DNA from: a virus
Taxonomy: Duplodnaviria > Caudoviricetes
Direction: 5' to 3' (one strand)
Length of the DNA stretch: 37,330 nucleotides
Virus record (IMG/VR): IMGVR_UViG_3300043493_000052
Coordinates: 1 to 37,330 of that record
A program made the position numbers and the translations under genes. The notes beneath the pieces were generated by a model, which ran no database searches, was not told the origin of the DNA, and worked only from the letters and a program-made list of their open reading frames with translations. Positions within the stretch are counted from its first letter, which is position 1, and each line of letters begins with the position of its first letter. Shown piece after piece: positions 1 to 37,330 of the stretch.

Positions 1-126
1 GCTGCGTATTTGAAAGTCATATGGGACGCTAATGATTCGAGCGAAACAAGATACTACGGCGAGTCAGCATTTCACCAAGCAGGCAACTTCTCCGGCATTG
101 CTAAACGCATAGAACCGCGAATTATT
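1..126 (+). repeat. Direct terminal repeat (circular assembly overlap), copy 1
   Basis: Bases 1-126 are identical to 37199-37324; only the last 6 nt of the window diverge. Confidence 0.95.
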
Positions 127-3021
127 GGCTCGATACTTGCCGACCTTGAATTTGAAATTAACCCCGACCTTCGCACAGAAGAAATAGATTTTGTATTCGA
201 TGACGTTGACAAAGAGATCACGCAGAAGTTTCAAACGTTCGGCTCCGGCGTGCGGTGCGAACTGCATTTCTATTATCCAGACGTGCAGGGCACGCATGAG
301 GCGTGGTTCGGCCAGTTGCAGGCTCCTGAAGTTTGGGGCTGGAAAAAGCTCGAGGTCGTGGCGACGAACGGTTCGCGTTCACGAGAACTGCTGACGCCGA
401 ATTCGATGCGTCCGCTTAATCATTGCCGGTTCACGTTCGGCGGCGAGCTGCCCGATGTGGAATCGATCGCCTCGAACGGCTGCCCGTATGCCAAACAGTT
501 CGGCGGGCTTGGCGAGTTCAAAACAGGCTCAACGCCTTATTCAAGCTGCCCGAAATCGGAAGCCGCCTGCAATGCACGTTTTGGAACGACCGACGCGAAA
601 TATTACGGAGCCTATGACACGAACGTTGGCCCTTACTATTCGAATCCGCGAACGGGATACATCGCCCATGCTGACGGCAACGCCTCGAACCTGACCGACC
701 CTGTCCGCAAGGTGTACGGCTCGAAGATGGTGCGAAAGCTGAACCTGATGCTCTGGTCGCGTGACGAAGGCTCGAGCAATCCGAACACGCGATGGCTCGA
801 TACCATGTGGGAGGTCAGCGAAGGCCGCATCGTTTCGATGTCGAATATCAAGATCAACGAGGATCTGGTGCAGATGATCCATACAGCGGTCAGGCTCGGT
901 TATATCGGCCAGCCGCGATCACTCTTTCCGGGCAATCCGGGCGATGAGGTTTCTAACTTCTCAGGGCTGGCTCATTTCTCTAACCGTTTTCAATGCAACC
1001 CGCGTGACTTCTCACCGTCGAATTTGTCGGCTGAAGCCTTTGTTGTCGGCATGGCGGGCGTGCCGCAGTTCACGAACGCCGTCCCCGGCACTGGCCTTGC
1101 CGCGACGTATTATTCAGACGATGCGTGGACTGACGAGGTGCATCAGTCGAACATCTATAATGTAAATTACGCAGAGAGCCTATTTCCACCTTCAGATGGC
1201 ATCATTGGCATCGCAGAATTTAGCTTCATATTCGAAGGTACGATCACTTTCCCGACCACTGAAACCGTCACGTTTCACGCGGCCCATCTAGGCGGCGTGC
1301 AAGTGTTTGTAAATAATCTTGTCACGCCGATCATCAACAAACTCGGCGTTGACGGCACGGATGATACTGGATCATTCGCTGCGACCGCCGGAATCCCTTA
1401 CGATTTCAAGCTGAAATTTGCGACATACTCCGGGCTTTCTACGCCGTGGAAATGCATCTTGTCGTGGAGTTCCGCGACGATCACACCGACTGTGGTTGTG
1501 CCGAATAATGCCCTAGGCCACGAGGGGATCAATGCTGTCTTTCGAAACTGGACGGATGACCGCGTGTGGTGTTTGCTCGATGTGATGACCGATCAAAAGA
1601 CGGGCATGAAATATCCGTTCTCGCGGTTCAATCCTTCGAACTGGAAAGCCGCTTCCAATTTTCTTGCACAGTACGCGAGTTATTCACACACACATCCTGA
1701 CGGTGAAACTGATACCTACACAGGTCAGCGATCAACGTTCAATGTCGTAATGGAAGGCCGACCATGCGACGAGGTTATCACCGACGTTTGCAGGGCTGGC
1801 GGCATCAGCGTTCCATTTCAGCACGAAGGATTATTTGAGATTCGCCCGTTTCGTGCGGCTACCGATGACGAACTTGACGATGCCCGCGTGTTCACCGATA
1901 CTGGCGAGCTGCAAAATATCGTCTGGGACGATGGGCAGCCGACGATCAAACTTGAATCCGTCCCTAACGACAAAGTTATCAATGAGATCGAATGCCGGTT
2001 TGAGAACGCCGATAACGCCGACACCGAAGAACCTTTTTTAATAGACAACGTTGCACAGAAACGACTCGCGGGGCGTGCATTAGGCGATGACCAATTGCAC
2101 ACGGTTGACACTCGATTGTCCGCATTCGGCATTCGTTATCTACAGGAAGCCGTACGGTTCGCCTATCGCATTTTGATGTTCGGTGAATTTGACGAAGGCG
2201 GTACGGAAAACAATCTTCGGGCGACCTTTACGACCATCTACGAGCAGGCGGTTGATCTTAAACGATACGAGATAATCCAGATAGATTCGGCATTGCTTGA
2301 CGGGCATACTATCGGCACTGATAACGGCTACACCGACAACACCGAAACGCCGCAATACTTCCGCATCATCGAACTGCAAAAGGTATCGAATGGACGCTTG
2401 GAAGTCACAGCACAGGCATACAATCACACGGCGTATGAACAGTTCGAGGCATCAACCATCAACCCCGGCGGCGACCCCGGCACAAGCGAACTATTCGAGG
2501 CCGAAGATGCGACTCTCACTGGCAGCACGGCGATACTCGCATCCGGCTCGGCATCGGGCGGTAATTACGTTGAAATGCAAGACGCTACCGCAGATGCACT
2601 GTTCGACATTTCGAGTTTAGCGATCCCTGACGGCGAAGGAACGGCCCGCACATTGGTAACGATCTATTATCGGGCGGTGGATTTTGCTGACGTATTGATA
2701 ACGGTGGGCTTAAATTCGTTCGTTCGCACTTTGAATCCAACATCCGGGGGCGACTGGTCAACAAGAGAGATCAACGTCAGTGGGCATTTCTCTTCGGTTG
2801 AGATCGCAAGCGAGACTGCCGTGACGTTCGATCTGGACGCTATCTCAGCGGAGCGGTTTTGGGTTCCTGTCATAATCGACCCCGACCCCGGCCCGGAGCC
2901 TCCGCATACGCCGCCGAACTTGCCGCCGACGCAAATCCCAACGAGATCGGATGATGCGAGCTTTGGAGCAGTTTCCTATGACGACACGAATAAATATATC
3001 TCGGTAGAAGTGACGACCTAA
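1..3021 (+). CDS. Tail tip / host-specificity (Tal/gpJ-like) protein with inserted PA14 and CBM6/35-like domains; true start at 37133, about 1028 aa
   Basis: In frame with ATG 37133 across the circular junction and follows tape measure and Dit. PA14-like GLAATYY...FEGTITFP...LSWSS at ~1087-1503; CBM-like FEAEDATLTG...ASGGNYV from ~2494; Pro-rich linker near the C-terminus. Confidence 0.8.
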   Translation, partial: AAYLKVIWDANDSSETRYYGESAFHQAGNFSGIAKRIEPRIIGSILADLEFEINPDLRTEEIDFVFDDVDKEITQKFQTFGSGVRCELHFYYPDVQGTHEAWFGQLQAPEVWGWKKLEVVATNGSRSRELLTPNSMRPLNHCRFTFGGELPDVESIASNGCPYAKQFGGLGEFKTGSTPYSSCPKSEAACNARFGTTDAKYYGAYDTNVGPYYSNPRTGYIAHADGNASNLTDPVRKVYGSKMVRKLNLMLWSRDEGSSNPNTRWLDTMWEVSEGRIVSMSNIKINEDLVQMIHTAVRLGYIGQPRSLFPGNPGDEVSNFSGLAHFSNRFQCNPRDFSPSNLSAEAFVVGMAGVPQFTNAVPGTGLAATYYSDDAWTDEVHQSNIYNVNYAESLFPPSDGIIGIAEFSFIFEGTITFPTTETVTFHAAHLGGVQVFVNNLVTPIINKLGVDGTDDTGSFAATAGIPYDFKLKFATYSGLSTPWKCILSWSSATITPTVVVPNNALGHEGINAVFRNWTDDRVWCLLDVMTDQKTGMKYPFSRFNPSNWKAASNFLAQYASYSHTHPDGETDTYTGQRSTFNVVMEGRPCDEVITDVCRAGGISVPFQHEGLFEIRPFRAATDDELDDARVFTDTGELQNIVWDDGQPTIKLESVPNDKVINEIECRFENADNADTEEPFLIDNVAQKRLAGRALGDDQLHTVDTRLSAFGIRYLQEAVRFAYRILMFGEFDEGGTENNLRATFTTIYEQAVDLKRYEIIQIDSALLDGHTIGTDNGYTDNTETPQYFRIIELQKVSNGRLEVTAQAYNHTAYEQFEASTINPGGDPGTSELFEAEDATLTGSTAILASGSASGGNYVEMQDATADALFDISSLAIPDGEGTARTLVTIYYRAVDFADVLITVGLNSFVRTLNPTSGGDWSTREINVSGHFSSVEIASETAVTFDLDAISAERFWVPVIIDPDPGPEPPHTPPNLPPTQIPTRSDDASFGAVSYDDTNKYISVEVTT

Positions 3022-4119
3022 ATGGCAATAGATAATTACAGACCCGCGTTCGATGTAGGACGGATAGATGCTAGCGGCAACTGGATTCCGCTTGCCTTTG
3101 AGGACGTGGACATCTACAACATCACACAGTCTGTTTTGATCGAAACCGTAGCGGTTGACGTTTATGGTCACATTGTTGCGGGTGAATACGACAGCGGCAG
3201 CGACGACGCAGCCGCGGGCGATGTTATCGAGCTGCAGCACGCGACCTATCCGAAAACGGCACGCATGACGCTGCAATCGACCGCCATTCTCGCCCTGACG
3301 CAAAACGATGTGCGGACGTACGTTGCCGAGAATCTAGCGACAACCGAAACGCCGGAGAAGGCCGAGATATGGGCGACCGATGACGACGAACCAAACAAAG
3401 AGCCTTTTCTGCTCGGCATCGCGATCGTCGATGGCGATGCGGCTTTAATTCCTTACGAATCCTCGAAGGTCAAAAACCTGACGCTTTACCTTTCGCCCTT
3501 CGGCAAGACGAGCGAAAAGAGCTTTGTCGATACGACACAACATCCGAGCACGCCTCTCGCCATTCCCGCAGCAAGCGGCGGTATGCGTGCGTTGTTCGAC
3601 CATTGGGACACCGTTCCTACGGCCGGAACATCGCTCGAAGATCTGTACGAGGACGAACTAGAGGCTGATCTATTCACGAATGACGGCGATACGGCTTTTG
3701 TTGAATATCACGGCACGTTCGCCGCAAACGGTAACAGCAAGATCGTAACGGTTGACCTTGACGGCAGCACCATCGCCAACACAACGACAACCGCGAATAA
3801 CAAATCTTGGCAGCAAACGCTTTCGATCATGCGAAGTGCGGACGGTGATCTCGTGGTCGGTTCGCAATTTACGGTCACGGGTGAGTCACCGACCATCTCG
3901 GTAACTTCACCAGCGGGGTTTGATATGTCAGCAGCAATCCCCATCACACTACAAGCTGACGGCGGTACAGCGGCAGACATTGTTGCGGTGAAAGCGAAGG
4001 CGTGGTTCATCCCTTCCGCCACGCCTGACACGACTGCACCGAGCGTTCCAACGGGCTACTCAGCGACGGCGTTGAGCGATACAGAGATTGAACTAGACAG
4101 AGGAACTTCAACGGATTAG
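3022..4119 (+). CDS. Tail fibre/baseplate protein ending in the N-terminal half of an FN3 domain
   Basis: TAAATG-coupled to the upstream gene; C-terminal DTTAPSVPTG...SDTEIEL..STD is the start of an FN3 domain. Confidence 0.7.
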   Translation: MAIDNYRPAFDVGRIDASGNWIPLAFEDVDIYNITQSVLIETVAVDVYGHIVAGEYDSGSDDAAAGDVIELQHATYPKTARMTLQSTAILALTQNDVRTYVAENLATTETPEKAEIWATDDDEPNKEPFLLGIAIVDGDAALIPYESSKVKNLTLYLSPFGKTSEKSFVDTTQHPSTPLAIPAASGGMRALFDHWDTVPTAGTSLEDLYEDELEADLFTNDGDTAFVEYHGTFAANGNSKIVTVDLDGSTIANTTTTANNKSWQQTLSIMRSADGDLVVGSQFTVTGESPTISVTSPAGFDMSAAIPITLQADGGTAADIVAVKAKAWFIPSATPDTTAPSVPTGYSATALSDTEIELDRGTSTD

Positions 4120-4121
4120 AT

Positions 4122-5114
4122 ATGGCAGTAGCTGGATATGAATATCGAATAGACGGCGGCTCGCCTGTGGACATGGGATTGACCAATCCCGTCACAGCAA
4201 GCGGCCTCACCGCCGCGACCTCGTATGATTTCGAATTTCGGGCGTATGACGGCGCGGGGAATCGTTCGGCGTGGACTTCCATTGTCAGCGAATCGACTGA
4301 TGCGTTCCCCGGCCTTATCGACGTAGTAGGTCAGTCTGCTGCTGCGGCATACGGTGTGCGGAAACTGCGTGGTGCTTACGCCGGTTCAGCGGTTCGGGTT
4401 CGCCGTGCCTCAGATAATGCCGAGCAGGATATAGGTTTCTCTGGCGAAGCTTTAGACTGGGCTTCTGCGATCAGTTTCAAAGGAGCCTCCACCATCTTTG
4501 TAAAAACGTGGTACGACCAAAGTGGTGGTTCAGCGGATCTAACGCAAGCGACTGCTGCAAGTCAGGCAGGGCTTGACACGTCTGGAGAACAACTCACATT
4601 TGACGGTTCTAATGATTTTTATAGCGTGGCATTAGACCTGTCGGCGTCGGATAAGCTCTCTGCATTCATGGTTGCAGCTTCAGCGACGAACGCAGACTAT
4701 CAGATATTGTTGGAGCATAACACCGGAGCGGCAGCAAACGACCTCTTGATATTCACAAATTCGGGAGCGGTGTGTGCGTTTTACTCTCAAGTCGCATCTG
4801 TTGGTAACGCGGAGTCTGTAAACTCATTTACATCGGGGGCAGACCGTCTGGTAACGGTGATAACAGACCGGTCATTAACGGGCAGCAGCATTGTCAAAGC
4901 TCGTGTCGATGCATCGAACGCGAACGATGTGGCTACCAGTAACATCTCCGGTAATTATGCAAACGCCAACCTGAACGTCGGAGCCAGGAACAACGGGTCA
5001 ACATTCTTTATTGCAGGCTCAATGAAGGAGATCGTTCTTTTTCAAGCCGCCCTGAACAACACCGAACGCGACGACGGCGAGGCAAACATCAACACGTATC
5101 ACACGATCTACTAA
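4122..5114 (+). CDS. Receptor-binding protein: C-terminal half of FN3 plus arabinofuranosidase-B (GH54)-like/LamG domain
   Basis: VAGYEY...GLTAATSYDFEFRAYDGAGNRS (FN3); AAYGVRKLRGAYAG..VRVRRASDNAEQDIGF...WYDQSG (GH54 catalytic-domain-like N-terminus); ConA-like C-terminus. Confidence 0.7.
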   Translation: MAVAGYEYRIDGGSPVDMGLTNPVTASGLTAATSYDFEFRAYDGAGNRSAWTSIVSESTDAFPGLIDVVGQSAAAAYGVRKLRGAYAGSAVRVRRASDNAEQDIGFSGEALDWASAISFKGASTIFVKTWYDQSGGSADLTQATAASQAGLDTSGEQLTFDGSNDFYSVALDLSASDKLSAFMVAASATNADYQILLEHNTGAAANDLLIFTNSGAVCAFYSQVASVGNAESVNSFTSGADRLVTVITDRSLTGSSIVKARVDASNANDVATSNISGNYANANLNVGARNNGSTFFIAGSMKEIVLFQAALNNTERDDGEANINTYHTIY

Positions 5115-5237
5115 GTTGGTTGCATATACGTTGCGGACTTATCGCGTCAGACTGTTTTATGGTGATTCGTGGAAGGGGATTGGCTTGTATATCGCAACGC
5201 TTTGACACGGTTTGCGATGCGGTGAAATGATACGTTT

Positions 5238-5287
5238 CTCGCTTGGGGTGCGAGAGGTCGCAAGTTCAAATCTTGTCGTCCCGACCA
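5238..5287 (+). other. attP: attP core: 3' half of tRNA-Pro(GGG)
   Basis: Anticodon arm CTCGC-TTGGGGT-GCGAG, T-arm GCAAG-TTCAAAT-CTTGT, acceptor CGTCCCG-A-CCA; no 5' half upstream; adjacent to the integrase 3' end. Confidence 0.9.
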
Positions 5288-5294
5288 ATAAACA

Positions 5295-5330
5295 AAGGGC
5301 TTTCATTAATTTGGAGGCCCTTCTATATTT
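5295..5330. terminator. Hairpin downstream of the tRNA 3' half, overlapping the int stop
   Basis: AAGGGCTTTC...GGAGGCCCTT stem with A-rich left flank and T-rich right flank. Confidence 0.55.
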
Positions 5331-6379
5331 TGAGTTGGTTGCAGGTTGGTTGCATCAAGCGTATTTACAGCGTCGCGCATTTGTTCGAAATCTTCCTGAA
5401 TGTAGATATCCGTTATGCTCATGTCGGAATGAGCAAACAGGTGCTGGATCGTTTTTGAGTTTTGGTTGCGTCGCATTAGTTCGGTCGCAAATTCCTTTCG
5501 CAGATCGTGAAACGTGTAATTTTCACCCCTCTTGCCATCTTTCTTATTTATTCCGGCCGCGATGAGCAACGGCTTCCAACGTCGCCGGAAATCCTTAATA
5601 GGGAAGGGAAGCGTTCCATCGTCGAGCATTAAGCGGAGCGTGTCCGAGGCAGTAGAATTCAACGGTATAGCCCGAGACGGCCTGCCCTTGCTTGATTCGG
5701 CCAACAATAGTCCATTTTCCAGATCGACGGCAACCGGCGTGATTGCAAGCAATTGGCCTCTTCGCAAAGGCAGATTCAATGCCAGCGTCACCAGCCGGGA
5801 CATTAGTTCGTCTTTTCGCAATTCCTGCCATAGCTTTTCCTTTTCCCTGATCGTGAGCAGCCGTTTGCGTTTCGGCGGTTCTTTCAAACTCTTAACATAC
5901 TGCATCGGGTTGCGGTCTAGGATCCCTTCCTCGCACGCCAGGCTGAACAGCCGCGAAGCCGTGGACATTATTCGATTAACCGATGACGCCGAAGTGCTTT
6001 TTTGAAGTTTCGATCGAACGTCGCGACAATCCTGGGGTGTGATGTCAGCGAGATACTTTCCTTTGAATGCTTTGACGAGGGTTTCGATGTAGAGGCGTTT
6101 AGCCCCAACGTTAACATTATGTCCTTCGTAATATCGCGTGTAAGGACCTTCCGCAAACTCGGTGAAACTCGTATCTGAATGGGCGCCATATCGTTTATTA
6201 AATGCGTTCTTTATTATCGACCGTTCGGCCTGTTCGGCTTCCGTTTTTGTCTGGGCCTCGGGTATCGCTTTGTGAATGATCTTTTTCCCTAACCGCTTCC
6301 ATATATACCAAGTCCCTTTGTCCCAATCCTTAGATTTGGACGTTAGCTTCTTTCCGCGATAGCGTTTCATTACGCTCAT
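5306..6379 (-). CDS. int: Tyrosine recombinase (phage integrase)
   Basis: Catalytic motifs LRRGQL (R), SSKG (K), FHDLR (HxxR), FAHSD (H) and TDIY (Y); next to attP. Confidence 0.95.
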   Translation of the reverse strand: MSVMKRYRGKKLTSKSKDWDKGTWYIWKRLGKKIIHKAIPEAQTKTEAEQAERSIIKNAFNKRYGAHSDTSFTEFAEGPYTRYYEGHNVNVGAKRLYIETLVKAFKGKYLADITPQDCRDVRSKLQKSTSASSVNRIMSTASRLFSLACEEGILDRNPMQYVKSLKEPPKRKRLLTIREKEKLWQELRKDELMSRLVTLALNLPLRRGQLLAITPVAVDLENGLLLAESSKGRPSRAIPLNSTASDTLRLMLDDGTLPFPIKDFRRRWKPLLIAAGINKKDGKRGENYTFHDLRKEFATELMRRNQNSKTIQHLFAHSDMSITDIYIQEDFEQMRDAVNTLDATNLQPTQNIEGPPN

Positions 6380-6629
6380 TTGCTCTCCAATTGCTCACGG
6401 CGGTCAGGCGAAAGCTGGGATGCCCGTTGCCGACGCGATCGAACGGCATGCCTTCGTTCATATAACGGTTAATTGTTGCCGGTGAGAGGTTCCAATGCGC
6501 GGCAAGTTCCGCTTTCGTCATCCATTCTTTTTGAACGACGCGGTCCTTGCGAAATTCGTCTGCGACGGCAGCTGCGGTTCGACGAATGATATCCTCGAGC
6601 TCGCTTTTTTCGAGAGTAATGATCTGCAT
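6330..6629 (-). CDS. xis: Excisionase / AlpA-MerR-like HTH protein
   Basis: WMTKAELAAHWNLSPATINRYMNEGMP...FRLTAVSNW; directly upstream of int. Confidence 0.75.
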   Translation of the reverse strand: MQIITLEKSELEDIIRRTAAAVADEFRKDRVVQKEWMTKAELAAHWNLSPATINRYMNEGMPFDRVGNGHPSFRLTAVSNWRANERNETLSRKEANVQI

Positions 6630-6634
6630 TTGTA

Positions 6635-6703
6635 AAAACTGCAGACCGGTTGGCGTGGTTTAAGCAGAACCAATGTACGCCAACCGCAGCGATGTTGTCA
6701 AAT
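6635..6703 (-). promoter_or_regulatory. xis leader: hairpin plus U-tract; TTGACA-N18-TACATT promoter-like or boxA-like element
   Basis: Perfect 10-bp stem 6647-6656/6677-6686; TTTTT on the minus strand before the xis ATG; ATTTGACAA immediately after the upstream stop. Confidence 0.55.
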
Positions 6704-7270
6704 CTACGGGATCTCGTACCGGCGATCGGTGCAGAGCGTTTCCCAGATCGATTCATTGACCGAGTCCGGGTTGATCGGGTCGCGATAGGACCGTGCCAGG
6801 AATGACGGCAGGTTATACAGCACGCGGCCGCGTGCATCGTATAAAATCCCCGATTCGGTCGTTACGCGTTTGTCGTCGCAGTGAAAGGTCGCGAACGAGA
6901 CCATATATCGATAAGATCTCAACTTCCCAGTAAGGGCCGGTTTAGACGGCACCATTTTCAGCCAAACCTCGACATCGCCGCCCGAACGGTAGCGAATGCC
7001 GCGTGCATAGAATTTATCGCCCTGCTTCGAATCGGCGATCTGCTGCCAGCGTTTTGCGTTCTGTGCGCGTTGCCATGCCTCGAAATCCTTTCTTGCCAGA
7101 TCATCGATCGCGGGATCGCTCGGCACCAGTTTCACCGGCTCATAATCCTGCAGCTCGACCGATTCAACTTTCGGCTTGATCAGGCCTTTGTCGTCAAACT
7201 TCCGAACCTGACCAAAAGCCGAGAGTGTCAAAACAAAACATATTATCGACGTCAGTAAGATGTTTTTCAT
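6704..7270 (-). CDS. Secreted protein with a surface-adhesin-E-like C-terminal domain (lysogenic conversion / exclusion candidate)
   Basis: Signal peptide MKNILLTSIICFVLTLSAFG; W..I....FY...VEVWLK...FHCDD...YDARG...INPDS...LC pattern; ATGA-coupled to the repressor gene. Confidence 0.65.
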   Translation of the reverse strand: MKNILLTSIICFVLTLSAFGQVRKFDDKGLIKPKVESVELQDYEPVKLVPSDPAIDDLARKDFEAWQRAQNAKRWQQIADSKQGDKFYARGIRYRSGGDVEVWLKMVPSKPALTGKLRSYRYMVSFATFHCDDKRVTTESGILYDARGRVLYNLPSFLARSYRDPINPDSVNESIWETLCTDRRYEIP

Positions 7271-7737
7271 TCGGTTTTCCTCTTCCCTTTCGGTGCGAGT
7301 TTCTTTTGTTTTGGCGTTTTTGTCAATGTCCGATCGAGTATGCGCTTGGCGTCGTTCAGTGCGGCGAGCTTCTCTTCGGGCGAATACGTTTCCCAGCCCT
7401 TAAAGAACATCATGCCAAAATCTGACGGAGTCTCCCGGCCCTCGAAAGTGAACCATTCGCTCATGATCATATCCGGGCTGCCGCCTTCGCGGATCTTGGC
7501 GTCGAGGTCGAAGGCCTCGAATTTCGGCTCGGGTTGCGTTTGTGTTTGATATGAGATGGCACGATTTGCGGCGTCTGTAACCGCAGTCCACACGGGCAAA
7601 TATATCGCGATAATTTCTTCCGCGACCTGCTGCGAGCTGCGGCGTCCATTTTTCTCCGCAAGACGGTCCAGTCTCTCGATCATTTCTGGATCGAGATACA
7701 TCTTGAACTGCTCTTTGGTACTCATTAGTAACTTCAT
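7267..7737 (-). CDS. Ribbon-helix-helix repressor candidate (start ATG 7737 or 7725)
   Basis: KEQFKMYLDPEMIERLDRLAEKNGRRSSQQVAEEIIAIYL is a CopG/Arc-like pattern; it occupies the CI position and has no S24 peptidase domain. Confidence 0.7.
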   Translation of the reverse strand: MKLLMSTKEQFKMYLDPEMIERLDRLAEKNGRRSSQQVAEEIIAIYLPVWTAVTDAANRAISYQTQTQPEPKFEAFDLDAKIREGGSPDMIMSEWFTFEGRETPSDFGMMFFKGWETYSPEEKLAALNDAKRILDRTLTKTPKQKKLAPKGKRKTE

Positions 7738-7834
7738 AAACTTTTTTTTCCCAAATTGAAATTTAATGCTTGACAAGTTCCAGTACTTTCTAGTACTTTC
7801 TAGTCACGGCGGTAAAAGTACTAAATAGTACCGC
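7717..7834. promoter_or_regulatory. Divergent switch region with GTAC operator boxes and a rightward sigma70-type promoter
   Basis: TTGACA 7770-7775, N18, TACTTT 7794-7799; AGTACT-like boxes at 7717, 7727, 7782, 7792, 7802, 7817 and 7827 with 10-bp spacing within clusters. Confidence 0.75.
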
Positions 7835-7844
7835 AATAAAATAT

Positions 7845-8030
7845 ATGGCTGAATCAACGAAAAAAGTGATAGCGGACGTGCCTGACGAAATGCGTGACGA
7901 GATCGATGAGCTTGGCGAAAAGCTCGATCTGAAAATGTCTCAAATGGTACGCGAAGCGATGGAAAGAACAATTCCGGTCTGGCGCCAACGGGCAGTCGAA
8001 AGGGCTGAAGCTGCGGGCGTGACGGTGTAA
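7845..8030 (+). CDS. Small ribbon-helix-helix protein (Cro position)
   Basis: KKVIADVPDEMRDEIDELGEKLDLKMSQMVREAME is a CopG-like pattern. Confidence 0.75.
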   Translation: MAESTKKVIADVPDEMRDEIDELGEKLDLKMSQMVREAMERTIPVWRQRAVERAEAAGVTV

Positions 8031-8080
8031 ACGAGATTGTTCAGGGTAAGCAGGCATCTGTCGGGAGAGCACTGAACAAA

Positions 8081-8250
8081 GGCGGCGAGAGGGGATAACG
8101 AACGTAGTGTGTAAAATGACGAACCTCGCCGCCGAATATTTGACAAGTTTTGCCGGTTCGGGATCGGCGAATGCTGGCGGGCAAGCCGCTACTTTAGGCA
8201 AAGGCAGGGCCGGTGGCGTGGTTTAAGCACTTACGACATCGGCCAGCCAA
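8081..8250 (+). ncRNA. Putative structured regulatory RNA in the early rightward transcript
   Basis: Successive stems: GGCGGCGAG/CTCGCCGCC (8081-8133), TTGCCGGT/ATCGGCGA, TGGCGG/CCGCTA and GGCCGGTGGCGT/ACGACATCGGCC (8208-8244); boxA-like ATTTGACAA at 8138. Confidence 0.45.
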
Positions 8251-8257
8251 AAACGAC

Positions 8258-8374
8258 ATGAATAAGCAATTAAAAATTCAACTGGCGATCGGCACGGTGA
8301 TGAGCATTTTGCTCGGGATATCAATTGGCCTTTACATTGCCGCTGCCTTCATCGGACCGGAGCTCGGCAAATGA
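8258..8374 (+). CDS. 38-aa single-TM peptide (not in the ORF track)
   Basis: MNKQLKIQLAIGTVMSILLGISIGLYIAAAFIGPELGK; ATGA overlap with the ORF at 8371. Confidence 0.6.
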   Translation: MNKQLKIQLAIGTVMSILLGISIGLYIAAAFIGPELGK

Positions 8375-8721
8375 CATCGGGAACGGCACAGCAGCAGGAT
8401 CTTGAGCAGGCGATGGAGCATTTCGGGTTCGGAACGCAGGTCGAAAGTCCAAAGGTCTATGTGATCGCCGAAGTTATGCGGCTGACGATCAAGACGATGG
8501 ACGTTGTGATATTGAACCCGGCGGATGAACGGCCTACGCGGTCGGAGCGTGAATTCTATCGCGAACAGGTGCGGACAGATTATTTCAACCATGACCGCGT
8601 GATGATCGCGGTGCCGCAGTCGCTGATCGATATTTACCGGCTGCGAAAGTTTGAACTAACGCCGGAACAGATCGCGGATTATACGAAAAAGGCGAAGCGG
8701 TTCAGTCCGGGAAGATTTTAA
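8371..8721 (+). CDS. Hypothetical early protein
   Basis: 116-aa ORF in the early operon, coupled to the upstream peptide. Confidence 0.7.
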   Translation: MTSGTAQQQDLEQAMEHFGFGTQVESPKVYVIAEVMRLTIKTMDVVILNPADERPTRSEREFYREQVRTDYFNHDRVMIAVPQSLIDIYRLRKFELTPEQIADYTKKAKRFSPGRF

Positions 8722-8757
8722 CGAACCAGGGCGGGAAAAAACAAAACGGAGAAAACT

Positions 8758-9723
8758 ATGCAACACGAAAATACAGCGGCAGGGACGGCTTTAGAACGAA
8801 CGTCCGGTCCCGGTAATCAGCAGATCGCGGTCTTTGGCGACATGACGCCCGAGGTCTTTGAGGCCCGGATCAAACGCGACGAGGAAATGCGGACGATCCT
8901 GCGGGATTACGTGAAGCGGAACATGAAGCTCGGCTATCACTTTGACGACAAGATCGGCACGCAAGAGCTAAAGAAACCGATGCTCCTGCAGGAAGGTGCA
9001 CGAAACATCTGCTCGCTTTTCAAGCTGGTAAAGGGTACGCCCGACATCTCGGAAACATGGCTCGAGGGCGATCATTACCGCGTCCGTGCACATGTAAAGC
9101 TTTTCAACGCAATGGGCATCCAGATCGCCAGCGGCGACGGCATCTGTTCGACGCGTGAGACGAAATACGCGTTTCGCAAGGGCGACCGGATATGCCCCGA
9201 ATGCGAAACGCCCGCGATCCGCAAGGACAATAAATCGCCGCAGGGCGGGTTTTATTGCTGGGCAAAGCTCGACGGCTGCGGTGCGAAGTTTGCCGCAAAC
9301 GATGAACGCATCACCGGCCAGCAGCTCGGGCGTGTCGATAATCCGGACAAAGCCGATATCGAAAATACCGTGCTGAAAATGGCGATCAAACGGGCGTTCG
9401 TCGCGGCGGTCTGCGATGTGCCGATGGTTTCGGAACTGTTTGCACCGGAACGACCGAGCGACGAGGGAAAGGCGAAGCCCGAAGCGAAGCGTTCTTCTGC
9501 CGCAAGCGGCAGTGCCGACAAGAGTGTCGCCGCTCCGGCGGCTCCGGCCGAGTCGGTTGTGGAGATCTGCGACGCACTTGCCGGGAAGCTTTTGGAACGC
9601 GGCACCGACCTGACGAAGCTTACTTCGCTGCTGCCCGAGGGCGTGAAGGTCTTTGCCGAAATGACCGAGGACCAGGCGATCGAGGTCAGGCCCAAGCTTG
9701 TCGAACTGCTGAACGCGAAATAA
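8758..9723 (+). CDS. Recombination / single-strand-annealing-like protein with a Zn-ribbon insertion
   Basis: KPMLLQEGARNIC, GDGICSTRE and NTVLKMAIKRAFVAA motifs; CPEC...C.....C insert; GGAG RBS. Confidence 0.55.
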   Translation: MQHENTAAGTALERTSGPGNQQIAVFGDMTPEVFEARIKRDEEMRTILRDYVKRNMKLGYHFDDKIGTQELKKPMLLQEGARNICSLFKLVKGTPDISETWLEGDHYRVRAHVKLFNAMGIQIASGDGICSTRETKYAFRKGDRICPECETPAIRKDNKSPQGGFYCWAKLDGCGAKFAANDERITGQQLGRVDNPDKADIENTVLKMAIKRAFVAAVCDVPMVSELFAPERPSDEGKAKPEAKRSSAASGSADKSVAAPAAPAESVVEICDALAGKLLERGTDLTKLTSLLPEGVKVFAEMTEDQAIEVRPKLVELLNAK

Positions 9724-9754
9724 CGACATTCCGGTTATTCATGGCCGGATACTC

Positions 9755-9800
9755 GGGCGGTTCGGGGAAACTGACGCCAATTCAGTGAACCGCCCTTTTT
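9755..9800 (+). terminator. Intrinsic terminator with a nested hairpin
   Basis: GGGCGGTTC...GAACCGCCC followed by TTTTT; inner ACTGA-CGCCAAT-TCAGT stem-loop. Confidence 0.7.
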
Positions 9801-9830
9801 AAGAATTTAGCCACAGAGAGCACAGAGATA

Positions 9831-10103
9831 ATGAGCCTTAAAAATCAGCACGGCATTAAGTGGGACGACATCAACGAGGGCGATTGGATCGATATCTCGT
9901 ACTGGCCGCTGATCAAGCATCTGTTCGAGGTCGAGCGGAAAGAGATCCGAAACAAGGTGCCGTCTATTTACATACGGCTGGCTGACGGCGGCCGGGCCCG
10001 GTGCGGCCTCGAGCAGATCAGATCGGTCGTCGATCGTACGACCGGAAGGGAGCAGAGATATGACAACAATGCAGAACGCACAATGCACAATGCAAGATCT
10101 TAA
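9831..10103 (+). CDS. Hypothetical protein
   Basis: 90-aa ORF on the early strand. Confidence 0.55.
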   Translation: MSLKNQHGIKWDDINEGDWIDISYWPLIKHLFEVERKEIRNKVPSIYIRLADGGRARCGLEQIRSVVDRTTGREQRYDNNAERTMHNARS

Positions 10104-10320
10104 GCCCAGGAAGGAGCTTCCGGCATTGAATACCGCGACGTTTTTCTGTTCCGGCTGTTCGATATCTCCGGCACCGGCTGACGGTGCGGATTGCCCGACG
10201 TGCACGAAGGTCCGCAAGGATCCGCGTGAACCGATGCCGCTCAAGGTGCATTTGATATTCGCCCTAGCGTTGCTGGTTCTGATCGCCGGGCTGACGGTCG
10301 CCCTTCGGATGGCGCGTTAA
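10060..10320 (+). CDS. Small Zn-finger protein with a C-terminal TM segment
   Basis: CSGC...CPTC motif; hydrophobic tail; GGGAG RBS. Confidence 0.6.
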   Translation: MTTMQNAQCTMQDLKPRKELPALNTATFFCSGCSISPAPADGADCPTCTKVRKDPREPMPLKVHLIFALALLVLIAGLTVALRMAR

Positions 10321-10406
10321 ATTGTCAAAGATCGGGCACGCGTGCCGACAGCCGCAATATACGCCGACTCACTTCGGCATAAAAGGAAAATCGCAATTCA
10401 TTTTCC
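10321..10406 (-). promoter_or_regulatory. PRE/pE-like leftward promoter with an activator inverted repeat and boxB-boxA
   Basis: Minus strand: TTTTAT-N17-TATATT; GGAAAAT-N8-ATTTTCC abutting the -35; then hairpin TCGGCAC/GTGCCCGA and GATCTTTGACAAT. Confidence 0.5.
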
Positions 10407-10424
10407 ACAACCTTAATTAAAACT

Positions 10425-10862
10425 ATGCGAGAGATATATCTTCTCACCGATGCCACGATCGACACGCTGACCGACAACGTTAAGCGGCTTTCGGATTGGA
10501 AAGGCAAAACACACATCTATAACATCCTCGACGGTACCGATACCGACCCCTTTGCACCGTTCTTTTCGATCTATAAAGGCGTGCTGCGTGCCGGACTTTC
10601 GACGTCGCACTGGGATGCCGAGCTTGAACACGAACGCAGGCGGCACGGACGCAGCTCCGGTGCACGTCCGGCCCGCGAGGTTTCGGTCGTCGAGGTCCAT
10701 AAAGAAGCGTTCGAGGCCATCGACGCGCTATTGACCGATAAACCCGCCGACGTTCAGAAACGCGAGCTGCGGGAACTGATCGCCATCGCGCAACAAAAGA
10801 TCGAGGGCATCGAGCGTTGGGAAGAGAGGCAGGCGACGAACCTGCGTCCGGTGAAAGCGTGA
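10425..10862 (+). CDS. Putative CII-like regulatory protein
   Basis: All-helical 145 aa; C-terminal KEAFEAIDALL...KRELRELI resembles the 186-type CII family by eye; follows the PRE-like site. Confidence 0.45.
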   Translation: MREIYLLTDATIDTLTDNVKRLSDWKGKTHIYNILDGTDTDPFAPFFSIYKGVLRAGLSTSHWDAELEHERRRHGRSSGARPAREVSVVEVHKEAFEAIDALLTDKPADVQKRELRELIAIAQQKIEGIERWEERQATNLRPVKA

Positions 10863-10864
10863 AA

Positions 10865-11017
10865 AACGCACGACGCAGAATGCACGGTGCACGATGAAGA
10901 AACTATTTGAAACACTCTTTTGGCTTTTGGCGATCGCGACCGCCGCGAGGATCTTCGGCGTCGCGAGGAAAAACAAATCTCTGAAATTGTGCATCATGCA
11001 CTGTGAATTATGCATTC
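10865..11017. repeat. Inverted pair of degenerate heptamer arrays (AATGCAC-type) enclosing a short hydrophobic ORF start
   Basis: AACGCAC GACGCAG AATGCAC GGTGCAC GATGAAG on plus; GAATGCA TAATTCA CAGTGCA TGATGCA on minus. Confidence 0.65.
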
Positions 11018-11336
11018 GGAACTTCCATTATTTGATCTGTTTCAAGCCGAGATCGCGGCGGATCGGGGCATTGCACAAGCAGCGGTGAATAAGAGCACGT
11101 CGCTTGAGGCTGCGAAGGCGATAGCGGTCGAGCTCGGGCAGCGGCAGACGTTCGTTACCGCCGATGATGTCATCCGCGTTTACAGCCGCCGGTTTCCGTT
11201 GGAGCCGCTCGGGAATGCAGCCGGCGGGATATTTCGGGATAAGAGGCACTGGCGGTTCGCCGAACGATACGAGCAATGCGAGCGCGTAACCTCGCACGGG
11301 CGGATGCTGCGGGTTTGGGAATTTATCGGGAAATGA
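11010..11336 (+). CDS. Hypothetical phage protein
   Basis: 108-aa ORF; both its start and its stop lie in heptamer arrays. Confidence 0.65.
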   Translation: MHSELPLFDLFQAEIAADRGIAQAAVNKSTSLEAAKAIAVELGQRQTFVTADDVIRVYSRRFPLEPLGNAAGGIFRDKRHWRFAERYEQCERVTSHGRMLRVWEFIGK

Positions 11337-11346
11337 TGAATGCAGA

Positions 11347-11802
11347 ATGATGAATGATGAACTGACGGAATGCCTGGCGGCGGCTGAATTACGGCTTGAC
11401 CGGGCGATGTTTGAAAAGGAATCGCTCGACCGGCAATGCGATGCGTTAGCAAAAGAGATCGACCGTTTGCGGATCGAGATCGCGGTCGGGGAAATGATGG
11501 CGAACGATTTTGACGATTCGCTTGTGGGGGAAAATATGACGACATCACGATTACTTGCGAATGCTTTGAACCGGCAGGATCTCGGCGTCCGGCGTTCGTT
11601 CGAGCGGCTTGAGGAACACGAAAAGGCGGAGGTCGAGGCGTTGTATCGCCGGCACGCCGCGGCGTGCCATAAAGGTGCAATGCCGCCGGAACCTTCCTTA
11701 TGCACGATGAAGATCTTGAAACATTTGAAGCCGTGGGCGAGCTGGTCGATACGGCGTTTCACCTGCATGGCGGCGTCGGGCCATGCGGTGCGAGGGTTTT
11801 AA
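11347..11802 (+). CDS. Hypothetical coiled-coil protein (3' part uncertain)
   Basis: 151-aa ORF; an alternative 40-aa frame at 11700-11822 couples to the next gene. Confidence 0.45.
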   Translation: MMNDELTECLAAAELRLDRAMFEKESLDRQCDALAKEIDRLRIEIAVGEMMANDFDDSLVGENMTTSRLLANALNRQDLGVRRSFERLEEHEKAEVEALYRRHAAACHKGAMPPEPSLCTMKILKHLKPWASWSIRRFTCMAASGHAVRGF

Positions 11803-11818
11803 GGAACAGATTCAGGAA

Positions 11819-12130
11819 ATGAGGATCTATATTGCAGGGAAAATATCGGGCTTACCACCGGAAGAGGCAAAGGCGGCATTTGAAAAGGCCGCGGCGTTGC
11901 TGAAACAACACGGGCACGAGCCGGTGAATCCGATCGAGGCGAACGGCTTGGACGGCGACGGCGTGGAGCATCCCTGGGCCGATTACATGAAACGCGACAT
12001 ACCGCTGCTGCTTGCGTGCGACGGCATCTGTCTGCTTGATAACTGGCGGGACTCGAAAGGTGCCCGCCTAGAACACGAGATCGCCGCGGAACTCGGCATG
12101 CACATCATCTCGGTCGCGTGGTTTAGATAA
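11819..12130 (+). CDS. DUF4406 (nucleoside 2-deoxyribosyltransferase-like) protein
   Basis: MRIYIAGKISG...VNP...WADYMKRDI..LLACDGICLLDNWRDSKGARLE. Confidence 0.9.
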   Translation: MRIYIAGKISGLPPEEAKAAFEKAAALLKQHGHEPVNPIEANGLDGDGVEHPWADYMKRDIPLLLACDGICLLDNWRDSKGARLEHEIAAELGMHIISVAWFR

Positions 12131-12140
12131 GGAGAAACGA

Positions 12141-12944
12141 ATGAAACAAGAGCTGCGGGAAGTTCCGATCAATCAGATACATGCGAAGGCGAACTATCGA
12201 AAGACGTTTCATGATAAGACGCTGAAGGAACTGGCGGCATCGATCAAATCAAACGGCGTGCTCGAGCCGATAATCCTTCGCCCGAACAAGAAAGGCTTTG
12301 AGATCGTTGCCGGTGAGCGTCGTTTTCGAGCTTCGCAGTTAGCAGGCCAGGTCACGATTCCTGCTGTGATCCGTGACGTTGCGGATGCCGACGTGCTGAA
12401 GCTTCAGATCATCGAAAACGTCCAGCGTGAAGGCGTTCCTTTCATGGAAGAAGCCTATGCGGTCAAGAAGCTCCGCGACGATCTAACGCTCGACATAGCC
12501 GAGATCGCCAAGACCATCGGCAAATCCGATGCGTACGTTTACATGACGCTGCGGCTTTGTTCGATGTCCGACGATGCCCGGGCGATCGCCGAGAAGGGCT
12601 GGATCAGCAAAGGCGTCGCGTGGGAGATCTCAGGGCTTCCCAATACCGATCAGCAGACGCAGGCCGCTAACGACCTCGCCAGGACCGCAAAAGACAAGCA
12701 GATCACGGTCAGCGGTGCGAAAGGCTACATTCGCGACAATTTCCGCGACAGCGACCGCCGGCTGAAGAAAGAACGCGTCAAAAAGTTCGGCCCGGGCAGT
12801 GAATACATCGTCGACTGGAAAAAGTATCTCGTCGAGTTTTCAAGCAAGGAATTCGCACATTTCCAGCGTATCGTCCGAGGCCGCACAGAGGTTGCTGTTT
12901 GGATCGAGGCGGTCGATGTGGTGAAACGCGAGGCGGGCAACTAA
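12141..12944 (+). CDS. parB: ParB/RepB/Spo0J-family protein
   Basis: LKELAASIKSNGVLEPI, IVAGERRFRA, IIENVQRE and a following HTH; AGGAG RBS. Confidence 0.9.
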   Translation: MKQELREVPINQIHAKANYRKTFHDKTLKELAASIKSNGVLEPIILRPNKKGFEIVAGERRFRASQLAGQVTIPAVIRDVADADVLKLQIIENVQREGVPFMEEAYAVKKLRDDLTLDIAEIAKTIGKSDAYVYMTLRLCSMSDDARAIAEKGWISKGVAWEISGLPNTDQQTQAANDLARTAKDKQITVSGAKGYIRDNFRDSDRRLKKERVKKFGPGSEYIVDWKKYLVEFSSKEFAHFQRIVRGRTEVAVWIEAVDVVKREAGN

Positions 12945-12949
12945 CGACG

Positions 12950-13669
12950 ATGGCGAAGGAAGCGATATTTACAGCCGAGTGGTTTCCGTACTACTTTGAG
13001 CGGTTCGAGGGATCGGACCGCGTGGCCAGGATGTCGCTGCAGGAAGAGGGAGCGTATCACCGGGCGATCAGGTTTGCGTGGCGTTTTGGGTCGGTTCCGT
13101 CCGATCCGGAAGTGCTGGCAGCCCAGATCCAGAAACGGTGCACGGTAAAGGTAGCGGAACGCGTTCTGTCGTGTTTCGTGCCTTCGGATGCCGATCCGAG
13201 GAAGTCAGTCCATCCCGTGCTGGAGCAGATACGCAATGAACAGAAAGAGAAGTTTCTGGTAAAACGCAAGGGCGGATTAGCGTCTGTAAAGACCCGCCGC
13301 AAACGCGAGAAACAAAGAAGTTCGAGCACAACTTCAACAGAACCCGACAAGACTAAGATTAAGACTAAGAATCAGAGAGAGACTGAGATAGGAAATCTTA
13401 TCTCCGATAAGATTTCTTTTCAGAGATTGATACTACGCGTACGCGAGGAAAATTTTACGGCAGAAGACGTGCGGATCGTGGAGATCGGCGTGCTCTATAC
13501 CCTGCTGCAAAGGAACGGAGATACGGATCCGATCCGATCTCTTCGCTACTTTGACCCGCAGATCAGGCAGATGATCACGGATTGTAAAACGCTGGCGTCA
13601 CGGTCGATCGATTCGCTGCTCGAACGCAGACGGGATCAATGGTGGAAAGGAGAAAGCAATGCAAGATGA
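12950..13669 (+). CDS. DUF1376/YdaU-family replication initiator
   Basis: WFPYY...MSLQEEGAYHRAI..AW N-terminus; low-complexity basic linker. Confidence 0.75.
   Translation: MAKEAIFTAEWFPYYFERFEGSDRVARMSLQEEGAYHRAIRFAWRFGSVPSDPEVLAAQIQKRCTVKVAERVLSCFVPSDADPRKSVHPVLEQIRNEQKEKFLVKRKGGLASVKTRRKREKQRSSSTTSTEPDKTKIKTKNQRETEIGNLISDKISFQRLILRVREENFTAEDVRIVEIGVLYTLLQRNGDTDPIRSLRYFDPQIRQMITDCKTLASRSIDSLLERRRDQWWKGESNAR
13349..13416. repeat. Candidate replication origin inside the initiator gene
   Basis: Hexamer array (A/C/G)AGAnn x7 at 13349-13390, then a perfect 11-bp inverted repeat GAAATCTTATC-TCC-GATAAGATTTC. Confidence 0.5.
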
Positions 13670-13919
13670 ATCAGCCCGCGACAGGGCGTGGCAAAAATAT
13701 CTGGACTGCGACCATGACCAAAACAGTCCGTCCTATCGCCCTATGTCAACGTGTGACGTTTGCCGAGGACGACATTCGGAAGAGTCATTTGACGCAGGCT
13801 ACGACGCAGGGAAAAAGCAGACGCTATTGCAGGTTGCGGACGAGCTGGACGAGATGGCTATTGCTCATTCTGGACTATCACGATACATCGAAACGCCACG
13901 CAAGGAGGCATCGGAATGA
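13659..13919 (+). CDS. Hypothetical protein
   Basis: AAGGAG RBS; Cys/His motif. Confidence 0.6.
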   Translation: MQDESARDRAWQKYLDCDHDQNSPSYRPMSTCDVCRGRHSEESFDAGYDAGKKQTLLQVADELDEMAIAHSGLSRYIETPRKEASE

Positions 13920-14119
13920 CGAACGACGAACTTAACAGGTATCTCCACGAAAAGGTTTTGAAGGTTTCACCTATTCAGGTGCATTGCCGTGACTGTTCGT
14001 GGTGTTCCATTGATATTCCTGTGACTTGTGAGCGGTGTGGCGGCACCAGATCAAGGCATCTTCGCGGGTCCTTCCTGGCGTTTTATTTTCTGCGGGTATC
14101 GCACGACCGCGCAATATGA
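13916..14119 (+). CDS. Small Zn-ribbon protein, possibly truncated
   Basis: AGGAGG RBS and ATGA overlap; CRDC...CERCG. Confidence 0.5.
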   Translation: MTNDELNRYLHEKVLKVSPIQVHCRDCSWCSIDIPVTCERCGGTRSRHLRGSFLAFYFLRVSHDRAI

Positions 14120-14151
14120 GTAACTGATTAAATTTTTGGTATTTCGTCAAC

Positions 14152-14544
14152 ATGGACGTCGACTCACAAAAACGAAAGGCTGGGCTCCGGTTTGCCGATC
14201 GGCTTTCCGAGATCGCGGTCGACGCGCCCGACATTCACATCGAGCACAGCGTGCACGAGCTGGCGAAGTCCATCCGAAAACGTTTCACGTATTCCCGCGA
14301 GCTCCGCATGCGAGAGATCCTGACGCACGTTCGCAAAGGCGTCGAGCACGGCGGCACGGCGGTGGCCGATCTCGAACTGGCGACCGGCTATCACCGGCAC
14401 CTGATCCAAGACCTCGCCGACGAGTTGCAGCAGTCCGGACTGATCGAATTCCGCCTGATCCCGCCCGCCGGCAGCGGCCCCGGCCGCCCGCACAAACGTC
14501 TATTTCCCGTCGAAACGCCTAATTTTGGCAAACAGAAAAGCTAA
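14152..14544 (+). CDS. Winged-HTH regulator, candidate late-gene activator
   Basis: AVADLELATGYHRHLIQDLADELQQSGLIE...GPGRP; last early gene before lysis. Confidence 0.65.
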   Translation: MDVDSQKRKAGLRFADRLSEIAVDAPDIHIEHSVHELAKSIRKRFTYSRELRMREILTHVRKGVEHGGTAVADLELATGYHRHLIQDLADELQQSGLIEFRLIPPAGSGPGRPHKRLFPVETPNFGKQKS

Positions 14545-14567
14545 TTACAAAGATTATTTTTTACCAT
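14520..14567 (+). promoter_or_regulatory. Late promoter 1 (lysis/appendage/packaging operon)
   Basis: TAATTTTGGCAAAC-N8-TAATT-N15-TACCAT, with the same spacing as 27503-27550. Confidence 0.7.
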
Positions 14568-14654
14568 TTGCATGCGGGAATGTTAGGCCCTGGACGCAAT
14601 GAAAAGGTGAAATGACACGCCGGGCGTTTCCCGCAGCATATTGGGGAGAAAACG

Positions 14655-15317
14655 ATGGCTGAATGGCGTCTTGCAAAATCTTTGGTGCAGCTTCGAGAGC
14701 AGATAAACGCTCTTTTTCCTGCCCGCGACAAAGAAAGCGACGGCTCCGTCGGCGATCTTCGGCACCAGGTCCGCAAATCCGATCACAATCCGAATTCCGC
14801 AGGCGTCGTCACGGCGATCGACGTTGACGAAAACCTCGTCGCTGGCGGCGAGGCGTCCGGGCTGGTGTCCGCTCTGCGTGCGTCGAAAGACCCGCGGATC
14901 AAATACATCATCTACGAGGGTTTCATCACGACGAAGGGCGACGTTTCGCACTGGAAGTCGTATCACGGAGCGAATCCTCACCGCCATCACTTTCACATTT
15001 CCGTTTCAAGCGATCGCGGTTTGTACGACGATGCGACGCCGTGGGATCTCAGCGGACAGTCGAGCATTCATCCGCCGAGCGTCACGGTTCCGCCGGCACC
15101 ATTTCCAACACCGCAGCCTGAATTGAAGCTCGGGGCGAAGGGCGACGCGGTCAAGCGGCTGCAGCTCGCGTTGCGTTCGCACGGATTTGCAATGCTTACG
15201 GCAGACGGCGATTTCGGACCGGCAACGTTAAAGGCGGTCAAGGGATTTCAGGCAAGCAAAAATTTACGCCCCGACGGCATCGCGGGCAAGATGACAAACA
15301 TAGCATTAGGTTTATAA
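14655..15317 (+). CDS. Endolysin: M15-like Zn peptidase plus PG_binding_1 domain
   Basis: SDHNP...AIDVD and HHFHIS Zn motifs; LKLGAKGDAVKRLQ...DGDFGPAT..AVKGFQ...DGIAG. Confidence 0.85.
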   Translation: MAEWRLAKSLVQLREQINALFPARDKESDGSVGDLRHQVRKSDHNPNSAGVVTAIDVDENLVAGGEASGLVSALRASKDPRIKYIIYEGFITTKGDVSHWKSYHGANPHRHHFHISVSSDRGLYDDATPWDLSGQSSIHPPSVTVPPAPFPTPQPELKLGAKGDAVKRLQLALRSHGFAMLTADGDFGPATLKAVKGFQASKNLRPDGIAGKMTNIALGL

Positions 15318-15374
15318 ACGGACTCGGTGATGAAGGCGAGCGTCTGGTGAGAATACCAAGCAAATGAGGCAAAC

Positions 15375-15524
15375 ATGGACAGCAACACCCGCAAGACAAA
15401 GCTGCTACTTTCCCCGCAGTTGCCGCGTTTATCGCCGAGGCTTTTAGTGTTCGAGATCAGCGTCGCGGTGTTTACCGTTCTGGCGGTCGCCGCACATCTG
15501 TATCTGAATTTCAGGGGCTTTTAA
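15375..15524 (+). CDS. Possible 49-aa single-TM peptide
   Basis: MDSNTRK...LLVFEISVAVFTVLAVAAHLYL; GAGG upstream; overlaps a predicted RNA stem. Confidence 0.35.
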   Translation: MDSNTRKTKLLLSPQLPRLSPRLLVFEISVAVFTVLAVAAHLYLNFRGF

Positions 15525-15538
15525 CAAAAGGAGATCTT

Positions 15539-15721
15539 ATGGATATCAAACGAATTCTGGCATGGGCGGCTGCCGCTGTCGCCATTTTGAACGCGGTCGT
15601 TCTGGCATTGTCGCCGTTCCTGGCGGAGTATCCGCGGCTGGCACCGGTGCTGCTCGTTATCACGTCGATCACGGCGTTGATCTCGCCGTTCCTGCCGAGG
15701 GCTCAAGGAACGGGAAAGTAA
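15539..15721 (+). CDS. Holin-like two-TM protein
   Basis: Two hydrophobic helices; AAGGAG RBS; downstream of the endolysin. Confidence 0.65.
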   Translation: MDIKRILAWAAAAVAILNAVVLALSPFLAEYPRLAPVLLVITSITALISPFLPRAQGTGK

Positions 15722-15723
15722 CC

Positions 15724-15909
15724 ATGCCGGACAAGGTAACAGACAAAATGGATCAGGTCGACGACATCGCCGAAACGGTCAAGGTGCTGACGCCCGAGGC
15801 GATCGACCGGATCATCGATCAGAACGTGATCGCCCCGGTCGCGATCGGCAAAGAGGGCTGGCAGTTGTTCGGCAAGATCAAGTCGATGTTCAAAAAGAAA
15901 AAGAAATGA
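15724..15909 (+). CDS. Small protein with an amphipathic, basic C-terminus
   Basis: MPDKVTDK...WQLFGKIKSMFKKKKK; ATGA overlap with the next gene. Confidence 0.55.
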   Translation: MPDKVTDKMDQVDDIAETVKVLTPEAIDRIIDQNVIAPVAIGKEGWQLFGKIKSMFKKKKK

Positions 15910-16229
15910 GATTCGATGTTCACATTCACCATCACGGCAGTGCGGCCGACGCCTGCATTTTACAGCAATTAGACCAAATCAAGGAGATACTTATGTCAAC
16001 ACAAGCAGATATTGATGCCCTGACCCAGCAGGTCAACGCGGCAACGGCAGAGATCGTTCAAAAGATCGAAGAGGAATCGCAGCAGGTTCAGGATTTCATC
16101 GCATCGCATCCTGATATCGATACATCGGCACTTGAGAGTGCGGTCGCAGGACTGAACTCGATCGCCGAATCCGTCGATAACATCATGCCGGATGCACCGG
16201 TAGAGCCGGAACCCGTACCGGAAGGCTAA
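15906..16229 (+). CDS. Coiled-coil protein in the lysis cluster
   Basis: MRFDVHIHHH N-terminus; a second in-frame start (MSTQAD) has an AAGGAG RBS. Confidence 0.65.
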   Translation: MRFDVHIHHHGSAADACILQQLDQIKEILMSTQADIDALTQQVNAATAEIVQKIEEESQQVQDFIASHPDIDTSALESAVAGLNSIAESVDNIMPDAPVEPEPVPEG

Positions 16230-16231
16230 TT

Positions 16232-16277
16232 AAACTTGGCGTGGTCCGAGTCCTTCGGCTGCGGACCACGCCAATTT
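16232..16277. terminator. Strong hairpin containing the TGGCGTGGT motif
   Basis: 13-bp stem TTGGCGTGGTCCG/CGGACCACGCCAA. Confidence 0.6.
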
Positions 16278-16310
16278 ACACAAAGGACTAAATGAGGAAG
16301 GTTTGCCCAC

Positions 16311-16667
16311 ATGAACAGATTGATCCTTGCCGCAACGGTCGGCGAATGGCTGGAAGCCAACATCATCGCGTTGCTGGTTTTCATCGGTTCGCTGATCGCG
16401 ATCATTTTCAAGATCGGACGAAATACGGCAAAGATCGATGAAATGTACGAGGAAATGGGCGAAATGGAAGACACATACAAAGTTAGCAGCCGCCTGCTTG
16501 CCGATCACATCGCCGACGCAGATAAACACGTAAACCATCTGTATATGCAGACGGTCAAGGAGCGGATAACCAAGCTCGATGACCGCATGGACAAAATGGA
16601 AACAACGATGTCCAACGGCTTCGAGAAAATGGGCAATAAGCTCGACGGCATCGCACGCAAGCAATAA
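16311..16667 (+). CDS. N-terminal TM plus coiled-coil protein (holin/spanin-like)
   Basis: IIALLVFIGSLIAIIF followed by heptads. Confidence 0.6.
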   Translation: MNRLILAATVGEWLEANIIALLVFIGSLIAIIFKIGRNTAKIDEMYEEMGEMEDTYKVSSRLLADHIADADKHVNHLYMQTVKERITKLDDRMDKMETTMSNGFEKMGNKLDGIARKQ

Positions 16668-19364
16668 ATGAACCTACTCGGAGCAATACTTTACGACCCT
16701 TCCTCGGCCGGAACGAAGGCGACGTCATCGAATATCGCGATGACGGCCATCGACACGACCAATCTGCGTCTGACCGTCACCGTTCCGGCACACGGATATA
16801 TCCGCGTGAAAATGTCGTGTGCTATTGAAGGCGGCACGACCTTTCCACAGATATTGCTCGGCGTTATGGTCGGTGCTGCGATCTCGGGCCGCATCGCGCC
16901 GCAGATGGTCATAAACGGAACCGCACTTGCGACGACCAGAGCTGTTGCGGTGGCAGAATTCACCATCGCGGGACTGACGCCCGGCTCGACCGTGTTTGAT
17001 GCGGCGTACGGCGTTGAATTCCTCGTCGCTTCGACCAATATCAAATACGGCGGCCCGAATAACACGACCGCATCCGATGCCTGGGGCGGATTCTCTTATG
17101 AGATCTGGGATCCGCGACCGTTGACTTTAGCTCTTGATGGCGGCGTGAATGTTTCGCAGTGGAAAGGCGGCACAGTTCCTGCAACCAACGTGACCGGCGT
17201 TCCACTCGTTGATGACAAATATTTACTTGGAACTATCTATTCGACACCGGCGACCGCAGGAATTCAGGACATCAACGTCAAGAATATGAACAACGTCGCC
17301 GCGACGTCGATCACGACGATCAACGCGAATCAAGGCACAACGCAGCCGATAAACTTCACCGGAACAGGTGCGAGTGCGTTGGCAAAGACCGACGTTGTGG
17401 ATTTTGGCGGAGCCGCCGGAACGTTTGCGAGCGGAAGGCCTGAGGTCAACACGACGCACTTTGCCGGAACCGCCGCGACCGCAGCCGCAGGCATTCCCGA
17501 AGTCAAAACGCAAAGCATCACGAATAATGCCATCACGGCTGCGGCGATAAATGCGGATGCGATCACGGCCGCCAAAATTGCGGACGGTGCCATCGATGCC
17601 GCGACCTTTGCCGCCGGTGCGATCAATGCGGCGGCAATAGCTGCTGACGCGATCGGTGCAAGCGAACTTGCTGCCGATGCTGTCACCGAGATCCAGAGCG
17701 GACTCGCCACGGCTACCAACCTCGCCACGGTTGCCGGTTATATCGACACGGAAGTTGCGGCAATTAAAACCGTGACGGACCAGATCACCTTCGGCACCGC
17801 GAACCGCGTCAATGCTCAAGTGTTCGGCGTGGAAAACAACGCCATCACCGCTGCGGCGATCGCAGCCGACGCCATTGGAGCCTCGGAACTCGCGGCTGAT
17901 GCCGTAACTGAAATTCAATCAGGCCTCGCGACCGCTTCGGCACTAACGACAGTGGCGGGCTATATCGATACGGAGGTTGCTTCGATACTCGCTGCGGTTG
18001 ATACGGAAGTTGCTGCGATCAAACTTAAAACGGATAACTTACCATCCGACCCCGCAGACGCTTCGGACGTTGCGGCAGCTATCACGGCGGCGACATCACC
18101 GCTTGCAACTGCGGCGAGTCTCGCAACGGTCGCTGGTTACATTGATACCGAGATCGGCACGATCATGACCGGCGTTGCCGACGTTCAAACAAAGATCGGA
18201 ACGCCCGCGGCTTCGGTTTCGGCTGACATCGCAGCCGCAAAGGCCGATACCGCAGCGATCAAGCTCAAAACCGATAACCTTCCGTCTGACCCGGCTGATG
18301 CCTCGGTTATTGCCGGAAGGTTCGACACCATCGACTCGGAGATTGGGTTGCTCGGTGACACCATTGGGGAGACTTTCGTTAATACTAACGTCCTCCGCGA
18401 AAAAACGGATGGGCTAGTTTATATGTACGGAGCCATAGGTTCGACTGGCAACAGTACGACACAGATACATCTGCCGGATGTCGGGGCATACGGAACTAAT
18501 ATCCCCAATTCGATGTTGTTGGTCATCAAGGATGTCAGCACTGACTTGATGTATTCGAGGTGGATAGATGGTTGGAATACCGCAACCGACATTGCGACTG
18601 TGGATACACTTCCATTTACTCCCGAAGCATCTACGGATTTGTACTGGCTGGTAACAGCTTCACGAGGCGACCTCTCCGCTCCACAGTTATCGGTTATCGC
18701 TGACTTGATTCCCTCGACTCAGGAGATTTGGGAAACCGATCTGTCCGGCCTAGATGCCGACCCGTCAATTGCGTCTGGTGCGGTTGTTCAAGTTCGCGAT
18801 CAAGTCAACGACGGATTTGCTGCCATTCCGTCCGCGTCCGTCATCGCAGATGCAGTTTGGGACGAACTCTACGACGACCACCTAGAGGAGGGTTCGATGG
18901 GGTCGAAGGTATATCAGACTCAGATAGACGTTTCGGGTTATCTTCCGTCACTGTACGAGAAGCTATCTGCTATGGTTCTCGTAACCGGAACCGTAACAGG
19001 CGAATCCAGTACCGACACGCAAGTCCACATCCCCGGTCTGTCCATAGAGGACAACGAGATCAATGGTCAGTTATTTATGATTCAAAATACTGGCACGTAC
19101 ACTCGCTATGCACGACGGATTGTCGATTGGGACGCCGATTCACACTTCCTCACATTGGACAGGGCGTTACCGTGGACACCGAACGGGAGCGAACCTTACG
19201 CCATCTTAGCCGACATCTCGCCGGGACAAATTGCGGATGTTCAAGAGAAAACCGATCAACTTACCTTCACCGAAGCTGGTGAGGTCGATGCCAACATCCA
19301 AAGCGTCAACGACGTCGAGGTCATCGGAGACGGAGAAAGCGGAACGGAATGGGGGCCAGTGTAA
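16668..19364 (+). CDS. 898-aa Ala/Thr-rich repetitive virion fibre protein
   Basis: Repeats AAAIAADAIGASELAADAVTEIQSGLATA x2, TVAGYIDTE x3, IKLKTDNLPSDPADAS x2; two related beta modules in the C-terminal half. Confidence 0.75.
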   Translation: MNLLGAILYDPSSAGTKATSSNIAMTAIDTTNLRLTVTVPAHGYIRVKMSCAIEGGTTFPQILLGVMVGAAISGRIAPQMVINGTALATTRAVAVAEFTIAGLTPGSTVFDAAYGVEFLVASTNIKYGGPNNTTASDAWGGFSYEIWDPRPLTLALDGGVNVSQWKGGTVPATNVTGVPLVDDKYLLGTIYSTPATAGIQDINVKNMNNVAATSITTINANQGTTQPINFTGTGASALAKTDVVDFGGAAGTFASGRPEVNTTHFAGTAATAAAGIPEVKTQSITNNAITAAAINADAITAAKIADGAIDAATFAAGAINAAAIAADAIGASELAADAVTEIQSGLATATNLATVAGYIDTEVAAIKTVTDQITFGTANRVNAQVFGVENNAITAAAIAADAIGASELAADAVTEIQSGLATASALTTVAGYIDTEVASILAAVDTEVAAIKLKTDNLPSDPADASDVAAAITAATSPLATAASLATVAGYIDTEIGTIMTGVADVQTKIGTPAASVSADIAAAKADTAAIKLKTDNLPSDPADASVIAGRFDTIDSEIGLLGDTIGETFVNTNVLREKTDGLVYMYGAIGSTGNSTTQIHLPDVGAYGTNIPNSMLLVIKDVSTDLMYSRWIDGWNTATDIATVDTLPFTPEASTDLYWLVTASRGDLSAPQLSVIADLIPSTQEIWETDLSGLDADPSIASGAVVQVRDQVNDGFAAIPSASVIADAVWDELYDDHLEEGSMGSKVYQTQIDVSGYLPSLYEKLSAMVLVTGTVTGESSTDTQVHIPGLSIEDNEINGQLFMIQNTGTYTRYARRIVDWDADSHFLTLDRALPWTPNGSEPYAILADISPGQIADVQEKTDQLTFTEAGEVDANIQSVNDVEVIGDGESGTEWGPV

Positions 19365-19576
19365 TGTCAGCTTGGGGGAATTCATGGGGAAGCAGTTGGG
19401 GATCCGTTTGGGGTCTCATCGGCTCGATCCTCAATATGGGAAAGGTCAGTGCCACGGTCCGGACGTTAGACGATTCGGAATGCACCGTCGCTCGCGTTAA
19501 CCAGCTCAACAGCACGACCGGCCGACTTAACCAGGTAAACGTCATTATGCGAATACGACAGCGGCGAGCCGACTAA
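19364..19576 (+). CDS. 70-aa WGxS-repeat peptide
   Basis: MSAWGNSWGSSWGSVWG; TAATG overlap with the fibre stop. Confidence 0.7.
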   Translation: MSAWGNSWGSSWGSVWGLIGSILNMGKVSATVRTLDDSECTVARVNQLNSTTGRLNQVNVIMRIRQRRAD

Positions 19577-19583
19577 AAAGAAT

Positions 19584-21896
19584 ATGTCCGTTATTTACAA
19601 AGATCGAGTAAAAGAATCGTCTGTTTCGATAGGCACTGGGAACTTTACGCTTCAGGGTGCGTATTCGGGATTTCAGACGTTTAATGCAGCGTTCGGCGTC
19701 GGTCAAGAGTTTTACTATGTGATCGAATCTGCCAAAGGCGGTAAGTGGGAAGTTGGGCTGGGCGAGCTTTCATCAGCGACCACGCTAGTCAGGACTACCG
19801 TACTTGCATCGAGTAATAGCGGCAACGCGGCGGTCTTCTCAGCGGGCACTAAAACTGTTTTTGCGAGCATACCGGCCGCGGCTATCAGCCTGAAGGCCGA
19901 CATAACCGATCCGCGAATCATTTCCACCATAAACGATCTGGACGTAGCGGGAACGGGCACGATCAGTCCCGCCGCGACCGAGTTTGAATACGAAATTATA
20001 CGGGCAACGGGAATCCTTACAGGCGATAGGACTGTGAATTGGCCTGGCACTTCAACTGACCGTCGCCAAATACTTTTCTGGAACGACACATCAGGCAACT
20101 TTGATCTTTATGTAAAGGCTACGGCAGACGCTGGTGCGGGAATACGTACTACTCAAGGTGCTCAATCCATTCTTATCAACGATGGTACGGAGGTCGTCGA
20201 TGTAACTGCAGCGGTGACGCGAGTACCGTTCTATGTTCTCGAATTCGATGGTAGTCCGCAGACCGTGGACTTGGGCCGTTATTATCCTTTCGATACCGAT
20301 CTCGGAGCGTGTTTCTATGAATGTTGGGTGCGCTTAGGTACGGGGGCGAATTCAGCGTGCTACGATTGGTCGGAAGGTTATGGCGGCGCACACGCAATGC
20401 TTCGTAATCCCTACGGAGGTAATACGTACCGTGGCTTCATTGTGATGAATGCGACGAACACCACGCCCATCATTATAACCACATCACACCCTCACGGACT
20501 GACTACCGGCAGCGGTCAGATATTAAACATCCACGGCGTTCTAGGCAACACTGCCGCAAATGTTTCTACGCCGACGATCACGGTTCTAAGTTCAACCACA
20601 TTCTCGATAGATACAAGTGTCGGCAATGGTGAATACCTCGGCGGCGGTGTCGGTTACGGTGTCGGTGGGTTTGGTGGATGGGGATTGGTTTCCTTCGCTG
20701 CGGACGACGTGCCTTATGTAGGCCAGTGGGCGCATTCCGCCACACATTTCGGAGATACAGGCGGTGGGGGGCAGGGGATCATACAATACTACGATGGCAT
20801 ACCCGTTGGCTTCACTCTAATGACGGGAACCCGCTTATGTCCGAGTGTGGGTGGTAACGGGGACGGATTTCTCGGTGGATCTGACCACAACAACTTTGTT
20901 GGACGCATAGCTCAGTATCGAATATTTGAGGGCGGATCTCCGAGAGAAAGTACGGAGGGTGGCCGGGAATCATTTCTCCCTTTTGCTCCGCACACCATCT
21001 TTGGCTCGGCACAGACAGGGATTGTTTCTGGCAACTATAACGCATCTACTCTATTCAGTTTCTATCAACCGGCTCAAATGGTAACGGATCAGGGCGTAGG
21101 TTTTCCGGTAGGGTATACTCATTCCGCTCGGCTGTACGGAGCGAATTACGGCATTGCCAACCGTTCATCATATCCTGCTCCGCAATACGTCATCGACGCC
21201 GAAGCACCGAATACTCTTGCTTTAGTCGCACCTGTTCAGCCTGACGGAAAGGTATATTCACCGCTCACGCCCCCTGCCGGAGCGATAGTTTACGACTCCA
21301 TTGAACGGGCCAATTCTACTTACGCGTTTGACGGCCGGGGAGGTCTAGGCTCAACCGAAAGCGGAAGTGCGGGAGTTCTGGCTTGGCAATACTCCGTCGC
21401 TGTCGGGCCTAGCCAGGTTTACCATTGGGGCATTCTTAATGAGCAATATATTTGTCTGGCTCCTCCTTCAGGGTCAAAGGCATACGTTGAAGCAGGTGCG
21501 ACCAACTTGGACATACGAGTTACAAAGGTTGGCCCCAGCACCAACGGTTCGGGCGGTTCGGCAACGATAATGTTTCGTTATACAGACGCCTCAAATTATT
21601 GGTATTTAGGTGTAACTCCCACGTCATGGGAATTGAATAAGGTGGTTGCCGGAGTTCTTACAAACGTGGATTTCGACACTGGACTTACTTTGAACACCGG
21701 CGTTCTGCGTGTCGTGACAAAAGCAGACGGGACTTACGCGGCATATTTTGACGCGACATCCCTTACGAGTGGAAGCTCTGCCGATCTCGCTAGTGCCACG
21801 AAAGCAGGGATCAAGACATTTGACAGCGGCGGAGTTCCAAACGATGCAGCCCTAACCCATCGTTGGAAGTATTTCACCATATTACCGGCAGTCTAA
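19584..21896 (+). CDS. 770-aa fibre/lectin-like virion protein
   Basis: DRVKE...GTG.FTL.GA..GFQTF...WEVG.G N-terminal module; NATNTTPIIITTSHPHGL beta-barrel insert; LamG/ConA-like segments. Confidence 0.75.
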   Translation: MSVIYKDRVKESSVSIGTGNFTLQGAYSGFQTFNAAFGVGQEFYYVIESAKGGKWEVGLGELSSATTLVRTTVLASSNSGNAAVFSAGTKTVFASIPAAAISLKADITDPRIISTINDLDVAGTGTISPAATEFEYEIIRATGILTGDRTVNWPGTSTDRRQILFWNDTSGNFDLYVKATADAGAGIRTTQGAQSILINDGTEVVDVTAAVTRVPFYVLEFDGSPQTVDLGRYYPFDTDLGACFYECWVRLGTGANSACYDWSEGYGGAHAMLRNPYGGNTYRGFIVMNATNTTPIIITTSHPHGLTTGSGQILNIHGVLGNTAANVSTPTITVLSSTTFSIDTSVGNGEYLGGGVGYGVGGFGGWGLVSFAADDVPYVGQWAHSATHFGDTGGGGQGIIQYYDGIPVGFTLMTGTRLCPSVGGNGDGFLGGSDHNNFVGRIAQYRIFEGGSPRESTEGGRESFLPFAPHTIFGSAQTGIVSGNYNASTLFSFYQPAQMVTDQGVGFPVGYTHSARLYGANYGIANRSSYPAPQYVIDAEAPNTLALVAPVQPDGKVYSPLTPPAGAIVYDSIERANSTYAFDGRGGLGSTESGSAGVLAWQYSVAVGPSQVYHWGILNEQYICLAPPSGSKAYVEAGATNLDIRVTKVGPSTNGSGGSATIMFRYTDASNYWYLGVTPTSWELNKVVAGVLTNVDFDTGLTLNTGVLRVVTKADGTYAAYFDATSLTSGSSADLASATKAGIKTFDSGGVPNDAALTHRWKYFTILPAV

Positions 21897-21906
21897 CATT
21901 ATAAAT

Positions 21907-22035
21907 ATGCTCGGACACGAAGCAATTTCAGAAGCACCAACGTCCGCCCTGGGGGCAGCCGCCGATGGTCCGGGCGACGTTACAACGTCCGCGGTAAGTG
22001 CAAATGCAGTTTCGGTTGAGGTAACGCTACTATGA
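21907..22035 (+). CDS. 42-aa peptide MLGHEAISEAP... (not in the ORF track)
   Basis: Fills the gap exactly; ATGA overlap with 22032. Confidence 0.65.
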   Translation: MLGHEAISEAPTSALGAAADGPGDVTTSAVSANAVSVEVTLL

Positions 22036-22331
22036 GCGATTTTGATTATATTTTGGGTGAAGCGGTTCGCGTGGCTTCTGAATTCACGAATTCTGCCGAG
22101 GTGGTGGCGGACCCGGACGCGGTGTTTTTCAAATACCGGGATCCCGAAGGACTGATCACGACGCTGGAATATCCCGATGATGCTGAATTGGTACGGGATG
22201 AGATTGGGAACTACCACGTTGATATCGAATTGACAATACCCGGCACCTGGCTCTGGCGGTCATACGCGACCGGCACCGGCAGGACGGCAACCGAGGGAAG
22301 CTTTACCGTTGCACCGTCCGAGTTTGCATAA
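22032..22331 (+). CDS. Small Ig-like virion protein
   Basis: Beta-rich; DP.G...G.YHVD.....PGTW.WR pattern. Confidence 0.65.
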   Translation: MSDFDYILGEAVRVASEFTNSAEVVADPDAVFFKYRDPEGLITTLEYPDDAELVRDEIGNYHVDIELTIPGTWLWRSYATGTGRTATEGSFTVAPSEFA

Positions 22332-22335
22332 AATT

Positions 22336-22935
22336 ATGATCAAACTCGGCGTAAAAATGATAAACCGCATTCCGTCGGCTGCCGACCTGATCAAACAGAT
22401 GAACTACGGCACGGCGGTCGGTTTGACCAAGACGGCACAGGCCGGGCAGGACGCCGTCGTCAGCAGTTTGAAAAGCACGTTCACCTTACGCGGTACATGG
22501 TGGCAGAAAAACATGCGGCACGGCATCAAGATCACGCCGGCGAAACGCGACAAGCTTATCGCCGAGGTCAAGACGCTTGCCGATTGGCTCGAACGCCACG
22601 AAACAGGCGGCATCAAGACCGCACGCGGCCATCGCATAGCAGTTCCGCTACGCGCCATGCGTGCGAAAGGTTCGACCAAGATCCTCCGCGGCCCGCAGCG
22701 TCCGGCGGCACTGCTCGCGTCGGGCAAGGCGTTCATTCTCGACACGCCGAATGGTGAAGTGATCGCCCGGCTGAAAGGCAAAGGCCAGCGGCTCGAGATC
22801 CTTTACGGCCTCGAACCGAGCGTCCGCGTGAAAAAAGAATCGACGTTTTACGAACCGATCGGCACCGTCGTAAAACGCGACCTGCACGCGAACATCCGAA
22901 AAGGGATCATCGATGCATTTAAGTCAATGAGGTAA
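22336..22935 (+). CDS. Basic neck/tail-completion (gpZ/HK97 gp10-like) protein
   Basis: TAVGLTKTAQ...HETGGIK; basic, about 200 aa; TAAATG-coupled to terS. Confidence 0.55.
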   Translation: MIKLGVKMINRIPSAADLIKQMNYGTAVGLTKTAQAGQDAVVSSLKSTFTLRGTWWQKNMRHGIKITPAKRDKLIAEVKTLADWLERHETGGIKTARGHRIAVPLRAMRAKGSTKILRGPQRPAALLASGKAFILDTPNGEVIARLKGKGQRLEILYGLEPSVRVKKESTFYEPIGTVVKRDLHANIRKGIIDAFKSMR

Positions 22936-23442
22936 ATGGGACAGGCAGCACGAAAACTTAATCTCGAACCGGAACCGGAACTGCTATCGATCAGCGAGAT
23001 CGGTCGGCGTTGCGGCATCAATCGTACGACGGCTGCCTCGCGGCTCGACGATCTCGGTTACGAGGCGGACGAAAGCTCGACGCCGAAGCTTCAGCTCTAT
23101 GCGTTCGACGACGAGATGCTTTTCTCGATCAAGTCTGCCAAGGATTCGCTTTCGGCGGCAAAGATCCGCGACATCCGTGCGGCCTCGCAGATCAAAGAGA
23201 TCAAGCTCGCCGAGATGCGGGGCGAACTGGTGCCGATCAATGACACCATCGAACGCATCCAGGCCGTGATGTCGAAAATGTATAAGGAATTCACGCAGAT
23301 GCAGCCAAAGCGTCTGGCTTCGCGGCTGGCAAAGGCAAAGACCGCCGCCGAGATAACAAAGGTCCTGAAGCTCGACACTGACAAGATATTTTTCCGCCTG
23401 CGTGAGAATGACGAGGCGTTCGTTCCGAAAATGAAACGATGA
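22936..23442 (+). CDS. terS: Terminase small subunit (Nu1-like)
   Basis: N-terminal HTH; KLAEMRGELVP motif; ATGA overlap with terL. Confidence 0.85.
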   Translation: MGQAARKLNLEPEPELLSISEIGRRCGINRTTAASRLDDLGYEADESSTPKLQLYAFDDEMLFSIKSAKDSLSAAKIRDIRAASQIKEIKLAEMRGELVPINDTIERIQAVMSKMYKEFTQMQPKRLASRLAKAKTAAEITKVLKLDTDKIFFRLRENDEAFVPKMKR

Positions 23443-25349
23443 CCGCAACCGCTCTAAAAGTAGTTACCGAAGGCATCCGCCGGGCAATTCCGGCCGGAAC
23501 GCAATCGGTGTCTGCATGGGCGGAGCAAAACCGCTATGTCGATCGCGGATCCCGCAAGGGCCGCTGGTCAAATCGAACGGTGCCGTTCGCCGTCGAGATA
23601 ATGGACGCATTTGCCGATCCGGATATCCGCGAGGTCGTCTTTCAGAAATCCGCCCAGGTCGGCGGCTCCGAGATCCTTGCGAACGTCGTCGGCTATTACA
23701 TCGAGATCGAACCGACCGAGATCGCGTACGTTGCCGAAAAAGAAGACAAAACGCGGGCGTGGATGGTCGAATCGTTCGATTCGATGGTACGTGCCACACC
23801 GACGCTTGAACGCCTGGTCAAAACCTCGGACGAGGACAACAATCAACGCGTCAAACGGTTCCCGGGCGGGCAGTTCTTTGGCTTTTGGGCGACGTCGCCC
23901 GCCGAGCTTTCGTCGAGGCCGATACAGGTGCTGCTCTTTGATGAACGGGCGGCATACGGTGCCACGAAAGAGGGCGACGCCGTGAAACTCGGTGAAGCCC
24001 GCACGAAAACATACGACGGCTTTGAAAAGATCGGCAAGGTTTCGACGCCTCGGCTTGCGGGCGATTCCGCCGATATCGAATCCGATTTCCTGCGCGGCGA
24101 CAAGCGGCAGTTCTGGGTGCCGTGCCCTTCGTGCGACGAGCTGCAGCTGCTCGAGTGGAAACATTGCCACTGGGACGGCGAACCTGATCTTGCGTACATG
24201 GTCTGCGTTTCGTGCGGCATCCAGCTTGAATATGACGACCTGCAGGGAATGCTCGAACGCGGGAAATGGATCAAAGATGCGGACCTTGAAAAGCCGTTCT
24301 GGCCGGAGCTCAACGCAGATCCGGAAGTTGCCAGCTTTCGCATCAATCAGCTTTATTCGCCGTTCGTCCGATGGTCGCGAATGGTCAAGGATTTTCTCGA
24401 AGCGAAGCATAAAGGCGTCGGCGGGATCGCAATGCAAACGTGGGTCAATACCGCTCTCGGCGAACCGTGGCGGCCTTATGAAAAGATCGACTACGGCGAC
24501 CTGACGCTTAACCGCGAAGATTATCCGGCACCCGTTCCGCCGGGCGTTCTGGTGCTGACCGCAGGCGTTGACGTGCAGGGCAACCGGCTTGAATACGAGG
24601 TCGTCGGCTGGGGCCGCGATAACGAAAGCTGGTCGATCGAGATCGGCGTGCTGGACGGCGATCCGGGCCAGAACGAGGTATGGGACGACCTTACCGAAAA
24701 GCTCTCGGCGGTGTTCGCCGGTGAAGAGAAAGACTTTCGCGTGCAGTGCGCGTTCGTCGATTCGGGCTATCACGCCCAGCAGGTCTATAAGTTCGCGAAA
24801 AAGAACGAGGGCCGCAAATGGTACGCGTGCAAAGGCCTCGGCGATCCGACAAAGCCGATCATTTCAAAAGCGGCATGGGTCGGCACAAATCCAAAGGTGC
24901 GGATGATCCCGGTCGGAACGACGGCGGCGAAAGACGAGGTTTTCAGTTATTTGAAGATCACCGAATACGGCCCCGGCTATTGCCATTTTCCGACACGGCA
25001 GGAATATGACGACGCGTATCTCAAACAGCTTTGCAGCGAGCGAAAGATACAGCGGGCACGGCTCGGGCAGACGTTCTATGTCTATGAAAAAGTGTCGCCA
25101 AACGTCCGCAACGAAGCACTCGACCTGCGTGTTTACGCCACGGCCGCCCGCGTCAAGCTCAATCCGAACTATGAAAAGATCGCGAACCGAAAGCTGCAGC
25201 ACGTCGAGCCGACCGATGCTCCGGAGATCGATCACGCAGAGCCGAACAGCGAACCGCAGAAACCGGCACCAAAGGCAACGCCTGGAAAGGTAGTTCCGTT
25301 TCGCGGCAGCCTGACGAAAAACAACCCGTTTGAAGGATATCGACCATGA
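23439..25349 (+). CDS. terL: Terminase large subunit, lambda gpA family
   Basis: KSAQVGGSE Walker A, LLFDE Walker B, VSTP, CPSC/CVSC, LTAGVDVQ, FVDSG, RNEALD. Confidence 0.95.
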   Translation: MTATALKVVTEGIRRAIPAGTQSVSAWAEQNRYVDRGSRKGRWSNRTVPFAVEIMDAFADPDIREVVFQKSAQVGGSEILANVVGYYIEIEPTEIAYVAEKEDKTRAWMVESFDSMVRATPTLERLVKTSDEDNNQRVKRFPGGQFFGFWATSPAELSSRPIQVLLFDERAAYGATKEGDAVKLGEARTKTYDGFEKIGKVSTPRLAGDSADIESDFLRGDKRQFWVPCPSCDELQLLEWKHCHWDGEPDLAYMVCVSCGIQLEYDDLQGMLERGKWIKDADLEKPFWPELNADPEVASFRINQLYSPFVRWSRMVKDFLEAKHKGVGGIAMQTWVNTALGEPWRPYEKIDYGDLTLNREDYPAPVPPGVLVLTAGVDVQGNRLEYEVVGWGRDNESWSIEIGVLDGDPGQNEVWDDLTEKLSAVFAGEEKDFRVQCAFVDSGYHAQQVYKFAKKNEGRKWYACKGLGDPTKPIISKAAWVGTNPKVRMIPVGTTAAKDEVFSYLKITEYGPGYCHFPTRQEYDDAYLKQLCSERKIQRARLGQTFYVYEKVSPNVRNEALDLRVYATAARVKLNPNYEKIANRKLQHVEPTDAPEIDHAEPNSEPQKPAPKATPGKVVPFRGSLTKNNPFEGYRP

Positions 25350-25927
25350 CAACACGCACCATCGAACCGACCAAGATCACACGCGGCGAGCGTATCGCCT
25401 GGACGCGGAGCTTTAGCGGTTATTCCGCCGAAGATTACGACCTGCAATATCGCTTTCGCGGCCCCGGCCCGGGTGCCGATGTTGACGCGGACGCCGACGG
25501 CAGCGGATTCGACGCCGAGCTGACCGCCGCCGAAAGCACGCTGATGGTCGCAGGCGATTACACCTGGCAGGCGTGGCTGACCGAACAGGCGACGCCGACA
25601 AACACCTTCCTCGCCGCATCCGGACGGACGAAGGTGCTCGCAGGATTTGTTGCCGGCAACACGGGCGACGTCGATATGCGGACGACGGCGAAGATCATGC
25701 TCGACACTATCGATGCCGCTTTGCTCGCCTTTGCGACCAGCGACGTTACGGAATACGAGATCACAACGCCCGCCGGATCTCGCAGCGTCAAGCGTTCGGA
25801 TAAATCCGAGCTGATGTCGCAGCGAAAATACTGGGCCGGGATCGTTACGAACGAGATCGCCCGCGAAGGTGCCAGCAACGGCAGGCCGCTGATGTCCAGC
25901 GTGAAAATGGTGGTATATGATGCATAA
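25346..25927 (+). CDS. Head-tail joining (gpW-like) protein with an N-terminal beta domain
   Basis: Between terL and portal; EYEI....RSVKR....EL..QRKYW C-terminus. Confidence 0.65.
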   Translation: MTTRTIEPTKITRGERIAWTRSFSGYSAEDYDLQYRFRGPGPGADVDADADGSGFDAELTAAESTLMVAGDYTWQAWLTEQATPTNTFLAASGRTKVLAGFVAGNTGDVDMRTTAKIMLDTIDAALLAFATSDVTEYEITTPAGSRSVKRSDKSELMSQRKYWAGIVTNEIAREGASNGRPLMSSVKMVVYDA

Positions 25928-27488
25928 GAAAAAAATATCCGTTCGCCTTTACGAGGCGATATTTCCCGCGAAACGATCATACGCGGCCGCAAAGGTAAAT
26001 CGCCTCAATGCGGGCTGGACGCAATATCCGACCGGTGCACGACAGGAACGCCGCGACTCGCTGGCGATACTGATCGCCCGTTCGCGAGAGGCGGCACGTA
26101 ATTATCCGCATATCGTCAATTACATTCGCCTGATGTGTGAGAACGTCATCGGGCCGAAGAGCATCCAGCTGCAATCGCGTGCCCGCCGGAAAAACGGCAA
26201 GCTCAACGTGCCGCTCAACCAACGCGTCGAAGAGGCCTGGTGGGAATGGTGCCACAGCGAAACATGCACGGCTTCGGGGCTGCTCGACTGGAAAGGCGTT
26301 CAGGACCTTGCCGTCACGCAGTGCGAAACCGACGGCGCGTTCCTGATCCAGTTGATCGAGGCCGATAACGCCTTCGGCTTTTCCCTCAGGATGTGGGACG
26401 TCACCTGGCTCGATCTTACATTCAACGAAAATCCGGCCATCGGCAACCGCATCATCATGTCGGTCGAGGTCGATGCTTTCGATAAGCCGGTCGCGTACTG
26501 GCTGACGCAGCCGCAGAGCGAGGTCAATTTCGGGAGGCCGCAAACCCGCCAGCGTGTGCGCGTTCCTGCCGAGCAGATGATCCACGGCATTCGAAACTGG
26601 GACTCAGAATCGCAGGTGCACGGCGTGCCCGGAACTGCTGCCGCCCTGCTGGCCGCAAAGAATGTTTACAGCTACTGCGAAAGCGTCGTGATGGCCTCAC
26701 GCGTGGCGGCTAATCAGTTCGGCGTGCTCAAAAACACATCGCCCGACGGCATGGAACAATTCACCGGTGCGGAAGATGCAGAGGGCAACCCGCAAAATCC
26801 GCTGATCAATTCGTCGCCGCTCGCGATCACGCAGCTGCTGCCCGGCTGGGAGATGCAGCAATTCAAGCCCGAACAGCCGACGCAGAATCATCCGGCGTTC
26901 AAGCAAACGCTCGACATGGAGATCGCCGTCGCTCTCGGCGTGCCGTACTTTTTGCTGATGGGTAACTGGGAAGCGGTCAACTTCTCATCCAGCCGCGGCG
27001 GGCTCGGCGAGTTTCGCGAGCGGTGCAAAAGCTATCAGACATTCATCGCGACAACGCTCTGCAGCCGCGTCTTTCACGCATGGCTGCGGTCCGCGTGGTT
27101 AAGCGGCAAGCTTGAGCTTACGGACGATGAATTCCGCGAGGTGCAGCATCCGATGTGGCAGGGCCGGGGCTTTGATTACATCGACCCGACAAAAGATATC
27201 AACGCCGACGTGACGAAACTACAGAACCGCCTGACGACGCCGAGCGAGATCCTTGCCGAACGCGGCGTGGATTATCTCGACTTTCTCGAACGCTGGGCGT
27301 CCGATCGCGAGCTCGCGGCTCAGTACGGTATCGACATCGAGGATATCTACACCGAGCAGCAGCCGGCGGCGGCACAGCCTGCGGCCGATCCGGCAGCAGA
27401 ACCTGCAAAACCCGCAGCGAAAGCCCGCGACTTTACCTACGCGAACGGCAACGGAAACGGCAAATATAGCGATGAGATACTGAACTGA
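25917..27488 (+). CDS. Portal protein, lambda family
   Basis: RSYAAA, ARSRE..RN, DG, VNFSSSR and IDPTKD motifs. Confidence 0.92.
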   Translation: MMHKKKISVRLYEAIFPAKRSYAAAKVNRLNAGWTQYPTGARQERRDSLAILIARSREAARNYPHIVNYIRLMCENVIGPKSIQLQSRARRKNGKLNVPLNQRVEEAWWEWCHSETCTASGLLDWKGVQDLAVTQCETDGAFLIQLIEADNAFGFSLRMWDVTWLDLTFNENPAIGNRIIMSVEVDAFDKPVAYWLTQPQSEVNFGRPQTRQRVRVPAEQMIHGIRNWDSESQVHGVPGTAAALLAAKNVYSYCESVVMASRVAANQFGVLKNTSPDGMEQFTGAEDAEGNPQNPLINSSPLAITQLLPGWEMQQFKPEQPTQNHPAFKQTLDMEIAVALGVPYFLLMGNWEAVNFSSSRGGLGEFRERCKSYQTFIATTLCSRVFHAWLRSAWLSGKLELTDDEFREVQHPMWQGRGFDYIDPTKDINADVTKLQNRLTTPSEILAERGVDYLDFLERWASDRELAAQYGIDIEDIYTEQQPAAAQPAADPAAEPAKPAAKARDFTYANGNGNGKYSDEILN

Positions 27489-27502
27489 CACCAGATGTGG
27501 GG

Positions 27503-27550
27503 TAATTTTGGCAAACTAAAAACATAATTCATTTTGTTTTTTTCTACGCT
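27503..27550 (+). promoter_or_regulatory. Late promoter 2 (capsid/tail operon)
   Basis: TAATTTTGGCAAAC-N8-TAATT-N15-TACGCT. Confidence 0.7.
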
Positions 27551-27553
27551 TAT

Positions 27554-27583
27554 GACCGGTGCGAATCTTCGCCCGGTCTTTTT
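27554..27583 (+). terminator. Terminator-like hairpin directly before the protease-capsid ATG
   Basis: GACCGG-TGCGAATCTTCGC-CCGGTC followed by TTTTT-ATG. Confidence 0.55.
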
Positions 27584-29464
27584 ATGTCGGAGATCCTTAC
27601 ACGCGACCAGATCATCAGCAAGGCCACGACCGAAACGCATAAGCGATCGTTCACGATCGAGCGTGCAGATACGGCCGAGGCCGACCGCACGGTCGAGCTC
27701 GCGTTCGCGTCCGACACGCCCTGCACACATTTCTCATACAGGCTTTGGGATTTTATCGACGTCAAGCTCTCGATGAACGAATCCGCGATGCGGACCGAAC
27801 GCCTGACGAGCGGAGCCGCGTTGCTTGCCGATCACGATTCGCGTGATCAGATCGGCGTCGTCGAAAGTTTTTCGGTTGATGCGGCAGACGGCAAGGCACG
27901 GGCAAAGGTCCGTTTCTCAAAATCGGCACGCGGCCAGGAAATGTATCAGGACGTGATCGACGGCATACGCCGAAACGTCAGCGTCGGGTTTTCGATCCAT
28001 AAGCTCGTGCTCGAGGAAGAGAACGAGGAAGGCAACGATCTTTACAGGGCGGACGACTGGGAACCGTTCGAGCTCTCGATAGTCTCGATCCCCGCTGACA
28101 TCTCAGTCGGCGTCGGCAGATCAGCAGAATTTTCACAGCCCGAATCCAGGGCAATTTCAACAAATGGAGTAACTACTATGCAAGATGAAAATATCCAAAC
28201 ACCGGTAACTCCGGATGTTGAACCCGAAGTTCAGACCCGAGCTGCCGAAGAGGCACGCACGGTCGCGGACGTTCAAAACCAGATCAAGTTCGGTGCCACG
28301 TTCGGCTTCGAAAAAGAAGTGCGTGACGCGGCCCTGGCTAATCCCGACTTCAGTATGTCCGACGCACGCATGCTCGTCCAGCAGCTGAAAGGCAAAGCCG
28401 ACGAGGTAGCGAAACGCATCTCGCCTGTTCGCCCGATCGATGCCGAATCGCCGACAGTCGGCAACGCGTTGATCAAGAGCGAAGAGTATCGAAATCTCAT
28501 CCCGCAGAAAGGACAGAGACGCAGTTGGACCGTGCAAACGTCCGTGCTGCCGAGCGATCTTTTCAAGCGTGCGACTTACAGCGGCTCGGGCGACAGCATG
28601 ACCAGCTACAACCGCGTGCCCGGCGTCTTTGAGCTCGGCCAGCAGCAGCCGACAGTTGCCGAACTATTCATGCAGGCACAGACCGATTCGCCGACCGTCC
28701 GCTACCTGCAGGAATCTACCTACACACAGGCCGCCGACGCCGTGCTCGAAGGCGATGAAAAGCCCGAGGCTTCGTTCGATCTCGTCGAGACTGACGCATC
28801 GGTCCGCAAGATCGCGGTCTTTGGGCGTGTGACTGACGAAACACTCGAAGATTTTTCGCAGATCCGCCCGTACATCGATCAGCGTCTTTCGTTTATGGTC
28901 AGGTCCAAGATCGACGACCAGCTGCTCAACGGGACCGGCACGGCTCCGCAGATCGCAGGACTGCTCGGGACCTCCGGCGTGCAGACGGCAGAAATGTCCA
29001 GTAACACAGCGGTCAAGCTCGCCGAAGCGATCATGAATGCGATCACGAAGGTCCGCACGGTCGGTTTCTTTGAGCCGGACGCGATCGTTATTCATCCGAA
29101 CGACTACCAAAAGCTCCGACTCGCAACCGACGGCAATACACAGTATTACGGCGGCGGTTTCTTCCAGGGCCAGTACGGTCTGGAATACAACGACCCTGGC
29201 CGCATCTGGGGCCTTCGTATCGTGCAGACGACCGCGATCAGCGAGATCGATCTGGCAACGCCCGCAGCCGGCAACAAAGGCCCGATCGTCGGTGCATTCG
29301 GTCTCGGCGGTGCCGTGTTCTATCGCAATGGCCTTTCGATCGAAGCGACGAATACCAATGAGGATGACTTCATCAATAACCTGACGACCATCCGCGTCGA
29401 GCAGCGACTTGCCCTTGCGGTATATCGTCCGCTCGCATTCTGCCGCGTCATCAACGCCGCTTAA
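27584..29464 (+). CDS. HK97-type prohead protease fused to the major capsid protein; internal start at 28178
   Basis: LLADHD, NVSVGF and ELSIVSIPAD protease motifs; EGDEKPE, LLNGTG, IHPND and RVEQRL capsid motifs. Confidence 0.92.
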   Translation: MSEILTRDQIISKATTETHKRSFTIERADTAEADRTVELAFASDTPCTHFSYRLWDFIDVKLSMNESAMRTERLTSGAALLADHDSRDQIGVVESFSVDAADGKARAKVRFSKSARGQEMYQDVIDGIRRNVSVGFSIHKLVLEEENEEGNDLYRADDWEPFELSIVSIPADISVGVGRSAEFSQPESRAISTNGVTTMQDENIQTPVTPDVEPEVQTRAAEEARTVADVQNQIKFGATFGFEKEVRDAALANPDFSMSDARMLVQQLKGKADEVAKRISPVRPIDAESPTVGNALIKSEEYRNLIPQKGQRRSWTVQTSVLPSDLFKRATYSGSGDSMTSYNRVPGVFELGQQQPTVAELFMQAQTDSPTVRYLQESTYTQAADAVLEGDEKPEASFDLVETDASVRKIAVFGRVTDETLEDFSQIRPYIDQRLSFMVRSKIDDQLLNGTGTAPQIAGLLGTSGVQTAEMSSNTAVKLAEAIMNAITKVRTVGFFEPDAIVIHPNDYQKLRLATDGNTQYYGGGFFQGQYGLEYNDPGRIWGLRIVQTTAISEIDLATPAAGNKGPIVGAFGLGGAVFYRNGLSIEATNTNEDDFINNLTTIRVEQRLALAVYRPLAFCRVINAA

Positions 29465-29478
29465 TTGGGGAGAGTTTT

Positions 29479-29769
29479 ATGATCCCGAAAAAGGATTATT
29501 ACGTGGACGCCGGTGGCAAGATCACCAACGATCCGGAGAAATATGCGATACAGGTCGCGGTCGCCGGCGTCCTGCTCGATGAACGAATCGCTAGGCGATA
29601 CGGCATTGATGACACGCTGGTGTCCGTCGATGAGCCGGGTGTGGTGCGATCGGTGAGATCGATGCCGGAGCCCGAAAAAGAAACCGAGTCGGAACCCAAG
29701 GCGGAAACGCCGGAAGATGATCCGGCCGCGGAGCCACAAGCTAAAAAAGGAGCAAAGAAAAAATCATGA
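29479..29769 (+). CDS. Hypothetical head-associated protein
   Basis: GGGGAG RBS; follows the capsid gene. Confidence 0.65.
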   Translation: MIPKKDYYVDAGGKITNDPEKYAIQVAVAGVLLDERIARRYGIDDTLVSVDEPGVVRSVRSMPEPEKETESEPKAETPEDDPAAEPQAKKGAKKKS

Positions 29770-30185
29770 GCAAATACGTTAAACAGTCCACACCTGGCAC
29801 GACCTCGATCGCCACGACCAGCAACACCGATGAATACTTAATGGCCGCGAAAACCGGCAAGATCGCCGGTGCGGTTTTTCAGTCATTGGCCACACTCGCG
29901 GCACATGACTCGAACTACGTCACGTTCTCGATCACGAACCTCGGACAGGCCGGTGCGGGCACTGCGGCGATCCTTGCCGCGAGCGCCGCGAACACGACGA
30001 AGGTCACAGGCGGCACGGCCCTCGCTGCGAGCACGAAACGCACGCTGACGCTATCCAGCACGGTCGCGGATCTCGCGGTCGTCGAAGGCGACATCCTTCT
30101 CGTTCGCTTCGCGGCTACCGGAACGCTCGCAGGTGCCGTGACTCGTCCGATAGTGCAGATCTCGATCAAAACTGCCCAAAGGTAG
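29766..30185 (+). CDS. Putative head decoration protein
   Basis: Ala/Thr-rich beta protein in the head module. Confidence 0.55.
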   Translation: MSKYVKQSTPGTTSIATTSNTDEYLMAAKTGKIAGAVFQSLATLAAHDSNYVTFSITNLGQAGAGTAAILAASAANTTKVTGGTALAASTKRTLTLSSTVADLAVVEGDILLVRFAATGTLAGAVTRPIVQISIKTAQR

Positions 30186-30193
30186 GAGGCAGC

Positions 30194-30505
30194 GTGATCG
30201 GTGATGAAGATTTAACAGCGATCTTTGAAAGCGGCGATTTTGATACGGCTGCGACGTTTACGATAAGCACGACGGCGACGCTCGACGTGCAGGGATGGTT
30301 CACGGATGCTACGGAGCAGACGAACATCCTGAGCAATGAGGTCGAGGCAGTGATGCCGATGTTCGATTGTGCATCGAGCGAGCTTGAGCAGGCCGGCAGC
30401 GTTGTCCGCAAAGGCATGGCGGTCTCGATCGACGATACGGCTTACACCATCGAACGCATCTCAAAGCTCGGCACCGGCGTCACGACGATCTATCTGAAAA
30501 CGTGA
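30194..30505 (+). CDS. Head-tail adaptor (gpFII-like)
   Basis: AGGAGG-GTG start; KGMAVSID...YTI....GTGVTTIYL. Confidence 0.75.
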   Translation: MIGDEDLTAIFESGDFDTAATFTISTTATLDVQGWFTDATEQTNILSNEVEAVMPMFDCASSELEQAGSVVRKGMAVSIDDTAYTIERISKLGTGVTTIYLKT

Positions 30506-30564
30506 CAGGGGACGAGTAACAGGTGACAAGAAGATCCTGTTACCTGTAACCCGTCACTTGTAAC
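30502..30564. repeat. Inverted heptamer-array hairpin (GTGACAG-type)
   Basis: GTGACAG GGGACGA GTAACAG GTGACAA, 7-nt spacer, then CTGTTAC CTGTAAC CCGTCAC TTGTAAC. Confidence 0.75.
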
Positions 30565-30568
30565 CAAG

Positions 30569-31060
30569 ATGGCTGATTCGACCGAACAAAAGATCGTCAC
30601 ACGCGCACTTGCGGTGCTGGCCGCGATAAACGGCACGGGCAGCTATCAAACGACGCTCGGCTCGACGATAGTCGCCGGAACCTCGGGACAAAGCCTTGCA
30701 GACAGCAGGCCGAACTGGGACCAGGACGAGTTGCCCGCGATCAGCGTTTTTCAGGGGCCGGTCGATGTCGAAGATCGCGACGACGAAAACCAAAAGGTTT
30801 TACGCCATCTGCCGCTGATCATCCGGGGAACCTTGGAACGCGGGACCGACGCATCAACCGCCCGAAAGCTTATTTCGGACATCATGCGGGCAATGCGAGC
30901 CGCAGGCGATAAGTGGACAGTGTCAGGCACGAACCTCGCACTCTACACGAACGAAGGCCCGCACATGATCGAATACGCCGAGGGCACTTACGAGATCACC
31001 GGCGTCGAGCAGCAGATAGATATTTATTACTCCGGGTCGAACATGGACCTCGATGCATAA
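30569..31060 (+). CDS. Tail terminator (gpU-like)
   Basis: DELPAISV motif; position before the tail tube. Confidence 0.7.
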   Translation: MADSTEQKIVTRALAVLAAINGTGSYQTTLGSTIVAGTSGQSLADSRPNWDQDELPAISVFQGPVDVEDRDDENQKVLRHLPLIIRGTLERGTDASTARKLISDIMRAMRAAGDKWTVSGTNLALYTNEGPHMIEYAEGTYEITGVEQQIDIYYSGSNMDLDA

Positions 31061-31071
31061 AACAAAAAGCT

Positions 31072-31392
31072 ATGGCAGACAGAGAACCAATACTAAACGC
31101 AAACATGAAGAACCTTACCGAGCGTCACGGCGAGAAGGCCGATGAGGTCTTTCGTGAGCTCGCGGACCTCGGCGGTTTCGGTGAAGTCGGCGACGGACAG
31201 GGACAGGTCAGCCCGCATTATGCAGGCGGCCTCGGCATTTTGGGTGCGTTGCGTGAAGAGAATACCGCTGTTTCGCCGCAGGCAAAGGACCGCATCGCGG
31301 AGCTTTGCGGCGTCGATCGCAAACAGGACGTCGATAATCATCAAGGCGTCGGGTTGGCCCGAAACGAAACGAAAGATCCGAAGGAAAAATAA
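31072..31392 (+). CDS. Hypothetical protein
   Basis: ATG 31072 after the terminator-protein stop; fills the gap. Confidence 0.6.
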   Translation: MADREPILNANMKNLTERHGEKADEVFRELADLGGFGEVGDGQGQVSPHYAGGLGILGALREENTAVSPQAKDRIAELCGVDRKQDVDNHQGVGLARNETKDPKEK

Positions 31393-31413
31393 AGAGGTTA
31401 AGGAGCAAATACA

Positions 31414-32028
31414 ATGGCTGGAACAGCACGCAGTTGGCGGACAACCGCTCTCGCACAAAATGCAGGCGACCTATGGGGGAGTTTGGCTATACCAGCCGCT
31501 GCGGCACGCATCACGCTGACCGCTCCCGCTTCCGGCATAGGCAAGACGCCCGACGCGACGGAGAACACGACGGCGTTTCATTACGGGGCGACAAAAGCCG
31601 GATCGAAACTGATGGTCAAGGGATCGTTCGATAAATACAACGTCGATGAGTTTCGTGCTCCGATCGTCACCAATGTCGGCAGCCTCGAAATGGGCATCGC
31701 GACCGAGTTAGTCGCGATCACCGATCTCGACGTGATGACGAACCTTTTGCCCGGCATCGGTACGTATGCGACGGCATCGGGATATAAAGAGATCCGCGTC
31801 GGCCAAAAGGCTATTGCGTATCAATGTGTTGCCGTTATCTTCCCGCTGATCGAGGACACGACCAAAAACGGCGTGTTCATGCTTTACTCGTCCCTGAATG
31901 ACTCAGGCGTCGAATGGACGCAGAGCCGCAAGGAACTGGGCTTCACACCCGCGAATTTTGTCGGATATGAGATCACGACTCGCGTGGCGACCGACACCCT
32001 GGGAATCTACTGGAAAGAGATCGCTTAA
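31414..32028 (+). CDS. Major tail tube protein
   Basis: AAGGAG RBS; 204 aa; YGATKAG motif; precedes chaperones and tape measure. Confidence 0.75.
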   Translation: MAGTARSWRTTALAQNAGDLWGSLAIPAAAARITLTAPASGIGKTPDATENTTAFHYGATKAGSKLMVKGSFDKYNVDEFRAPIVTNVGSLEMGIATELVAITDLDVMTNLLPGIGTYATASGYKEIRVGQKAIAYQCVAVIFPLIEDTTKNGVFMLYSSLNDSGVEWTQSRKELGFTPANFVGYEITTRVATDTLGIYWKEIA

Positions 32029-32031
32029 TTT

Positions 32032-32460
32032 ATGGCAACAGCGAAAATGGAAACCGCGGCGGAGAGATACCGCCGCAATAAGAAAGCACAGACGGAGATT
32101 CATGCCGTCTTGTGCGAATGCGGAGCGGAATGGAAATGCCGACGTGCCGACAAAAGCTTTTGGGTGACGTCGGGGATCCTGCCGATGTCGATGCTCGACA
32201 TGGCCGCCAAGGTCGCAAAGCATGAGCAGACGGAGGACGACATCATTAAAACGATGGCGACCGACGAGATCATCCAGTCGGTCGTGTTTTCAAATAAGGT
32301 CGTGAAATACACCGCCGTCGAACCGCGCATCGTCGAAACCGTTACGGACCCGAACGATCTTTTGCAGGAAGAGGTTGACATGTGCTGCTACAACCGCCTG
32401 CGTGACTGGCAAATGAAAGGGGGTGACGAAGCGGCGACGCTGGAAACCTTTCGTCAGTGA
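32032..32460 (+). CDS. Tail assembly chaperone (G-like)
   Basis: Position between the tube and tape measure genes; ends in ETFRQ. Confidence 0.7.
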   Translation: MATAKMETAAERYRRNKKAQTEIHAVLCECGAEWKCRRADKSFWVTSGILPMSMLDMAAKVAKHEQTEDDIIKTMATDEIIQSVVFSNKVVKYTAVEPRIVETVTDPNDLLQEEVDMCCYNRLRDWQMKGGDEAATLETFRQ

Positions 32461-32749
32461 TGACAACAAAATGCTATGGCTCGCGATGCTTTCCCGAGAT
32501 ACCGGAATTCCCGCATCGCAGCACTTAGGAATAAAAGACGAAGTTGTCGCGTTGGATTTCAATCTTGCTGTGACATTTCGTCTTTTTCGTTTAAGGCAGG
32601 AAGAGCAAAAAGGACTGGCCAAACGCATCGCCTACGAATGCTCGAAGATCTTTGGCGGCAGCGATGACGAAGACGGCGACGAGATCCTCGACGCGACCGA
32701 TCTGATCTCAAACGATCGCTACGCAGATAAAAATACGCAGGTTTGGTAA
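32450..32749 (+). CDS. Tail assembly chaperone extension (T-like), +1 frame
   Basis: Frame open 32417-32749, overlapping the end of G; ACC-TTT-CGT-C at 32446-32455. Confidence 0.6.
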   Translation, partial: FVSDDNKMLWLAMLSRDTGIPASQHLGIKDEVVALDFNLAVTFRLFRLRQEEQKGLAKRIAYECSKIFGGSDDEDGDEILDATDLISNDRYADKNTQVW

Positions 32750-32756
32750 ATGGGAC

Positions 32757-33563
32757 TTATGCAGCTAAAGAATATTGTCGAAACTCTCGCTCAGATTTCA
32801 CACCCTTGCGCAAATTGCACCGGCCGCATGCAGGGGCGATGTTAGCGATCCAATTAGTGCCACCCCGAATGAGTGGGATGCGATGCTCAATATGAATGGT
32901 TTGACCAGCAAGAGAAACACGACACAGGTAACAACGGTGCCCAAAGTATCGAAGCTTCTCCTGCCATTGCTCGTATGTGAATGTCCCCTGCGCAGACCGT
33001 TGTCGGCCTCGACGATCTTGGCAGAAGACACGACAACGTTCTTTGTTGCGGCTCCGCCACAATTTATTCACCTGGTTTATATGGTCTGGTTTTTCCTTAT
33101 ATCGCTCCCTGCCGGCTGCTCTGAGTTGATCGCGATGTTTGTTTCTGTAATTCGCCTTAATAGCGAGGCTGCGGCCTCGGTTAGCCGCATGCCAACGTCT
33201 AGTACAGCCATTCGCTTTCTCCGGGTTGAGCTTTCTATATTCCCTTTGTTGGCGAAGTACGCGTTCTTTATTCGCTTCATATTGACGTCGTTTACAGTCC
33301 CGACAGAGAGGGGCGAGGCCGTGAGATCGATCCTTGCTTTTGTTAAACACCTTCTGGTAAGCAAAGTGCCGACCAACTTCACACCAAGCGAAATGTGGGA
33401 ACGCGATCAAAAACCGATGCTTCGCCGCCCAGTCTTTCGTGTTCGTACATTCCTTGCATCGAGAGGTGCGTTGCAAGCGACCTTCGCGGCGTTTTGCGAA
33501 CGCCGTCAGCGGTTTTATTTCCGAGCATTTAGTGCACCGCCGCGTGTCGATTTGATCAGACAT
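32757..33563 (-). CDS. HNH homing endonuclease with Zn ribbons
   Basis: CYLC...HIEHRIPLIRGGTNWIANIAPACGRCNLRK; N-terminal CTKC/CKEC. Confidence 0.9.
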   Translation of the reverse strand: MSDQIDTRRCTKCSEIKPLTAFAKRREGRLQRTSRCKECTNTKDWAAKHRFLIAFPHFAWCEVGRHFAYQKVFNKSKDRSHGLAPLCRDCKRRQYEANKERVLRQQREYRKLNPEKANGCTRRWHAANRGRSLAIKANYRNKHRDQLRAAGRERYKEKPDHINQVNKLWRSRNKERCRVFCQDRRGRQRSAQGTFTYEQWQEKLRYFGHRCYLCRVSLAGQTIHIEHRIPLIRGGTNWIANIAPACGRCNLRKGVKSEREFRQYSLAA

Positions 33564-33572
33564 TCAACTGCA

Positions 33573-33581
33573 ATTATACCA
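33573..33581 (-). promoter_or_regulatory. Extended -10 promoter for the HNH gene
   Basis: Minus-strand TGGTATAAT (TGnTATAAT) 9 nt before the ATG. Confidence 0.65.
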
Positions 33582-33610
33582 CAACGTCTTGTGTTTAGGG
33601 AGGGCGTTGC

Positions 33611-36052
33611 GTGGGACTTTTAGACGGACAAAAAGCGGGCTTATTGTTTCAGATCAAGGGCGACGCCACTGATGCAATCAAGGCGTTTAACAGTGTCGAA
33701 ACCAAGATCGGCAAGCTTTCAAAGGACAGTGCTGGGCTCGGATCTGTCCTGTCCGGCCTCATAAATCCAACGACGGCTTTCGTAGGTGGGATCACGGCCT
33801 TGGCGTCGGCTGCCGTGCTCGGCACCGTTGCATTATTTGACCTTTCAAAACAGGCCGCTGAATACGGATCAGCCATTTTCGACGCGTCGGAAAAGACGGG
33901 GCTGCACGCCGAGACGCTTTCGGCGATGAAACTTGCCGCCGATCAATCCAGTTCGTCGCTCGATGAGGTGACGAGCGGGATCGCGAAGTTTTCCAAACAG
34001 GTCGGAGCCGCTGCGGACGGATCAGAGAAAGCCGCCGCAGCCTTGAAGGATCTCGGCATCGATCCGGCGGAAGCCTTGCAGGATCTTGACGCATCACTCG
34101 CCAAAGTATTCAAACGCATATCCGACGCGAAGCCCGGCATCGAACAGATCACGCTGGCACAGAAAGCTTTCGGCAAAGCTGGAGCGGATCTGCTGCCGTT
34201 CATAAAATCATTTGATGGCGATCTCGAAGGGCTGACCAAACGGGCTAAAGAACTTGGGGTAACGATCAACGATCAGGCCGCACGCGAAGCTGACGAATTT
34301 GGCGACACGCTCGATCAACTTTCTGCACAAATGGCGGGACTGGCCCGGCAGATCGTATCACCGCTGATCCCGCAGATCACTAATCTGACAAAGGCCCTTA
34401 GCAAACTGCTCGTCGATAACCAGGCGGCGATGTCCCGCTGGCAAACAGAAGCTAAATCGAAGATCGAGGGTGTGATCGGCTATTGGGAAGATCTGACGAA
34501 GGCCGTCAATGGATACTTCACCGCTATCGAAAAGAACAAGTCGAACAATCCATATTCGATACCGATACCAGGCATCGGTTTGCGTGGGCCGCTCCGCGAC
34601 CGGCTCGTCCAGGGTGCTAATGACGCACTGATCGATCGCGGACAGAAACGGCAAGCCGCGACGACTGATCTCGTTCGCGATAATACGTCCATTTTCAAAT
34701 TCCCAACGGAAGGCGAGAAAGCCGAAAGGGCAGCCGAGGCCGAGAAAGCCGCTGAAGAAATGCGGAAAAAACGGGAGGCCGCGGCGAAGCGAGATCTCGA
34801 AACGCAAAGCCAATATATCGACCTGCAGATAAAGGCGATCCGCGAACATTTTCAAGAGGTGCAGGCGGCAACTGAAAAGGCATATCTGGCCCGTGAGCTC
34901 ACAGAAGATCAATTCATTGCGAAATCAAATAAGGATCTCGCGAAATACTCTGAAGACACGAGCACTTATTTAAGCCGGGCGTTCGATATAGACAGCAAAG
35001 GAAAGAATGCCGACGAGATCTTAAATCTGCAGCTTGCCAAAACACAGGCGATCGCGGCGATCGGTCGAGACATCGGGCGCGAGCAAGAGGACCGTGCGAA
35101 GCTGATCGAATCGGTCAACAAAAAGAGCATCGAAGAGATCTCCGAAGCTCAAAAGAAAGCTGACGATCAGCGTGAAGAAGCACTCGATGCCCGGCTCGAT
35201 GGTTATAAACGCGAGCTCGACGCGCAACGCGAACTGAACAAACTCGTCGAGGATCAGGTCGATATGATGCGGGGCCTGTTCAAAGATATGATCGGCGACA
35301 AGCAACCGGGCACCGACAAAGCCAGCGGCCCGACGTCCGCCATCGAACAGATCCGGGATTATTTTTCCGACAGTTCGGCGATCACCATCGGCATCGACAC
35401 GCTGACCGAAGCTTTTCAAGGTCTCGGCCAGGCGATCGGCGAGGTCGTGCAGGCGTGGGTGCTTTATGGATCTGCGGGGCAATCGGTTCGTCAGGTGACG
35501 GCTCAGATCCTTGCGGGCATCGCCCAGCAGGCGGCGATCAAAGCGGTATTCGAACTTGCCGAAGGTTTTGCGGCTCTCGCGATGGCATTTTTCGGCATCC
35601 CGAACGCAGGCCCTTCGGCTGCGGCCCACTTCACAGCAGCCGCAATGTACGGAGCCATTGCGGGCGTCGCGGCCATCGCAGGCCGTGCGGTCGCCGGGGA
35701 TTCGTTCAAGCAGGGATCGGCAAAGGGCGGGTCGCGTTCGCCGGGCTCGGTTGCGGGCGGCAATGACGACGGCTTTACGGACCAGCGGCGGAACCCCAAC
35801 GACTTTCGTGATAGGGGCAATATTTTTCAAGCTCAGAGCGTGCAACTTGGGCGGTTGACAGTCGCATTAGGCGAGGTTGTGGAAACAAATCGTATGTTAC
35901 GAAACCACGTAAGCGGTATGAAGCCGGGCGACGTGCTGGCGATCGGGACAAAGCAAAACCCGCGAGCGGTGACGAACGCACTCAACAATGATTACGCACG
36001 CGGCGGCCGTGCAACCGAACGCACCGCGAAAGTTACGGGGAGAAATCGATAA
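33611..36052 (+). CDS. Tape measure protein
   Basis: 813 aa, helical and Ala-rich with hydrophobic segments; AGGGAGG RBS before GTG. Confidence 0.9.
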   Translation: MGLLDGQKAGLLFQIKGDATDAIKAFNSVETKIGKLSKDSAGLGSVLSGLINPTTAFVGGITALASAAVLGTVALFDLSKQAAEYGSAIFDASEKTGLHAETLSAMKLAADQSSSSLDEVTSGIAKFSKQVGAAADGSEKAAAALKDLGIDPAEALQDLDASLAKVFKRISDAKPGIEQITLAQKAFGKAGADLLPFIKSFDGDLEGLTKRAKELGVTINDQAAREADEFGDTLDQLSAQMAGLARQIVSPLIPQITNLTKALSKLLVDNQAAMSRWQTEAKSKIEGVIGYWEDLTKAVNGYFTAIEKNKSNNPYSIPIPGIGLRGPLRDRLVQGANDALIDRGQKRQAATTDLVRDNTSIFKFPTEGEKAERAAEAEKAAEEMRKKREAAAKRDLETQSQYIDLQIKAIREHFQEVQAATEKAYLARELTEDQFIAKSNKDLAKYSEDTSTYLSRAFDIDSKGKNADEILNLQLAKTQAIAAIGRDIGREQEDRAKLIESVNKKSIEEISEAQKKADDQREEALDARLDGYKRELDAQRELNKLVEDQVDMMRGLFKDMIGDKQPGTDKASGPTSAIEQIRDYFSDSSAITIGIDTLTEAFQGLGQAIGEVVQAWVLYGSAGQSVRQVTAQILAGIAQQAAIKAVFELAEGFAALAMAFFGIPNAGPSAAAHFTAAAMYGAIAGVAAIAGRAVAGDSFKQGSAKGGSRSPGSVAGGNDDGFTDQRRNPNDFRDRGNIFQAQSVQLGRLTVALGEVVETNRMLRNHVSGMKPGDVLAIGTKQNPRAVTNALNNDYARGGRATERTAKVTGRNR

Positions 36053-37132
36053 ATGCCGACAACAGTTACATCATCCAGCGGAACGGTTTACCACTTGTTT
36101 CAGTTATCAACAGCGAACAGCGTTAAGACGTTTGAGGAGTCTATCGGCTTCACCGTTTTACGTAACGATCTGAGTGACGGTTACAGTGCATCGGCTTTAT
36201 TCGGTTCGGATACTGGGAAACGTAGATGGCGTATCACGATGCCGACCCTTGCACATTCAACTATTACTATGCCAACGGTAACGGGCATTGATGGACGCTC
36301 TGTTTCCCGTGAGCAATACCTGTGGGATTTATGGTGTGAATGGAATGTGACGGGTTTACCGTTCGTCATCCAGAGCGAAAGGAATAGCCAATATTACATT
36401 GCTGAGTTTGTTGATGAAGAACTGACCTACTCAGGGATGAAGATCAAGCTTTACGAGTCCGGCATTGAACTTCGGCAGAAACGAATTGAAGGTGAAACCG
36501 TGTTTGATGTGTCCAAGATGGGCGTTACGACATACGGCTATAACTGGTTTAATGAAACATCCTTTGCCACGACTTGGAACGATAAAAATCCGCTAAGTGG
36601 GCCAACGTCAGACCTCACGGTAACGGGCGATGTGGTACAGGCTGCGTCCATTCAAAACAGTCTTGCAGTGATGCGGTTCAGTAATTCCGCGAATACGGGA
36701 CGGCTTAACTGCACAACCTTCAGCCAACCTATCTTCGAAACGATCATTGTGATGCAGATGCGAGAGGCTGCATTTTCGAACAATGCGGGTGTGTGGACTT
36801 CTGCCGCTGCCGATCCCATTCTCGTCGGCACATCGGCAGACACCAAGTTCCAGAACAACCTTGCAACCGCCGACGAATATTATCTAAACGGCGTTGAATA
36901 CGGGCATACGAACTTACAAGCACCGATGAACGCTTTCGGCATTATCAATATGAAATTCGCCGCAAGCATTGACCCTGCGTCGATCCAGTTCGGTAAGGAT
37001 CGAGGGACGGCTGCAACGTTCGCAGAAATGGATATGGCGGAGGTCGTTTCGTTTGCTCAACCGATACCGTCAGGTGAGAAACGCGAACTTATCGAACACC
37101 TAAACATTAAATGGGCTGTTGGGCTTGGCTAA
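36053..37132 (+). CDS. Distal tail (Dit-like) protein with a C-terminal LamG-like domain
   Basis: TAAATG-coupled to the tape measure gene; C-terminal EVVSF....EKRELIEHLNIKW typical of ConA-like domains. Confidence 0.65.
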   Translation: MPTTVTSSSGTVYHLFQLSTANSVKTFEESIGFTVLRNDLSDGYSASALFGSDTGKRRWRITMPTLAHSTITMPTVTGIDGRSVSREQYLWDLWCEWNVTGLPFVIQSERNSQYYIAEFVDEELTYSGMKIKLYESGIELRQKRIEGETVFDVSKMGVTTYGYNWFNETSFATTWNDKNPLSGPTSDLTVTGDVVQAASIQNSLAVMRFSNSANTGRLNCTTFSQPIFETIIVMQMREAAFSNNAGVWTSAAADPILVGTSADTKFQNNLATADEYYLNGVEYGHTNLQAPMNAFGIINMKFAASIDPASIQFGKDRGTAATFAEMDMAEVVSFAQPIPSGEKRELIEHLNIKWAVGLG

Positions 37133-37324
37133 ATGGCTTTAACGCAAACTCAAATAGATGATCTTCACGACCTTTCCCGCACGGCGAGGCCGAATGTTGC
37201 TGCGTATTTGAAAGTCATATGGGACGCTAATGATTCGAGCGAAACAAGATACTACGGCGAGTCAGCATTTCACCAAGCAGGCAACTTCTCCGGCATTGCT
37301 AAACGCATAGAACCGCGAATTATT
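37133..37324 (+). CDS. 5' end of the tail tip protein (continues at position 1)
   Basis: MALTQTQIDDLHDLSRTARPNV joins AAYLKVIWD in frame. Confidence 0.85.
37199..37324 (+). repeat. Direct terminal repeat, copy 2
   Basis: Identical to 1-126. Confidence 0.95.
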
Positions 37325-37330
37325 AGCGTC

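Follow-up and report, generated by a model that had tools for sequence, protein, structure and literature searches.

How does a temperate phage time the excision of its prophage when the excision genes lie on the repressor side of its genetic switch? In phages lambda, P2 and 186, a lytic promoter drives the gene for the excision factor directly. The window analysed here, a stretch of 37,330 bp that is an entire virus record, holds a complete temperate phage with lambda-type terminase, portal and capsid genes, and no match to it was found among GenBank phages. Its int, xis, accessory and repressor genes run leftward, cro and the lytic genes run rightward, and xis-int therefore sits on the repressor side of a ribbon-helix-helix (RHH) repressor/cro switch. 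With xis in this position, these phages need another link to lysis, and the sequence suggests that the link is RNA. Comparison of related phages argues that the lytic early transcript and the 5' end of the xis-int RNA are joined by an RNA-RNA link that is real, conserved and well supported; we propose that this link is likely an activating toehold switch, and as such a new form of trans-acting riboregulation.

The attP core (5235 to 5292, plus strand) is intact and corresponds to the 3' portion of a sequence resembling tRNA-Pro(GGG); two Pyrinomonadaceae genomes contain matches to it, of 98% and 93%. The 93% match lies within a tRNA-Pro(ggg), and at the best match (L355) ARAGORN detects no complete tRNA. 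Together with the named relatives of the integrase, which come from Pyrinomonadaceae or Acidobacteria, these matches make Pyrinomonadaceae the probable host. The tyrosine integrase gene int (5306 to 6379, minus strand; Pfam PF00589, E 4e-19; PHROG 1) is adjoined by a helix-turn-helix gene (6330 to 6629, minus strand; PHROG 66, E 2e-6; weak HTH_17) whose putative role as the excisionase gene xis is read from these weak family matches and from its position. An Adhesin_E-like accessory gene with a signal-peptide-like N-terminus (6704 to 7270, minus strand) lies between the xis promoter and the gene for the putative RHH repressor (7267 to 7737, minus strand; Pfam RHH_1; PHROG CopG/Arc-like), which is 42% identical to its homologue in the relative L037. 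The first gene of the lytic operon is a small cro-like gene of RHH type (7845 to 8030, plus strand), 49% identical to the L037 homologue, and the cro homologue of another relative, G001, matches the PHROG 876 repressor. Both the repressor and the cro product of the window thus look like ribbon-helix-helix proteins. Between the two genes, a rightward promoter-like site (7770 to 7832, plus strand; TTGACA-18-TACTTT), read by inspection of the sequence and falling under the threshold of the promoter scan, carries four AGTACY putative operator half-sites at 7782, 7792, 7817 and 7827, which lie over the divergent promoters and are conserved in L037.

The initial annotation reported near-identical plus-strand strings at 6641-6666 and 8204-8229, and these are indeed the top-ranked repeat between 4000 and 12000 (26 nt, 85% identical without gaps). 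An 18-mer with at most three mismatches has two matches in the window against a mean of 0.05 in shuffled sequence, and none of 100 shuffles reaches two. The first copy falls at the start of the xis-int transcript. A sigma-70-type promoter, Pxis (6672 to 6701, minus strand; TTGACA, 18 nt, TACATT), was located by the promoter scan, with its −35 element at 6701-6696 and its −10 element at 6677-6672. The predicted +1 of the xis-int RNA, 6665, is exactly where complementarity to the second copy starts. Promoters of the Pxis pattern occur in the host family, where 161 of 401 genomes match a stricter version, and Pxis itself lacks the AGTACY sites of the repressor. Folding of the leader predicts an unpaired, C/A-rich stretch of 18 nt at the 5' end (6648 to 6665, minus strand), the toehold, followed by an 8-bp hairpin (6621 to 6647, minus strand; −11.1 kcal/mol) with +19 to +26 as its 5' arm and the xis start codon hidden in its 3' arm. 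A different, longer hairpin (6648 to 6685, minus strand), which the initial annotation had described as terminator-like, does fold (z −3.65 for the region 6620-6710), but its 5' arm sits inside the promoter. It needs sequence upstream of +1 and so, as modelled, can form only in transcripts that read through from the repressor operon, where it would mask most of the toehold: in such RNA the predicted binding of the partner drops from −9.9 to −7.8 kcal/mol. Upstream sequence that pairs comparably with the toehold is present in three of the six phages compared below.

The second copy lies in the leader of the lytic early RNA, where it forms the 5' arm and loop of a hairpin (8203 to 8248, plus strand), as had been proposed; the segment 8200-8250 folds at −24.8 kcal/mol (z −4.2) with the loop UUAAGC. 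Positions 8204-8229 of this trigger hairpin are complementary to +1 to +25 of the xis-int leader, and the loop, 8223-8228, matches +1 to +6, the predicted xis-int RNA beginning with GCUUAA, the exact complement of the loop. A TTGACA near the trigger was considered as a promoter and rejected, since no −10 element follows it in the phages inspected.

We note a further element of the lytic leaders. A TTTGA(C/T) motif lies within 80 nt of the trigger in all six phages (post hoc chance product about 2e-6): at 8134 to 8147 on the plus strand of the window, where a hairpin follows it, at L231 17473, L234 10248 and L236 11584, and 24-28 nt before the trigger in L037 and L253. Similar motifs occur about 125 nt before the 16S gene in two genomes of the host family and in one spacer. 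Given these occurrences, the element, which we take to be boxA-like, may be an antitermination site. In the window, a 19-nt inverted repeat (79%) relates 8131-8149, at the boxA-like site, to 10319-10337, 2.2 kb downstream, and a similar TGTCAAAGATC is found downstream in G003 (L236, about 12027). Short repeats resembling ATGCAGAATGCACAATG and ATGATGA recur at several early gene starts of the window (10068-10091, 10865-10900, 10986-11009 and 11332-11360).

Is this arrangement peculiar to one phage? Six phages from soil and water could be tested: the window, L037, G001, G002, G003 and L253. L037 is a metagenome contig syntenic with the window and has the same integrase family; the capsids of G001, G002 and G003 are 71-76% identical; and the integrase family differs from that of the window in G001, G003 and L253. 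Each of the five relatives has a leader/trigger pair, and in each the sequences are unrelated to those of the others, toeholds being only 25-50% identical over 20 nt among the six. The layout is the same throughout. TTGACA-17/18-TAnnnT precedes xis in all six; the leader is predicted to begin with 9-18 unstructured nucleotides followed by an inhibitory hairpin that covers the xis ribosome binding site (RBS) or AUG; the complement of the trigger starts at the predicted +1 in five phages and at +4 in one; the trigger is part of the lytic early region and is separated from the xis AUG by 955-2245 nt; and four to six of the six bases that match the 5' end of the paired stretch are predicted to be unpaired in the trigger loop. 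A point against the xis-int switch proposed below is the pair's retention in G002, where only a 39-aa integrase stub was found. This stub adjoins a tRNA-like att fragment (L254 7001-7117 and L234 8200-8400), and both toehold and trigger are intact.

Leader/trigger matches score 31-41 against background maxima of 20-24, a background that consists of only one and three chunks for L253 and L037, respectively. Because the six sequences do not align, we used a cross-binding matrix in place of column-wise covariation, and the cognate pair is the strongest in all six rows and all six columns (−9.6 to −18.7 kcal/mol). The margin for the window is only about 2 kcal/mol, its cognate pair binding at −9.6 and its best non-cognate pair at −7.7. 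Thus both elements, whose failure to co-vary in relatives the initial annotation had named among the refuting outcomes, have changed together in six of six testable phages. When the same promoter-plus-repeat rule is applied to 175 promoter-like sites in 313 loci, nine score at least 27, namely the six xis promoters and three duplicates, and the rest score 26 or less; having been derived from the six phages, the rule gauges specificity rather than discovery.

Alignment of the integrase returned mostly chromosomal elements with a different, sigma-54-like leader. Among the loci so obtained, 39 had an xis start, of which five were dropped as too short upstream. Of the 34 left, 32 have no such repeat, scoring 17-29 as compared with 35; these come from host genomes and metagenomes and share the int/xis family but not the leader. 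In many Pyrinomonadaceae chromosomal elements (L112-L186), the int-xis pair stands behind a conserved GGCAC-N5-TTGC motif that resembles a sigma-54 promoter, and several genomes carry more than one such element. The single clear contrast case is a prophage, L348, in which an xis-like gene lies directly behind cro and the repeat is absent. L350, L351 and L352 show no promoter-plus-repeat, the gene behind cro in L352 having no family match; G004 (L237) and L349, neither of which includes xis, were left out. The prophage regions found by the capsid search (L243-L250) are other kinds of element or lack the region, and single-protein scans with xis, int and a 321-aa protein gave nothing useful. An exact-motif scan of viral contigs gave 10 matches, none a relative by tblastn, as expected where the sequence is not conserved. 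Finally, we note that in G003 (L236) the first 34 nt of the integrase gene occur at 7782-7815, 8097-8130, 8341-8374 and 8942-8975, the three extra copies flanking small genes between xis and int in a manner that resembles a cassette array; similar copies of the integrase start are seen in G002 (L234, near 8395 and 8770), and a 17-nt repeat in G001 (L231 14748 and 14978).

What, then, does the pairing do? We propose, with a probability of roughly 0.55, that the lytic early transcript acts in trans to switch on xis-int, a direction that we infer from modelled structures. In a lysogen, the repressor would hold the lytic promoter off, and the trigger would be absent. Since xis lies on the repressor side and its promoter lacks AGTACY sites, Pxis would make a leader whose hairpin would keep Xis off, and the prophage would stay. 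Upon loss of the repressor the lytic promoter would fire and the trigger RNA would appear; its loop would capture the xis-int RNA at the unpaired 5' end, from which the pairing would zip into the 5' arm of the blocking hairpin; the opened leader would then allow Xis and Int to be made, and excision would follow. In the window and three relatives, control would be exerted on translation; in L037 and G001, where the blocking hairpin precedes U6 and U5, respectively, it would be exerted on transcription, with the hairpin acting as a terminator, as it does in small transcription activating RNA (STAR) systems. The initial annotation had suggested that lytic RNA licenses xis/int by loop-loop kissing and strand invasion. 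The RNA-RNA link stands and licensing is its likely role, but kissing does not describe the conserved geometry, which is predicted to be that of a 5'-end toehold that enters a loop before the pairing invades a hairpin at the start codon or of terminator type.

Several predicted features are consistent with activation. In all six phages the trigger leaves the RBS and AUG uncovered and pairs with leader sequence 5' of both. In the forced-open form it pairs seven of the eight bases of the blocking 5' arm in the window, and 16 of 20, 4 of 10, 10 of 14, 11 of 12 and 7 of 7 in the others, and with it the 3' arm becomes cheaper to free: 0.4 instead of 8.0 kcal/mol in the window, with a saving of 5.5-14.5 kcal/mol elsewhere. 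Judged by opening cost, the natural 5' extension of the trigger outperforms no fewer than 97 of 100 extensions, whether shuffled or random, in five phages; the exception is G003, which fails the shuffled-extension control (41 of 100), and in L253 a toehold-only control is no worse than the full trigger (8.3 versus 7.3). Equilibrium folding speaks in part against activation. The accessibility of the start region, taken as the mean unpaired probability from −10 to +6 in the leader alone and in the complex, rises with the trigger from 0.55 to 0.68 in the window, from 0.15 to 0.35 in L037 and from 0.30 to 0.51 in G002, is flat in L253 and G003, and is lower in G001 (0.31 to 0.24). Because the equilibrium complex mostly retains the blocking hairpin, with the start region clearly opened in only three of six phages, activation needs co-transcriptional or ribosome-assisted opening. 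Such a switch is plausible, given the strength with which the trigger is predicted to bind the nascent leader before the 3' arm exists (−17 to −32 kcal/mol).

The same pairing could carry the opposite sign, the lytic RNA repressing xis-int by blocking a 5' ribosome standby site or by forming a duplex of 20-35 bp for RNase III, and so ending integration at lysis. The geometry is that of IS10 RNA-IN/RNA-OUT, in which a 5' end meets a loop with repression and double-strand cleavage as the outcome (PMC4737173), and the start region left closed by equilibrium folding in three phages would suit it as well. We nevertheless consider repression unlikely. The RBS and AUG are never covered, the extension of the pairing into the blocking arm is above chance in five of six phages, and in L037 and G001 the trigger pairs with the base of the terminator stem, which can only weaken termination; moreover, if the trigger were a repressor, a lysogen, which lacks it, would be expected to express xis.

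Somewhat less probable still is an exchange of roles, in which the short leader RNA made from Pxis regulates the lytic transcript, forming an immunity layer like P4 CI or P1 C4 that cuts or terminates leaky lytic transcripts, with mutual sponging also conceivable. The terminator of L037 and G001 would let a strong promoter yield a defined RNA some 55-70 nt long, and phage immunity RNAs with such a role exist, as described for C4 (PMC5320573). A terminator-type U run is missing after the hairpin in the other four leaders, however, and the structural consequence that is conserved in all six phages lies on the xis side. On the lytic side we found nothing conserved 3' of the trigger: the sequence differs in every phage, and the freed 3' arm gives no shared structure. 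This weakens both the exchange of roles and an idea of the initial annotation, that the pairing silences a 38-aa hydrophobic peptide encoded 3' of the trigger (8258 to 8374, plus strand). The ORF matches no PHROG family, and the next AUG, which lies 29-47 nt past the complement in four phages and is absent within 90 nt in two, is not hidden by the trigger hairpin; the peptide is thus not a conserved target, and its silencing is not borne out.

Pairing of RNA with RNA, whatever its sign, is very probably what the two copies serve. They could instead be DNA sites for a protein (Xis, Cro or the repressor) with the hairpins incidental, as the copies are direct repeats on DNA, one of them at the +1 of a promoter, and, in the window and G003, inverted repeats reach across the −10 region. 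We regard this as very improbable. The copies are wholly different between phages whose regulators are related, as in the window and L037, with their homologous cro and repressor genes and shared AGTACT sites, and the matches, which run from +1 to a loop, accept bulges as well as changes of G-U type; that the two halves should be replaced in concert while staying anchored at +1 and at a loop is predicted for RNA pairing and not for a protein operator. A chance repeat, duplication relic or assembly artefact, for which one might cite the commonness of short repeats and a weak third copy at 4632 (69% alike), is refuted by the recurrence of the layout with replaced sequences in five independent relatives; against it also stand the shuffles and a source run, possibly the window's own, that gives a single clean contig over 5000-9800 without variants or joints.

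If activation is correct, these phages hold a natural counterpart of engineered toehold and STAR activators and a new solution to the timing of prophage excision, with a start-codon hairpin opened in some phages and a terminator in others. The six mutually specific trigger/leader pairs could be tested in E. coli, and with its own code in each phage, co-resident prophages would not trigger one another's excision. That the Acidobacteria phages harbor a natural family of orthogonal toehold/STAR switches, each with its own code and with excision wired by RNA alone, is a proposal to which we give even odds. No description of RNA-triggered xis expression was found in the open-access literature, which misses most subscription papers, and a 2025 review of phage sRNAs contains no occurrence of 'xis', 'excis' or 'integrase' (PMC12197685).

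How does the proposed switch compare with known systems? The initial annotation had likened its logic to the P1 C4 and P4 CI RNAs. The likeness to P1/P7 C4 and P4 CI lies in a trans-acting phage RNA with phage-specific, imperfect complementarity encoded in the immunity region. C4 (RF01695) has three stems and is processed by RNase P; its a' and b' loops mask an RBS and promote lysogeny (PMC5320573). A C4 member should fit the covariance model, have three stem-loops in about 77 nt and carry RBS-occluding loops, and a C4-type identity does not hold here: the Rfam scan gave no RF01695 match in the window (E at most 1) or in four relative loci (gathering score), the trigger is a single stem-loop, the RBS is spared, and the target, xis, lies in the opposite operon. 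The only Rfam match in the window at that threshold was one weak snoRNA match elsewhere, and the four relative loci gave only a tRNA. For c4-a1b1 there was no Rfam match in the window, but that motif has no Rfam accession in the source table (PMC2864571).

RNA-OUT of IS10 is cis-encoded and fully complementary to its target, and it represses. The phage partner, with its imperfect complementarity, comes from a locus 1-2.2 kb away and is predicted to spare the RBS and to invade an inhibitory hairpin; the likeness lies in an antisense hairpin whose loop takes up the 5' end of a target mRNA, as given for IS10 (PMC4737173) and as predicted here. Activation in trans has a precedent in prophage Gifsy-1, whose IsrK sRNA binds a translationally inactive transcript and activates it (PMC4825925). 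IsrK controls antQ and is itself a shorter isoform of the RNA that it targets, whereas the phage trigger would link divergent operons and target xis-int. Finally, the phage switch would work like synthetic STARs (PMC5648800) and toehold switches (PMC6524683), with an unstructured 5' region and an inhibitory hairpin. For STARs, orthogonal pairs are obtained by varying the linear region (PMC5648800). The trigger of a STAR or toehold switch is a linear RNA, whereas the phage trigger is a natural hairpin in a lytic mRNA leader that offers its loop, and, unlike the synthetic devices, this one group of phages appears to hold both the terminator and the translation versions.
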